A DNA stretch of 64,000 nt from Deltaproteobacteria bacterium (GTDB taxonomy: Bacteria; Myxococcota; Kuafuiibacteriia; Kuafuiibacteriales; Kuafuiibacteriaceae). The stretch lies in contig JAVJQW010000011.1 in NCBI GenBank assembly GCA_040218735.1, positions 384,001 to 448,000 on the forward strand, read 5' to 3'. The notes under the pieces were generated by a model, which saw nothing but the letters and a program-made list of their open reading frames with translations, had not been told where the DNA came from and ran no database searches. The stretch's first letter is position 1. Every line of letters begins with the position of its first letter. A program made the position numbers and the translations under genes. Positions 1 through 64,000 of the stretch are shown in pieces.

Positions 1-148
1 TGCGGACGCGTCGTGGGGTGGCTCGCCCACGTCTTCGAACAGCGCTCCGTCGGTCGACTCATCCGTCCGAAGTCACGCTACGTGGGCCCCGCCGCGCGCT
101 GAATCCACCACTTGCGACGCCCACGGTCGGCGACGCAAGATCGCGTGG

Positions 149-1528
149 GTGCGCCGGCACTGGAGCATCATCGTCATCGCGGTCGCCTTCGGTTGCGGTG
201 AGCGCGCGAAGCTCCGCATCGAGCTCCCCGAGCGCATGGACGGCGAGCTCACGCTCTTCGTCGGTCACAGCGACGAGCTCGAGAGCGGCGCCCTCGTCTT
301 CGACCTCCGCGATCCGAATCCACCCGAGCTCGCCGTCGAGGTCGAAGAGGGCGGCGACATCGAGCTGGGTTTCATCCGGCAGAGCCTCGAGACGCTCGCG
401 CGCGCGCCCGGGCGGGTCGTCCTCGAAAAGGACGCGACCGGCGCCACCTACTCGGGCGCTCGGTACTTCACCACCCCGGTGGTCCGGGACGCCTCGGTCG
501 CGGCCGACGAGTGGACGCCCAGCGCCGTCCTCCCCGAAGTCCTCGCGCGCGTCCCTCCCCCACCGAACCCGATCGTGTGCCGGCGCGTCGCGCTCTCGAC
601 CTCCGTGGACACGGGTGTCGTCGGCTTCGCGAGCCTCGCCGTCAACTCACCCGCGACCGTCCTCGTCGTGAGCGAAGAGAGCGGCATCGTCGAGGTGACC
701 GCCGAGCGCGCACGCCCCGCGACCGAGCTCGCGCAGGCGCCGTCGCACTTCGTCTGGGCCGACGACGGTGTGGCCTGGACGATCGACGACCAGGCGCGCG
801 TCGCCGCCATCGAGACCTCGACGGCGGGGTACGTTTGGCGCCTCGTCGACACCGCGACCCTGGCGATCGGCCAGGCGACCCACCTGGTCGTCGGGCGCGA
901 CAGCGACGACCGCCTCCAGATCGCGGCGATGACGGAGTCGAGCGAGGTGCTCATCACGAGGGAGGGTGATGCGGCCTGGCTGCGGTGGCCCTTCGTCGGT
1001 GACGCCGACTCGTCGACGGTGGACTTCGACCTGATGTGGGTCGGCTCCGGCGCGCTCCTCGTCGCGACCGGGCTGAACAATCCGGTGCGCCTCGAGCGCG
1101 TCGGCGACGCCATCATCGAGACGCCGCTCGGCGTCGAGGGCCCGGACGTCCTCGACTTCCTCCGGTCGTTCAGCTTCGCGCGCTCGTCGATCGGGCTCCA
1201 CATGCTCTCGTCGGGTGCGATCCTCACCCGCCCGATGAAGATGCAGGGTGAGCTGTTCCTCCCCGACCGCCCGGCGTTCCGGCTGGCCGCTACCAGCGTC
1301 GCCATCGATGCGTTCGACGACGGGAGCCTGCTCTACGCGACGCGCGGCTTCCTCGTCGGGATCGACGCCAGCGACGGCTGCGTCGAGCCGGAGAACTTCG
1401 AGACCGGAGCGCTGCGGTACCCGACCATCATCGACGAGGACCACGGCGTGATCCTCGACCACGGGTTCGGAGACGCCACGAGCTCCGTCATGTTCCTCGA
1501 CTTCTTCGAGGGCCCACCGAGAGGCTGA
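149..1528 (+). CDS. Hypothetical lipoprotein, probable beta-propeller C-terminal region
   Basis: 459-aa ORF; signal peptide with lipobox-like AFGC; short beta-strand repeats in the C-terminal two thirds; stop is 2 nt before the next ATG. Confidence 0.65.
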   Translation: MRRHWSIIVIAVAFGCGERAKLRIELPERMDGELTLFVGHSDELESGALVFDLRDPNPPELAVEVEEGGDIELGFIRQSLETLARAPGRVVLEKDATGATYSGARYFTTPVVRDASVAADEWTPSAVLPEVLARVPPPPNPIVCRRVALSTSVDTGVVGFASLAVNSPATVLVVSEESGIVEVTAERARPATELAQAPSHFVWADDGVAWTIDDQARVAAIETSTAGYVWRLVDTATLAIGQATHLVVGRDSDDRLQIAAMTESSEVLITREGDAAWLRWPFVGDADSSTVDFDLMWVGSGALLVATGLNNPVRLERVGDAIIETPLGVEGPDVLDFLRSFSFARSSIGLHMLSSGAILTRPMKMQGELFLPDRPAFRLAATSVAIDAFDDGSLLYATRGFLVGIDASDGCVEPENFETGALRYPTIIDEDHGVILDHGFGDATSSVMFLDFFEGPPRG

Positions 1529-1530
1529 CC

Positions 1531-1944
1531 ATGTCCTGTGTGTTCTGCGAGATCATCGCGGGCCAGCTACCCGCTGCGATCGTCTTCGAGGACGACGAGA
1601 CGATCGCGTTCCTCGACAAGAGCCCGGTGTTCATCGGCCACGTGCTGGTGACGCCGAAGGTGCACCACGAGACGCTGACCGACGTCCCCACCGAGCTCCT
1701 CACGCCGCTCTTCGTGCGGGTTCAGACGATCGCCCGCGCTGTCGAGGCGGGCCTCGAAGCGCAGGGCACCTTCGTCGCGATGAACAACCGCATCAGCCAG
1801 AGTGTCCCGCACCTGCACGTGCACGTCGTACCGCGCCGAAAGAAGGACGGGCTCCGCGGCTTCTTCTGGCCGCGCACCAAGTACACGGGCGAGGCGCAGA
1901 TGCACGAAGTCGCCGCTCGGATCCGCGACGCGCTCAATCCCTGA
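1531..1944 (+). CDS. HIT (histidine triad) family nucleotide hydrolase
   Basis: N-terminal CVFC, GHVLV and the HLHVHVVP triad. Confidence 0.95.
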   Translation: MSCVFCEIIAGQLPAAIVFEDDETIAFLDKSPVFIGHVLVTPKVHHETLTDVPTELLTPLFVRVQTIARAVEAGLEAQGTFVAMNNRISQSVPHLHVHVVPRRKKDGLRGFFWPRTKYTGEAQMHEVAARIRDALNP

Positions 1945-3220
1945 CGACGCGTAGGTTCGGGAAGTACGTCGTGAGGATGTCCTCGGCGGACTGACCGGCT
2001 TCCGCGCGCGCTGCGGCGCCGGTTTGGCAGAGCCCGACGCCGTGACCGAGCCCGACGCCCACCAGCTTGAAGTCTCGTCCGCGCCTCCGCGCTACGAAGC
2101 GTGGCGACAGGATGTGGTCCCAACCGATGCGGCGGCCGAGCACTCGATGCACCTTGGCACCCTTCACCCGCTTCGTGCCCTTGTTGTCCCCGATGCGCCA
2201 CGACTGCCCGTCGCGTGAGCCCGACAACCGCAACGTCTTCGCGTCGAGCGAGCGGTCTACCGCGCCCGCCAACGCCCGCGCGAGGTCGACGTCCGAGACC
2301 CGGTGGCTCCACCGGTGGTAGCGGCTGCCCCGGCACCAGTCGCGTCCCTCGTCGTCGACGTCTGCGACGCCGATGATGTCTTCGTTCGTCCCCGGCCACA
2401 CCCGCGACGCTGAGAGCGTCTGACCGCCGCACGTGCTGTGGAAGTAGGACGGCGCAACTTCGCCTGCGCCATCCACGAGGTACGCGCCGGCGGTGCTGTT
2501 CGCGGCGGAGGGACCCTCGGCGTCGGGCGGCTGCCCGCGGTAGACCTGGCAGTGCGGCGAGTCGCACAGCGAAGCTTCGTGGTGCCGCGGGTCGCCCATC
2601 GCGTGCATCGCGAACGTCCTGGTCACGATGGCCTGCGCGCGCTGCGCTTCGTACGGGGCGCGCGGGTGCTCGGACCGCACCACGGAGTCGATGTAACGCT
2701 CGAGATCGAGGTACGCGACGACCGAGATGCCGTCGCCGCGCACCTCCATCCGGAGGCGTCGTCCGATGCGGCGCTTCGCGCGGCGCCCCGCTACGACGGC
2801 GGGCGAGCGACACGACAGCTCGAAGCGCTGACGTTTCTCGCAGCGCCCCTCGTTGTCGGCTTCGTCGGTGAACGGGCAGAGGCGGAGCGTGAGGCCGACG
2901 CGATCGACCTGCTGCACGTCGAACGCGCCGAGGCGTCGGTCGGCCTCGCGGACGCGGCACTCCCCCTCCAGGATCCGGACGCGGCGTGAGCGTGGCTGCC
3001 GGAACAGCGCGACGTCGACCCACACGCGGCGGTCCTTCTCCAGAGACTCGACGACCGGCACGGGTTCGTCGGTGAGGAGGACCGCGACGGTCACCACGAC
3101 GAGCATCAGGGCGACGCCCGCCGATACCCAGACGACCGGACGCTCGAAGAAGTCGAGCCGAAGAAACCAATCCCGCACGCGGCCTTGGAGCGTTGTCCCC
3201 TGCGGTTCGTTCGACCGCAA
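1934..3220 (-). CDS. SpoIID/LytB-domain lytic transglycosylase-like protein, membrane anchored
   Basis: ERYIDSVVRSE, AQAIVTRTFA, CQVY, FHSTCGG and GHGVGLCQTGA motifs; N-terminal TM helix; start uncertain. Confidence 0.88.
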   Translation of the reverse strand: MRSNEPQGTTLQGRVRDWFLRLDFFERPVVWVSAGVALMLVVVTVAVLLTDEPVPVVESLEKDRRVWVDVALFRQPRSRRVRILEGECRVREADRRLGAFDVQQVDRVGLTLRLCPFTDEADNEGRCEKRQRFELSCRSPAVVAGRRAKRRIGRRLRMEVRGDGISVVAYLDLERYIDSVVRSEHPRAPYEAQRAQAIVTRTFAMHAMGDPRHHEASLCDSPHCQVYRGQPPDAEGPSAANSTAGAYLVDGAGEVAPSYFHSTCGGQTLSASRVWPGTNEDIIGVADVDDEGRDWCRGSRYHRWSHRVSDVDLARALAGAVDRSLDAKTLRLSGSRDGQSWRIGDNKGTKRVKGAKVHRVLGRRIGWDHILSPRFVARRRGRDFKLVGVGLGHGVGLCQTGAAARAEAGQSAEDILTTYFPNLRVVRD

Positions 3221-3247
3221 GAAAGATCGCCGGTATCAAGGCGCCCG

Positions 3248-4741
3248 ATGCCCTACGACTACATCGTGGTCGGCGGCGGGACGGCGGGTTGCGTCGTCGC
3301 CGCGCGCCTCGCGCAGAACGACCGTCGGCGTGTGCTCCTCGTGGAAGCCGGACCGACCGACGAGGCCAACCCGAAGATCCTCACGCTCTCGCGCTGGCAG
3401 GAGCTGCTCGAGACCGAGCTCGACTACGACTACCGCATCGAGCCGCAACCCCACGGCAACGATCACATCCGTCACAGCCGCGGGAAGATGCTCGGCGGCT
3501 GCTCCTCGCACAACTCGGCGATTGCGTTCATCCCGCCCGACATCGACTTCGATCGATGGGCCGACGAAGGCGCGAGCGGGTGGTCGGCGCAGGAAGTGTC
3601 GCGGTTCTTCGATCGCGTGCAGACCCGCGTGAACCTCGAGAAGAGCGCGTCGAAGAACGCGTGTGTCGAAGCGTTCCTCGAGTCGTGCGCGGCGGCGGGG
3701 TACGGGCGCGCGGACTTCGCGCGACCGTTTGCCGTCGGTGCGGACTGGTTCCGCCTCAACAAGACCGGTGCGCGGCGCGCGTCGTCTTCGGTCGCGTACC
3801 TCCACCCTACACAAAACCTCGGCGACAACCTGGAGATCCTCACCGACACCCGCGTGGAGCGCCTGGTCTTCGACGGCGCGCGGGCGGTGGGCATCGAGAC
3901 GGCGGCCGGTCGCTTCGAGGCGAGCGAATCGATCGTGCTGTGCGCGGGTGCCTTCGATACGCCGAAGCTCCTCATGCGATCCGGCGTCGGTCCTGCGGAC
4001 CACCTGCGTTCCGTCGGCGTCGAGGTGCTGCACGATCGGCCCGGCGTCGGTTCGAACCTGCTCGACCACCCGGAGGGCGTGATGATCTGGGGTGCGTCGC
4101 GGCCGGTCCCCGCGCGGACCGCGCAGCGGTACGAGGCCGGGCTGTTCGTCCGCGTCGATGACGACGCCCCGTGGCCGGACTTGATGTTCCACTTCGGCAC
4201 CGAGGCGTTCGACATGCAGACGAAGCGCGCGGGGTACGCGACGTCCGACAACGCCTTCTCCCTCACCCCCAACGTGACGCGCGCGCGCAGCGCGGGGACG
4301 GTGCGGCTACGAGACGCCGGCGTCGAGACGCCGCCGCGCATCGACTTCGCCTACTTCGCCGACCCGTACGACGAGCGCATCATGACCGCCGCGGCCGAGA
4401 TCGCGCGGGACGTCGTCAGACACCGACCGCTCGCCGATTGGGTCGACCGAGAGCTCGCCCCGGGCACGGACCTGACGGACCGTGCGTCGCTGTCGGAGTA
4501 CCTGCGAAGGACGGCGAACACCGTCTACCACCCCGCCGGGACGTGCCGGATGGGGCAGGACGGTTCGTGCGTCGTCGACCCCACGCTCGCGGTGACCGGG
4601 CTCGACGGCCTGCGCATCGCGGACGCCTCCGTGTTCCCGAGCCACGTCAGCGTCAACCCGTGTCTCACCGTGATGATGATCGGCGAGCGCTGCGCCGACT
4701 TCCTGATCTTTTCCGAAACGGATCGCGAGGCTCGGACGTAG
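3248..4741 (+). CDS. GMC oxidoreductase, choline oxidase-like
   Basis: GGGTAG FAD motif, RGKMLGGCSSHNS, NLLDHPE, TVYHPAGTCRMG and ADASVFP. Confidence 0.9.
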   Translation: MPYDYIVVGGGTAGCVVAARLAQNDRRRVLLVEAGPTDEANPKILTLSRWQELLETELDYDYRIEPQPHGNDHIRHSRGKMLGGCSSHNSAIAFIPPDIDFDRWADEGASGWSAQEVSRFFDRVQTRVNLEKSASKNACVEAFLESCAAAGYGRADFARPFAVGADWFRLNKTGARRASSSVAYLHPTQNLGDNLEILTDTRVERLVFDGARAVGIETAAGRFEASESIVLCAGAFDTPKLLMRSGVGPADHLRSVGVEVLHDRPGVGSNLLDHPEGVMIWGASRPVPARTAQRYEAGLFVRVDDDAPWPDLMFHFGTEAFDMQTKRAGYATSDNAFSLTPNVTRARSAGTVRLRDAGVETPPRIDFAYFADPYDERIMTAAAEIARDVVRHRPLADWVDRELAPGTDLTDRASLSEYLRRTANTVYHPAGTCRMGQDGSCVVDPTLAVTGLDGLRIADASVFPSHVSVNPCLTVMMIGERCADFLIFSETDREART

Positions 4742-4749
4742 AGATCAAC

Positions 4750-4911
4750 ATGGACCACGAAGCGTTCGTTCGATTGATCCTCGAACCGATCGACGTCGAC
4801 GAGTCCAAGGACGAGCCCATCCTCCTCGTCGAAGCCGTCGATGACGGTGAGGCGGAAGCGTCCCCCGAAGCGAAGAACGCCGAAGACGACCCCTGGGTCC
4901 ACCTCGTCTAG
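4750..4911 (+). CDS. Small acidic hypothetical protein (53 aa)
   Basis: ATG 8 nt after the GMC stop; GC-rich third codon positions; MDHEAFVRLILEPIDV...DPWVHLV. Confidence 0.5.
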   Translation: MDHEAFVRLILEPIDVDESKDEPILLVEAVDDGEAEASPEAKNAEDDPWVHLV

Positions 4912-4958
4912 GAGCGTTTATGTCGGATAGCTGGGGCGGGAGTGCCCAGGAACGCCCC

Positions 4959-5825
4959 CTACAACTCCACGCGCTCCCAGGCGGGAACGAACAGGTAGGC
5001 GAGGACGTGCCACCACGACGTCGGCTGAGCGACCTCGGGCTCCGGCTCGGGGGCCGGCGGCGTCCACGCGACGCTGGGGACGGAGATCGGCTTCGCCGAC
5101 CGCTCCGAGGCGCCGAGGCTCTCGAGGTACCGCATCCACTCGCGCTCGACGGCGCCCGCGATTCCTTTCAAACGAACGCCGATGCCGGTGGGGATGGTGT
5201 AGGCGCGCGAGCGGTTGGCGTCGACGACGTGGACGACCTCGCCTGTGAGCCGCAGCAACCCGTTGGCGCGCTCGATCTGGAGCTCCAACAGCGTCCCGAG
5301 GGGCGGCGGCTGCCGAGCTTCGAGGAACATGCCGCCCTTGGAGATGTCGCGCATCGTGGCGACGCGCGGCTCGGCCTCGCCGTCGAGACGCACGAGGATC
5401 CGCTGCCGCGTCACGTACCGGCGGTGGCGGCGCGGGCGGTCTTCGACCCACTCGGAGGGCTCGAGGTCCTGCGTCGCCGTCGGCGTCCACAGCGGGTGGT
5501 TGATCTCCGCCCACTCCTCGAGCTCGTCCGGGACGTACAGCCACGTGTCACCAATGCGCACCTGGTCGCCGCGCTCGAGCGCGATGCGCCCCTCCACGCG
5601 TCGGTCGCCGAGGTAGCTCCCGTGTTTGCTTCCGAGGTCCTCGAACCAGACCGTGCCGTCCTCCAACCACATCTGCGCGTGGCGGTCGCTGATGCGCGGG
5701 TCCCAGCCGAACTCACACGCGGCCGTACGCCCGCGTCGTCCCAGAGTGACCGTGCTCTCCTCGCCCAAGAGGAAGACCGCTTCCCCGATCGCGGGGTGCC
5801 GAACGAAGACCTTCATCGCAACCAT
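4959..5825 (-). CDS. FHA-PilZ domain protein
   Basis: FHA motifs LGR, SDRHA, DLGSKHGS; PilZ motifs RRHRR and DISKGG. Confidence 0.85.
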   Translation of the reverse strand: MVAMKVFVRHPAIGEAVFLLGEESTVTLGRRGRTAACEFGWDPRISDRHAQMWLEDGTVWFEDLGSKHGSYLGDRRVEGRIALERGDQVRIGDTWLYVPDELEEWAEINHPLWTPTATQDLEPSEWVEDRPRRHRRYVTRQRILVRLDGEAEPRVATMRDISKGGMFLEARQPPPLGTLLELQIERANGLLRLTGEVVHVVDANRSRAYTIPTGIGVRLKGIAGAVEREWMRYLESLGASERSAKPISVPSVAWTPPAPEPEPEVAQPTSWWHVLAYLFVPAWERVEL

Positions 5826-5936
5826 TCGAGTTCGGCTCGACCGCCTTGAACTGAAACGGCATTGCCTCGATTCGAGTCATTGGCGGGCGGGTCATGCCTC
5901 AACTCGGCCCAGCCCAGGCCGTACCTCTACGATGAG

Positions 5937-6389
5937 ATGCAGACGAAATCCCACCTCGGCACCCTGGGCCTCCTCATTCTCTTCACGGCGCCCGCCTTCG
6001 CCGAGACGCCCGCGCCGACCGAGGGCCCCACCGCAGCTGCGCTCCCCACGGTGACGCCGCGTGCCTATCGTCGCCTCACCGGACGCCTCGTGACTCGCGT
6101 CGTGCGCCAGCACCGGCGCTCGATCGGTCGCTGCTACAACCGCTCCCTCAAACGCGACCAGCGCCTTTCCGGCCGACTCGACGTGCTCGTCACGGTGAAG
6201 CCGGACGGACACGTGAAGGCCGTGCAGCTCGCGACGAAACAGTTCGCCGGGTCGCCGCTGGCGACGTGCATCGAGCGTTCGATTTCGGCGTGGCGGTTCC
6301 CGGCGTTCGCGGGCGACGCCGCGCAAGACGTGTTGCTGCCGTTCAGCCTGCGGCCGCCCAAAGCGCGCGCCAAGATCGCGTCGCGCTAG
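5937..6389 (+). CDS. Secreted AgmX/PglI C-terminal (TonB-C-like) domain protein
   Basis: Signal peptide ending AFA; IGRCYNRSLK..LSGRL, CIERSISAWRFP and LPF pattern. Confidence 0.8.
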   Translation: MQTKSHLGTLGLLILFTAPAFAETPAPTEGPTAAALPTVTPRAYRRLTGRLVTRVVRQHRRSIGRCYNRSLKRDQRLSGRLDVLVTVKPDGHVKAVQLATKQFAGSPLATCIERSISAWRFPAFAGDAAQDVLLPFSLRPPKARAKIASR

Positions 6390-6397
6390 GGACGCAA

Positions 6398-6961
6398 TCA
6401 GATCTCGGCGCGGCTGGAGACGATGCGGCTGATGAGCCCGAAGTCGAGGGCCTCGTTCGGGTCCATCCAGTTGTCGCGATCGGTCGCCTTGGCGACCTCG
6501 TCCAGCGGACGCCCGGTCTCCTGGGCGTAGAGCTGGTTGATCTTCTCCTTGGTGCGCACGATGTCGCGCGCGTGGATCTCGATCTCCGACGCGGAGCCGG
6601 TGAGCATCCCGGAGATCAGCGGCTGGTGGATGAGGAACTTGCTGTTCGGGAACGCGAGGCGGTTCTTCTTCTCGGCGCACAGCGCGATCAGCGAGCCCAT
6701 GCTCGCCGCGAGCCCCGTCACCACCGTGATGACCTCGGGCTGGATGAACTTCGCGGTGTCGAAGATCGCGAAGCCGGAGCTCACCTCGCCGCCCGGGCTG
6801 TTGATGAAGAGGTAGACCGGACGCTCGGAGTCGTCGCGCTCGAGCGCGAGGAGCATCTTGTTGACGTCGTGCGCGAGCTTGGCGCCGACGGGCCCGGAGA
6901 TCTGAACGATCCGGCTCTCGAAGAGCTTGTGATCGAGTGGATTGAAGAACGGGAACTCCAT
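6398..6961 (-). CDS. clpP: ATP-dependent Clp protease proteolytic subunit
   Basis: INSPGG, GLAASMGS (catalytic Ser), IHQP (His), DRDNWM..EA..FGLI. Confidence 0.95.
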   Translation of the reverse strand: MEFPFFNPLDHKLFESRIVQISGPVGAKLAHDVNKMLLALERDDSERPVYLFINSPGGEVSSGFAIFDTAKFIQPEVITVVTGLAASMGSLIALCAEKKNRLAFPNSKFLIHQPLISGMLTGSASEIEIHARDIVRTKEKINQLYAQETGRPLDEVAKATDRDNWMDPNEALDFGLISRIVSSRAEI

Positions 6962-7144
6962 GTTGAAAAAAAGGCTACCACGACTCCCGGCGACCGTTCA
7001 GTGCACATGACACCTCCGGACGCGCCGAAATCACGTTGGGACACGGGACCTTGCGAACCAGCGCGGGGCGGACGGGTCCGCGCGCGCGCGCCGAGGTGTG
7101 CAGTCCACCGCACGATCGCCGCACGACCTCACCACGGCCGGTCC

Positions 7145-7160
7145 CGGCACCGAAGTTGCG
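7145..7160 (+). promoter_or_regulatory. Putative sigma54 -24/-12 promoter
   Basis: CGGCACCGAAGTTGCG, GG-N10-GC; -12 C at 7159, ATG at 7174. Confidence 0.6.
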
Positions 7161-7173
7161 ACGGGGCTCCGCC

Positions 7174-7674
7174 ATGCGAACCACGCTCCTCACCGCCGCC
7201 CTCCTCTTCTGTAGCGCCACCGCCCTCGCGTCCGGTGAGCAGGTCATCGTCGATGGGAACGGGAAGGTCGTCGTCCGCGACGGCCAGGGGAAGAAGGTCG
7301 TCGTCGATGGCAGCGGCGTCTTCCTCGACGACGGCGCCGACGAGGTCTCGGTCCAAAGCGCACCCGCCCACGCCCGAGTCTGTCGTGCCGGCGACAGCTG
7401 CAAGCTGACTTGCCCCGAAGGGCGCTGCGCCTTCGTCTGCGAAGCCGAGTCGACGTGCAACGTAGGTTGCCCCGGCGGCCGCTGCGCGCAAACTTGCCGC
7501 GCGGGCGCGAGCTGCACCTTCACCTGCGAAGGAGCGCGCTGTAACCAGACTGCGGAGAAGAACGCGAAGGCGCGGCTCCTCTGCCCGGGCGGACGCTGCA
7601 AGCAAACTTGCGCGAAGGGGAAGGCGTGCAAGACACGTTGCCTCGGCGGCCGATGCAAGACGACGCGCCGCTGA
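7174..7674 (+). CDS. Secreted Cys-rich protein with five 19-aa repeats
   Basis: Signal peptide MRTTLLTAALLFCSATALA; repeats C-x5-C-x3-C-x4-C. Confidence 0.8.
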   Translation: MRTTLLTAALLFCSATALASGEQVIVDGNGKVVVRDGQGKKVVVDGSGVFLDDGADEVSVQSAPAHARVCRAGDSCKLTCPEGRCAFVCEAESTCNVGCPGGRCAQTCRAGASCTFTCEGARCNQTAEKNAKARLLCPGGRCKQTCAKGKACKTRCLGGRCKTTRR

Positions 7675-7708
7675 GCATCGGCGTGAGCCCATCGCTCGAC
7701 GGCAGAGA

Positions 7709-7850
7709 CAAACGCGGCTCCGCTCTCGATCCTCACGGATCGCAGGGAGCCTTCGATGAAACGAGAGTTGATCGAGCAACGAGCTGACGAGCCATCCGAA
7801 CCGCCGAAACTTCGATCGAGCACTAATGTACTCGACTGCGCCGCGTTTTG
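7709..7850. other. Structured intergenic element between convergent genes (candidate ncRNA or repeat)
   Basis: Closing stem AAACGCGGC/GCCGCGTTT encloses several hairpins (CGATCC-TCAC-GGATCG; TCGAGCAC-TAAT-GTACTCGA). Confidence 0.4.
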
Positions 7851-7856
7851 CACACC

Positions 7857-8909
7857 CTACGACGCGGGTCGCACTTCGATGAACACGAGCTCCGGTCGAC
7901 AGAGGAAGCGGAGTCGAGGCGCGGGACCACGTTCGAGTCCAACACCGCGCGCGACGATCAGCGTGCGTCCGTCGTCGAAGCGCGTGACACCCGACGCCCA
8001 CGCGCGCGGCACCTTCGACAACGTCACGATCGGGCCCACGAACGGAAGCTGCACCTGCCCGCCGTGCGTGTGCCCCGCGAGCATCAAGTCCGCCGGCACA
8101 TCACCGAGCGCGAAGTCCGGACCGTGACCGAACGCCACGAGGAAGCGATCGGATGGCGTGATCTGGAGGCGATCGTCGAACGAGTCGGAGAACGACAACG
8201 CGGCGACCTCGACCTCGGCGTCCACCGCGTACCGCGTCGTCGGTTCGCGCGCGCGAATCGATGTGCCGTCGAACAGCGTCGTCCAGTGATCGGGCGCGTC
8301 GACGTTGCCGCGCACCGCGAACTGCCCGAGCGGCGCATCGATCGCCACTGCGCGCAGCATCGCGTTGAGCCGCTTCATCGTCTCCAAGTAGGACGGCCAG
8401 TCGTCGGCGTGCGCGTAATCCCCCGCGTACACGACGAGGTCGGGCTTCGCCGCCGCCACCCGCTCCAACGCGCGTCGCTCGTAGTCGGTGGGGCCATCCG
8501 TCTGCACGTCGGCGACGAGCGCGATGCGAATCGGCCGCGTGACCTTCGACGACTCGATGGTCACCGTCCGCACCTCGAGCGCCGTCGGCTCCACGAGGAA
8601 CGCGTCGACACCAATGCCCACCACGACCACGACACACGCGACGCTCACCGCAGCGCGCCGCCGCGCGGTGGTCCGGAGGCGCCACGCCGCCACCGCGCCC
8701 CACACCGGCAGGTGCAGGAAGATCACGTACGCGAGCAGCCGCATCGCGGTGAACATGGCGTCCGTCACACTGTAGACGACGGCCCCCTGCGCGATCGGCG
8801 CGGCGATCAGCGCTGCCGCACCGAGCAACACCGCGCCCCGCGCGAACAGATACGGTCGAGGGACGAGATCCGCGCGCAGGAACAACGCCGCACCGATGGC
8901 CGCGAGCAC
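7857..8909 (-). CDS. Membrane-bound calcineurin-like metallophosphoesterase
   Basis: N-terminal TM helices; ADVQ, GDY, GNVD, GH and GHTHGGQ motifs; real start is far inside the 555-aa track ORF and is approximate. Confidence 0.85.
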   Translation of the reverse strand: MLAAIGAALFLRADLVPRPYLFARGAVLLGAAALIAAPIAQGAVVYSVTDAMFTAMRLLAYVIFLHLPVWGAVAAWRLRTTARRRAAVSVACVVVVVGIGVDAFLVEPTALEVRTVTIESSKVTRPIRIALVADVQTDGPTDYERRALERVAAAKPDLVVYAGDYAHADDWPSYLETMKRLNAMLRAVAIDAPLGQFAVRGNVDAPDHWTTLFDGTSIRAREPTTRYAVDAEVEVAALSFSDSFDDRLQITPSDRFLVAFGHGPDFALGDVPADLMLAGHTHGGQVQLPFVGPIVTLSKVPRAWASGVTRFDDGRTLIVARGVGLERGPAPRLRFLCRPELVFIEVRPAS

Positions 8910-8986
8910 CAGGTTGTAGAAGACGTCGACCAGAGGCTCATTCCCAAACAGAAGCGACCCTTCGAGTAAACGTGTAGGATGGTCGC

Positions 8987-10660
8987 GTGGCCGCAGAGTT
9001 TCCCTGCAGCTTCGGCCCGTACGTCCTGATGCGCCTCCTCGGCGCCGGGTCCGGCGGTGCCGCCTACCTCGCGCGCCCCGCGCTGCGCGCGCCCGGGTGG
9101 CCGCCGCACGTGGTCGTGAAGGTCCTCCGCGACGAGGTCGCGCAACACGCCGACGACATCGCACGGTTCGAACACGAGGCGCGCGTCGCGGTCTGCGTCG
9201 AACACGAAAACGTGGTGCGGGTCCTCGACGCGGGGCGCGTCGAAAACAATCTCGGCGACCAGCTGTACCTCGCGATGGACTACGTCGACGGCACGATGCT
9301 GTCCGACGTCCGCAAGACCCTCGCCGACGCCGACGTGTACCTCCCCCTCCCCGTCTCGATCGCCATCCTCGAACAAGCGCTGCGCGGGGTCGGCGCGCTA
9401 CACGACGCACGCGGCCCCGACGGGGCTCCGCTGGAGTTCGTCCACCGCGACCTGTCGCCGCGCAACGTGATGGTCGACTCGCGCGGACACGTGCGGCTGA
9501 TCGACCTCGGCCTCGCCAAGTCACGCCTACAGGAGTGGATGACCACGCCGGGGACGACGCTGGGCTCGGCCGGTTACATGCCCCCCGAACAGGCTGCGGG
9601 CGACCCCGTGGATCAGGGCGCCGACCTGTACGCGATCGGCGCCGTCGCCTACGAGCTCTTCTCGGGCCAGCGGATGATCGCGCCTGCGAACGCGCAGAAG
9701 ATGCTGCACGACACGCTGACGTACCGACACCGCCCCATCCCTCCGGGCCGCCCGGAGGTACCGGCGGCGCTCGACGCCTTCGTGGAGCGCGCGACGGCGC
9801 ACGGGAAGAACGAACGCTTCCGCTCCGCCGAACAGATGCGCCAAGCGCTGCTCGCCTGCGGCATCGCCCCCGCGAAGAAGTCGACGGTCGCCGAGTTCCT
9901 CCGCGGACGCGTCGGCCCCGTCGCCCCCGTGCCGATCGGCGAGGAGGGCATGGACACCGCGCTCACGGAGGCCCACGCGGAGCACACACACATCATCGCG
10001 CGACGCCCGGAGCTAATGGTGCCGGACGACGCACCCGCGGACATCATGTTCGCGCCGACGCGCGCGGAGGTGTCGCCCTTCTCGGACCCGGCCGTCGCGT
10101 CGTCGTCGCCGGTGTCGTTCGTGCAGCCACCGCCACGCAAGCCGTGGGGGTTCATCGTGGCCGGGGTCATCGCCGTGGCGATGGTCGCGATCTACGTCCT
10201 GGTGCCGCCGCCCGTGACCGAAGCGCCGACCGTCACGAACACCACGAACGCGCCCCCGGACGCCCCCGCCGCAACCGTGGTCGCCCGTCCCGTCCCGACC
10301 GTCGCGAAGCGCTCCGTCCCCGAACCCGAGCTCGTCGCGCCCCGACGCACGCCGAAGCGCAAGCGGACCAACGCAGCGCCGCCGCCGCCCCCGCCGCCAC
10401 CACCGCCGCGCGCGGCGCGGCCGCCGCCGCCCAAACCCGCGCGCGCGAGTGTGCAGACCCTCGTGAAGAAGACCGCGGCGCGCGCCGACCGGTTGCGTTC
10501 ACGACTCGATCAAGACGATCCGGACCAGGTCCAGCGCTACCGCGCGGTCAACGAGATCCTCATGGACCTCACCCGAATCGAAGCGCTGGGCGAGGCGGAC
10601 GACGCCCTCGCCCGCGAGCAGCTCGCCGCCGCGACGAAGCGGCTGAAGTCCCTCGAATAA
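8987..10660 (+). CDS. Membrane Ser/Thr protein kinase (Hanks type)
   Basis: GAGSGG, VVK, HRDLSPRN, DLG, YMPPEQ, DLYAIG; TM helix followed by a Pro-rich region. Confidence 0.93.
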   Translation: MAAEFPCSFGPYVLMRLLGAGSGGAAYLARPALRAPGWPPHVVVKVLRDEVAQHADDIARFEHEARVAVCVEHENVVRVLDAGRVENNLGDQLYLAMDYVDGTMLSDVRKTLADADVYLPLPVSIAILEQALRGVGALHDARGPDGAPLEFVHRDLSPRNVMVDSRGHVRLIDLGLAKSRLQEWMTTPGTTLGSAGYMPPEQAAGDPVDQGADLYAIGAVAYELFSGQRMIAPANAQKMLHDTLTYRHRPIPPGRPEVPAALDAFVERATAHGKNERFRSAEQMRQALLACGIAPAKKSTVAEFLRGRVGPVAPVPIGEEGMDTALTEAHAEHTHIIARRPELMVPDDAPADIMFAPTRAEVSPFSDPAVASSSPVSFVQPPPRKPWGFIVAGVIAVAMVAIYVLVPPPVTEAPTVTNTTNAPPDAPAATVVARPVPTVAKRSVPEPELVAPRRTPKRKRTNAAPPPPPPPPPPRAARPPPPKPARASVQTLVKKTAARADRLRSRLDQDDPDQVQRYRAVNEILMDLTRIEALGEADDALAREQLAAATKRLKSLE

Positions 10661-10672
10661 CGCGCCGACGCC

Positions 10673-11476
10673 TCAGAAGTTGTCGCAGGTCGGCTCGATG
10701 CAGACGGTGACCGTCTTGTCCGGCGGCTGCGCGACGACGGCGACGGCGACGGCCCCCGCGACGACGACCGTCGCGGACACGATCCAGAACCACGGCGACG
10801 AGAGGATCGACGTCGGCGCCTCCTCCAGCTTCGGGCGGAGGAGCCACGTCTCACCCTCGGCGAGATCACGCCGCTCCGCGAACGGCTCGTAGCCCTCGCG
10901 ACGCGCTTCGATGCGATGCGGGCCCGGGGCGACGTCGAGCTGGTGCTGCGCCGCCGTCACCTGCGGGACGTCGTCGAGGAGGATCGTCGCGTCTGGCGGG
11001 TCGGCGACGAGGTCGATCGCCGCGGAGCGGACGAAGCCGGCCTCGGCGAGTAGCTCGGACGTGATGCGCCGGAGCGTCCCGGCCTCGTCCTTCGCGTCGG
11101 TGAGGTTGCCTAGCCTCGAGCCCGCACGGCTGAGTCGCTTCGCCCCCGGGACCAGCTGGATCTGAGCCACGGGCGGAGCGACACGGCGGTTGATCACGAC
11201 GACGACGGCGAGATCCGCACCGAAGTCCCCGACCGAACGACGCACGCAGTTGTTGTCGGTGCCGCACCGCTTGATGGCGGTGACGAGCGCCGTGCCGTCG
11301 AGGCTGAAGAGGTCGTCGATCGACATCGCCGACAACCCGTGGCGCTCGTCGATGGCGTCCGCGATCGGCCGGACGATCTGCGCCGTCTGCACGCGGTTGT
11401 CGGTCCCGACGATCGGGACGATGGCGACCCGACCCACCGCAGCCGCGGCGACGAGACCTAACAGCGCGATCGACAC
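10673..11476 (-). CDS. PEGA-domain membrane protein
   Basis: Signal-like N-terminus; ADPPDATILLD..PGPHRIEARREGYEPF; SPWFW followed by a C-terminal TM helix. Confidence 0.8.
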   Translation of the reverse strand: MSIALLGLVAAAAVGRVAIVPIVGTDNRVQTAQIVRPIADAIDERHGLSAMSIDDLFSLDGTALVTAIKRCGTDNNCVRRSVGDFGADLAVVVVINRRVAPPVAQIQLVPGAKRLSRAGSRLGNLTDAKDEAGTLRRITSELLAEAGFVRSAAIDLVADPPDATILLDDVPQVTAAQHQLDVAPGPHRIEARREGYEPFAERRDLAEGETWLLRPKLEEAPTSILSSPWFWIVSATVVVAGAVAVAVVAQPPDKTVTVCIEPTCDNF

Positions 11477-11523
11477 CGACGCCGACCTTAGCGCAAGACG
11501 CTCCGGGATGTGAGCTCGCCCGC

Positions 11524-12936
11524 TTAATGCTTCGGCTTGGTGAGCGGATCGAAGCGCGCGATCGGGTTGCGCGTCCCGGCGGCGTAGATCGTCAGTCCGC
11601 CGGAGCCGACCTGCGCGAAGTTGGTCCCGGACAGCGTCGGGTCGAACGTCGCGGGGTGGCCCCAGCTGTTCCTCAGGCGCGCGATCTCGGTCGGGTCGTA
11701 CTGCGGATCGTCGAGGTTCTTGCCGGCGCGGCGACTCAACGTCAGCGTCTGCTTCTTCCCGTCGTCGAGCGTCGACGCGTAGATCTGCGGCCCGCCCGGC
11801 TCGAGGAGCTGCAGCAGGCGATCGACGGTGAACGTCTCGTGGTCGCGTGTGATCTTCACGCGGTCGACGTCCTCGCCGTCCACCGTCACACGCGGCCGCT
11901 GCCCGACCGGCACCGCGTTGTCGCGCGCGGACGGGACGTAGTGATCGAAGTGCACCGCGTCGACGTCCGCGTTCGCCTGGTAAGCGAGCGGCGCGGACCA
12001 CAGCTTCTTCGAGTACATGTCCGGATTCTTCGGGAACCGGTACGACGCCTCGATCGCGGGCTCGGGCTCGTCCCCCTGGAACACCTTCACCGCGAAGCTC
12101 CCGCCGTCCGCGATCGTCGAACCGCTCCGCCGCACCATGCTCGGGGTGATCTCCACCGCCTGCACCATCTGACCGTCGATCTTCATCGGCCGCGGCGACA
12201 GCTGCGCCGCGCACTGATCCCCCGCCTCGTTCGTAATGAACACCCGCGCGCCGCTCGGCACCGTCACCACCACCGAGTCCTTCTGGAAGCCGTGCAGCTC
12301 GATGGTGTCGCCCGCCTTGCCGCGGCGCGGGAACAGGTCCGCCCAGCCGTTGCGCCGATACAACTTCGCGCCGTTCTTGCCCTCGGCGAGCGGCGTGAAC
12401 GTGCTATCGAGGTGCACCGTCGCGTCGCGCTCGGTGTGCGCCGGCCCCGCGGCCGACGCCGCGAACACCGTCGCGCGCTCGACCATCGCGCTGGTCATCG
12501 CCATCCGCGTCCCGGCGTAGCCCTTTCGGAGGCGCTCGAGCAGCTTCGTCGCGGTGATGCCATCGCCGTCCTCGGGCTTCGGGCGCAGGAAGTCGAGGAG
12601 GCCGGTGAACTTCTTCAGCTCGTCGAATGGGATCTCGGGGTCGCCGGGGCGCGCCGGGTGCTCGCGTGCCTCGCCGACCGACGTGGACAGGCTCGGATAC
12701 TCCGCCTTCGGCAGTGGCGTCGTGGTGTCGACGCGCTGGGTGGCGCGGAGGAGCTGCGCGGGGAGCTGCAGGTCGAGCAGCGCGGCGCGCCGTTGCAGGC
12801 TCGACAGATCGACGTAGCCGCCCGCGTCGCCCGTGAACGACGTCTTGACGCCCTTCGCCGCGTCGCCGTCCCGAAGACGCGCGAAGTCGTCCCCGCCGAA
12901 CCCAAACCTCTCGAGCGTCCTCAGACCGAGCTTCAC
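11524..12936 (-). CDS. Hypothetical protein (470 aa)
   Basis: Long ORF with GC-rich third codon positions and normal amino-acid composition; no motif recognised. Confidence 0.75.
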   Translation of the reverse strand: MKLGLRTLERFGFGGDDFARLRDGDAAKGVKTSFTGDAGGYVDLSSLQRRAALLDLQLPAQLLRATQRVDTTTPLPKAEYPSLSTSVGEAREHPARPGDPEIPFDELKKFTGLLDFLRPKPEDGDGITATKLLERLRKGYAGTRMAMTSAMVERATVFAASAAGPAHTERDATVHLDSTFTPLAEGKNGAKLYRRNGWADLFPRRGKAGDTIELHGFQKDSVVVTVPSGARVFITNEAGDQCAAQLSPRPMKIDGQMVQAVEITPSMVRRSGSTIADGGSFAVKVFQGDEPEPAIEASYRFPKNPDMYSKKLWSAPLAYQANADVDAVHFDHYVPSARDNAVPVGQRPRVTVDGEDVDRVKITRDHETFTVDRLLQLLEPGGPQIYASTLDDGKKQTLTLSRRAGKNLDDPQYDPTEIARLRNSWGHPATFDPTLSGTNFAQVGSGGLTIYAAGTRNPIARFDPLTKPKH

Positions 12937-12983
12937 GTTTCGGACGATGTCAGATCCCCACGAAGGTACGCAAGAGGCCTACA

Positions 12984-15789
12984 TCACACCGAGCCGCCGG
13001 GATCCCCTTCGACGACGCCCGGACCTGGGCCATCCGCCGCATAGTAAGAGCCGGGGAACGGCGCGTCGCCCGCCGTCGCGAGCCGTTTCACCTGCGCCGC
13101 ACAGACCTTGTACTCCGCCGTCTGGGTGATCGGGTCACCCTGGTCGTTGGTCAGCAAGTTCGCGCGCGCCTCGGGGAAGTGCATCGGCATCCAGATGCAG
13201 CCGCGCCGCACCTGCCGCGACACGAGCGCACGCACCTCCACGCGCCCGCGCTTCGTCGTGACCTCGACCATGTCACCGTGCCCGATGCCCCGCATCTTGG
13301 CGTCGCGCGGGTGGATCTCGATCCACGCCTCGGGCTGCTTCTCGGCGAGCTGTGGTGTGCGCCGCGTCTGGGTCGCCGCGTTGTAGTGGTACAGCGTTCG
13401 GCCCGTCGACAGCACCAGCGGGTACGGCTCGGACGGCAGCTCCAACGACGGACGGTACTCGACCGCCTGGAACAAGCCCTTGCCGCGGAGCACTCGCCCC
13501 TCGTGCAGGTACTTCGTCCCGGGGTGTGTCTTGTCCTCGCACGGCCACTGCAGCCCCACGCCCTCGGCGTCGATGCGCGCGTGGCTGATGCCGATGAACT
13601 TCGGCGCATCGCGCACGAGCTCGTCGTAGACGGCGGAGGCCGAGTCGAAGCCCCAGTCCGCGCCGCACGCCGTCGCGAGGTCCACGAGGATCTCCCAGTC
13701 CGCCCGCGCCTGCCCCGGCGGCTCGACCGCCTTGCGGACGCGCTGCACCCGACGCTCGGAGTTCGTGAACACCCCCTCCTTCTCCGCGAAACACGCGGCG
13801 GGGAGGATCACGTCGGCGTAGCGCGCGGTCTCGTTGAGGAAGATGTCCTGCACGACCACGAAGTCGAGCTTGTTCATCCCCTCCTCGAGCTTCGTGACGT
13901 TCGGCTCGGAGATGACGATGTCCTCGCCCATGACGAACAGGCCTTTGATCTGCTTCCCGACGGCCTTCATCATCACGTTGAGGTTCATGCCCGGCTCGGG
14001 CGACAGCTCGACGCCCCACGCCGCCTCGTACTTCTTGCGCACCGCTTCGTCGTCGACGCGCTGGTACCCCGGGTAGAACACCGGCGACGCGCCCGCGTCG
14101 TTCGCGCCCTGCACGTTGTTCTGCCCGCGGAGCGGGTTCATGCCCGACGCCGGCCGACCGAGGTGCCCCGTCATCAACACGAGGTTCGACAGCGCGTACA
14201 CGTTGTCCGTGCCGTGGGAGTGCTCGGTGATGCCGAGTGTGTAGTAGATGCCGGCCTTCGGCGTGGTCGCGTACTTCCTCGCCGTCCAGCGGATGTCGTC
14301 CGCGGAGACGCCCGTGATCTTCTCGGCCTCCTCGGGTGTGTACATCGCGACGGTCTTCTTCACCGCCTCGAAGCCCTCGGTGTTCGTCTCGATGAACTTC
14401 GCGTCGACGAGCCCCTCCTCGACGATCACGTGCGCCATCGCGTTGAGCAGCCAGACGTCCGTCCCCGGACGCATCCTCAGGTGCTTCTCGGCGATGGTCG
14501 TCATCCAGATCGCGCGCGGGTCGGCCACGACCATCGTCGCGCCGCGCCGCACGGCCCGCTTCATCTCCATCGCGATGATCGGGTGCGCCTCGGACGTGTT
14601 GCTGCCGATGACCAGCAAGAAGTCCGCGTCGCGGATCTCACCGATCGAGTTCGTCATCGCTCCCGCACCAAACGTGGCGACCAGACCGGCCACCGTGGGA
14701 GCGTGTCAGGTCGCCGCGCATTGATGCGCGTTGTTCGTGCCGAACGCGGCACGGGCGAGCTTCTGCACGAGGTAGTTCTCCTCCATCGTGCAGCGGGACG
14801 AGGACACGAACCCCAGCGCGTCGGCGCCGTGGTCTCGTTTCACCTTCTTCAGGCCCTCCGCCGCGAAGCGGATCGCCTCCTCCCAGGTGGCTTCTTCGAG
14901 CCGCCCGTTCTTCCGAATGAGCGGCGTCTTCAGGCGGTCTTCGTGCTCGACGAACTCGTACGCGAAGCGCCCCTTCACACACAGGTTGCCGTCGTTCGGC
15001 GGCGTGCCCGGGGGCGGGCTCGTCACCTTCACCACGCGCCCGCGGCCTTCGTTGGCCTCGCGGTCCACGTTGAGGTCCATCTGGCAGCCGACCCCACAGT
15101 AGTTGCAGGTGGTGCGGACCTTCTCGAGCTCACGCTCCGGCTTCGCGAGCGTGACGAGCGGGATCTTCTCGGCCATCGCGCCCGTCGGACAGACGTCGAC
15201 GCAGCCGCCGCACAGCTCACACGTGGAGTCGACGAGCGAGACCTCGTCGACCGTGGAGATCGTCGTGTGGGCGCCGCGGTTCGTCAGGCTGATCGCGCTG
15301 ACGCCCTCGACCTCTTCGCAATAGCGCGTGCACCGAGCACACAGGATGCAGCGGTCCGCGCGGAACTGGATGTACTTGTTGCGGTCGGTGTCGCGCGACA
15401 TGCGCAGCGGCGCCATCGCCGGCCACGCGTCGTCGGCGCCGACGTCCTTCGCCATCTGGTGCAGCTCACACGGCGCGCCGTTCTCGCAGTTGTCGTGCCC
15501 CTGCACGTGGTCGGCGAGGTACAGCGACAAGAGCGCGCGCTGGTGACGCTTCACCCGGTCGGTCTCGGTGCGCACCACCATCTCGCCGTTCGCGGGCGTC
15601 GCGCACGCGGGGACGAGGCGGCGGGAGCCCTCGACCTCCACGAGGCACGTCCGGCACGCGCCGGCCGGCTTCAGGCGCGGGTCGTGGCAGAGCGTGGGGA
15701 TCTCGACGCCGTTCTTCTCGGCGACTTGGAGAATCGTCTCCCCCTCGCCGACGTCGACGAGCGCTCCGTTCAGCGAGAGTTTCTTGCCG

Positions 15790-15797
<8 letters not shown>
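12984..15797 (-). CDS. fdhF: Selenocysteine-containing formate dehydrogenase alpha subunit (937 aa with UGA read as Sec at 14706-14708)
   Basis: Two in-frame track ORFs join as NNAHQCAAT-U-HAPTVAGL..GAMTNS; N-terminal 2Fe-2S and 2x4Fe-4S motifs, CNYCGVGC, LCVKGRF, PLRGQNNVQG and a molybdopterin-binding C-terminal domain. Confidence 0.93.
14658..14705 (-). promoter_or_regulatory. Bacterial SECIS element
   Basis: Directly after the UGA: CGCTCCC/GGGAGCG lower stem and an upper stem around a GGUCU loop, in the same codon register as E. coli fdhF. Confidence 0.85.
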
Positions 15798-17430
<1,633 letters not shown>

Positions 17431-17488
17431 CGCCGCGGTCCCGCACCTCCGGAGACCGCGACGGCCCGCCAGCGGCTATGCTCCCCGC

Positions 17489-19468
17489 GTGCGTTCCCGA
17501 CGGCTCGTGACGCTCGCGTTGGCGATCGTCGTGTGGTGGCTCGTCGGGCTCCCGATCCTCGCGCCGCTCGTCGCGACGTTCCTCGCCGTCTGGTTCCTCG
17601 CCGCCGTGTTCGCGCGCGAGCGGTTCGTCCCCTCCACGACCACCGCGCTGCTCGCGCTCGTCGGCGCGGCCGCGTTCGCCGGGTACACCCGCGGCGCCGA
17701 CGTGGTCGCGACCGAGCAGCTCGCGGGGCTCGACGTGGTGTTGGCGGATCGCTGGCGCCTGACGAAGACCCCCGCGATCGCGCCGCCCGTCCTGCACCTC
17801 GACCGGCCCTCCGTGCTCTTCGGACACGCCGACGCCGCCTCGATGGCGCTGGTCTTCGACGACACCACCCTCCCCGGCGCGCCGCTCGGCCACGGCCTCT
17901 TTGCGTTCGACTTCGATCCGGGCGCGCACCGCGTCACGCGCTCCGTCCGCCTCGAGGTGGACGGTGATCGGGAGGTCGCGGCGCTCGACATCGTCTCCCC
18001 GCGCCACGAGCCGCGGTGGGGGTGCGCCGGAGCGACGGTCGCGGTCGTCAGCGAGCCGACCGACACCCTGTTCGTCCGCGACGGCGGAGCCTGGCGCGCG
18101 GAGCCCACGCTCGACGGCCCCGCGGCCTGCGTCGTCCTCGACGACGGGCGGATCGTCGTCGCGCACCGGTACGACCCGCGGCTCCGCGTGGGTACCGGCG
18201 AGATCGAGATCGGCGTCGGCCAGGTCGGCCTCGCACGTCGCGGCGACCGGATCGCCGTCGCCTCCATCGAGCCACCGTCCGTGACGATCGTCGACGTCAC
18301 CACTTCGTCGATCGTCGAACGCATCCCCCTCGCCGCGCCGCCCGACTGGGTTACGTACGCGGGTGAACGGCTCCTCGTCGCGAGCCGCACGGCGCACACG
18401 CTCGCCCGCGTGGGACATGACGACGCGTTGTACTTCGGTCGACCGGCCATCCACCTCACGAGCTCGCCGTCCGGGCGTCTTGCCTTCGTTGCGCTCACCG
18501 ACTACCGCCCCGACGGCGACGCCGGACCGAACCACCACGTGAACGAGCAGATCGTCGTCGTCGACGTCGACGCCTGGCGCATCGTCGAACGTATCGAGAC
18601 CGGCGCGTTCGGCGCGCTCCCTACCGGCATCCACGCCCCCGACGACGACATGCTCCTCGTCTCCTTCGCCGCCTCCAACGCCCTGGTCACGATCGACGTG
18701 AAGCACCGAGCCGCGCGCGCGAAGGTCGACCTCCCGATCGTCGTCCCGCATGCTGTCTTGCATGCGAACGACGACACCTTCGTCGTCTCCCCCGCCGAAG
18801 CCGCCATCCATCACGTCGAAGCCGACCGCACCGAGCGCTTCGAGGCGGAGCCCGCCCGCGGCTACCGCGCGTTCTACGAAGCCACCCGCGCCGGCGTCGC
18901 GTGCGCGACCTGCCACCTGCACGCCACCACCGACTTCGCGTTCCACGACATCGGCCACGGCGAGCCGCGGTCCACCCTCGACGTCCGCGGCACCTGGGGC
19001 ACCGCCCCGTATCTCCGCGGCGCCAGCTACCCGACGATCGGCGCGCTGCACGACTTCGCCGAGGGCGTCCTCGGCGGTTACGAACGTGAGGTCGCCGACC
19101 GCCCCGCGCGCCTCGAAGCCTTCCTGAAGACACGCGGACGTGAGCGCGCGCGACCCGTCGTACCCGAGGCCGCGGGGGTCGACGCCTTCGTGCGCGCCGA
19201 CTGCGTCGCGTGCCACGCGTTCCCGGCGTTCACGAACCTCGCCCAGCTCCCCGAGGCGTCGCTGTTCCCGGACCGCCGCGACCTGAACGTCCTCGACACC
19301 CCCTCCCTGCTCGGCCTCCGCGACTCGGCGCCCTACCTACTGGACGGCCGCGCGAAGACCATCGACGCCGTCCTCTTCGACCACGACCCGGCCGAGCGTC
19401 ACGGGAGTATCGCGCGCCTCGACGAAGCCGGACGGCGCGCCCTCCTCGCGTTCCTGGAAGCCCTGTGA
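17489..19468 (+). CDS. Membrane-anchored beta-propeller plus di-heme cytochrome c protein
   Basis: N-terminal TM helices; YncE-like propeller; CATCH and CVACH heme motifs; DTPSLLGL..SAPYLLDGRA. Confidence 0.8.
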   Translation: MRSRRLVTLALAIVVWWLVGLPILAPLVATFLAVWFLAAVFARERFVPSTTTALLALVGAAAFAGYTRGADVVATEQLAGLDVVLADRWRLTKTPAIAPPVLHLDRPSVLFGHADAASMALVFDDTTLPGAPLGHGLFAFDFDPGAHRVTRSVRLEVDGDREVAALDIVSPRHEPRWGCAGATVAVVSEPTDTLFVRDGGAWRAEPTLDGPAACVVLDDGRIVVAHRYDPRLRVGTGEIEIGVGQVGLARRGDRIAVASIEPPSVTIVDVTTSSIVERIPLAAPPDWVTYAGERLLVASRTAHTLARVGHDDALYFGRPAIHLTSSPSGRLAFVALTDYRPDGDAGPNHHVNEQIVVVDVDAWRIVERIETGAFGALPTGIHAPDDDMLLVSFAASNALVTIDVKHRAARAKVDLPIVVPHAVLHANDDTFVVSPAEAAIHHVEADRTERFEAEPARGYRAFYEATRAGVACATCHLHATTDFAFHDIGHGEPRSTLDVRGTWGTAPYLRGASYPTIGALHDFAEGVLGGYEREVADRPARLEAFLKTRGRERARPVVPEAAGVDAFVRADCVACHAFPAFTNLAQLPEASLFPDRRDLNVLDTPSLLGLRDSAPYLLDGRAKTIDAVLFDHDPAERHGSIARLDEAGRRALLAFLEAL

Positions 19469-20004
19469 TGCGACCGCTCCCGATCACGCTCGCGCTGTTC
19501 GGTGCCGCCCTCGGCTTCGTCGTCATCCTCGCCCCGGACGCGCCGCTCCTGAACGAGCTGTTCCGCGCGCGGATGTCGGGATGGGTCGCGATGGCCGCGC
19601 TCCTCGGTTCGCTGTCGATGCCGCTGCTGTCCCGCTTCGGTCGCGTCGCGCCGTGGCGGCGAGCGCTCGGCGTCACCGCTGCGGTGTTCACGACGGTGCA
19701 CGCCGCATTTGTGCTGCCGACCGACCTCGTCCCGGATCTCCGCCTGCTGATCTACGAGCCGCTCTTGCGCGCGGGGGCCGCAACCCTCGTCGCGCTGGTC
19801 GTCCTCGCGGTGACTTCGTTCGGCGCCGTCGCTCGCCGCGTCCCGCGGTGGAAGGATCTCCACGCGCTCGCGTACGTCGCTGGCGCGCTCGCCGCGCTGC
19901 ACCTCGCGCTGTCCCCCCACGCGTGGGCGCCGGCCCCGCTCGCGGTCTGCGGTCTGCTTGTAACCAGCGTCCTGTTTCGCGCTGCGGACAAGAAGCGCTG
20001 GTGA
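19468..20004 (+). CDS. Ferric reductase-like transmembrane protein (MsrQ/YedZ-like)
   Basis: WRRALG..H, LAVTS and WKDLH.LAY..LH heme-b His pattern; stop/start overlap with the upstream gene. Confidence 0.8.
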   Translation: MRPLPITLALFGAALGFVVILAPDAPLLNELFRARMSGWVAMAALLGSLSMPLLSRFGRVAPWRRALGVTAAVFTTVHAAFVLPTDLVPDLRLLIYEPLLRAGAATLVALVVLAVTSFGAVARRVPRWKDLHALAYVAGALAALHLALSPHAWAPAPLAVCGLLVTSVLFRAADKKRW

Positions 20005-20060
20005 CCGGCGGCGCTCCTTTTTCGGTTGCCCCCCTCGCGCCCGCGCGCAGTATGCGCGGC

Positions 20061-20423
20061 ATGACTCGCAAGCTCCTCCCCGAGGACCGCGTCCACCCCG
20101 CCATCCGCGACAAGATCGCCGCGCATCACGCCGACCTCGTCGCCGAGGTCGAAGCCGCGGTCGCCCAACACGACGTGGTCGTCGTCGGCATGGGCCAGAA
20201 CCCGTTCCCCAGGAAGGCCAAGAAAGCGCTCACCGAGGCCGGCGTCGCCTTCCACTACCTAGAGTACGGGAACTATCTGAACACGTGGCGGCCGCGGACC
20301 GCGCTGAAGATGTGGAGCGGCTGGCCGACCTTCCCGATGATCTTCGTGAAGGGCACGCTCGTCGGCGGCTACGACGAGCTGCAGGCGCTCCTCGACGCGG
20401 ACACGCTGAAGTCGATGCTGTAG
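20061..20423 (+). CDS. Glutaredoxin-like protein lacking cysteine
   Basis: WSGWPTFPMIFVKGTLVGGYD glutaredoxin signature; NPFP at the CxxC position. Confidence 0.85.
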   Translation: MTRKLLPEDRVHPAIRDKIAAHHADLVAEVEAAVAQHDVVVVGMGQNPFPRKAKKALTEAGVAFHYLEYGNYLNTWRPRTALKMWSGWPTFPMIFVKGTLVGGYDELQALLDADTLKSML

Positions 20424-20430
20424 GTGCCGA

Positions 20431-21288
20431 CTACTCCTCGTCCGCCGGCTCCGGCGCCTCTTCGGCGGGCGCCTCGGCGGCGGCCTTCTCCGCCTCACAC
20501 GTCGTGAGCTTCTGCTTGCACTCACCGATCGACTTGCCCATCTCGTCGATCTTCTTCGTGCACTTCGCCGCCGAGTCCTGCGCCTTCTTCAGGTTGGCGC
20601 GCGCCTCGACCAGCGCGGCGCGATCCTCGGACGCTTCCGGCGGCACCGCGGCGAACTTCTTGTCGTACTCCTTGCGCGCCTCCTCGGTTTCCTTCCACTG
20701 CTCGCTGTGATCCTTCTCGAGCTCCGCGGACTTCGACAGCTGCTCGGAGAGCTGCACCTTGTAGTCGGCGAGGACGACGTCCTCCTTGCCCGCCGCGTTC
20801 GACTTCGCGACGGCGTCGGCGCGCGAGGACTCCAGATCGGCGTCCGCGGTGATCACCTTCTGCTCCGCGAGCTGCACGCCGAGCTGCGCGTACTCCAACC
20901 CCTCCTCGCGCCACTCGATGTTGGCGTCGTCCGCGTCGACCAGCGCCTCGAGCGCCTTGCCCACCGCCGCGGCGCGCACCGCGCGGTCACCACCGTCGAT
21001 GTCCTGCGCCAGCTCGAGCAGATCGTTGTTGGCGCCAATGCGCTGCACCGTCGTCTCGCGATCGAGCTCGGCCTTCCGCAGGTCGTACTGCGCGCCGCGC
21101 AGGTCGTCCTGCGCCTTTTCGAGATCCTTCTTGGCGTCCTCCAGGTGACGCTCCTTCGTCTGAAGCGCGCCAGCCTCACCGGCGGGGATCGCCTGAACCA
21201 GCTCGGTCGGGACCCGAAGGGACACTCCACCGGACGCACAAGCAACGGTCATCGACGAGAACAGGACGAGAGCAACAGACCGAATCAT
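20431..21288 (-). CDS. Coiled-coil lipoprotein
   Basis: Lipobox-like TVAC; long heptad-rich, E/K/A-rich helical sequence. Confidence 0.75.
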   Translation of the reverse strand: MIRSVALVLFSSMTVACASGGVSLRVPTELVQAIPAGEAGALQTKERHLEDAKKDLEKAQDDLRGAQYDLRKAELDRETTVQRIGANNDLLELAQDIDGGDRAVRAAAVGKALEALVDADDANIEWREEGLEYAQLGVQLAEQKVITADADLESSRADAVAKSNAAGKEDVVLADYKVQLSEQLSKSAELEKDHSEQWKETEEARKEYDKKFAAVPPEASEDRAALVEARANLKKAQDSAAKCTKKIDEMGKSIGECKQKLTTCEAEKAAAEAPAEEAPEPADEE

Positions 21289-21374
21289 GGCGCCGTTAGA
21301 ACAGGGTGCGCGACGATTGTCAGGTCCCCCCTCCCCGCCTGGCCAAATTCCTCGGATTGAGATTCGTTGTCGGC

Positions 21375-22127
21375 ATGCGCGTTTCGATCCTCGGCGCCCT
21401 CCTCCTGACGCTCGCGCCCGCCGCCGCGCTCGCGCGACCGACGGTCCTCCCGGACCGCACGCTCCGCGTCGACTTCGCACCGACGGACTTCACGATCCTC
21501 AACACCGGTGCGATCGGCGGCCGGCGCGGGTTCGTCGTCGGCTCCAACGCCCCCAACGATCCGCGGATCGGGATGGGCCTCGGCCTGTCACTCGGACTCA
21601 CCGGCCGCGCCGAAGCGGGCATCCTGTTCCTCCCGCTCGCGCTCTCGCCGGACAACGGCTACGGCGACATCACGTTCCACTCCCGCTACCGCGTCCTCGG
21701 GGGGAGCTTCGAGCTCGCGCTCCAGCTCGCGGTGCAGATACCCACCGACACGAACTTCGGGCTGGGGCTCGGCGCACCGATCATCTTTCACCTCGGCAAC
21801 CTCGACATCGAGACCGGCGCCGAGCTCGAGCTGATCTTCTCGGACAACACCGTCGCCAACCTCGACATCCCGGTGTCGTTCCTCTTCGACATCAACCGCT
21901 CGCTCTTCTTCGGCGTCCGGACCGGGTTCTTCTTCGCGAACATCGACAACCTCTACATCCCGCTCGGCCCCGTCGTCGGGGCGCGCATCGCGATGTCCGG
22001 GAGCCTGCGGCTCGAGCCCATCGCCGCGTTTGTCTTCGAGCAGTTCGTCTCGACGGACGGCTCGGGCCCCATCGTCACCGACGTCTGGACCCTCCAGGTC
22101 GGCGCCAACCTCCGCTTCCGCCTCTGA
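21375..22127 (+). CDS. Putative outer-membrane beta-barrel protein
   Basis: Signal peptide ending ALA; alternating hydrophobic strands; C-terminal VGANLRFRL strand. Confidence 0.7.
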   Translation: MRVSILGALLLTLAPAAALARPTVLPDRTLRVDFAPTDFTILNTGAIGGRRGFVVGSNAPNDPRIGMGLGLSLGLTGRAEAGILFLPLALSPDNGYGDITFHSRYRVLGGSFELALQLAVQIPTDTNFGLGLGAPIIFHLGNLDIETGAELELIFSDNTVANLDIPVSFLFDINRSLFFGVRTGFFFANIDNLYIPLGPVVGARIAMSGSLRLEPIAAFVFEQFVSTDGSGPIVTDVWTLQVGANLRFRL

Positions 22128-22158
22128 CCGCGGGTTCGATCGGTGGTAGAGCGAGCGC

Positions 22159-23538
22159 GTGCCCGCCTCGAGCTCCATCGCCGGCCGCGCGACCCGCGTC
22201 GTGCTCGGCGGCCTCCTGCTCGCGAGCCTCGCGCTGGTGGCTCACGCGTTGCGGATGCAGAGCGCGGACCCCGCCTGGAGCGACAAGCTCCTGACGTGGG
22301 GCGGCGTCGCCTCGGTCGCGTTCGCGGTGATGTTGGTGCTCCCGACGAACCTGCGGATCAACCTGACGCTGTCGCTCGTGATGGCCGGCCTGTGTGCGTT
22401 CGTCTTCAACCTCTACCTCGCGTACACGCCACCGCCGATCGTCCGGAAGGCGGAGGCGATCCTCGACAAACGCAAGAGCACCCCGGGCTTCGATCTCCGC
22501 TCGCCGCTCGACGTCGTCCGCGACCTCCGCAAGGACGGCGTGCAGGCGGTGCCCGCGCTCTTCGGCATCAACGCGGTCGACGATCCGAAGCGCCCCGACG
22601 GGCTCCTCCCCCTCATCGGGATCTCCACGGCCACGACGGTGCTGTGCAACGAGGTCGGTGAGTTCGCGATCTTCACCGCCGACGAACACGGCCACCGCAA
22701 CCCCGTCATCCCGGAGCGCGCCGACGTCGTGCTCGTCGGCGACTCGTTCATGCAGGGCCAGTGCGTCGGCCCCGGAAAGGACATCGCCGGTTTGCTCCGC
22801 GCCCGCGGGTTCACCGTGTACAACCTCGGCAGCAGCGGCAACGGGCCGGTCCTGAACCTCGCCGCGCTCCTCGAGTACGGGCTCGCGAAGAAGCCGAAGA
22901 TCGTGCTGTGGGGCTACGCCGGAAACGACCCGGGCGACCTGAGGCACGAGCTCCTGAACCCGCGGCTGCGCCAGTACCTCGAGGACCCCGACACGCTGCA
23001 GAACCTCGTGGAGCGCCAGGACGAGATCGACACGTACTGGCGCGCGCACCTCGACCGGCAGAACTACCTGGAGCCCAAACCCAAGAAGGAGACGAAGTGG
23101 GCGCCGCGCGCTCCGACCTTCACCGAGCTCGTGACGCTGTATCAGCTCCGGCGACTGCTCGGGCTGCGGCGCGCGAAGCAGGGCGCGTGGAAGGACTCGT
23201 TCCGTCGCGCGTTGACCCTCGCGCGGGAGCGCGTGCGTGCCGGTGGCGGGGAGATGTACTTCGTGCCGTTCCCGTACTTCGAATACGTGACGTCGAAGCC
23301 GGACGCGCCGCGCGCGATCTTCGAGATCGTGGCGCCGACCGGCGTCCCGACGGTGGATCTCGACCGGCCGTTCCTCGACCACGCGGATCCCGAGTCGCTG
23401 TTCCCGCTGCGGATGCCGGGGCACTTCTCGGAGGCCGGCTACGCGTTCGTCGCGGAGCGGCTCGCCGCGTCCGCGCTGAAGGGGATCACGCCCTCGGGGG
23501 CCACCGAGGGGGTGCCCACGGGCGACAACCTGCCCTAG
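22159..23538 (+). CDS. Membrane-anchored SGNH/GDSL-like hydrolase
   Basis: Three N-terminal TM helices; VGDSFMQG, NLG..G.GP, GND and GHFSEAGY. Confidence 0.8.
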   Translation: MPASSSIAGRATRVVLGGLLLASLALVAHALRMQSADPAWSDKLLTWGGVASVAFAVMLVLPTNLRINLTLSLVMAGLCAFVFNLYLAYTPPPIVRKAEAILDKRKSTPGFDLRSPLDVVRDLRKDGVQAVPALFGINAVDDPKRPDGLLPLIGISTATTVLCNEVGEFAIFTADEHGHRNPVIPERADVVLVGDSFMQGQCVGPGKDIAGLLRARGFTVYNLGSSGNGPVLNLAALLEYGLAKKPKIVLWGYAGNDPGDLRHELLNPRLRQYLEDPDTLQNLVERQDEIDTYWRAHLDRQNYLEPKPKKETKWAPRAPTFTELVTLYQLRRLLGLRRAKQGAWKDSFRRALTLARERVRAGGGEMYFVPFPYFEYVTSKPDAPRAIFEIVAPTGVPTVDLDRPFLDHADPESLFPLRMPGHFSEAGYAFVAERLAASALKGITPSGATEGVPTGDNLP

Positions 23539-23549
23539 AGTCGCGCCGG

Positions 23550-24785
23550 GTGGTCGCCAAGAAGCAGGATCGGCTGTTCAACCCGAACGGCCGCAAGCAC
23601 TACCGGCGCAAGTACAACCTCACGGAGGTGCGGATCGGCGCGGCGATCTTGCTCATGCTCGGCGCCGTGCTGGCTTGGGTCCTGTACAAGGGCCAACACC
23701 CCGACCCGGAGATCTACGCATCGAGCCCCGGCCAGGCGAACCGCGCGCCGACCAAAGCGATCGAGCGCGGACCCGTGCCGAAGGGGCTCGCGATGGAGGG
23801 CTGGCGGGAGGGTGAGCTGTCGACCTTCGACGACTCGAACCTCTACGAGAAGATCGACGGGCGCGAGGGCTTCTACAAGTCGTTCGGCTTCCAGCGCCTG
23901 TACTTCATCGCGCTCGGGAAGAAGGACGACCTCGCGGTCACCGTCGACATCGAGCTGTACGACCTCGGCTCCGGCGCCAACGCGCTGGGCGCCTTCTCGG
24001 GGGAGATTCCGCCCAACGCGTCGCCCGAGATCGGGGACGGCGGTTTGTCGGTCATCGATCGCAACGCGCTGTTCATGACGCGCGGGCGCTTCTACGCGCG
24101 CGGCATCGGCGCGGACGAGTCCGAAGCGGTGAAGGCGCAGCTCGCGTTCACGGCGGACACGCTCGCGAAGGGCCTGGAGGGTGAGGCGCTCCCGTGGAGC
24201 TACGCGCTGTTCGTGAGCGGGCTCGGCATCAACCCCGGCAAGGTCTCCTACCAGCCGGAGAACGCGTTCGGGTTCTCGTTCGCGAACGACGTGCACACCG
24301 CGATGCTCGAGGACGGCGAGACGGAGGTCTTCGTGGTCTCGCAGGCCGACGCGGCGGCGGCGACGGCGCTCGCGAAGTCGTTCGACGAAGGGTTCCTTCA
24401 GTACGGCGAGGTCAGTAAGACCGACGCTGGCGTGAAGTGGGTCGCGGACCGCTACCTGAACCGGGTGTCGGGCGCGAAGGCCGCGGACGTGTTCGTCGTC
24501 GGCGTGCGCTCCGCGGAGGACGTCGAGAAGGCCCAAGCGGCGCTCGCCAAGCTGGAGGCGGCGGTCGCGAAGATGTCGCCGGAGCAGAAGGCCCGCGCGC
24601 TCGACAAACCGAAGATCACCGGGTCGGGCGGCTACGACGACGCGCCCGAGGAGGCACCGGCCGAGGGCGAGCCTTCGCCGGAGGGCGAGCCTTCGTCGGA
24701 GGGCGAGCCTTCGTCGGAGGGTGAGCCGAGCTACGAGGGCGAGCCGCCGTCCGAGGGTGAGCCGAGCTACGAGGAGGGGTACTGA
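23550..24785 (+). CDS. DUF6599-like membrane-anchored protein
   Basis: One TM helix; FDDSNLYEKIDG.EGFY.SFGF, DIELYD.GS..NALGAFS; acidic repeat tail. Confidence 0.7.
   Translation: MVAKKQDRLFNPNGRKHYRRKYNLTEVRIGAAILLMLGAVLAWVLYKGQHPDPEIYASSPGQANRAPTKAIERGPVPKGLAMEGWREGELSTFDDSNLYEKIDGREGFYKSFGFQRLYFIALGKKDDLAVTVDIELYDLGSGANALGAFSGEIPPNASPEIGDGGLSVIDRNALFMTRGRFYARGIGADESEAVKAQLAFTADTLAKGLEGEALPWSYALFVSGLGINPGKVSYQPENAFGFSFANDVHTAMLEDGETEVFVVSQADAAAATALAKSFDEGFLQYGEVSKTDAGVKWVADRYLNRVSGAKAADVFVVGVRSAEDVEKAQAALAKLEAAVAKMSPEQKARALDKPKITGSGGYDDAPEEAPAEGEPSPEGEPSSEGEPSSEGEPSYEGEPPSEGEPSYEEGY
24663..24770 (+). repeat. Six 18-bp tandem repeats encoding EGEPxx
   Basis: GAGGG(C/T)GAGCC(T/G)NNNNNN x6, in frame at the 3' end of the DUF6599-like gene. 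Confidence 0.9.
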
Positions 24786-25963
24786 TGAAGAACCTGACGC
24801 GGCGGCAGATGCTCGCCGTCGGCACGGGCGCGGTGGGTGCTTCGATGCTCGGCGCCACGATCGGCGCGACGCGCTTGGAGGCCGCCGAGCCGCAGGTGCC
24901 GAAGAAGCGCCTCGGCAAGACCGGCGTCGACGTCCCGATCCTCGCGATGGGGATGGCGATGAAGTTCCACCCCCGCTTCGACCCGCGCCTCGCGGAGGCT
25001 GCGCGGCTCGGCGTCACGTACTTCGACACCGGCTACGTCTACGCGGGGGGCACGGTGGAGAGCGCCGTCGGGAGCTTTCACACGCGCGCGCGCAACCGCA
25101 AGGCGCTGTTCCTCTCCGGGAAGACGGAGCGCCACGACCGCGTCGAGAAGGACCTGCAAGACGGCTTGCGCAAGGCGCGCACGGACCACTTCGACCTGTA
25201 CATGCTGCACGGGCTCGGCGACCCGAAGACGCTGAACGCCGACATGGCGAAGCTCGTCGAGCGCCTGAAGAAGGAAGGCAAGATCCGCCACTTCGGCTTC
25301 TCGTGCCACGACGGCAACGTCCCCGAGCTCCTCCAGCTCGCGGCGAAGACGCCGTGGGTGGAGGTCGTCCAGTTCCGCTACAACTTCCGGCAGTACGGCG
25401 ACAAGAAGCTCAACGCCGCGATCGACGCCGCCGCGAAGGCCAACGTCGGGCTCGTCGCAATGAAGACGCAGGGCTCGGAGGCGTCGTTCACCGACGCGTG
25501 GAAGAAGTACGAAAAGACCGGCAAGTGGAACAAGTTCCAGGCGGTGATGAAGGCGGTGTGGGCCGACGAGCGGATCACGTCGATCGTCTCGCACATGGAT
25601 ACGTTCGAGAAGCTGAAGTCGAACGCGAAGGCCGCGATGTCGCGCGGCGAGATGGGCGCGGCGGACTGGGACGCACTGGAGCGTTACGCGAAGGCGACGC
25701 GACACCTCGCGTGTGACGGCTGTGATCACCACTGCAGCGCGGCGCTCGATCGCTCGGTGCCGTCCGTGCCGATCGGGACGGCGATGCGGTTCTTGATGTA
25801 CCACGACGCCTACGGCGAGACGGCGAAGGCCAAGGCGCTGTTCTCCGCGCTGGACCGTGATGTGATTCGCGCCGCCGACTTCTCCGCTTGCCAGGCGGCG
25901 TGCCCGCACGGCGTGGACGTCGCGCAGCACATGGACCGCGCGAAGCGACTCTTCATCGTCTGA
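24785..25963 (+). CDS. Tat-signal aldo/keto reductase with C-terminal Fe-S motif (paralog 1)
   Basis: TRRQML Tat motif; LGKTG, FDTGYVY, K, LHG, GFSCH, AMKT; CDGCDHHC...CPHG. Confidence 0.9.
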   Translation: MKNLTRRQMLAVGTGAVGASMLGATIGATRLEAAEPQVPKKRLGKTGVDVPILAMGMAMKFHPRFDPRLAEAARLGVTYFDTGYVYAGGTVESAVGSFHTRARNRKALFLSGKTERHDRVEKDLQDGLRKARTDHFDLYMLHGLGDPKTLNADMAKLVERLKKEGKIRHFGFSCHDGNVPELLQLAAKTPWVEVVQFRYNFRQYGDKKLNAAIDAAAKANVGLVAMKTQGSEASFTDAWKKYEKTGKWNKFQAVMKAVWADERITSIVSHMDTFEKLKSNAKAAMSRGEMGAADWDALERYAKATRHLACDGCDHHCSAALDRSVPSVPIGTAMRFLMYHDAYGETAKAKALFSALDRDVIRAADFSACQAACPHGVDVAQHMDRAKRLFIV

Positions 25964-25965
25964 TC

Positions 25966-27633
25966 ATGATCGACACACTCAACCACATCGTTTGGGGCTT
26001 CCCGGAGCAGCTGCCCTGGCTGATCGCCCTCCTCCTCGGCGCCGGTGCGTTCGTCACCTTCCGCCTCGGCTTCATCCAGGTGCGCCAGGTCTGGCACGCA
26101 CTGATGGTCGTCGCCGGCAAGTACGACGACCCGGAGCACGAAGGTGACATCAGCCACTTCGCGGCGCTGTCGACGGCGCTCTCCGCGACCGTCGGCATCG
26201 GCAATATCGCCGGCGTCGCGACCGCCATTCACTACGGCGGTCCGGGTGCGCTCGTCTGGATGTGGCTCACCGCGTTCTTCGGCATGGCGCTCAAGTACGC
26301 GGAGTGCACGTTGTCGATGCAGTACCGCGCGTTCGACGACGACGGGAACGCGGCGGGCGGCCCGATGTATTACATCGAGCAAGGCCTCGGCCCGCGCTTC
26401 AAGTGGATGGCCGCGTTCTTCGCGGCGTGTGCGGTCGTCGCGTCGTTCGGCGGCGGTAACATGAACCAGGCGAACACCGTCGCGGTCAGCGCGCAGGCCG
26501 AGCTGGGTGTGTCGCCGTACGTCGTGGGTGCGATCGCCTCCGTGTTGGTCGGCGTGGTCATCCTCGGCGGCATCAAGCGCATCGCGCAGGTCTCCTCGAA
26601 GCTCGCGCCGTCGATGGCGGCGCTCTACGTGCTCGGCGCGCTGACGATCATCGTGCTCAACTGGCGCGACCTCCCCGAGACGTTCACCGCGATCCGCCAC
26701 GGCTTCCTGAACCCGGCCGCGAGCCTCGGTGGGTCGGTGGCCGGAGTCTTCTCCATCACGCTGTTGTGGGGGGTGAAGCGCGGCCTGTTCTCGAACGAAG
26801 CGGGCCAAGGCTCCGCGCCGATCGCCCACGCCGCCGCGAAGACCGACGAACCCGTGCGCGAAGGCCTCGTCGCAATGCTCGGGCCGCTGATCGACACGCT
26901 GATCATCTGCACCCTGACCGGCGTCGTGATCGTCATGACCGGCGTCTGGGACGAAAAGCGGGAGAGCGAGATGCCGATCGAGGCGGCCACCGCCATCCCC
27001 GTGCACTTCTTCGCGATGGGCGGCGACGCCGAGGCGCAGTGGATCGGCGACGCGCTCGCGAAGCTCGAGACCGTCGACAGCGCGACGGTCGCCCAGTCGA
27101 TCGAGGTGAGCGGCGGCGACCAGGGCCGCGTGCACTTCGTCGCGGCGGACGGGACGATCGACAACGCCGTCGTGCTGAAGGACGACCAACCCTTCGACGG
27201 CACGATGACCATCAACTTCGCGACGGGGGCCGTCACTCCGGACGGCCTGCGGCTGCGCGGGCTGACGCTTCAGAACAGCTCGGCGCTGACCGCGTTTGCG
27301 TTCGACCGGGGCCTCTCGAAGATCACGAACAGCGGCTCCTGGATCGTCACGCTCTGTGTCTTCCTGTTCGCGCTGTCGACGATGATCTCGTGGTCGTACT
27401 ACGGCGACCGGTGTGTCACGTACCTCGCCGGCTCCAAGTACGTGCTCGCGTACCGGGTCATCTACACCGGCTTCGTGTTCCTCGGCTCGGTGCTCGCGCT
27501 GGAGGTCGTGTGGGGCTTCGGGGATCTCGCGCTCGGGCTGATGACGGTGCCGAACCTCATCGCCGTGCTGCTCTTGTCACCGAAGGTCGTCGCCGCGACG
27601 AAGGACTACGTGCAGCGGATGAAGGCCTCGTGA
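25966..27633 (+). CDS. Alanine/glycine:cation symporter (AGCS family)
   Basis: ATVGIGNIAGVA, GGPGALVWMW, GGPMYYI, RGLFSNEAGQGS and SWSYYG. Confidence 0.93.
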   Translation: MIDTLNHIVWGFPEQLPWLIALLLGAGAFVTFRLGFIQVRQVWHALMVVAGKYDDPEHEGDISHFAALSTALSATVGIGNIAGVATAIHYGGPGALVWMWLTAFFGMALKYAECTLSMQYRAFDDDGNAAGGPMYYIEQGLGPRFKWMAAFFAACAVVASFGGGNMNQANTVAVSAQAELGVSPYVVGAIASVLVGVVILGGIKRIAQVSSKLAPSMAALYVLGALTIIVLNWRDLPETFTAIRHGFLNPAASLGGSVAGVFSITLLWGVKRGLFSNEAGQGSAPIAHAAAKTDEPVREGLVAMLGPLIDTLIICTLTGVVIVMTGVWDEKRESEMPIEAATAIPVHFFAMGGDAEAQWIGDALAKLETVDSATVAQSIEVSGGDQGRVHFVAADGTIDNAVVLKDDQPFDGTMTINFATGAVTPDGLRLRGLTLQNSSALTAFAFDRGLSKITNSGSWIVTLCVFLFALSTMISWSYYGDRCVTYLAGSKYVLAYRVIYTGFVFLGSVLALEVVWGFGDLALGLMTVPNLIAVLLLSPKVVAATKDYVQRMKAS

Positions 27634-27956
27634 GCACCACTCGGCGCAACGTGCTGATCGGCCTCGGCGCGATCGCCGCCGCCGGCGGCGCGTGGGCGCT
27701 GAAGGACGAGCTCGCCGAGGACTATGGGCTGCTGACTTCGCTCGACGCCGCGAAGAGCCTCGGCGTCGCGTACATCGCCGAGCACGGCGCGCCGGACCTC
27801 GGGGCGCTCGAAACGTTGCTCGGCGACGGCGACCCATCGGAGCGCCTCGTCAGCCAAGTGCGCGAGGACTTCACCGCGGGCCGCATCGTCCAGATCCAGG
27901 GGTGGTTCTTCTCGAAGACCGAAGCCGACCTGTGTGCGCTGGTCGCGAGGGGCTGA
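27630..27956 (+). CDS. Small Tat-signal protein
   Basis: TRRNVL Tat motif; C-terminal REDFTAGRIVQIQGWFFSKTE..LC; overlaps the upstream stop and abuts the downstream start. Confidence 0.75.
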   Translation: MSTTRRNVLIGLGAIAAAGGAWALKDELAEDYGLLTSLDAAKSLGVAYIAEHGAPDLGALETLLGDGDPSERLVSQVREDFTAGRIVQIQGWFFSKTEADLCALVARG

Positions 27957-27957
27957 C

Positions 27958-29481
27958 GTGGGCCGGTTCCTCGACGGGCGCAAACAGAGCGGCGACGTCC
28001 AAGCCGACGTGTGTGTGATCGGCGGCGGCGCCGCGGGCATCTCGGCGGCGCTCGAGCTCGCCGACGGCCCGCGCGGCGTCACGCTACTGGAGGCCGGGGG
28101 CGACCAGCTCGACCCGGAGTACCAGGAGCTGTACCGCGCGACGCAAGTCGGCTTGCGCACCGACACTCTGCAGCACAACCGCTGGCGGGTGTTCGGCGGG
28201 ACGACCGGGCACTGGGGCGGCTGGTGCCGTCCGTTCGATCCGATCGACTTCGAAAAACGCGACTGGGTCCCGCACTCCGGTTGGCCCTTCCCACGCGAGG
28301 CCCTCGACGACGCCTACCGCCGCGCGAGCGCGCTGTGTCAGATCCCGTTCGGCTACGACGCCAAGGCCGAGACCCCACCCAGCGACCAACACCTGTTCGA
28401 GTCGAACGACGACCTCGAGAACATGGTCTTCCGCGTCAGCCCGCCGACGCGCTTCGGGACGGTGTATCGGTCCCAGCTCGAGGCCGCGAAGAACGTCGAC
28501 GTCATGCTCCACGCGAGCGTCGTCGACTTCGAGCTGGACGCCGACAAAACGCACCTCGTCGCCGTGAAGGTTCAGCCCCTCGGCGGGACGGCGTTCCGCG
28601 TGCGCGCGAAACACTTCGTCCTCGCGGTCGGCGCCGTCGAGACGGCGCGGCTCCTCCTGAACTGCACGAACCAACACGCCGCGGGGCTCGGCAACGAACA
28701 CGACCTCGTAGGCCGCTTCTTCATGCAACACCTCGAGCTGCGGAAGATCCGTTGGGTCGCGCCCTCCCCCGATGCGCGAGGGCGAATGAAGCGCGCCACG
28801 GTCTCCGAGGACGCACGGATGGCGGTGCGCGTCGCGCCACACGCCCAGCGCAAACGGCAGCTCCTCAACCAACACTTCCTCGTCGGCGCCTTCGCGGACA
28901 GCCGCTCCGGAGGCGTGGTCGAGGTGATGAAGAAGAAGTACCGCCGCCAGCGGGACCTCTCCGCCGTCGACCGCGCCGCACACGAGCTAGCGCTCGACGT
29001 GGACGGCCGCTCGATTCGTCCGCGCACGATGTACTTCGCGGACATGCTCGAGCGCCCCGAGCAGGCCCCGAACCCCGACAGCCGCCTGACGCTCGACGAG
29101 GAGCGCGACGCCCTCGGCCTCCGTCGCACCGTCATGAACTGGCGCTTCACCGAGCTCGACAAACGATCGCTGCTCGACACCCAGCGCCTCGTCGCCGAGA
29201 GCCTCGGCAAACGAGCGCTAGGTCGCGTGCGGTGCTGGGCGGACGGCTTCGATCCCCTCGACCCGCAGGAGCCGCTGCACGGCGGGCATCACCACATGGG
29301 GACGGCGCGGATGCACGACGACCCCAAGCAAGGCGTCTGCGACGCCGCGTGCCGCGTCCACGGCGTGCCGAACCTGTGGATCGCGGGGAGCGCGACGTTC
29401 CCGACCTCGGGTTACGCGAACCCGACGCTCACGATCGTCGCGATGGCGGTCCGCGTGGCGCGGGCGATCAACGCGAGCTGA
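27958..29481 (+). CDS. GMC family FAD-dependent oxidoreductase
   Basis: IGGGAAG, FGGTTGHWGG, VGRFFMQH, HHMGTARM and FPTSGYANPTLT. Confidence 0.92.
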   Translation: MGRFLDGRKQSGDVQADVCVIGGGAAGISAALELADGPRGVTLLEAGGDQLDPEYQELYRATQVGLRTDTLQHNRWRVFGGTTGHWGGWCRPFDPIDFEKRDWVPHSGWPFPREALDDAYRRASALCQIPFGYDAKAETPPSDQHLFESNDDLENMVFRVSPPTRFGTVYRSQLEAAKNVDVMLHASVVDFELDADKTHLVAVKVQPLGGTAFRVRAKHFVLAVGAVETARLLLNCTNQHAAGLGNEHDLVGRFFMQHLELRKIRWVAPSPDARGRMKRATVSEDARMAVRVAPHAQRKRQLLNQHFLVGAFADSRSGGVVEVMKKKYRRQRDLSAVDRAAHELALDVDGRSIRPRTMYFADMLERPEQAPNPDSRLTLDEERDALGLRRTVMNWRFTELDKRSLLDTQRLVAESLGKRALGRVRCWADGFDPLDPQEPLHGGHHHMGTARMHDDPKQGVCDAACRVHGVPNLWIAGSATFPTSGYANPTLTIVAMAVRVARAINAS

Positions 29482-30853
29482 GCTTGCGCTCGATCTTCTG
29501 CCCCGACAGGAACACCGCGCGGATGTCCTCGAGCGCGCCGAGGTCCTTCGTGGGGTCGCCGTTCACGAGGAGCAGGTCCGCCGCCTTGCCCTCCGCGACC
29601 ACACCGAACGGCGGGTCGTCCTGCTTCGTGAGGAACCGGGCGGTGTAGAGCGTCGCCGCGCGCAGGACCTCCGCGCGCGGGAGGCCGGCCTTTTCGAGGA
29701 GGCGGAGTTCGCGGTGCAGCCCCGCGCCGTGGAAGACGCCGGCCTGCGCGTCGCTCCCCGCGAGGATCGTGACCCCCGCCGCGTGCAGGCGGCGCACGTT
29801 GTCGAGGCCCGCCTTTCGTTGTTCGGCCATCACCTCGATCATCTGGAGGAGCTCCGGGTTCACGTCGAAGTCCTCGGGGCGTTGGTCGTAGGACGCGAGC
29901 TTCTCGGCCGGGACCATCGCGCGTTCGAGCTTAGTGGGGACACGCGGCTCACGACCGAGCGTCGCGTAGCTGTCGAACACGACGAGTGTGGGAGCCATCG
30001 GGATCCCGTAACCGGCGAGCTTCTCGATTTTGTCGTCCGGGATCCGCTCCTTGTAGACGCCGTGGATCCACGCGGCGATGCCGGCGTCCGCGGCGTCGAT
30101 CGCGTCCTGCGTCGTGCCGATGTGCGCGACGGTTCGCACGCCGCCTTCCTTCGCGGCCTCGACGATCGCCTTCGCGACCTGCGGATCGAGGCGCGGCGCC
30201 GACTCGGGGATCCTGTCGATCGCCATCTTCACGAGATCCGGTTGGGACGGGAGCAGCTCGCGCACCGCGGTCTTCGCGGCGTCGGCGGTGCCGACCTGCC
30301 GCGTCGAGTGGTCGATGATGTACCAGCCGATGAGGCTCGGGAGGTTCTGCTCGAACATCGGCACGGGGTGCCCAGCCGGCGCCGTGAACACCGGGCCGGC
30401 GACGAACAGGTGCGGCCCGAGCACTTCACCCGCCGCGAGATCGGCGCGGCGCTCGAAGACCTCCTCGTCGAAGCCCCCCGGATCGAAGACGTGGGTGATG
30501 CCGCAGAACAGGTAGCGCTGGAGGTTGAGCGCACCGTTCGGCAGCCCCGCGTCCCACGGCGGCTCCGGGTTGCTGCCGGTGTGGCCGTGGAAGTCGATCA
30601 GCCCGGGGAGCAGCGTCGCGCCCTTCCCGTCGACGACCTCCGCGGCCTCGACGTCCTTCGCGGCGGGGCCGATCGAGACGATGCGCCCGCCTTCGATGCG
30701 GACGTCGCGTCCCGGTGTGACGGTGCCGGTGACGACGTCGAGCACCGCGACGTCGTGGATGACGGTGGACGCGACCGCGGATTCGCGGGCGACGAGGTTC
30801 GGCTTCTCGGTGCAAGCCGCGGCGAGGAGGCAGAGCAGCGCGACGCGTCTCAT
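29468..30853 (-). CDS. Amidohydrolase-family lipoprotein
   Basis: Lipobox-like AAAC; PGLIDFHGH, K, AH, IHG, GSD and ADLLLV.GDP. Confidence 0.88.
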   Translation of the reverse strand: MRRVALLCLLAAACTEKPNLVARESAVASTVIHDVAVLDVVTGTVTPGRDVRIEGGRIVSIGPAAKDVEAAEVVDGKGATLLPGLIDFHGHTGSNPEPPWDAGLPNGALNLQRYLFCGITHVFDPGGFDEEVFERRADLAAGEVLGPHLFVAGPVFTAPAGHPVPMFEQNLPSLIGWYIIDHSTRQVGTADAAKTAVRELLPSQPDLVKMAIDRIPESAPRLDPQVAKAIVEAAKEGGVRTVAHIGTTQDAIDAADAGIAAWIHGVYKERIPDDKIEKLAGYGIPMAPTLVVFDSYATLGREPRVPTKLERAMVPAEKLASYDQRPEDFDVNPELLQMIEVMAEQRKAGLDNVRRLHAAGVTILAGSDAQAGVFHGAGLHRELRLLEKAGLPRAEVLRAATLYTARFLTKQDDPPFGVVAEGKAADLLLVNGDPTKDLGALEDIRAVFLSGQKIERKLSSR

Positions 30854-31629
30854 GCCAGCCACTTCGGCGGGCGCTTCTCGGCGAACGCCATCGCCCCCTC
30901 CATGACCTCACCGCTCGTGAGCGCGCGGACGCCGGCTTCGGTCTCCTGCTCGAACGTCGGTGCGTTGGCGCGCAAGACCTCGAGGATGCTGCGCGCGCAC
31001 GCCGGTCCGGCGCCGCACAGCTCCTTCACGAGCGCCTGGGCTTGGGCGAGCGCGCCCCCCGCATCGACCACGCGGTTCACGAGGCCCCAGCGCTCGGCTT
31101 CGTCGACGTCGAGGCGTCGGCCGGAGAGGATCAGCTCGGTCGCGCGCCCGGCGCCCACCAGCCGCGTCGCGCGCACGGTGCCGCCCACGTCGGGGACCAT
31201 GCCGAGGTGAGTCTCGGGCAGCGAAAAGAACGCGCCGCGCGCGGCGACGCGCAGATCGCAGGCGAGCGCGAGCTCCAGGCCGCCGCCGGCGCACGCGCCT
31301 TCGATCGCCGCGACGACCGGCGCCGGGATGTTCGCGATCGCGTCGACGACCCCCTTGAGCTCGACGATCAGCGCGCGTAACGCCGCCTCGTCCTTCTCGG
31401 CCACGGCGGGCGCGAGGCGGGCGATCAGCGGGTTGTCCATCTTGAGATCCATGCCGGCGCAGAAGTGCTCGCCGACGCCGGTGAGGATCACGGCGCGGGG
31501 GGGCTCGGCGTAGAGGGCGTCGGCCGCCTCTTTCAGGGCGCTCCACAGGGGCCCGTGCAGCGCGTTGCGGCGCTCGGGGCGATCGATGGTGAGGGTGACG
31601 ACGTCGCCGTCGCGCTCGACGTTGAGCAT
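30850..31629 (-). CDS. Enoyl-CoA hydratase/isomerase
   Basis: FCAGMDL, AAIEGACAGGGLELALACD, PETHLG and AFAEKRPP. Confidence 0.93.
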   Translation of the reverse strand: MLNVERDGDVVTLTIDRPERRNALHGPLWSALKEAADALYAEPPRAVILTGVGEHFCAGMDLKMDNPLIARLAPAVAEKDEAALRALIVELKGVVDAIANIPAPVVAAIEGACAGGGLELALACDLRVAARGAFFSLPETHLGMVPDVGGTVRATRLVGAGRATELILSGRRLDVDEAERWGLVNRVVDAGGALAQAQALVKELCGAGPACARSILEVLRANAPTFEQETEAGVRALTSGEVMEGAMAFAEKRPPKWLA

Positions 31630-31676
31630 GCGGTCAATCGACCACGTGCGAGGACGAGTGGCCAGGTGCTTTTTGT

Positions 31677-32576
31677 CTACTGTCCGAAGGGGCCCGCTTC
31701 CCAGGTCACCCGCGACAGGTCTTTTTGGCCCTGCGCCGACGGGTGGAAGCAGTCGAAGCCCGAGACCTGGCTCGGCGTGAAGTCGTAGAGGAAGGTCTCG
31801 TCGGTGAAGCTGTAGTGGTGGTGCGGGTCGTTCGCTTCGTATTCGGCGACGACGTCCTCCAGGATCTGGTTGAACGCCAGGTTCCGGCTACGCGTGTACT
31901 GACGATCCGCCTCGCTGTTGGTCGGGCTCAGCATCGTGCCGCACGGGTAGATGTCGAACAGCGTCGCCGCCCAGATCACTTGGCAGTTGATGAGGCCGAG
32001 CGACGTCAGATCCTCGCCGAGCTCCCAGAGTTTGTAGATGTCGACGATCGCGAGCACGTAGATCGTCGCGCCGTTGGGGAGCCCCGTACGCAGCGCCTCG
32101 AGGCCGGCGCGCAGGTTGGCTTCGAACTCGGCGTCCGTGGGGATGTCGGTGAAGTCGTTCTGACAGACATCGTTGTGCCCCATCAGCACCGGGACGTATG
32201 TGGCCTGGTGCGCGACCGACTGCTGCATCTGCGGGAGCAGGTCATAGCTGTCGGCGCCACTCACGCCCTCCATGTAGTTCTTGCGGTTCGACGACCCGAA
32301 GGCGGACGTGATGCGCTGGTTGTGGCTATTCACGTTCGTGCGGCCGAGCAACCACTCCCAGAACCCACGATATCCGTTCGCGTAGCTCGCCCAGTGGTTC
32401 GGGTTGATCGGGTTGAACAGGTTGTACTCTTCCGCGTTGATCGCCTCGGTGATGCTGTCACCCACGCTCGACAGCCGCTTCGGTTGCAGACGCGGATCCT
32501 TGGTCTGCGCTACCGCCAGCGTCGTCATCGTCATCCACCCCAACACCGTCGCCGTCAGCGTGAGTCCTCGATGCAT
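31677..32576 (-). CDS. Secreted SGNH/GDSL esterase/lipase
   Basis: GGGAGG RBS; signal peptide; GDSIT, GHNDVC and DCFHPS..GQ. Confidence 0.88.
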   Translation of the reverse strand: MHRGLTLTATVLGWMTMTTLAVAQTKDPRLQPKRLSSVGDSITEAINAEEYNLFNPINPNHWASYANGYRGFWEWLLGRTNVNSHNQRITSAFGSSNRKNYMEGVSGADSYDLLPQMQQSVAHQATYVPVLMGHNDVCQNDFTDIPTDAEFEANLRAGLEALRTGLPNGATIYVLAIVDIYKLWELGEDLTSLGLINCQVIWAATLFDIYPCGTMLSPTNSEADRQYTRSRNLAFNQILEDVVAEYEANDPHHHYSFTDETFLYDFTPSQVSGFDCFHPSAQGQKDLSRVTWEAGPFGQ

Positions 32577-32660
32577 ACTTACCTCCCTATGGAAGCGGCG
32601 TGATTGCCGCGCGCGCATCGTAGGGCTGGGTAGCGGGTGCGATGTAAGGCGATTGCAAGC

Positions 32661-33671
32661 TCACTTGCGCGTGGGTTCGCGCACGCTGGACGACGCGAGC
32701 GCATCACGTACGCGAGACTCGAAACGCGCGCGCCCGAAGGAGTGGGAAACCCACAACCCATTCACGAAGATTCCGGGCGGTGAAGTGACTCCACTCTTCC
32801 GTGCAATTTCGAGCTCACCCTTGAGCGCAACGATGTCGCGGGTGCGCGCTTCGGCCTCGGGCGTTACAGGTTTCAACTCGAGCTCCTCGCCGAGGGTTTG
32901 CAAGTCAGATTGACGCAGCGCTCCGTCCCGCTGGAACAGCCGATCGTGCACGGACCAGAACCGATCTTTTTCCTGCGCACTTCGTGCGAGCAAGGCAGCT
33001 TGCAACCCGAGCTCGTCGCGCGGATTCAATACATGGCGAAAGACCTCTCGGATCTTCTTCGGATGTCGCTGACGCACCGCTTCGATCCAGGACGCGACCT
33101 CTCGGGAGCGCGCTTCGCTCAACGCGCCGAAGTGCACGATGGTCACCGCGGCGTCCGCGGGCCCGCGCGAGGGTGCACCCTCGAGATCGATGTCCACGCG
33201 CGGCAGCGGCGGCGGCTCGAGATCGATCCGAACCTGGGCGGCGTCCTCCAGGCCCCGGACGAACGCGAGCCTGCGCTCGATGCGACGGCGACCGTCGAGG
33301 TAGTCGCGCGCGCGTTCCCTGCGCTCTTCGCCGAGGCCGTGTTCGAGGAGGTAGGCGTCGACGTCCGCGTCGTCGACGGGCTCGCCGCGCTCGACGTCGT
33401 CCAACATCGCCTGCACCGTGACGCCGCGACGCTCGGCCTCGGCCGCGAGCAGCCGCTGCTCGACCAGCGCTTCGACCTCGCGCCGAACCAGCGTGTGGAT
33501 GTCGAGGCGGCGCCGGTGGATCTCCATGGCGACGCCGCGCTCCGCCTCGGAGCGCCGGATCACCGCGTCGCCGATGCGCGCGACGACCGGATCTTCGACC
33601 GGATCGTCGACCGGGGCCGGCGGTGCCTGAGTACAGCCGAGGCACAGCGAGAGCGCGAACAGACGCCTCAC
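32661..33671 (-). CDS. DsbA/thioredoxin-fold lipoprotein lacking CxxC
   Basis: Lipobox CLGC; PSRGPADAAVTIVHF, then ALSE at the CxxC position; GVTSPPGIFVNG. Confidence 0.75.
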   Translation of the reverse strand: MRRLFALSLCLGCTQAPPAPVDDPVEDPVVARIGDAVIRRSEAERGVAMEIHRRRLDIHTLVRREVEALVEQRLLAAEAERRGVTVQAMLDDVERGEPVDDADVDAYLLEHGLGEERRERARDYLDGRRRIERRLAFVRGLEDAAQVRIDLEPPPLPRVDIDLEGAPSRGPADAAVTIVHFGALSEARSREVASWIEAVRQRHPKKIREVFRHVLNPRDELGLQAALLARSAQEKDRFWSVHDRLFQRDGALRQSDLQTLGEELELKPVTPEAEARTRDIVALKGELEIARKSGVTSPPGIFVNGLWVSHSFGRARFESRVRDALASSSVREPTRK

Positions 33672-34222
33672 GGGGCCTCCATCGGCTCGAAGACGACGTC
33701 TTCGTCCGCGTCGTTCCCCGTGGAGATTCCGCCGGCGCCCGTCTCCTTCGTCACCTCGGAGAGCGGCACCTCGGCGACCTGCTCGAACTCCGCGACGGCC
33801 TCCCCGAGCGCGTCGCGCAGACGGCGACGCTCGCCGCTCTCCTCCGGCGTCCCCTTCAGCGCACGCATCGCGTCGCGCGCCGCCATCATCCGGCGCAGCG
33901 CCTCCGCCATCCGCTCGAGCTCCGCGTCGGAAGGGTCACGATCGGGGAAGCGCGCACGGAACGTCTCGGCGAGCGCGTCGCGGATCTGCGCGCGTTTCGG
34001 ATCCTCCTGCGCGGGTTCGTCGACCACGACCGACTTCGGCTTCGCGGGCGGCGCGACAGCGGGCGCCGTCACGATCTCCATGGGCCCCACCCGCTGCACC
34101 GTCTTCGCCGACCGCACCGTCCCGCGCGGTGGCGACAGCGGCGCCGGCGGCGCGCGCATCATCATCCAGAGCGCGGAGGTGACCGCGACGAACGCGAGCA
34201 TCCCGACGACGAACCGACGCAC
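33668..34222 (-). CDS. Hypothetical membrane-anchored protein
   Basis: N-terminal TM helix, Pro-rich linker and helical domain; overlaps the downstream start; TATCCT 6 nt upstream. Confidence 0.65.
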   Translation of the reverse strand: MRRFVVGMLAFVAVTSALWMMMRAPPAPLSPPRGTVRSAKTVQRVGPMEIVTAPAVAPPAKPKSVVVDEPAQEDPKRAQIRDALAETFRARFPDRDPSDAELERMAEALRRMMAARDAMRALKGTPEESGERRRLRDALGEAVAEFEQVAEVPLSEVTKETGAGGISTGNDADEDVVFEPMEAP

Positions 34223-34278
34223 GGGCGGAGGATAGCGGACCCTGACGCGGACGTCGTGGGTGGGTCGAGGGCGCGGAC

Positions 34279-35067
34279 TCAGCGCGCCGGGACCGCGCTC
34301 GTGCGAGGCAGCGGCCGACACGAGCCGTAAGACTGCGTCGGCACCGCGGTGCCGGTGTTGGCGTCGAAGTGGTGGCCGGACTGCGTCGCGGTGAACTCCA
34401 TCTCGACGTCCGGGCTGGGGGTCGCGAAGATCGTGGTGACGTTGACGGTGCCCCACAACGTCGTCTCGATCAGGTTGACCGCGTTGCGGCCGACGCGGAC
34501 CTCGACGTCGCCCGCGCCGGTCGCGTCGACGAGCCGCGCGGAGCCGCGCTCGCGATCGATGCCGTCGAAGGTCACCGCTCCGTCGCCCGCGAAGGACTCG
34601 CTGAGCGGAGCGCCGGCCGCCCACGTCGTGCGCGTGCCGCGGTCGAACACACAGCGAAACGCGGTCGCCTGCGCGAGGAGCTCCGAGAGCGCGTCTTGTT
34701 GACTCCACCGCGCCTGCATCGCGCGGAGCGCTTTGTCCTGCGCCGCCTGATCCTCACCCGCGCTCTTGCCGCGCGCGATCTCGACGTTCATCGCGAGCAC
34801 GCGGTCGAGCGCGAAGACCAACGTGTCGTCGCCCTCGCCGCTCGCGCGCTCCCGTGCCTTCAGGATCTCGTCGAACGTGCAGAGCGTCGCCAGCGCGCGG
34901 TCGAGCGCGCGCACCGCGGCGTCGTCCTTGCCCTCGAAGGCGCGAGTCCGCGCACGGAGCACCTCGTCGATCGCGTCGACACGGCTCGGCTCGCCGACCC
35001 CCTTCAGGTCCGCCTGGGCGGCGGCCGGAGCGAGCAAGGCGAGCGCGAGGACGAGGCGAGCGAGCAT
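34279..35067 (-). CDS. Hypothetical secreted protein
   Basis: Signal peptide ending AQA; helical N-terminal domain and beta-rich C-terminal domain. Confidence 0.7.
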   Translation of the reverse strand: MLARLVLALALLAPAAAQADLKGVGEPSRVDAIDEVLRARTRAFEGKDDAAVRALDRALATLCTFDEILKARERASGEGDDTLVFALDRVLAMNVEIARGKSAGEDQAAQDKALRAMQARWSQQDALSELLAQATAFRCVFDRGTRTTWAAGAPLSESFAGDGAVTFDGIDRERGSARLVDATGAGDVEVRVGRNAVNLIETTLWGTVNVTTIFATPSPDVEMEFTATQSGHHFDANTGTAVPTQSYGSCRPLPRTSAVPAR

Positions 35068-35102
35068 GACCCCAGCGTAACACGCCGGGGTCCGCGGACT
35101 CG

Positions 35103-36107
35103 TCAGCCCAACCGCGACTTCACGGCGGCGGTGAACGTCTGCGTCGTCCCGCTGCCCCCGAGGTCGGGCGTCGTGCCGTCGCCCTTCGCGATCGTCTCCC
35201 GGAGCGCCGAGCGCAGGCGGTCGGCCTCCTCGGTGTGCCCGAGGTGCATCAACATCATCGCGGCCGACATCGCGAGCGCGGTCGGGTTCGCGATGTTCCG
35301 GCCGGCGATGTCCGGCGCCGTGCCGTGGATCGCCTCGAAGATCGCGAGCTCCTCGCCGTAGTTGCCGGAGGGCGCCAACCCGAGGCCACCGACGAGGCCG
35401 GCGGTGAGGTCGGAGAGGATGTCGCCGAACAGGTTGGTCGTGACCACGACGTCGAACTGCGTGGGCCGCATCACGAGCTGCATCGCCATCGCGTCGACGA
35501 TGCGGTCCTCGAACTCGATGTCCGGATACTCCTGCGCGATCTCGCGGCCCACGGTGAGGAAGAGCCCCGTCGTCAGCTTCAGGATGTTCGCCTTGTGGAC
35601 GAGCGTGACCTTCTTGCGGTTGTTCTTACGCGCGTACTCGAACGCGAAGCGGATGATCCGGTCCGACGCGAAGCGCGAGATGAACGAGATCGCCTGCGCG
35701 GCGTCCTTCTTCGGATCGATGTAGTGCTCGATCCCGGAGTACAGCCCCTGCGTGTTCTCGCGGACGACGATCAGGTCACACTCCTCGAAGCGCGTCTTGA
35801 CCCCCTCGTAGGCGCGCGCCGGTCGCACGTTTGCGTACAGGTCGAGCTCCTGCCGCATCCCGACGTTCACGCTCCTGAAGCCCCCGCCGACGGGCGTGGT
35901 GAGCGGCGCCTTCAGCGCGACCTTGTTCTTGCGGATGGAGGCGAGTGTGTCGCCCGGGAGGTGGGTCCCGTGCTCGCGCACGGCGTTCTCACCCGCGTGG
36001 CGCTCCTCCCACTCGATCGCGACCCCCGTGGCCTCGACCAGCTCGATCGTCGCGTCCATCACCTCGGGGCCGATCCCGTCCCCGCGAATCATCGTCACCT
36101 TCGTCAT
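35103..36107 (-). CDS. icd: Isocitrate/isopropylmalate dehydrogenase family, probably NAD-dependent isocitrate dehydrogenase
   Basis: [47 protein letters not shown] and [12 protein letters not shown]. Confidence 0.88.
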
Positions 36108-36252
36108 CTCGCCGCGGCTCTTACGGAGTCGGGGCCGATTCGTAAACACCCGACAATCCCTGAATCGGGCGCAAACAGTCCGGAGGGCCCCGGCATTCCC
36201 GCCACGAAACGGGGTGCGGTCCGCCCCGTGGGCGCGTATCATTCGCGTCGCC

Positions 36253-37313
36253 GTGTCGGACGACGAAAAGCTCCCCGAGGCCCCGTCGGCCGAGGAGCGC
36301 GAACATCACGATCAGGAGCGGCGACAGTTCCTGAAGCAGGCGTCGATCGTCGGCGGCGCGGCGCTGGGCGCCGGCTACCTCTCCCTGGCCCCGAGCGGGT
36401 GGCCCGGGTCACTGAAGGACGCGACCGGCGAGCTCGGCAAGCCGAAGAAACGCGAGCTCGTGCTCCCGGAGAACGGGTTCGCCGTCGAGAAGAGCGCGGT
36501 GGCCGCGCACCTCGGCGTCGCGCGCGGTGAAGATCCCAAGAAGCTCCTCCGCGGCGCGATCGACGCGATCGGCGGCATCGGCCGCTTCATCACCAAGGGT
36601 GACATCGTCGTCATCAAACCGAACGTCGCCTTCGAGCGCTCCGCACCGCTCGGCGCGACCTCCAACCCCGAAGTCGTCGCCGAGCTCATCCAGCTCGTCC
36701 GCGACGCCGGCGCGGACGAGATTCGCGTCGCCGACAACCCGATCGAGTCGCCGGAGAGCTGCTTCGTCCGCAGCGGGATCCAAAAGGCGGTCGTCGAAGC
36801 CGGCGCGCGGCTCTACCTGCCGCGCTCCTCGGACTTCGAGACGCTCAAGACCCCCGGCGCGAAGTGGATCGAACGGTGGCCGTTCTTCTGGGCGCCCTTC
36901 ATGGGCGCGACGAAGGTCATCGGCATCGCGCCGGTGAAGGACCACAACCTCTGCCGCGCGTCGATGACGACGAAGAACTGGTACGGGCTCCTCGGCGGGC
37001 GTCGTAACCAGTTCCACCAGGACATCCACGGGATCATCTCGGACCTGGCGCTGATGCTCCGGCCCACGTTCGTGATCCTCGACGGCAGCCGTGTGTTGTT
37101 CCGCAGCGGTCCGACGGGCGGGAGCCTCTCGGACGTCCGCCCCGGCAAGACGATCGTCGCGTCGACCGACTCGCTCGCGGCGGATGCGTTCGGCTGGGAC
37201 GACCTGCTGTGGCGCAAGGGTGAGCCGCTCCCCGACTACTTCGCGCAGGCGGCGGCGCGCGGCTTGGGCAACCCGGACTACAAGTCGGTGGCGATCAAAG
37301 AGGTCCAGATCGG

Positions 37314-37317
<4 letters not shown>
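36253..37317 (+). CDS. DUF362-domain protein with Tat-like signal
   Basis: ERRQFLK; [30 protein letters not shown] and TDSLAAD. Confidence 0.85.
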
Positions 37318-39061
<1,744 letters not shown>

Positions 39062-39065
<4 letters not shown>

Positions 39066-40261
39066 CGAAGAAAAAGGGACTCACGCGACGCGACCTGTTG
39101 ACGATCGGCGGCGCGGGCGTCGGCGCCGGAGCGCTCGTCACGATCGGCGGGACGAAGCCGGCGTTCGCCGCGAAGAAGGACGACCTGCCGCAGGTGCCTC
39201 GGAAGAAGCTCGGGAAGACCGGCGCCGAGATCCCGATCCTGTTGTTCGGTGGCGCGGTGAAGCTCGACAAACGCTTCGACCCGAAGATCGCGGAGGCGCT
39301 GCGGTTCGGCATGAACTACATGGACGCCGCGGACTGCTACGGCGGCGGCGCGAACGAGTACGCGGTGGGCAACTTCCTGCAGCGCTCACGCACGCGCGAC
39401 AAGTGGTGGATCACGACGAAGAGCGACCCCACCGACCCGGACGGCATCGAGGCGACGCTGAACAAGAGCCTCGAGAAGATGAAGGTGAAGAGCGTCGAGA
39501 TGCTCTACCTCCACGGAATCGACGACGTGAACGTGCTGACGACAGACGTCGCGAAGCGCGCCGAGAAGCTGAAGAAGGAAGGCAAGATCAAGTACTTCGG
39601 TTTCTCGTGCCACGGCGGCAGCGTGAACGACCTGCTGAACAAGGCGTCGACCCTCTCGTGGATCGACTCGATCATGTTCAAGTACAACTTCCGCACGTAC
39701 GGCGACAAAGAGCTCAACGCGGCGATCGACAAGTGCGCGAAGTCGAACGTCGGGCTCATCGCGATGAAGACGCAGGGCTCCGAGGCCTCGTTCGCGGACG
39801 CCTGGAAGAAGTTCGAGAAGACGGGCAAGTGGACGAAACACCAGGCGGTGCTGAAGGCGGTCTGGGCGGACGAGCGCATCACCGCGGCCGTCTCGCACAT
39901 GGATACGTTCGACAAGCTGAAGCAGAACGTCGCCGCCGCGTGTGACAAGTCGAAGCTGTCGTCGCTGGAGATGGACGCGCTCGAGAAGTACGCCGCGGTC
40001 ACGCGCTCGCTCGCGTGCGACGGGTGCGATCACCACTGCAACCCGGCCGTCGAGGGCGACGTGCTGATCGGCACGACGATGCGGTACCTGATGTACCACG
40101 ACCACTACGGCGAGACGGAGAAGGCGAAGGAGTTCTTCGCCGCCCTCCCCGACGCCGCGCGACGCCTCGAGCACATGGACTTCACGAAGGCCAACGCGGC
40201 CTGCCCGAACGGCATCGACATCGCGGCGCACATGGAGCGCGCGGTGAAGGTGCTGACCTGA
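39062..40261 (+). CDS. Tat-signal aldo/keto reductase with C-terminal Fe-S motif (paralog 2)
   Basis: TRRDLL Tat motif; LGKTG, DAADCY, TK, LHG, GFSCH, AMKT; CDGCDHHC...CPNG. Confidence 0.9.
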
Positions 40262-40283
40262 GCTTTCGCGATATCCTCCGCGG

Positions 40284-41228
40284 GTGACCGAAGCGTTCGA
40301 ACAGGCCCGCGCGCTCGCCGCCGCGGGCGACCCCTCTTCCTTCCCTCGGATCTGGAGCCTCGCCGAAGACCTCGACGACGCCGAGCTCCGCGCGCTCGAC
40401 GAAGCGCTCGCAGCGTGGGACGACTACGACCGCAAGGTCCCCGCACTCCACAAGAAGACGGGCCCCGTCCTGCGCATCGCGCGCGGCTGGCACATGTCGG
40501 GCTGCAACGACGTCGGCTGGTTCGCGGACTGCGCGGACCTGTCGAACCTCCGGTTCCTCACCATCACCGGGAAGATCGGTCCCGAGGGCGTCGCGACGCT
40601 CGCGCGGTTCGCGCCCCTTCAGGACGTTCACACGCTGACGCTCCACGGCACGGGGATGAGGGACGAGGGCGCCGCGGCGCTCGCGACCGGGTTCGAGCGG
40701 CTGCGGACGCTCCGCCTCGTCGGCGCGCAGCTCGGCGCCGAAGGGGTCGCGGCGATATGCCAGTCCCCCAAGTTCGCCAAGCTCGAGACGCTCGCGTTGG
40801 CCGGCGCTTCGGACGACCACGCCGCCGCCTTGGCTCGAACCACGCTCCGCCTGGAGCGGCTCGAGCTCCCCGAGGCCGAGCTCACCGTCGACGGCTTCGA
40901 GGCGATCGCGTCTTCGACGGGGCTGGCGTCGGTGCGCGCGCTGGATCTCGGCGACGCCTCGCCGACGGCGGAGTCGCTGGAGGCGCTGCTACGCGGGCTC
41001 CCCAAGCTCGAGGCGCTCACGTTGGCCAATCACGAAGACCTCCCCCTCGACGCGCTGAAGGGTTGCACCACGCTGCGGAGGCTCGACCTGCAGGGCTGCT
41101 TCTTCGACGACGACGACGCGCTGGCCCTGATCGGCACGCCGCTCCTCGCGAACCTCGAATCGATCGAGCTCGGCCTGGATGCACTGAGCGAAGACGCGAT
41201 CGCGCGGATCCGCGCTGCGGTCGGATAA
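40284..41228 (+). CDS. Leucine-rich repeat protein
   Basis: Repeated LxxLxL motifs with GxxxLA helices (ribonuclease inhibitor-like LRR). Confidence 0.85.
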   Translation: MTEAFEQARALAAAGDPSSFPRIWSLAEDLDDAELRALDEALAAWDDYDRKVPALHKKTGPVLRIARGWHMSGCNDVGWFADCADLSNLRFLTITGKIGPEGVATLARFAPLQDVHTLTLHGTGMRDEGAAALATGFERLRTLRLVGAQLGAEGVAAICQSPKFAKLETLALAGASDDHAAALARTTLRLERLELPEAELTVDGFEAIASSTGLASVRALDLGDASPTAESLEALLRGLPKLEALTLANHEDLPLDALKGCTTLRRLDLQGCFFDDDDALALIGTPLLANLESIELGLDALSEDAIARIRAAVG

Positions 41229-41265
41229 CGTCGACCCGTATCGTCCGGTGCAGTAAGCGGCGCGC

Positions 41266-41730
41266 ATGACGATCACCATCTCCGGCGCGGCCGGCCTCCA
41301 CGACAACGCCAACAGCTCCGCGGGCGCCACCGAGTGGCAGACGATGACGCTCGAGCGCATCCGCGCGTTCGCGGACGCGACCGACGACCACCAGTGGATC
41401 CACGTCGACGAGGAGCGCATCGCGAAGGAGTCGCCGTTCGGCGCCCCCATCGCGCACGGGTACCTCACGCTGTCCCTCGTCGCCGGGCACTTCTTCCGAC
41501 TCATCGAGCTGCAGGACATGAAGATGGTGATCAACTACGGCACGAACAAGGTGCGCTTCCCGACGCCGCTGAAGGCCGGCGACAAGTTCCGGCTCGCGAT
41601 CGACCTGGGCGACGTGACCGAGAAGGGCGGCGGTTGGCTCGAAGCGGTGTTCAACGCGCGCATCGAAGTCGAAGGCCAGGACAAGCCCGCCTGCGCCGCC
41701 GAGTGCCTCTACCGCTTCCTTCCGGTCTAG
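41266..41730 (+). CDS. MaoC family dehydratase
   Basis: FADATDDHQWIHVD, IAHGYLTLSL and NYG.NKVRF. Confidence 0.93.
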   Translation: MTITISGAAGLHDNANSSAGATEWQTMTLERIRAFADATDDHQWIHVDEERIAKESPFGAPIAHGYLTLSLVAGHFFRLIELQDMKMVINYGTNKVRFPTPLKAGDKFRLAIDLGDVTEKGGGWLEAVFNARIEVEGQDKPACAAECLYRFLPV

Positions 41731-41857
41731 GGCCGTTATCGGCAAACAAGTTTGCCTGCGGCCCCTTCGTTCGCCTACGGCTCACTGCGCGAGGCCCTCG
41801 CGGGCCTCTTTGCACGCCTGTCGGCGTCTAGGGCTTCGCCTCACTGCGCGAGGCCTC
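41731..41857. repeat. REP-like palindromic intergenic element
   Basis: Direct repeat CTCACTGCGCGAGGCC at 41781 and 41840; hairpins GGCAAAC/GTTTGCC, GAGGCCC/GGGCCTC and ACGCC/GGCGT; lies between convergent genes. Confidence 0.7.
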
Positions 41858-41858
41858 C

Positions 41859-42602
41859 TTACTTCGCTTCGAGCACCAGGCGGGGCGCGTCCCAGTAGGA
41901 CCAGTCGCCCTGGATGTCGCCGGTGGCGGCGGTGACGAGCGTGAGGAAACGCGCGTCGTCGGCGAGGGCGACGTTCACGTCGTACGCGCTGTCCGCCTCG
42001 TAGACGTCGCGCTGCTCGTACTCGAGGAGCCCGTCCACGAAGACCTGGAACGAGACGAGGTTGCCGGGGCTCGCGGAGCGTTCCCCCACGGCGGCGCGCG
42101 CTGCGAACGCCGTGATCTTCCGGTCCCCCAGCGTCATGCGGATCGCGCCGAGATCGAACGTAATGCCCTTGTTCGCGTGCATCCCGAGCTGAGGACCGGT
42201 CGACTTCGTCGTGACGTCCGTATTTGTCCCGTTCCAGATGTGGTCCCACGCGCTCTCGGAGAAGACGTTCTCCCGCCAGTCGGGCACACCGGCGATGAGG
42301 GTGCCTTCGGTCGAGACCTCGATCGAGTCGCTCTCGTCCATCGCTCCGTCCGGGCAGAAGACACCGTTCACGAGCGGGTTCGCCGCCGGCACGAACGTGT
42401 TCACCGGGCAGGCGATCGCACCTTCGTGCTGCGTCGTCGTCTGGCCGGTGATGACGTCGATGCCGCGGTCGCCGCCCGTCCCGGTGCCGTCTCCACCGCC
42501 GACGATGTCGGCGAGGTCGAGCGTCTCGGACGGGTCGGTGGGTTCTTCGTTTCCGCACCCGATGAGCGCGAGGATGACGAAGAGCCGGAGCGTTCGCTTC
42601 AT
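41859..42602 (-). CDS. Lipoprotein with NPCBM/NEW2-like carbohydrate-binding domain
   Basis: Lipobox LIGC; LGMHANKGITFDL, VSFQVFVDG and GDWSYWDAPRL. Confidence 0.8.
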   Translation of the reverse strand: MKRTLRLFVILALIGCGNEEPTDPSETLDLADIVGGGDGTGTGGDRGIDVITGQTTTQHEGAIACPVNTFVPAANPLVNGVFCPDGAMDESDSIEVSTEGTLIAGVPDWRENVFSESAWDHIWNGTNTDVTTKSTGPQLGMHANKGITFDLGAIRMTLGDRKITAFAARAAVGERSASPGNLVSFQVFVDGLLEYEQRDVYEADSAYDVNVALADDARFLTLVTAATGDIQGDWSYWDAPRLVLEAK

Positions 42603-44758
42603 CCCCGCGTGTTACCACGCCCTCGGGTGACGGGTCTCGCGCCGACGAAGAGGCCGAGGAGGAGGAGCCACGCGGCGCCGAGGCCACCGCGACCGTGGGT
42701 GGTCCGGCAGTCGCAGGACTCCTCGTCGATCTCCCCCGTGCCGGCGTCGAACGTGATCGAGCCGGCGTCGCGTGTCGCGGAACCTCCGTCGCGTGCCACC
42801 GCGCCGGCGTCGCGCGCTGCCGCGCCGCCGTCGCGCACCGCGCTGCCGTCGCGGGCGCCACCGTCGCGATCGTCACCCGCGTCGACGTCCCCCGCGTCGG
42901 GGACGACACCGGCATCGACACCGCCGTCGCGCGGCGGCGGACAGTCGGGCGGCGGGTCCTGGCACTCGTCGGGGGTGCCGTCGCTGTCGCAGTCGAGGCT
43001 GCCGCCGTTGACGATGTCGCAGCTGTCGACGACCTGGTTGCCGTTGCAATCGACCGCCGCGAAACACGCGTTGCGAACCAGCGTCAGCACGTTGCGCGGG
43101 ATGTCGGAGTCCGAAGCGGTCGTCCGCTGGTGCAGCCCGCCCGTCCCCGTCGCCAACGTGACGGCGTGGTTCACCACGCCTTGCGAAGAGCCTGTCCCGG
43201 TGATCGGGGAGACACGCACGCGCGCGGCGGTGGAGGTCGCTACCGCGTGGGTGATCGCGTCGGTGTCGAACGCGTTGAGCGGGTCGCCGCACCACGGCCC
43301 CTCGTCCGCGATCGGCACCACCACGCGCACCGTGCCCGGCGTCCAGACCTTCGTCCCCGCGACGACCGACACCGCGCGACCCCAGTCCTCCGACGCGACC
43401 TCGTTGCCGCCGGGGCACATGCCGAGCGTCTCGTTGCCCGCCGGCGGCGCGCCGGGCACGACCGTCCCGTAGCGATTGATCACGTGGTCCTCGAGGCACG
43501 CGTACGCGCCGCCCGGCGCCGCGCTGATCCCGAGCAGCTCGGAGGTCACTTCGATCCCACGCGCCTCCAGCTCGGTGCGAATGTCCGCGAGCTGCGTGCA
43601 CAGCGCAGCCGCCTCGTCGTCCATCGACGCCGAGGTGTCGAGCGCAACCACGACCTCGACCGGTGGGCAGCTCGGGCAGTCGTCCGGGACGCCGTCGCCG
43701 TCGCAGTCCGTGCTGGCGCCCGAGCTGATGTCACACGTGTCCGGGACGCCGTTGGCGTTGCAGTCGTTCGCCAGCCCCGACGCGAGCTCGCAGCGATCCA
43801 GGACGCCGCTTGCGTCGCAGTCGTTCGCGGCGGTCAGCGCGGTCGTGCAGCGCGAGAACGTGTACACCTGCGCGCCCGACGTCACGAGGATCTCGCTGCC
43901 GTCGGCGCGCACGTCGACGCCCGCCCACTGCGCGCCCCCGACCGCCAAGGATTCGACCAACGTCCGCACGGCGCCGCTCATCGTGTCGACCGCGACGAGT
44001 GTGTCGGTGCCCGCGTCGAGGACCAGCAGCTCGAACGTCACGGGATCGAGCACGGCGCCCACCGGGTCGACCAGCGCTGGTGTGACCACCAGCTGGCCGA
44101 ACGTGCCCGTGCCGTCCACGCTGAAGATGCGACCGGCGCCACCCTCGCCGGTGTCGATGATGTAGAGGTTGGTCGTGTCGAACACCACGTCGACCGGGTC
44201 CACGAAGGACGCGAGGTCCGGGACCAAGAGCTGCTGCACCTGCGCGACCGTCGCCGACCACGCCCAGACTTGGTCGGCGCCGTTGAAGCCGCGGTCGACG
44301 ACGACGGCGGTCCCCGGCGTCACGAGACCGCCCGTGTAGAACGGCGGCGCGATCGCCATGCCGACCGGGTCGTCGTCGCCGCTGTGCAACCCGCTCACCC
44401 ACGTGCTGCGCGTCGCCGGTTCGACGCTCGTGTCAACGCGGTAGATCACCCCGCCGAAGTCTTCGCTGAAGAACACACTCGTCGTGGAGCCGTCCGTGAG
44501 GAGCGCCGCGACGTTCGAGCCGGTGGCGATGCGCTCCGCGCGCCCGGTGAAGCCGACGCGGTACACCCCGTCGCCCGCGCCGCCGCGACGCCCCACGTAG
44601 TACGACGTGAGGTCGAACGGATCGAAGCGCGCCGACTGCGCGTTCGCGAACGCGAAGGTCGAGGTCCAGGTCAGGGTCGTGTCGACGACGGTCTGCGCGT
44701 CGGCGTCGACGGTGAACAGAGCGAGCGGTGCGGCGAGCAGCGCGGCGCGGCGGAGCAT
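42599..44758 (-). CDS. Surface protein: beta-propeller, Cys/Asp repeats, vWA domain and MYXO-CTERM tail
   Basis: Signal peptide; DCNANGVPDTC-type repeats; DTSAS MIDAS; RDGG/DAG stalk; CDC...GLGAAWLLLLGL..R tail. Confidence 0.85.
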   Translation of the reverse strand: MLRRAALLAAPLALFTVDADAQTVVDTTLTWTSTFAFANAQSARFDPFDLTSYYVGRRGGAGDGVYRVGFTGRAERIATGSNVAALLTDGSTTSVFFSEDFGGVIYRVDTSVEPATRSTWVSGLHSGDDDPVGMAIAPPFYTGGLVTPGTAVVVDRGFNGADQVWAWSATVAQVQQLLVPDLASFVDPVDVVFDTTNLYIIDTGEGGAGRIFSVDGTGTFGQLVVTPALVDPVGAVLDPVTFELLVLDAGTDTLVAVDTMSGAVRTLVESLAVGGAQWAGVDVRADGSEILVTSGAQVYTFSRCTTALTAANDCDASGVLDRCELASGLANDCNANGVPDTCDISSGASTDCDGDGVPDDCPSCPPVEVVVALDTSASMDDEAAALCTQLADIRTELEARGIEVTSELLGISAAPGGAYACLEDHVINRYGTVVPGAPPAGNETLGMCPGGNEVASEDWGRAVSVVAGTKVWTPGTVRVVVPIADEGPWCGDPLNAFDTDAITHAVATSTAARVRVSPITGTGSSQGVVNHAVTLATGTGGLHQRTTASDSDIPRNVLTLVRNACFAAVDCNGNQVVDSCDIVNGGSLDCDSDGTPDECQDPPPDCPPPRDGGVDAGVVPDAGDVDAGDDRDGGARDGSAVRDGGAAARDAGAVARDGGSATRDAGSITFDAGTGEIDEESCDCRTTHGRGGLGAAWLLLLGLFVGARPVTRGRGNTRG

Positions 44759-44795
44759 GGCTCCATCCTCCGCGCACCCGTGGGGCCACGCAAGG

Positions 44796-46316
44796 CTACC
44801 GCCCGGGACGGCGTATCCGCATGGTGGCGGGGACGCCCTTGCGGACCTCTTTGCCGTAGGCGGCTTCGAGCGCGTCGTCGATCGCGTCGGCCGAGGCGAC
44901 CGACCAGACGACCGGGTGGTTGACCATCGCTTCGATCGCCGTGCGCGCCGGCTTCTCCGACGGGTCCGAGATCGCGACGAAGAGTGTGTTGCCCTGCTGC
45001 TCCGAACGGAGCGCGTACGGCACCACGCCGAGCTCGGTCGCGAGGGCCTTGGGGATCGTCGCGAGCACCCGCGGGTGAATCGCCGACGACCCCGAAGTCC
45101 AGACCTCCAGATCGAGGTGGGTCGCTAGGGCCTTCACGGCGCGGTCGGCGAGCTCCGGGAGCATCTCCGCGAGGACCTGCATGTAACGTTTGTGGTTGGC
45201 CTGGACTTCGGCGGCGACGCGCTTCTTCTCGGTGGTCGTGAGGATCCCGAGCGACACCAGGAGCTCGGCGAGCGCCGCCTGGGTCTTCGGCCACTCCGCC
45301 GAACGATCCGGGTCCCCGACGACGACCTCCAGGACGTCCTCCGGCGCGACCTCCTCGATCGGCGGCGGCTCCGTGATGTGAGACGCCCAGTCCGACGCCT
45401 CGGCCTGCGGCGCCTTCTCTACGACCGGCGCCTTCTCCACGACCGGCGCCGGATCCGCCGCGGAGGGATCGGGCTCCGCGGTCAGCGCGAGGTCACCGGT
45501 CTCTACCGGGCGCCGCCGCGCCCGTTTGTCGCCCAGCTCGGCGAGCACGTCGCGCGCGCTGCGGAGCCGGCCCTCCGGGAGGCGATGGAGCAGCAGCGTG
45601 AGGAGCGCGTGGTTCGCGTCCGGTCCGCCCTCGAGCATGTCCGCGAGGATGACGCCCAGCGAGTAGAGGTCGGACGCCGGACCGATGTGGGCGTCGAGGC
45701 ATTCGGGCGCAGCGTAGGGAATCGAGGTGTCCGCGTACTCGGACGTCGGCGGACGGAGGCCGACCAGGCGGAAGTCGCAGATCGTCGCGCGCCCGTTCTT
45801 GGACACCACGACGTTCGACGGGCGCAAGTCGCGGTACACGAGGCCGACGTCGTGGGCGGCCGCGAGGCCCGCCGCGATGTCGCGCAGGATCTTCTCGGCC
45901 CGCGCGCGCGGGAGCGGGCCCTCGGCCTTTACGATCGATTCGAGCGTTCGCCCCGGCACGAAGTTCGACGCGACGAAGGCGAGCCCGCCCTCGGTGGTGT
46001 CGAACTCGATCACCTCCATCACGTTCGCGTGCCGCACCTTGGACAGCAGGTGCGCCGACTGGCGGAACTTCTTCACGAGCGCCTGGTCGGCGGACAGGTC
46101 CCCGACCAGCACCTTCACCGCGTACTTCTTCTCGCCGAGCTCGGCCCGGTAGACCCGCCCGAGCCGGCCCTCGGCGAGGAGCGCGCGGAGCGGGAAGCGG
46201 TCCACGGTGGTCTCGATGAGGTGCCGCTCACCCGCCTCCACGAGGGGGGTTCCGTCACGCGGACAGAAGGAGAAGTCGCGGAAGAACGCCGCGCTGCAGA
46301 CCACACAGACCTTCAA
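44796..46316 (-). CDS. Degenerate Ser/Thr kinase fused to a GSPII_N/MshEN-like domain
   Basis: N-terminal Zn ribbon CxxC..CPRDG; AVK, YRDLRPSN, DFR, APE; C-terminal IPKALA..LGVVP..LFVAISDP..AIDDAL..YG. Confidence 0.8.
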   Translation of the reverse strand: MKVCVVCSAAFFRDFSFCPRDGTPLVEAGERHLIETTVDRFPLRALLAEGRLGRVYRAELGEKKYAVKVLVGDLSADQALVKKFRQSAHLLSKVRHANVMEVIEFDTTEGGLAFVASNFVPGRTLESIVKAEGPLPRARAEKILRDIAAGLAAAHDVGLVYRDLRPSNVVVSKNGRATICDFRLVGLRPPTSEYADTSIPYAAPECLDAHIGPASDLYSLGVILADMLEGGPDANHALLTLLLHRLPEGRLRSARDVLAELGDKRARRRPVETGDLALTAEPDPSAADPAPVVEKAPVVEKAPQAEASDWASHITEPPPIEEVAPEDVLEVVVGDPDRSAEWPKTQAALAELLVSLGILTTTEKKRVAAEVQANHKRYMQVLAEMLPELADRAVKALATHLDLEVWTSGSSAIHPRVLATIPKALATELGVVPYALRSEQQGNTLFVAISDPSEKPARTAIEAMVNHPVVWSVASADAIDDALEAAYGKEVRKGVPATMRIRRPGR

Positions 46317-46322
46317 ACCCGA

Positions 46323-46510
46323 GGCGCAGCGTACCCGATCGGGCGCCCGGCCGGGAGTCGATCAGAGCGTCGCTGCGCCGCCGAGTCGACCCGACCGACG
46401 AGCCGGACGAGCCCACCTTCGAACGTGAGCCGAAGGCGCGACGCCTCGATGTAGGCGTCGGGCGCAGGCCCGAGCGCGAGCCCGTTCGCCACGACGGTGG
46501 CGATTCGTCA
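46323..46510. repeat. Hairpin-rich intergenic element upstream of thrC
   Basis: Stems GGCGCAGCG/CGCTGCGCC, CCTTCG/CGAAGG, CGACGCCT/AGGCGTCG and TCGCCAC/GTGGCGA; shares GTGAGCCGWAGGCG with the 41731 element. Confidence 0.5.
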
Positions 46511-46570
46511 CGCCTTCGTGGCCCCCGCGGGTTGACCAGGGTACGGATAGTCGAGGTTGGATCGTCCCCG

Positions 46571-47800
46571 ATGAGTCGCCAGATGCGCTGCCGCAGCTGC
46601 GGTGAAGACGAAGTGATTGTCGCCCGCTCCTACTGCGAGTCCTGCTTCGGTCCGCTCGAGGTCGTCTACGACTACGACGCGATTCGCGCGAACGTCGATC
46701 GCGACGCCGTCGCGGCGCGCCCACGCGGCGTGTTTCGGTTCGCGGAGCTACTGCCGGTCGACGAGGTCCCCGCGTTCTCACACGAGGTCGGGGAGACACC
46801 GCTGATGCCCGCGCCGCGCTTGGCGAAGGCGCTCGGGCTGACCGAGGTGTTCCTGAAGAACGACGCCGTCAACGCGCCGACGCTCTCGTTCAAGGATCGC
46901 GTCGTCGCGATGGCGCTCGGCAAGGCGAAGGAGCTGGGCTTCGACAAGGTAGGTTGCGCTTCGACGGGCAACCTCGCGAACAGCGTCGCCGCGCAGTCTC
47001 GCCGCGCCGACCTCGAAGCGTTCATCCTGATCCCCACCGGGCTCGAGGCCGCGAAGATCCTCGGCAGCGCGGTGTACAACACGACGCTCGTCGAGGTGGA
47101 GGGCGTGTACGACGACGTGAACCGCCTCTGCGCGCAGCTCGCGGACCAGCTCCCGATCGGGTTCGTGAACGTCAACCTGCGCCCGTTCTACGCCGAAGGC
47201 AGCAAGACGTTCGGCTTCGAGATCGCGGAGGCGCTCGGGTGGCGCGCGCCGGACGCGGTGGTGTGCCCGATGGCCGGCGGCTCGCTGATCGGAAAGATCC
47301 ACAAGGCGTTCTCGGAGCTCGAGACGCTCGGGTGGATCGAGAAGAACGGCGCCCGCATGTACGGCGCGCAAGCCGCGGGGTGCCAGCCGATCGTCGATGG
47401 CTTCGAACGCGGCGACGACGAGATTCAACCGGTGAAGCCGAACACGATCGCCAAGAGCCTCGCGATCGGGAACCCCGCGGACGGCTACTTCGCCTCCAAG
47501 CTCATCCGGAAGACAGGCGGCGTCGCGACCGGGGTGAGCGACGAAGAGATCGTCGCGGGGATGCGGATGCTCGCGGACTGCGAAGGTGTGTTCGCCGAGA
47601 CCGCGGGCGGTGTGACCGTCGCGGTGACGAAGCGGCTCGCGGAGGGGGGGCACCTGAAGGCCGGCGAGACGGTGGTCCTCGCGATCACCGGCAACGGCCT
47701 GAAGACGTCGGACGCGCTGAGCACAGAGCTCCCCCCGCCGAAGCGCATCCAGGCGAAGACGTCTCAGTTCGTCGCGATCTTCGAAGGTGCCCACGCGTGA
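46571..47800 (+). CDS. thrC: Threonine synthase
   Basis: PTLSFKDR (PLP lysine), CASTGNLA, EGSKT, SLAIGNPADG and TGNGLK; upstream of hom. Confidence 0.93.
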   Translation: MSRQMRCRSCGEDEVIVARSYCESCFGPLEVVYDYDAIRANVDRDAVAARPRGVFRFAELLPVDEVPAFSHEVGETPLMPAPRLAKALGLTEVFLKNDAVNAPTLSFKDRVVAMALGKAKELGFDKVGCASTGNLANSVAAQSRRADLEAFILIPTGLEAAKILGSAVYNTTLVEVEGVYDDVNRLCAQLADQLPIGFVNVNLRPFYAEGSKTFGFEIAEALGWRAPDAVVCPMAGGSLIGKIHKAFSELETLGWIEKNGARMYGAQAAGCQPIVDGFERGDDEIQPVKPNTIAKSLAIGNPADGYFASKLIRKTGGVATGVSDEEIVAGMRMLADCEGVFAETAGGVTVAVTKRLAEGGHLKAGETVVLAITGNGLKTSDALSTELPPPKRIQAKTSQFVAIFEGAHA

Positions 47801-49011
47801 CGCTCCGAATCGGCCTGCTCGGCGCGGGCGTCGTGGGCAGCGGGCTCCTTCGACTCATCGAAGAGCGCGGAGCGGGCCTCGAGGTGCGACACATCGCGGT
47901 TCGCGATCGCAAGAAGGCGCGCGAGCACGTGCCACAGGGCGTGCCGGTCGGGACCGTCGACGACGTCCTGAACGACCCCGACATCGACGTGGTCGTGGAG
48001 CTGATGGGCGGCATCGAGCCGGCGCTCACCGCGGTGCGCACGGCGATGGGGCACGGGCGACACGTCGTCACCGCCAACAAGGCGCTCGTCGCGGAGCACG
48101 GCGCCGAGCTGGCGCGCCTCGCACGTCAGGCGAACGTCGCGTTCCGCTTCGAGGCGAGCGTCGCGGGGTGCCTGCCGATCGTGGAGATCCTCCAGGCGGG
48201 GTTGGTGTTCGATCGGGTGGACCGCCTCTTCGGTATCTTGAATGGAACGTGCAACTTCATCCTCACCAGCGGGCAGCGCGACGGGCGGGGCTACCGCGAA
48301 GCGCTCGCGCAAGCGCAGGAGCTCGGCTTCGCGGAGGCGGACCCGACGCTCGACGTGAGCGGGATGGACACCGCGCAGAAGCTCTCGATCCTCGCGTCGC
48401 TCCTCACGAACCAACGCGCGACGATCGACGACCTCGCAGTGACGGGCATCGAGGACATCCGCGTCGAGGATCACCGGGCGGCGGAGGAGCTCGGCTACCG
48501 CATCAAGCTCCTGGGCCTCTACCGCGCGGGGGAGACCGCCGCGCTCCGCGTAGCGCCGACGCTCGTGGGCGCCGACTCCGCGATCGGGTTGACCACGGAC
48601 GAGTACAACGTGGTGGAGGTCGAGTGTCGCTACGTGGGTTGGCAGCTCCACCTCGGCAAGGGCGCGGGGAGCCTACCGACCGCCGCGGCGGTGCTGCACG
48701 ACCTCGAGCGCCTCACAGCGGCGTCCTCGGCGCTCGCGCCGCGCGACGACGTGCTCGCGCTGGAAAACCCACGCGCGTGGCGGTCGAAGTGGCTCGTGCG
48801 TCTCCCGCCGAGTGAGACGTCCCACAGCGCCGCGGAGATCGGCCAGGTGCTCGCGCGTTACGACGTTCAGATCGACGAGCTCCGTCGGTCACGTCAGCGC
48901 GGCGTCGGGACCCTCGTCATCACACGCCAGGCCCGCGCGGGCGACGTGACGGTCGCGGCGCGTCACCTCGACCCGTCGGCGGTGCTGCTCGGCATCGAGC
49001 CGGAGGCCTGA
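47797..49011 (+). CDS. hom: Homoserine dehydrogenase
   Basis: GAGVVG, VVTANKAL, FEASVAG, GILNGTCNFIL, GFAEADPT.DV.G.D and GKGAG..PTA. Confidence 0.93.
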   Translation: MTLRIGLLGAGVVGSGLLRLIEERGAGLEVRHIAVRDRKKAREHVPQGVPVGTVDDVLNDPDIDVVVELMGGIEPALTAVRTAMGHGRHVVTANKALVAEHGAELARLARQANVAFRFEASVAGCLPIVEILQAGLVFDRVDRLFGILNGTCNFILTSGQRDGRGYREALAQAQELGFAEADPTLDVSGMDTAQKLSILASLLTNQRATIDDLAVTGIEDIRVEDHRAAEELGYRIKLLGLYRAGETAALRVAPTLVGADSAIGLTTDEYNVVEVECRYVGWQLHLGKGAGSLPTAAAVLHDLERLTAASSALAPRDDVLALENPRAWRSKWLVRLPPSETSHSAAEIGQVLARYDVQIDELRRSRQRGVGTLVITRQARAGDVTVAARHLDPSAVLLGIEPEA

Positions 49012-50199
49012 GTGCTGGACCACGCGTTCACGATCGGTTCGGTCGTCGCGGCGACGACCGTCGTCCTGCTGGCGCGGACGTACCGCGGCGTCCTGTTCTC
49101 ACGGTTCGCGACGGTGATCCTCACGATCCACACGCTGTCGTCGGTGGCGCTCTTCGATCACGTCGGACGGTGGTGGCCGCTGTTCGTCTACCTGCAGCTC
49201 GCGACGTACGTTCACTTCGGGACGCTGGTCTGGGCGCGGCTGCGCCCGCTGCCGTGGCGGCTGCTGGTGAGCATCCCCGCCCACGCGTTCTCGGCGTCGA
49301 TCTTCTTCGCGGTGCCCTGGGCGATCGCGGCGGCGATCGGGTTCGAGCCGAAGGGGCTGATCGTTCCGTTCGTTCTCGGGTTGATCGGTCTCGTCGAGGC
49401 GTTCCTGCCGCGACAGCGCGACGTGCACGTGGACCTGTCAGAGCAACGCCTCGCCACGGACGGCATGATCCGCGCGCGGACGTCGAAGGGCGTGTCGGAG
49501 CGTCCCTTGCGCATCGTTCAGATCACCGACCCGCACCTCGGTCCCTTCATGTCCGCGTCACGGCTCGCGCGGATCTGTGAACGTGCCGTCGAACGCGACC
49601 CGGACCTCGTGCTCCTCACCGGTGACTTCATCACGATGGAGTCGCAGCGCAGCGCGGACCCGCTCGCCGAGGCGTTCGCGCCCCTCGCGAAGCTCGACGG
49701 CCGGGTGTTCGCGTGCCTCGGCAACCACGACTACGAGGCGCTCGCCGTGGTGAAGGAGGGGCTGTCCCGCGCGAACATCCGGTTGCTCGTCGACGAGGAG
49801 GCGACCGTCCAGACCGAGGCGGGGGCGGTGCAGGTCGTCGGCGTCGACTTCGTCTGGCGGGAGCGCCGCGCGCACCTCACGTCGCTGTTCACGCGTATTC
49901 CGCGGCGCGACGACCACGTGCGCGTGGTCCTGATGCACGACCCCGCCGCCTTCGCGGCCCTCCCGCAGGACGAAGGTGATCTCGTGTTGAGCGGCCACAC
50001 CCACGGCGGTCAGCTCGGGCTCGTCACGTTCGGCCTCCCAATCACGGTGCTGTCGCTGTTCACGCAGATCCCCGACCACGGCCTGTGGGCGCGGGGGCGC
50101 GACCGTCTGTACGTCCATCGGGGCACCGGACACTACGGGTTCCCGCTGCGGGTCGGTGTGCCGCGGGAGGAGAGCCTCCTGCACGTGCACCGAGGTTGA
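49012..50199 (+). CDS. Membrane-bound metallophosphoesterase
   Basis: TM helices, then TDPH, TGD, GNHD, HDP and GHTHGGQ. Confidence 0.9.
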   Translation: MLDHAFTIGSVVAATTVVLLARTYRGVLFSRFATVILTIHTLSSVALFDHVGRWWPLFVYLQLATYVHFGTLVWARLRPLPWRLLVSIPAHAFSASIFFAVPWAIAAAIGFEPKGLIVPFVLGLIGLVEAFLPRQRDVHVDLSEQRLATDGMIRARTSKGVSERPLRIVQITDPHLGPFMSASRLARICERAVERDPDLVLLTGDFITMESQRSADPLAEAFAPLAKLDGRVFACLGNHDYEALAVVKEGLSRANIRLLVDEEATVQTEAGAVQVVGVDFVWRERRAHLTSLFTRIPRRDDHVRVVLMHDPAAFAALPQDEGDLVLSGHTHGGQLGLVTFGLPITVLSLFTQIPDHGLWARGRDRLYVHRGTGHYGFPLRVGVPREESLLHVHRG

Positions 50200-50235
50200 C
50201 TGAACTTCGGTCCGCTGGAAACGTCGCGCGCGTCA

Positions 50236-51510
50236 ATGAAGATGAGAGCCCGCGCGTGGTGCACGGCGACCGCGATCGTCTTCCTACTGCTGACCGTGCC
50301 GCCGATCTTCGCGGGGCTGGCGACGATGTTCCAGCACGGCGACATGGTGAAGTTCCACCTGCCGCAGATCAACTATCACATCCAACACCCGCTCGACCTG
50401 CTCCACTACGAGGCCTCGTCCGCGACGACGCCCGGGCACCACTTCCTCTTCGCGTGGGTGTCGATCCTCTTCGGCTACGACAGCGTCTCCGAGAACACGA
50501 TGGTGCTGCGTCTGCTGAACGTGGTGATCGCGCTCGGGTTGATCGTCGTCGCCTGGATGACGTTCTACCGGCTGAAGAAGGACGCGCTGTTCGCGACGGC
50601 GTGCGCGCTCCCGCTGGTCGGATCGAACTACGTGCTGACGGCGGCGATCTGGATCAACACCGACAACGGCGCAATGTTGTTCTTCGCGTTGACGCTGTTC
50701 TCGATGCTCTTCTACGAGAACCGCGTCTACCTCGCCGCGATCAGCGTGCTGCTGATGGTGATGTGGCGGCAGATCTACCTGCCGGTCGTGGGCGCGCTCG
50801 CGTTCCCGGTGCTGCTGCCGGGCGATCGTAAGAAGACGATCGTGCGGGCCATCGCGACGGTGCTCCCGACGGTGATCGTCATCGGCGTCTACGCCAGCGC
50901 GTGGGGTGGCCTGACGCCCGGAACGACGCAGCTGTACAACAAGTTCACGCTGAACCTCTCCGTGCCGCTGCACGCGGTCGCGCTGACGGGGCTGTTCGCC
51001 CTCCCCTACGGCCTGCTGTTGAAGCCGACGTTCACGGGGCTCGATCCGCGCGGACGCAAGATCGTCCTCGGCGTCGGCGTGGCGATCGGGTTGATCTTGT
51101 GGCTCATCGCGGCGTCGAACCACGACAACGAGATGGGTCGCTGGGGCTCGCTGATCTGGGTGCTCGCGAAGAAGAGCCCCGGCATCGGCGACAAGACGTT
51201 CGTGGTCCTGCTCCTCGCGATCGCCGGCGCGACGACGCTCGCCGCGATGGGGTGGCGGGCGATCGCGGAGCGCTACTACCCGATCGAGCTGATGATGCTG
51301 CTCGCGTACTTCGCCGGGTACTCCGCGCAGGTCTTCGCGTGGCAGCGCTACATCGAGCCGGCGATCTTCCTCGTCATCGGCGTGCACTGCGCGCGCACGA
51401 AGGAAGCGACACCGCGCTTCGCCCTCGCGGGCCCGGCGCTCATGGCGGCGATCTTCGGGTTGATGTCCCAGCTCCGCATCTGGGGCACGCTCGGACAGAT
51501 GTTCGGTTAG
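50236..51510 (+). CDS. Polytopic GT-C glycosyltransferase resembling ALG10/DIE2
   Basis: About 11-12 TM helices; D..FHLPQ, TTPG, LRLLN, NTD, RQ and QRY in the order seen in ALG10. Confidence 0.65.
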   Translation: MKMRARAWCTATAIVFLLLTVPPIFAGLATMFQHGDMVKFHLPQINYHIQHPLDLLHYEASSATTPGHHFLFAWVSILFGYDSVSENTMVLRLLNVVIALGLIVVAWMTFYRLKKDALFATACALPLVGSNYVLTAAIWINTDNGAMLFFALTLFSMLFYENRVYLAAISVLLMVMWRQIYLPVVGALAFPVLLPGDRKKTIVRAIATVLPTVIVIGVYASAWGGLTPGTTQLYNKFTLNLSVPLHAVALTGLFALPYGLLLKPTFTGLDPRGRKIVLGVGVAIGLILWLIAASNHDNEMGRWGSLIWVLAKKSPGIGDKTFVVLLLAIAGATTLAAMGWRAIAERYYPIELMMLLAYFAGYSAQVFAWQRYIEPAIFLVIGVHCARTKEATPRFALAGPALMAAIFGLMSQLRIWGTLGQMFG

Positions 51511-53738
51511 TCGGCGCGGGGGTTTTGGATCACCCCCTCGGCGGAGAAGAGCGGCGCGAGCTCCGGATCGCGGAGCGCGTCCTCGAGTCGCATCGGACGC
51601 CCGTCGACGATCACCTGCTGACTCACCAACCGCGCTCCGTGGGAGTAATCGCCGTAGGTCTGGTGGTGGATCGTGGAGAGCGGCTGAATCGGACGGCCGT
51701 TGCTCTGGTGCCAGCCGTAGATCGCGACGCGGTCCGGGTGGGCGTCGAGGCGGTTCGAAATCACGACGTCCTTCTTGTGCCCTGCGATGACGTCCCCCGC
51801 TTCGCCGCCCGCGCGACGGAGCTGACCGTCCACGAGCGCGTCGTGGTGCTCGATGTACGCGTTCGACATCATCTCGGCGCTCGCAGGGAGCGGGTTCGGC
51901 GTGAGGCGCACGTCGGCCTGCCGGTGCACGGCGTCCACGAGGCGCGTCGTGGGCAGCGACGTATCGGTGCGGTCCGCGATCTGCTGCGCCGTGACCGGGT
52001 TGAGCGGCACGCGCACGTAGTCGTCGTCCGAACCGATCGCGAGATAGTCGGGCATGACGTACGCCGTCGCCGTGTGCCCGTTCGCCGTCAGCTCCACCGG
52101 CCGAAGCTCCCGCGCGAACGACGGGACGTTGCCCGCCTCGATCTGCTCGAGCATCGCCGCCTCCCGATCCGCGCGCGACATGTGGCGCGTGCGCTCGAGG
52201 AAGGCGGACCCGGTCTCGGCGCCGGCGGCGCGAGGTGGTAGCGCGAGAACACTCCCGACCGCGCCCTCCGAAGCCCTGGCCGCCCCCGAAGCAGCGGCCG
52301 AGCCCGAAGCGGTCACGGCGCCCGAGCCCGAGCCCGAGCCCGTGCCCGTGCCCACCGCCGAGTCTGAGGCGGTGGCCGAGTCCGAAGCGCTGACCGAAGC
52401 CGAGCCCGGATCCGAACCCGTGACCGAAGCCGAGTCCGAATCCGAAGCCGAAGCCGAGCCCGAATCCGAAGCCGAGCCCGAACCCGTGACCGAAGCCGAG
52501 TCCGAACCCGAACCCGAGCCCGAGTCCGAAGCCGAGCCCGCGCCGGCGCCCGAATCCGCGCCCGACCTCGCGACCGATCCCGCTCCCCCGCCCCCCAGCG
52601 CGCTCGACGGCGAGCTGAAGTCCCCGCGCGCGGGTCGGCCGAAGCCTTCGAACTGCGCGCGTACCTGCGGGTCGTTCAGGTCGTACGACCGCCGCACGAC
52701 GCCGCGCGCGGTGTTGCCCTCGATCGTCGTGAGCTGCCCGGTCGCGGGGTCGTAGCCCTCCACCAGGCCGACGTGTCCGCGGGAGAACAGCGCGGTGTCG
52801 CCGGCGCGGATCGGGAGGTTCTCGGGTTCGTAGACCTCGTGGGGGCGGTTGCGTTGCGCGGCGTGGCGCTGGCCGCCGGAGCCGCGCAGCGTCATCCACC
52901 GGCGCGCGCTGCCCTCCGCGACGTGTTGCTCGCGGAGCTGGTCCAGCGAATCGTTCGTCGCGCGGCGGTTGTCGGTGTAGTTGCGGTACTCGAAGAAGGC
53001 GCGGGCCTTCTGCATCGAGTGCATCCCGTTGATGCCCGTGAACTCGCCGCCCGCCTCGCGCGCGGCTTCGCTGTAGTTGAAGCCGGTGAAGAAGCCGCAC
53101 CACGCGTAGCCTTCGCGCATCCGCGAGCGCTGCGCGTACTGGTCGACGCGCGCGCCGCGGTTGGTGCTCCCGATCTCCCGAACGCCGATCTCCCGACGCG
53201 CGCTGTCCATGGTGCGGGACTGGAGCGCGGCGAGCTCGGCGTCGGCCGGGGTCTGGCCGGCCGACGGGGTCACCGGCGCGAGCGGCCGACGCGCGCGCAG
53301 GCGGTCGTTGTCGCTCTGCTGCAGGGCGCCCGCGCGCAACGAGCCCTGCGGTGCCCGCGCGCCGAACCGCGGCGCGCGTTGCGCGGCGCCGCGACGCGTG
53401 GCGAACCCATCACGACCACCGCGCCCGCGCCGCGCTCCCATCAGCATCAACAAAACGTGCACATCGACCTGGCCCGGCGCGCCCGGCATGCCGGAGCCCT
53501 GTTGAAAGTCGCGAACCGCCCGCTCGGTGTGGGGACCGAACAAACCATCGAGGACCAGCGCAAAGCCGAGCGCTTGCAAGGCAGCTTGCACAGCGGTCAC
53601 GGCCTCGCCGCGGTGCCCCAGCTGAAGCACCGCGAGCCCCAGCATGATCTGCTGGAGGTCGGGGGCGTCTCGGTAGCCGAGGCTGGGGTTCGAAAGCGCG
53701 TTCGCGTCCATCCTGGTCGCGGCGTTGGTTCGCGTCAT
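51507..53738 (-). CDS. PG-binding + CHAP amidase + Ser/Gly linker + uncharacterised C-terminal domain
   Basis: DGLFGPHTERAVRDFQ (PG-binding); AWCGFF, GHVGLV, TIEGNT (CHAP); C-terminal GHKKD, AIYGWH and DYSHG. Confidence 0.85.
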   Translation of the reverse strand: MTRTNAATRMDANALSNPSLGYRDAPDLQQIMLGLAVLQLGHRGEAVTAVQAALQALGFALVLDGLFGPHTERAVRDFQQGSGMPGAPGQVDVHVLLMLMGARRGRGGRDGFATRRGAAQRAPRFGARAPQGSLRAGALQQSDNDRLRARRPLAPVTPSAGQTPADAELAALQSRTMDSARREIGVREIGSTNRGARVDQYAQRSRMREGYAWCGFFTGFNYSEAAREAGGEFTGINGMHSMQKARAFFEYRNYTDNRRATNDSLDQLREQHVAEGSARRWMTLRGSGGQRHAAQRNRPHEVYEPENLPIRAGDTALFSRGHVGLVEGYDPATGQLTTIEGNTARGVVRRSYDLNDPQVRAQFEGFGRPARGDFSSPSSALGGGGAGSVARSGADSGAGAGSASDSGSGSGSDSASVTGSGSASDSGSASASDSDSASVTGSDPGSASVSASDSATASDSAVGTGTGSGSGSGAVTASGSAAASGAARASEGAVGSVLALPPRAAGAETGSAFLERTRHMSRADREAAMLEQIEAGNVPSFARELRPVELTANGHTATAYVMPDYLAIGSDDDYVRVPLNPVTAQQIADRTDTSLPTTRLVDAVHRQADVRLTPNPLPASAEMMSNAYIEHHDALVDGQLRRAGGEAGDVIAGHKKDVVISNRLDAHPDRVAIYGWHQSNGRPIQPLSTIHHQTYGDYSHGARLVSQQVIVDGRPMRLEDALRDPELAPLFSAEGVIQNPRAD
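52290..52555 (-). repeat. Hexamer-based low-complexity repeat encoding an S-G/S-A/S-D linker
   Basis: Arrays of CCGAGC/CCGAAG/CCGAAT/CCGAGT units. Confidence 0.85.
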
Positions 53739-53751
53739 CACCAGACGTGAG

Positions 53752-53767
53752 AGCACGTCGCGGGCCA
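53752..53767 (-). promoter_or_regulatory. Putative sigma54 promoter of the CHAP fusion gene
   Basis: TGGCCCGCGACGTGCT, GG-N10-GC; -12 C at 53753, ATG at 53738. Confidence 0.55.
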
Positions 53768-53838
53768 GCCCACAGCGCACGACTCCCGGCGCGGAGGGTG
53801 ACAACTCGTCAACTGACGGTAGGTGACGACTCGTAGCG

Positions 53839-54444
53839 CTATGCTTCGGCGATCAGCGACGTCAGGCGGCGCTCGAGCTTCACACGCCGGCTGTACGCCG
53901 TCGCGACGGAGACCCCGGAGCGCTCCGCGACCTGGGCGAACGCGAGGCCCTCCGCGAAGTACAGACGCGCGAACTCCTGGTCGCGCGGGGTGCAGCGCTT
54001 CAGCGCCGCTTCGACGATCTTCCACCGCTCGCGCGTCTCGTAGTCGGCGTCGGGCCCGGGTACGAGCGGGAGCGCATCTTCCACCTGCTCCACCGCGACG
54101 GAGCGCACCGTGTGGCGCCGCTCGCGGCGCACGTAGTCGAGGGTCGACGACACCGAGATCACCCCCACCCAGCTGCTCGGCGCGCAGCCGCGGTCGCGGC
54201 GGTACTGGCGCAGCCGGCGGTAGTCGTTTGCGACCATCGCGGCGAGGACGTCCGAGAACGCGTCGTCGACGTGGTGGGGCTCGGCGGACACCGACGAACG
54301 CACCAACGTCCGCGCGACGCACGAGCGGATGAGGCCCGAGAAGCGCTGCAGGAACGTCGCCCACGCGCGTTGCGAGCCGGTGCAGACGGCCTCGATCAGC
54401 TCCACGTCCGGGGTCGGGGTGTCGTGTCGGGGCCGCGTCGTCAC
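53839..54444 (-). CDS. ECF RNA polymerase sigma factor
   Basis: DVELIEA..G.QRAW..F..RF; DD.FSDV; WVGVI..DYVR; region 4 helix-turn-helix AQVAERSGVSVATAYSR; start approximate. Confidence 0.88.
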   Translation of the reverse strand: MTTRPRHDTPTPDVELIEAVCTGSQRAWATFLQRFSGLIRSCVARTLVRSSVSAEPHHVDDAFSDVLAAMVANDYRRLRQYRRDRGCAPSSWVGVISVSSTLDYVRRERRHTVRSVAVEQVEDALPLVPGPDADYETRERWKIVEAALKRCTPRDQEFARLYFAEGLAFAQVAERSGVSVATAYSRRVKLERRLTSLIAEA

Positions 54445-54523
54445 GGTGCTACGGTGACAAAGAGCAGCGTCTGACTCACTTACGCGTCGCCGCAAGTGTT
54501 GGCGCTCAAGCTCCGAGCAGGGG

Positions 54524-54539
54524 TGGCGTCGGGCTTGCG
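54524..54539 (+). promoter_or_regulatory. Putative sigma54 promoter
   Basis: TGGCGTCGGGCTTGCG, GG-N10-GC; GTG start 21 nt after the -12 C. Confidence 0.5.
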
Positions 54540-54558
54540 TTCGTCGGATACGGACCCC

Positions 54559-55440
54559 GTGCGTTGGTTCGTGCTCCTGGCTCTCGTCCTCGGCGGCTGC
54601 ACGCTGCCACCCCCGAAGGTCCACGGGGACTACGACCCACGCCGCGGCGGCGTGTACACGCCCGTCACCGTCCGCCTCCACACCGAACCGGCCTACGCGA
54701 TCGCGATCGTCGACGACATCCAACAGTACGGCGCAAGCTCCACGCTCCGCCTCGACGCCACCGTCGCGCACCGCATCGAGATCCAGAAGGCCGGCTACTA
54801 CGGCCAGGTCATTCACCTCGAGACCAACCCCGAGTACCTGAAACCTCGCGATCTCGAGAACCGCGATCCGGACGCGCCGATCGTTCGCATCCCCGCCTTC
54901 GTCGCGCGCGTCGAGGACCTCGCATCCGGGGAGTCGCGCGACACCGAGTACGGCGACATCCGCATCTTCCTGGAGCCGCTTCGCCGCCCGGCGAAGACCG
55001 CGGTGCTCAGCGCGAACCCCGATACGATCGTCGCCGTAATGCCGACGATCAGCGCGCAGAAGTTCGACCGGGAGCTGTTCGACGCGATCGCGGATCAGCT
55101 CCGCGTCGGACTCGGCATTCGGCGCGTGCCCGTGATCGATCGTGGGCGCCTCGCCGCGAAGCTCGCCGAGACCATCGACCGCGAGAAGAAGGACAGCTAT
55201 CGCGCGTGTGTCGACGAGGCCTGCCAGATCCCGCTCGGTAAGGCGCTCGCCGCGACGCACCTCCTCCGCTCGACGCTCGCGCGCACGGGGGAGCGCTGCT
55301 CGCTGTCGCTGGAGTTGATCGAGCTGTCGTCCGAGCTGACGATCGACGCCACCGCGGTCGCGACGACCTGCGAGGGCACCGCGCCCCTCGACGCCGCCGA
55401 TCAACTCACGGAGCAGATGTTCCCGTCCGAATCCCCGTGA
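54559..55440 (+). CDS. Lipoprotein with C-terminal CsgG/FlgO/TolB-N-like domain
   Basis: Lipobox LGGC; CVDEACQIPLGKALAATHLLRS...ELIEL. Confidence 0.7.
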   Translation: MRWFVLLALVLGGCTLPPPKVHGDYDPRRGGVYTPVTVRLHTEPAYAIAIVDDIQQYGASSTLRLDATVAHRIEIQKAGYYGQVIHLETNPEYLKPRDLENRDPDAPIVRIPAFVARVEDLASGESRDTEYGDIRIFLEPLRRPAKTAVLSANPDTIVAVMPTISAQKFDRELFDAIADQLRVGLGIRRVPVIDRGRLAAKLAETIDREKKDSYRACVDEACQIPLGKALAATHLLRSTLARTGERCSLSLELIELSSELTIDATAVATTCEGTAPLDAADQLTEQMFPSESP

Positions 55441-56437
55441 GGAGCTCCCGGGCCACCCCCGTCGCGAGCTGCTCGAGCGCGTTGTCGTCGTCGCACGTCC
55501 CGCGCGATCCCGCGGCCGCGACGCTGACCTCGCGCGCGAGATCGATCAGCTCCGCCGCGAGCACGCAGCGATCGCCGAGCCGCGTCACCCGCGCGCGCAC
55601 CAGGTGGGACGCGGCGAGCGCGCGGCCGATCTCCACGTCGCAGCCATCGCCGGTGCAGTTGGCCTCACGGAGCATCCGATCCACGGCGCCGGTTTCGACG
55701 GTGCGAACGCCGAGCCCGGTGATGTCGAGGTGGAGGCGGTGGCCGAGCGCGTCGAGCCACGGAAGGCTCACGTTCGACGTCAGGGGCGCGACGGTCACGA
55801 TCATCTCGTCGCGCGCCGCGTCGACGAGCGCGAGCTCCGGCGCTTCGAGGATCGGCTCGAGCTTCAGCACGATGGCGTCCGACGCCGAGATGTCGACCGC
55901 CCCGTCCACCGGCTGGTAGCCCTCCTTCGAAGCGCGGTACGTGAACTTCGGATCCGAGACGACCTTCGTCGCCGCGATCTCCTCGCCGGTGAACGACGGG
56001 TAGATCACCGCGACCATCGCGTCGATGATCCCCCCGAAGCCGCCGAGGAACGTCGTGATCCAGGGGATGACCGGGCACTCGACGCCGTTGTCGCCACACT
56101 GCTTCGGGAGCATCGCGATCGAGATCCCCGTGACGATGAACGACAGCCCCGACCCGACCCAGAGCCCGAGCGTCGAGGGGGTTTCGACGTCCTCCTCGTA
56201 CTCCGCGCGGACCGTGTCCTCGGTCGGCCCCACGCCGACCGCCTCACACGGCCCGTCCGGACGGAACCGACACACATCGGCCCCCGCCGGTACGGTCGAG
56301 ACCTGGACGGGACGCTCGCGCGTGCGGAGGCGCGTCTCGACGTCCGACCACCCCATCGCGGTCTGAATGGCCATCCCGCACCCGGAGCAGAGGCAGAGCA
56401 GGATCACGAGGAACACCCGCACGGTGGGCGCTTCCAT
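55406..56437 (-). CDS. Lipoprotein with PEGA-like segments, internal TM hairpin and CsgG/FlgO-like domain
   Basis: Lipobox-like CSGC; STVPAGADV, ASKEGYQP; CTGDGCDVEIGRALAASHLVRA...ELIDL. Confidence 0.7.
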   Translation of the reverse strand: MEAPTVRVFLVILLCLCSGCGMAIQTAMGWSDVETRLRTRERPVQVSTVPAGADVCRFRPDGPCEAVGVGPTEDTVRAEYEEDVETPSTLGLWVGSGLSFIVTGISIAMLPKQCGDNGVECPVIPWITTFLGGFGGIIDAMVAVIYPSFTGEEIAATKVVSDPKFTYRASKEGYQPVDGAVDISASDAIVLKLEPILEAPELALVDAARDEMIVTVAPLTSNVSLPWLDALGHRLHLDITGLGVRTVETGAVDRMLREANCTGDGCDVEIGRALAASHLVRARVTRLGDRCVLAAELIDLAREVSVAAAGSRGTCDDDNALEQLATGVARELLTGIRTGTSAP

Positions 56438-56524
56438 AACAACCCGGGGCACACGGCGCGAGCCTGTGATGGGGCGCATCGCCGGGCTGGGCACACGGCG
56501 AAGAACGGCGTACACCCGGCCCCC

Positions 56525-57655
56525 TTGCTGGCGGACCGCATCACCGTCTTCGCCGCGTGCGCGCCGGGCCTCGAACCCGCGCTCGCCGACGAGGTCCGAC
56601 GACTCGACCCGGAGCGCTACGAGGTCGTGCCGGGCGGCGTCGAAGCCACCGGGCCGCGCCAGCTCGTGTACCGCGCCAACCTGGAGCTCGGTCTCGCGAA
56701 ACACGTGCTACTGCGTGTCGACGACTTCGTCGCGCGACGCTTCGACCGCCTCGTCGATCGTGTCGCGAAGATCGCGTGGCCCAAGCTCATCAACGGCGTC
56801 GGGACGGTCCACGTCACCACGCACCGCTCGAAGCTGTACCACACCGGTGCGATCGAGGAGCGCGTCCGCGAGGGGATCGGCAAGGCGTTCGGCGGCACCG
56901 TCGACGAGGAGGTCGCGACCGAGGTCCACGTCCGCTTCCACCACGACCGCTGCACACTCTCGATCAACACCTCGGGCGATGAGCTCCCGCGTCGCGGCTA
57001 CCGACGCGCGACCGGCAAGGCGCCGCTGTCCGCCGACCTCGCCCGCGCGCTGGTGATCGCCTCCGGCTGGAACCCGGACACCCCGCTCGTGGATCCATTC
57101 AGTGGATCAGGCACGATCGCGATCGAAGCTGCGCTCCTCGCGCGACGCATCGCACCGGGGCTGGAGCGTACGTTCGAATTCGCGGCGCTCCCCTGGTTCG
57201 ACCCGGAGGCATACGCCGTCCTCGTCACGCAGCTCCGCGCGGCGCAGCTCGACCAGCCGCTCTCGATCGTCGCGAGCGACCGCGACGCGGGGGTCACGAA
57301 GGGCGCCACGGAGAACGCGGAGCGCGCCGGCGTCGGCGACGCGGTCTCGTTCACCTGCACGTCGGTCTCCGACGCGCCCGGCTTCGCGCTCGACGCCCCG
57401 GTCGCCACGGTCGTCACGAACCCACCCTTCGGCCACCGGATCGCCAAGGGCCGCGACCTGCGGCCGCTCTACCAGCGCTTCGGGACGCTCATGGCCGCGC
57501 GCCCCGAGTGGGGTGCGGCGCTCGTCGCGCGCGACCGCCGCCTCGCGGCCGCGACCGGCCTCACGCTGGAACCCATCGGCCGCTGGCAACACGGGGGCTC
57601 GGGCGTGCACGTGCTGGTTCGCCGCACATCATCTATGATCCGCGCGAATTGGTGA
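56525..57655 (+). CDS. THUMP-domain class I SAM-dependent RNA methyltransferase (RlmL-like)
   Basis: CAPGLE, YRANL, SGDELPRRGYR, KAPL, DPFSGSGT and NPPFG; start approximate. Confidence 0.9.
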   Translation: MLADRITVFAACAPGLEPALADEVRRLDPERYEVVPGGVEATGPRQLVYRANLELGLAKHVLLRVDDFVARRFDRLVDRVAKIAWPKLINGVGTVHVTTHRSKLYHTGAIEERVREGIGKAFGGTVDEEVATEVHVRFHHDRCTLSINTSGDELPRRGYRRATGKAPLSADLARALVIASGWNPDTPLVDPFSGSGTIAIEAALLARRIAPGLERTFEFAALPWFDPEAYAVLVTQLRAAQLDQPLSIVASDRDAGVTKGATENAERAGVGDAVSFTCTSVSDAPGFALDAPVATVVTNPPFGHRIAKGRDLRPLYQRFGTLMAARPEWGAALVARDRRLAAATGLTLEPIGRWQHGGSGVHVLVRRTSSMIRANW

Positions 57656-59097
57656 GTTGGTGGAAGAGCTTCGCGTTCCGGTTCGTCGCGCTCTACACGA
57701 CCGTCGCCGTCACCGTCGTCCTCATCGGGCTCACCGCGCTCTACAACCGCGAGAAGAAGGAAGTGATCGACAAGTTCGGGCTCGCGCTCGAAACGATCGC
57801 CAGCACCGCCGCGCCGTTCATGCAAGGTGACTTGCTCGACGCCATCCGGGCCAACGACGACGCCGAATCGGAGGCCTTCCGGACGATGCGCGCCGCGCTC
57901 GCGACGGTCGCGAAGGAGAACCACCTCGCCGACGACCAGGCGTACATCCTGCGGCCCACCGACGACGGGGCTTACGAGTTCGTCGTCATGCTCCAGACGA
58001 ACACCTTCATCGGCGATCGCTATAGCCCACCTGACGAGGTCGCCGAGCGCTACGCGTGGATCGTGACCGAGAAGGACGGCGTCCGTACCGACCTCTACAC
58101 CGACGCGCACGGCACCTTCCTCTCCGGCATCGCGCCGATCCTCCGGCGCGACGGCAGCGTCGCGGGCCTCCTCCAGGTCGACTACGGCGTGGACCAGTAC
58201 CTCGAAGCGGTGAAGGCCGAGCGCGAGCGTTACCTGATGGGCCTCGCCGCGATGGTCACGCTGTTCCTCGCGTTCGGCGTCTGGATCCATCGCCGGCTCG
58301 GGCGCGACGTCCGCGCCCTCCTCGGCGGCACGCGCGCGATCGAATCCGAGGAGTACGACCACGTCGTCGTCGTCGGCTCCGGTGACGAGATGGCCGTCGT
58401 CGCCGAAGCGCTCAACCGCGCGCTCGCCGGTCTGAAGGAACGCTTCGAGATGCTCAAGTTCCTCCCTCGCCACACCGCGAAGATGATCCAGGCCGCCTCC
58501 AAACTGGGCGGCGTGGACCGAACGCTCGCGCGTCGCATCGAGGTCGCCGTCTTCGAGTCCGACATTCGCGGCTTCACGAAGATCTCCGAGAAGCTCCCGC
58601 CCGAGAACATCGTGTCGATGCTCAACGAGTACATCCGCGTGCAGGCGGAGCTGATCGAAGCCGCCGGCGGATCGATCGACAAGTACATGGGCGACGCCGT
58701 CCTCGCGATCTTCGAAGGCGAGCACAAAGCCCGCCGCGCCGTGGAGGCGGCGCTCGCGATCCAGTCCGCCGTCGAAGAGATGAACGCACGCGAGGCCTTC
58801 GAGGTGCCCGTCCACATCGGCATCGGCATCACCGTCGGCGAGCTGGTGATGGGCAACATGGGCAGCGACGCGCGCATGGAACACACGGTCATCGGCTCGC
58901 CGGTGAACCTCGCGGCGCGCCTGTGCAGCCAAGCGAGCCCGGGCGAGATCGTCGTCTCGGCCACCGTGCGCGAGGAGCTCGACGACGCCCAGGGCCTGCA
59001 CTTCTCCGTCTCCGAACAGATCCGTGTGAAGGGCTTCGCAGCGCCCATCGCGTGTTTCCGAGCGCAGGGCAGCACCGCGGACGTGCATCCATCGTGA
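57652..59097 (+). CDS. Membrane class III adenylate cyclase with periplasmic sensor and HAMP domain
   Basis: Two TM helices and HAMP; SDIRGFT, KYMGDA and TVIGSPVNLAARL (Lys/Thr substrate pair of class IIIb). Confidence 0.92.
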   Translation: MSWWKSFAFRFVALYTTVAVTVVLIGLTALYNREKKEVIDKFGLALETIASTAAPFMQGDLLDAIRANDDAESEAFRTMRAALATVAKENHLADDQAYILRPTDDGAYEFVVMLQTNTFIGDRYSPPDEVAERYAWIVTEKDGVRTDLYTDAHGTFLSGIAPILRRDGSVAGLLQVDYGVDQYLEAVKAERERYLMGLAAMVTLFLAFGVWIHRRLGRDVRALLGGTRAIESEEYDHVVVVGSGDEMAVVAEALNRALAGLKERFEMLKFLPRHTAKMIQAASKLGGVDRTLARRIEVAVFESDIRGFTKISEKLPPENIVSMLNEYIRVQAELIEAAGGSIDKYMGDAVLAIFEGEHKARRAVEAALAIQSAVEEMNAREAFEVPVHIGIGITVGELVMGNMGSDARMEHTVIGSPVNLAARLCSQASPGEIVVSATVREELDDAQGLHFSVSEQIRVKGFAAPIACFRAQGSTADVHPS

Positions 59098-59161
59098 GCT
59101 GGGACACATGGACCCGCTGACCGTGGACAACGCGCCCCCGACGTGGCGAAACCCGAGACCC

Positions 59162-60427
59162 ATGGGACGTCGAAACGCGCTCGTGCTCGCGCTCGCGCTG
59201 ATCGCCGGTTGTGGCACGGACCGCGGTGGCGATGACGGCATCACCACGCCGAGCGTCGACTACAACCTCCGCGTCCGCGCCTACACCACGCCGTACGCCG
59301 TGCAGGAGACGATGGTCGCCGGTGCGGGGCTCACGTGGATGGTCGCGGAGATCGACTTCATCGCACGCGGGAGCCGCGACGTGCCGATCGGCTACGCGAA
59401 GTTCTCGATGGAGACGAACGGCGCGAGCTACGCGGCCGAGGCACTCTCCGAGGTCATCGAGAACGGCTGCCGCGCCGACGCCCTCGCCCGCGCCAACGTG
59501 TCGCGCTACTGCCGCGTGTTGTTCCGCGTGAACGCCGGCGAGTCCCCGGCGCGCCTCTACCTCGACGCCAACGGCGCGACGATCTCCACCGACTTCGCCG
59601 GCGCGACGGCGCCCCCGATGTTGTGCGACGTCCTCGGGCCGGAGGCGTCGCCCGCCGCGTGCACCGACGGCTGCAACAACGACGGCGACCTGTTCTTCGA
59701 CTGTGAGACCCGCACGTGCTGCGACTTCGTCACCGGCTGCCCGAGTGACTCGTACTGCGGCCGCAACGCCCCCGCCTGTGTGATGGGGCCCGAAGGTTCG
59801 CTCGCGACGTGCCGCGACACCTGCGACAACGACAGCAACGGCGGCGCCGACTGCGACGAACCGGCGTGCTGCGACGTGCTCGCGTGCGGGGCGGGTTCGT
59901 TCTGCGCCGCGAGCCGCGTGTTCGTGGACCCGGTGCAGTTCGACGACGCCGCGCTCGACCGCGTCGACGCCAACACCCTCCCCTCCGGCGCCACGCCGTG
60001 CCGCGCGCCGGTGCTCGCCGACGTCGCGTTCGTCCGCGACGGCGACACGATCGAGATCTTCGACCCGGCGGCCGGCGGCGCGATCGAGGTCGTGCGCCTG
60101 ATCGGCGTCGACACCCCCGAGCTCGCGCGCGACGGCAACCCGGCCGAGTGTTACGCGGTCGAGGCGAGTCGATTCACGCGAGATCTCACCGGCCAACGCG
60201 TCTGGCTCACGTTCGACACGGAGTGCCGCGATCAGTTCGGACGCTTGCTCGCGTACGTCTTCGTCGGTGGGCACCGCAGCGCGATGTGGCAGCGTCACCT
60301 CGCACGACGCGGCTTCGCCGACGTCTTCTTCTTCGATGGCAACGACGCCGGCATACGCGCGCTCCTCGAAAACGACGAGCAGATCGCAATGGCCGAAGGC
60401 GTCGGGCTCTACACCGCCTGCCCATGA
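59162..60427 (+). CDS. Lipoprotein with Cys-rich repeats and C-terminal thermonuclease (SNase) domain
   Basis: Lipobox IAGC; two C.D.C.ND.D/NG..DC...CC repeats; DGDTI, VRLIGVDTPE and DQFGRLLAYV. Confidence 0.88.
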   Translation: MGRRNALVLALALIAGCGTDRGGDDGITTPSVDYNLRVRAYTTPYAVQETMVAGAGLTWMVAEIDFIARGSRDVPIGYAKFSMETNGASYAAEALSEVIENGCRADALARANVSRYCRVLFRVNAGESPARLYLDANGATISTDFAGATAPPMLCDVLGPEASPAACTDGCNNDGDLFFDCETRTCCDFVTGCPSDSYCGRNAPACVMGPEGSLATCRDTCDNDSNGGADCDEPACCDVLACGAGSFCAASRVFVDPVQFDDAALDRVDANTLPSGATPCRAPVLADVAFVRDGDTIEIFDPAAGGAIEVVRLIGVDTPELARDGNPAECYAVEASRFTRDLTGQRVWLTFDTECRDQFGRLLAYVFVGGHRSAMWQRHLARRGFADVFFFDGNDAGIRALLENDEQIAMAEGVGLYTACP

Positions 60428-60464
60428 CGCCCTGCGCAACGCATTGACGTGCGCGAACCTGTAA

Positions 60465-60496
60465 CTTCGTCTCGCGGGCGACGTACCGAGACGAAG
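60465..60496 (+). promoter_or_regulatory. Perfect 10-bp hairpin ending 2 nt before a start codon
   Basis: CTTCGTCTCG / CGAGACGAAG. Confidence 0.45.
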
Positions 60497-60498
60497 CC

Positions 60499-61758
60499 GT
60501 GGTGACCATCGATCGACGTGATTTCTTGAGACGCTCGCTGGTCTTCTCCGGCGGCGTGCTCGCCGGCTGCCAGTCCAAGGACATCCCCGTCGTCGACCTC
60601 CGCGACGGCGGCACGCCGCGCGTCGACGCGGGTTTCATGGACGCCGGCGTCACCGACGCGGGCCTCGCCGACGCCGGCGTCGCGACCTGCGACGAGACGT
60701 TCACCACGAGCGCGCTGCGCGGCGTCCTCGACTTCGACGACGCCAACGGCGTCAACTTCCACGAGCTGCGCAACCAGGGTTGGGACGGGCGCCTCTACAC
60801 CGACCTCTCCGTCGTCGACGCGAGTCGGACGACGATCGGCAACGACGAGTTCTACGTCCGGACCTTCTACCCCGACCTGCTCATGCCGTCGGGACCGTGG
60901 CAGATCGAGGTCAGCGGTCTCGCCGACGCGACGACGTTGGACCTCGCGGATCTGTCCCCCCTCGCCGTCGACCAAGGGCCGGTGTTCCTGGAGTGCTCGG
61001 GCAACGGGAGCGGCGCGGCGTTCGGGCTCATGTCCTCCGCCGAGTGGCGCGGCGTCCCCATCGCCGAGGTGCTCGGGCGCGTCACGATCGATCCCGCCGC
61101 GACGCGCGTCGAGATCGGCGGATTCGACGACCACTCCGTCCCGTCCGCAGGCGGCCACTCCACGCCGGGTGCGTCCTGGATCTTCACGTTCGACCAGCTC
61201 CTCGACGCCGGCGCGTTCCTCGCGACCGAGATGAACGGTGAGCCCCTCCCCCCGAACCACGGCGAGCCGGTCCGACTGATGGTCCCCGGCTGGTACGGCT
61301 GCTGCGCGATCAAGTGGGTGAACACGATCCGGTTCGTCGACGACAGCGAGCCCGCGACCTCGCAGATGCTCGAGTTCGCGTCGCGCACCCACCAGCCACG
61401 CGGCGCGCAGCTCGCGCGTGACTTCCGCCCCGCTCAGATGCACCAGGCCGCGATGCCCACACGCGTCGAACGACACCTCGTCGGCGGCGAGACGGTGTAC
61501 CGGATCATCGGCATCATGTGGGGCAGCACGCGGCCGACGGATCGCCTCGCGATCCGCTTCGACGACGGTCCGTCCGAGCCGGTGGACGTCTGTCCCGCGC
61601 AGACCACGAACCGCACCTGGACGATCTGGGAGCACGCGTGGCGCCCGACGACGGCGAAGCGCTACCGCGTCCGCATGGCGATCGACGATCCCGCGATCCC
61701 GACCAACCGCCTCGACGCCGGCTACTACGAACGCGAGATCGTGATCACCGACGTCTGA
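60499..61758 (+). CDS. Sulfite oxidase-family molybdopterin oxidoreductase, Tat lipoprotein
   Basis: DRRDFL plus LAGC; FYVR, LECSGN, W.GVP, MNGEPLP..HG.PVRL.VPGWYG...IKW. Confidence 0.9.
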   Translation: MVTIDRRDFLRRSLVFSGGVLAGCQSKDIPVVDLRDGGTPRVDAGFMDAGVTDAGLADAGVATCDETFTTSALRGVLDFDDANGVNFHELRNQGWDGRLYTDLSVVDASRTTIGNDEFYVRTFYPDLLMPSGPWQIEVSGLADATTLDLADLSPLAVDQGPVFLECSGNGSGAAFGLMSSAEWRGVPIAEVLGRVTIDPAATRVEIGGFDDHSVPSAGGHSTPGASWIFTFDQLLDAGAFLATEMNGEPLPPNHGEPVRLMVPGWYGCCAIKWVNTIRFVDDSEPATSQMLEFASRTHQPRGAQLARDFRPAQMHQAAMPTRVERHLVGGETVYRIIGIMWGSTRPTDRLAIRFDDGPSEPVDVCPAQTTNRTWTIWEHAWRPTTAKRYRVRMAIDDPAIPTNRLDAGYYEREIVITDV

Positions 61759-62818
61759 CGCTTCCGCCGTCGACGTAGAGCTCGGTGGCGTTCGACAGGT
61801 CGACGGGCCACGCGCCGCGGTCGCCGTCCGAGAGCCGCACGCGCAGCACACGCTCGACGTCCAGCCCACCGCGAACGTCGACGTCGCCGGACAACGCGTA
61901 CACGAAGACGTCGCCGCGACCGCGAACCTCGAAGCGACCGCCATCCACGATCAGCGCGGTGCCTTCGTCGATGCCGATCCCCCGAGGCGCGTCGATCCCG
62001 AAGTCGAGTTTGACGCGCGCGAGGAACGCGATGAGGCGGCCTTCGCGCTCGCGCTCCGAGAAGTGGGTGTCGACCAACACGTCCGCGAGCTCCGGCTGGC
62101 CGAACGGCGAGCGGCGCACCGAGACGGCGGCGTCGCTCGGCTCGCGCAACGCGGTGCGAGATCGGATGCCACCTTCGGCGGCGTCGAAGCTGAACGCACC
62201 GAGGGACATCGCCCCCGCGCTCGTGCCGCCGATCGTGCGACCGTCCGAGACGCCGTCGAGGGCTGCGAGGAGCGGCTCGGGCCAAGTGAGGTACTTGTGC
62301 TGATCGCCGCCGGCGAGCCACACCGCGCCGGCGCCTTCGACGCGTTCGACCACCGCGCGGTCGCCGCCCGCATCGCGTTCGTCGATGCGCAGCGAAGTGA
62401 CCGCGCCCGGTTTGGGGTCCGCGCCGACGTCATCGAAGAAGTAGTCGTTGTAGCTGGACGTCGAGCCCGACGCGCGGAGCACGACGACGTCGCCTCCGCC
62501 CGCGCCCTCCGTGAAACGCCGCGACGCGCCGTCGTCCTCGGCGCCGCCGCCCATCAACACGATACGTCGATGCGGCGTCGCGTCGACCGCGCCGGGGACG
62601 CCGACGACCTCGGAAGCGACCCCCGCAGGGAGCCGCGCGAAGCGACGGTTCGCGCGACGGCGTGTCGCGAGGAGCCCACCGCCGGGGCCGGACGCCGTCG
62701 GCGTGGGTGTACCCGGTGAGGGCCCGAACGGCGTGGGGAGCGGCGTCGCCTCCACCGGCTCGTCGGCCGCCGACGTCGGGACACAAATCCCCGAAGTAGA
62801 GCCCGGCGGGCGAACCAT
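61745..62818 (-). CDS. Cyanophycinase-like serine peptidase (S51)
   Basis: LMGGG, GGDQ, GGTSAGA, DTHF.ER.R.GRL and GIDEGTAL. Confidence 0.85.
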   Translation of the reverse strand: MVRPPGSTSGICVPTSAADEPVEATPLPTPFGPSPGTPTPTASGPGGGLLATRRRANRRFARLPAGVASEVVGVPGAVDATPHRRIVLMGGGAEDDGASRRFTEGAGGGDVVVLRASGSTSSYNDYFFDDVGADPKPGAVTSLRIDERDAGGDRAVVERVEGAGAVWLAGGDQHKYLTWPEPLLAALDGVSDGRTIGGTSAGAMSLGAFSFDAAEGGIRSRTALREPSDAAVSVRRSPFGQPELADVLVDTHFSEREREGRLIAFLARVKLDFGIDAPRGIGIDEGTALIVDGGRFEVRGRGDVFVYALSGDVDVRGGLDVERVLRVRLSDGDRGAWPVDLSNATELYVDGGSVRRR

Positions 62819-62921
62819 CCCCGCCACCGTAGGCAGGCGGAAGATGGGTGTCCAACCGAAACCGCGGCACGCGTGCCCGGGGGCGCGACGAAGTGCGCGG
62901 ATGGACGGAAGTGTCACGCGC

Positions 62922-62937
62922 TGGCACGGTCTCTGCG
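62922..62937 (+). promoter_or_regulatory. Putative sigma54 promoter
   Basis: TGGCACGGTCTCTGCG; -12 C at 62936, ATG at 62951. Confidence 0.65.
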
Positions 62938-62950
62938 AACCGGCCTCCGC

Positions 62951-63313
62951 ATGAAACGACCTGGGTTCCTCCTCTCCATCCTCCTCGCCGCCGCGCTCTG
63001 TTCGTGCGGCGTCGAGACATGCTCGCTGGTGCTCATCTATGGCCTCAACGTCACCGTCGTGGACGACGTCAGCGGGCGCGAGCTCTGCAGCGCCGACGTC
63101 ACCGCGGTCGACGGGAGCTACTCCGAGCCGCTCACGACCTTCACTTCGACCGCCCCCTGCGCGTACGTCGGCGCGGGCGAGCGCGAGGGCACCTACGAGA
63201 TCCGCGTCGAAGCGGCGGGATACCAACCGCGGACGATCACCGACGTGGAGGTCGAGGACGGCGGCTGCCACGTGAAGCCGCAGACGGTCGAAGTGCGCCT
63301 GCAACCGAACTGA
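62951..63313 (+). CDS. Small lipoprotein with carboxypeptidase-regulatory-like beta-sandwich
   Basis: Lipobox-like LCSC; VTVVDDVSG and GTYEIRVEAAGYQP. Confidence 0.8.
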   Translation: MKRPGFLLSILLAAALCSCGVETCSLVLIYGLNVTVVDDVSGRELCSADVTAVDGSYSEPLTTFTSTAPCAYVGAGEREGTYEIRVEAAGYQPRTITDVEVEDGGCHVKPQTVEVRLQPN

Positions 63314-63464
63314 CGAACGCTCCGGCTGTGCAGCGAGGTTGGCACCGGCAAGTGCCCGTCGCGCGGTCCAGATCCGGCGCGCATCGCGGCGCGCTGGTGC
63401 ACACGCCCGCGATGGGTGTTCAGCCGACCTGGCACTTCGGGGCCCCTCGCGACCGTCCGCAGGC

Positions 63465-63480
63465 TGGCATGCGGGTTGCT
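63465..63480 (+). promoter_or_regulatory. Putative sigma54 promoter
   Basis: TGGCATGCGGGTTGCT, near-consensus; -12 C at 63479, ATG at 63494. Confidence 0.75.
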
Positions 63481-63493
63481 CTAGACGGCGCAC

Positions 63494-64000
63494 ATGAAAC
63501 TGCACACCGCTTCTTGTCTCCTCTCCTCCGCCCTCCTCCTCTCGACCGCCTGCGGTGGCGCCGAAGGCCCGCGCGAAGGCGCGTCCGTCGGCAGCAAGGG
63601 CCAGGCCGCCGAAGCCGCGTACGGCGTCGTCGACACCAAACAAGGGCTCGAGCAGAGCTCCACGGGTCGGGGCCTGATCCCCGCGCAGCTCGTCACCGGC
63701 GACGGCATCGAAGGCACGAACCGCTTCGAGGTCGAAGGCCAGTCGGGCCGCGCGATCGTCGAGGCGTCCGCGTCCGTCTCGGGCAGCAACGTCCGCCACA
63801 CCTACGAGGTCACCTTCGAAGCGTTCAGCTGGGACGGCGTCGACTTCTACGACGGCAGCGTCCGCTACGAAGGCGAAGTCTCGACCGACGGCAGCGGCGC
63901 CACGATCCGCGAGCACGTCGTCGGACGCTGCGAGACCTGGGGCCGCTACAAGGCGACGCTCGACATGGACGTGACCATCGAGGTCATCGCCGACGCGAGC
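63494..64000 (+). CDS. Hypothetical lipoprotein, truncated by the window end
   Basis: Not in the ORF track; MKLHTASCLLSSALLLSTAC lipobox-like signal; frame stays open to 64000. Confidence 0.75.
   Translation, partial: MKLHTASCLLSSALLLSTACGGAEGPREGASVGSKGQAAEAAYGVVDTKQGLEQSSTGRGLIPAQLVTGDGIEGTNRFEVEGQSGRAIVEASASVSGSNVRHTYEVTFEAFSWDGVDFYDGSVRYEGEVSTDGSGATIREHVVGRCETWGRYKATLDMDVTIEVIADAS

Follow-up and report, generated by a model that had tools for sequence, protein, structure and literature searches.

A formate dehydrogenase alpha-subunit gene with an in-frame UGA and a conserved downstream hairpin: a probable selenoprotein in a Myxococcota genome

The fdhB-fdhA Locus

The window, i.e., the whole 64-kb stretch of DNA that was analysed, contains on its minus strand a single frame of 937 codons (15797..12984) whose translation meets only one internal stop, a TGA at codon 364 (14708-14706) lying in the context HQCAAT*HAPTVAGLV. 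The ORF finder splits this frame into two minus-strand pieces in a common frame, 14706..15797 (363 aa) and 12984..14693 (569 aa), with just the codons for H, A, P and T lying between the TGA and the GTG at 14693, and translation bears out the original prediction of two ORFs in one frame with a TGA and four sense codons between them. The GC3 is 0.93 upstream of the TGA and 0.94 downstream and the codon bias continues unbroken across the stop. A plus-strand reading of the same coordinates was rejected, as it yields an Arg-rich frame with nothing gene-like.

Read through, with Sec putatively at position 364, this gene (fdhA, 12984..15797, minus strand) would encode a formate dehydrogenase alpha subunit of 937 aa. 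The joined protein scores 819.3 bits with TIGR01591 and passes the curated cut-off of 666.25 bits, below which both separate halves remain (148.9 and 636.2 bits). Its Pfam domains are 2Fe-2S, Nqo3-type ferredoxin, molybdopterin Fe4S4 and two molybdopterin domains, and the catalytic one (residues 288-709) straddles the TGA. The modules run from an N-terminal [2Fe-2S] plus two [4Fe-4S] through a proximal [4Fe-4S] to the Mo/W-bis-MGD domains, with 16 conserved cluster cysteines corresponding to one [2Fe-2S] and three [4Fe-4S]; the Fer2 domain starts at once at the N-terminus and therefore leaves no space for an export leader. An AlphaFold model, built with C at position 364 from a 102-row alignment, has a pLDDT of 89 and a pTM of 0.90 and superimposes with TM values of 0.90-0.92 (by query) on the alpha chains 9ktl_A, 7vw6_A, 6tg9_A, 8j83_A and 8rqz_C of NAD+-linked formate dehydrogenases, a match to be taken as compatibility only, since such folds were probably present in the AlphaFold training data.

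Upstream of fdhA, and overlapping its start by 8 nt (ATGAGTGA), lies fdhB (15790..17430, minus strand), predicted to encode, from the first ATG, a NuoE+NuoF fusion diaphorase subunit of 546 aa carrying a [2Fe-2S], an FMN/NAD(P)H site and a [4Fe-4S]. Its Pfam domains are PF01257, PF01512, PF10531 and PF10589, and its best PDB match is 7e5z_B (E 1e-97), the beta subunit of the Methylorubrum extorquens enzyme MeFDH1. Next to this pair no other fdh gene was found.

The UGA Codon in Relatives of fdhA

A genome scan carried out with six peptides, all placed away from the UGA, yielded 423 confirmed relatives, the best 80 of which (60-80% identity) were analysed. At the column of codon 364 all 80 of these best loci have TGA, and every relative frame read among them has exactly one internal stop. 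As to the database proteins, 82 of the best 120 matches span the column and all 82 present Cys (although some U may be rendered as C), whereas the remaining 38 are C-terminal fragments whose first residue corresponds to 369 (26 cases) or 381 (12 cases), just past the UGA. The alignment of homologues proposed as a check by the original prediction returns, for these 80 loci and 82 proteins, Cys or TGA at this column, and the abundance of post-UGA fragments agrees with its expectation that annotation pipelines split such genes.

The TGA aligns with the TGA codon 140, i.e., Sec, of E. coli fdhF, as read from the K-12 record; the sequence which that prediction had given, CARV-U-HGPSVAGL with a SECIS in register, is indeed present there (CARV*HGPSVAGL), so that both genes have the UGA followed by H-x-P-x-V-A-G-L. 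Among proteins of known structure the TGA faces the Cys of 6tg9_A (Rhodobacter FdsA), 9wxb_B and 7vw6_A (MeFDH1), and an X in 9t1s_L. Alignment to these Cys/Sec homologues assigns codon 364 to the metal-ligand column. UGA364-H365, R557, K275 and C273 are invariant in 81/81 genes (the best 80 of the 423 relatives plus the window gene), and C231, C234 and C238 are present in 79 of the same 81; their roles as Cys/Sec-His ligand motif, active-site Arg, and Cys and Lys of the proximal [4Fe-4S] region are those which we take over from FdhF.

These data bear directly on the possibility that an ordinary Cys enzyme was split by a nonsense mutation, so that fdhA would be a pseudogene, the product of a sequencing error or two genes. 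A single substitution suffices to convert TGC into TGA, gene callers do yield two ORFs, with a GTG start five codons past the TGA, and the C-terminal pieces found among the database matches have just the form expected of such a split. Yet the identical TGA, with no second internal stop, recurs in all of the best 80 of 423 genomes down to 60% identity, the downstream piece taken alone would be without His365 and the metal ligand, inspection by eye shows nothing like a Shine-Dalgarno purine run ahead of the GTG, and the silent-site constraint just past the UGA, described below, would be left unexplained. This explanation can be regarded as effectively refuted, with hardly any probability left to it.

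The best 80 of the 423 loci bear record labels of eight phyla in all: 28 Planctomycetota, 21 Myxococcota, 11 Pseudomonadota, 7 Acidobacteriota and 4 single-phylum rows, the other 9 being unassigned. On a FastTree phylogeny these labels are mixed, with 24 label changes as against a minimum of 7, a scatter behind which horizontal transfer is plausible and to which mis-binned contigs possibly contribute. The plasmid search found relatives that are all below 60% identity. Relatives of the window fdhA at 97% and 87% identity exist, and Cys forms are nested in the TGA clade or beside it (P0003 and P0005; P0006, P0007 and P0054). The carriers with Myxococcota, Planctomycetota, Acidobacteriota and other labels include Plesiocystis and Enhygromyxa, which are aerobic marine myxobacteria. 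The host of the window is probably Myxococcota-related and has a high GC content; one of the housekeeping enzymes encoded in the window shares 99% identity with a protein of a Deltaproteobacteria MAG, and the other named relatives of that enzyme come from Deltaproteobacteria, Myxococcota and Polyangiaceae.

The Hairpin Downstream of the UGA

The upper stem-loop of a candidate bacterial SECIS (14676..14694, minus strand) begins about 11-12 nt past the UGA and consists of a 7-bp stem closing a GGUCU loop (GGUGGCC-GGUCU-GGUCGCC), with 18 nt from UGA to loop. The hairpin with this loop, predicted originally without mention of the strand, is recovered by folding of the minus strand. E. coli fdhF likewise has a GGUC loop, spaced equally far from the UGA; on the other hand, the E. 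coli element includes a bulged U and closes on a loop of 4 nt, whereas here the 7-bp stem is unbroken, the loop has 5 nt and there is no bulged U.

The MFE and centroid folds of a 39-nt stretch both give this hairpin, but in a 91-nt fold another pairing wins, which counts against its being a SECIS. Its energy is near chance in a sequence of 69% GC, with z values of 0.22, 0.07 and 0.13 for the 49-, 39- and 91-nt stretches, respectively, and of -2.19 for a 22-nt stretch (6/200 shuffles). It lies within all the consensus bSECIS constraints given in PMC13188914 (5-nt loop, G first, spacing 18, 7-bp stem, -11.8 kcal/mol); loose bSECIS rules also let through 19 of the 34 TGAs with which genes of this set terminate, and the generic bSECIS model is, on its own, weak evidence. 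In a fixed register, however, the hairpin occurs at 81/81 internal TGAs (the best 80 of the 423 relatives plus the window) versus 1/34 terminal ones, and the loop is GGUCU in 75 of these 81, GGGCU in 5 and GGACU in 1. Within the window, only 1 of 1186 TGA triplets is followed in register by a 7-bp hairpin having a loop with G first, a descriptive count insofar as the pattern was drawn from the site itself. It is thus position and conservation, not energy, that put the hairpin beyond chance.

The strongest constraint is found at silent positions. The five least-changing of 169 fourfold-degenerate sites all fall inside the upper stem and loop, the silent-site changes on the tree being 3 at V369, 2 at A370, 4 at G371, 2 at L372 and 2 at V373, compared with a median of 25 for the 169 sites and with 8 changes at the next-lowest site outside the hairpin. 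Across the 81 genes (best 80 of 423 plus the window), the third bases of V369 and V373 form G-C in 49 cases and C-G in 31 and are unpaired in 1, and this is the top pair of 14196 by mutual information (0.91 vs 0.28 for the next); those of A370 and L372 form C-G in 79 of the same genes and G-C in 2, and the Gly371 codon is GGT in 75/81, though the window fdhA uses GGT for only 7 of its 80 Gly. In a 60-column alignment 92% of the cells are paired and 45 show two-sided change, as was equalled by 0/500 shuffles, whereas slid-register controls on the same alignment give 17-61% of paired cells; these counts are inflated by the kinship among rows, the covariation being for the most part inherited. 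The independent compensated events on the tree are, in fact, approximately two at V369/V373 and two at A370/L372, with one uncompensated event (in L068), and in 36 of the 80 distinct rows the outermost bases of the stem fail to pair. The hairpin is under strong RNA-level selection.

Selenocysteine Machinery and the Meaning of UGA

That UGA could have been reassigned throughout the genome, to Trp (table 4) or Gly (table 25), is a hypothesis that would likewise open the frame. UGA is, however, a normal stop here, since TGA terminates 21 of the 33 Pfam-supported window ORFs, fdhB included, and 34 of the 77 complete fdhA frames; besides, fdhA uses TGG 11 times and the codon-364 column demands Cys or Sec. 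The terminal use of TGA refutes reassignment, whose probability is negligible. Other candidates for UGA read-through in the window amounted to 3 of 1178 TGAs passing the codon filter; those at 49009 and 50197 were rejected, since the former is simply the normal stop of a homoserine dehydrogenase and the latter terminates a metallophosphoesterase.

Neither a motif of selA, selB or selD nor a tRNA-Sec turned up in the 64-kb window or in the 80 flanking loci. Patterns for SelA, SelB, SelD, ModA/TupA and MobA, which were run without a sel positive control, gave 0 matches in 1.42 Mb, the FdhD motif being detected at 6 loci in the same scan; Rfam at gathering scores and ARAGORN returned nothing in the window, and across the 80 loci ARAGORN made 5 other calls and no tRNA-Sec call. 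A 94-nt "tRNA-Arg" past fdhA in one relative (L073) was considered as a Sec-type tRNA and rejected, being by eye the antisense of coding sequence. The neighbour families recurring at three or more loci (low-Arg families only, with 11 representatives run against Pfam) turned out to be FdhD, formate-THF ligase and others unrelated to the system, none of them a sel gene.

Another way of decoding the UGA could be by a Cys-charged tRNA, guided by the SECIS and dependent on SelB, a mechanism that would place Cys instead of Sec at codon 364 while predicting the same DNA signature. selC-like Cys tRNAs do exist, but are rare and lineage-restricted, and none was seen near any of the 80 loci. Furthermore, the supplements of PMC5029168 give Plesiocystis pacifica SIR-1, which carries a TGA orthologue (L036), as SelD+ and Sec+ and credit it with six selenoproteins. 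Decoding as Cys is accordingly considered very improbable.

The main residual rival is that fdhA is a true Sec-type gene by descent which lies silent in a host devoid of sel genes, following either its recent horizontal gain or the loss of the machinery. The lack of sel genes within the window and the taxonomic patchiness of the clade would fit this scenario, as would the Sec-negative status of several Planctomycetes isolates, indeed of most of those shown in the PMC5029168 supplements. Against it stand the GC3 of fdhA, which is like that of host genes, the integrity of both gene and SECIS, and the existence of relatives at 97% and 87% identity, which speaks for persistence of the gene within the lineage; moreover, the same source lists Myxococcus, Haliangium, Anaeromyxobacter and Plesiocystis strains as Sec-positive, although not Sorangium So ce 56. 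A silent gene in a Sec-negative host appears unlikely.

The Partner Subunit and the Cluster Complement

A homologue of fdhB is present at 67 of the best 80 of the 423 loci and adjacent to fdhA at 65; of the 13 loci without it, 7 end early upstream and 6 had room for it, the latter being a point against the reading proposed below. At the same best 80 loci fdhD is found near 7 and formate-THF ligase near 4; neither of them is near the window fdhA, in whose neighbourhood there are also no cofactor or transporter genes that would indicate the metal. The 470-aa ORF downstream of fdhA matches nothing in Pfam, NCBIfam or Atlas and is missing at every one of the 80 loci; it was rejected as part of the system.

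A further trait of the alpha subunit concerns the site of an extra His/3Cys-ligated [4Fe-4S] cluster, which is degenerate in the window gene (15468..15509, minus strand; H97-x3-H101-x2-C104-x5-C110). The canonical motif H-x3-C-x2-C-x5-C occurs in 0 of 78 covered TGA genes, including the window, versus 76 of 81 full-length Cys matches among the best 120, and the H-x3-H-x2-C-x5-C remnant is common to the window gene and three relatives (L055, L059 and L070). The motif is present in RcFdsA and missing in the MeFDH1 alpha subunit. PF10588 is not matched by fdhA, and the pLDDT of the AlphaFold model is 56 for residues 101-110. From the absence of the motif we infer the absence of the extra cluster; the residual 2His/2Cys may constitute a substitute metal site.

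Relationship to Known Formate Dehydrogenases

E. coli FdhF, the Sec140 enzyme, is 39.8% identical to FdhA over residues 224-907. The two differ in architecture: the N-terminal Fe-S module of 220 residues is missing from FdhF, which partners with hydrogenlyase, whereas the window enzyme combines such a module with a NuoE+NuoF partner, as do the NAD+-linked formate dehydrogenases.

Within this latter group the top alpha scores, with 41-42% identity and an equal domain order, are those of the Rhodobacter and Cupriavidus FdsABG(D) enzymes (6tg9, 9ktl), FdhA scoring higher with Rhodobacter FdsA, a Mo protein (752-767 bits), than with the W-containing MeFDH1 (643 bits), a point against the MeFDH1-like reading. 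FdsABG(D), however, is distinguished, according to PMC13397495, by its Cys ligand, by having FdsG and FdsD as subunits of their own and by one extra [4Fe-4S], whereas in the window pair NuoE is fused to NuoF and the cluster motif is degenerate, so that the pair falls outside this type.

A closer parallel in construction is offered by MeFDH1 (Fdh1AB; 7vw6, 7e5z), which also has two subunits and whose beta subunit resembles FdsG plus FdsB. Its alpha subunit (TM 0.91) contains three [4Fe-4S] and one [2Fe-2S] without the extra cluster, as inferred for the window FdhA, and MeFDH1 has one cluster fewer than RcFDH in the account given in PMC10869683. The metal of MeFDH1 is W and its ligand Cys436, a column at which the window enzyme has the UGA/Sec. 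The sequence comparison suggests that the enzyme is most likely built like MeFDH1 with Sec in place of Cys and is predicted to work like it; the alpha identity is only 37% and, without the Cys ligand, the enzyme is not classed as a MeFDH1 orthologue.

A selenium-containing formate dehydrogenase linked to a pyridine nucleotide is not without precedent, as PMC10221389 describes the NADP-dependent W-Se-Fe enzyme of Moorella thermoacetica, which is a strict anaerobe and acetogen. PMC13397495, on the other hand, reviews three model NAD+-dependent enzymes and describes or tabulates each of them as having Cys.

Proposed Mechanism

The claim that the two ORFs are one 937-aa Sec enzyme, advanced from the start, is supported by the family score of the joined protein, by the Cys/Sec ligand column, by the TGA in all of the best 80 of 423 relatives and by the SECIS under selection. 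Given the open frame, the UGA at the metal-ligand column, the RNA-level conservation of the hairpin and the partner gene, all read from the DNA, analogy with E. coli makes Sec insertion at codon 364 almost certain. In E. coli the complex SelB-GTP-Sec-tRNA(Sec) binds a hairpin downstream of the UGA and thereby brings about Sec insertion; by the same token, it would bind the GGUCU-loop hairpin and cause codon 364 to be read as Sec.

In the reading to which we assign a probability of about 0.93, the outcome of SelB-dependent Sec insertion at codon 364 is an alpha-beta formate dehydrogenase located in the cytoplasm, in which electrons would pass from formate through a Sec-ligated Mo/W to Fe-S, FMN and NAD(P)+. 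The fdhB-fdhA pair would constitute a two-gene operon for this NAD(P)+-linked Mo/W-bis-MGD enzyme, in which, as in E. coli, selenium is expected to ligate Mo or W beside His365 and Arg557. By analogy with MeFDH1, as described in PMC10869683, the electrons of formate would be transferred via the three [4Fe-4S] and the [2Fe-2S] of alpha to the [4Fe-4S] and FMN of beta, the latter then presumably reducing NAD(P)+. The likely role of the enzyme is the oxidation of formate arising from one-carbon and catabolic metabolism; in a cell deprived of selenium or of selABCD, translation would stop at codon 364.

Novelty and Significance

A Sec-type fdhA split by gene callers is a well-known kind of gene. 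FdhA is presented as the most widespread bacterial selenoprotein in PMC5029168, PMC13188914 and PMC13326102, the first of which counts 1276 Sec-FdhA proteins in 822 organisms (Table 3) and reports Sec use to be equally common in aerobes and anaerobes. As to the present clade, no paper dealing with it was found in the literature on selenoproteins and Sec-formate dehydrogenases of myxobacteria and Planctomycetota, subscription journals being mostly outside the search; the carrier genomes P. pacifica, E. salina and Poly30 were screened by BSepDB, so these genes may well be among its entries.

It may tentatively be proposed, as a reading that is still rather doubtful, that fdhA marks a clade of formate dehydrogenases spread over several phyla, Sec-dependent and NAD(P)+-linked, with two subunits and six clusters, which remain mostly invisible in protein databases because they are cut at the UGA. 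With close relatives stored as half-proteins, annotation of these genomes under-calls both the oxidation of formate and the use of selenium. Should the enzyme be oxygen-tolerant, it would combine the simple architecture of MeFDH1 with a Sec ligand, a combination that the three model NAD+-dependent enzymes reviewed in PMC13397495 do not show. The Cys forms nested in the clade or beside it would provide natural Sec/Cys pairs for testing the contribution of selenium, and a Sec-containing, two-subunit, NAD(P)+-linked formate dehydrogenase having both cultured carriers and Cys relatives would be convenient for studying the role of selenium in catalysis and would represent a modestly useful lead for CO2/formate biocatalysis and enzymology.

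Residue changes in the TGA clade

The proteins P0003, P0005, P0006, P0007 and P0054, which carry Cys at the UGA column, are placed by FastTree inside or beside the TGA clade (i.e., the related loci with a TGA-type fdhA together with the window gene), and it is possible that these Cys forms represent Sec-to-Cys reversions; in P0003 and P0005 an additional HAP → HDP change is found. At the site of the extra His/3Cys [4Fe-4S] motif (H-x3-C-x2-C-x5-C), Cys is missing from most of the clade. An H-x3-H-x2-C-x5-C remnant, located at 15468-15509 (minus strand) in the window fdhA and common to loci L055, L059 and L070, could mark an intermediate stage on the way to losing the cluster, or else bind metal in a different way.

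Genomic surroundings of fdhA

Directly after fdhA the window contains a 470-aa ORF (11524-12936, minus strand) that displays a coding-like bias, yields no matches in Pfam, NCBIfam or Atlas and is without counterpart in all 80 related loci (the best 80 of 423 relatives). Elsewhere in the window, the stretch 17324-20423 (plus strand) holds a 714-aa ORF that weakly resembles RoxA-like cytochrome c and, after it, overlapping frames that putatively encode a membrane domain of ferric-reductase-like type and one of glutaredoxin-like type; there are also consecutive genes for a DUF362 protein, a 4Fe-4S membrane-type protein and an aldo/keto reductase-family member (35896-40261, plus strand); and a second aldo/keto reductase-family gene at 24785-25963.

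In the related loci, the homologue of fdhB, the NuoE+NuoF fusion gene, can be non-adjacent, lying upstream of fdhA by about 1.8 kb (L031) and 4.3 kb (L045). A 94-nt tRNA-Arg called by ARAGORN after fdhA (L073, 13263-13356) appears by eye to be antisense within coding sequence and is probably false. Formate-tetrahydrofolate ligase is encoded near fdhA in L021, L029, L046 and L059 (e.g., L059, 12765-15551), that is in 4 of the best 80 of 423 relatives, a proximity hinting at one-carbon metabolism as the source of the formate.
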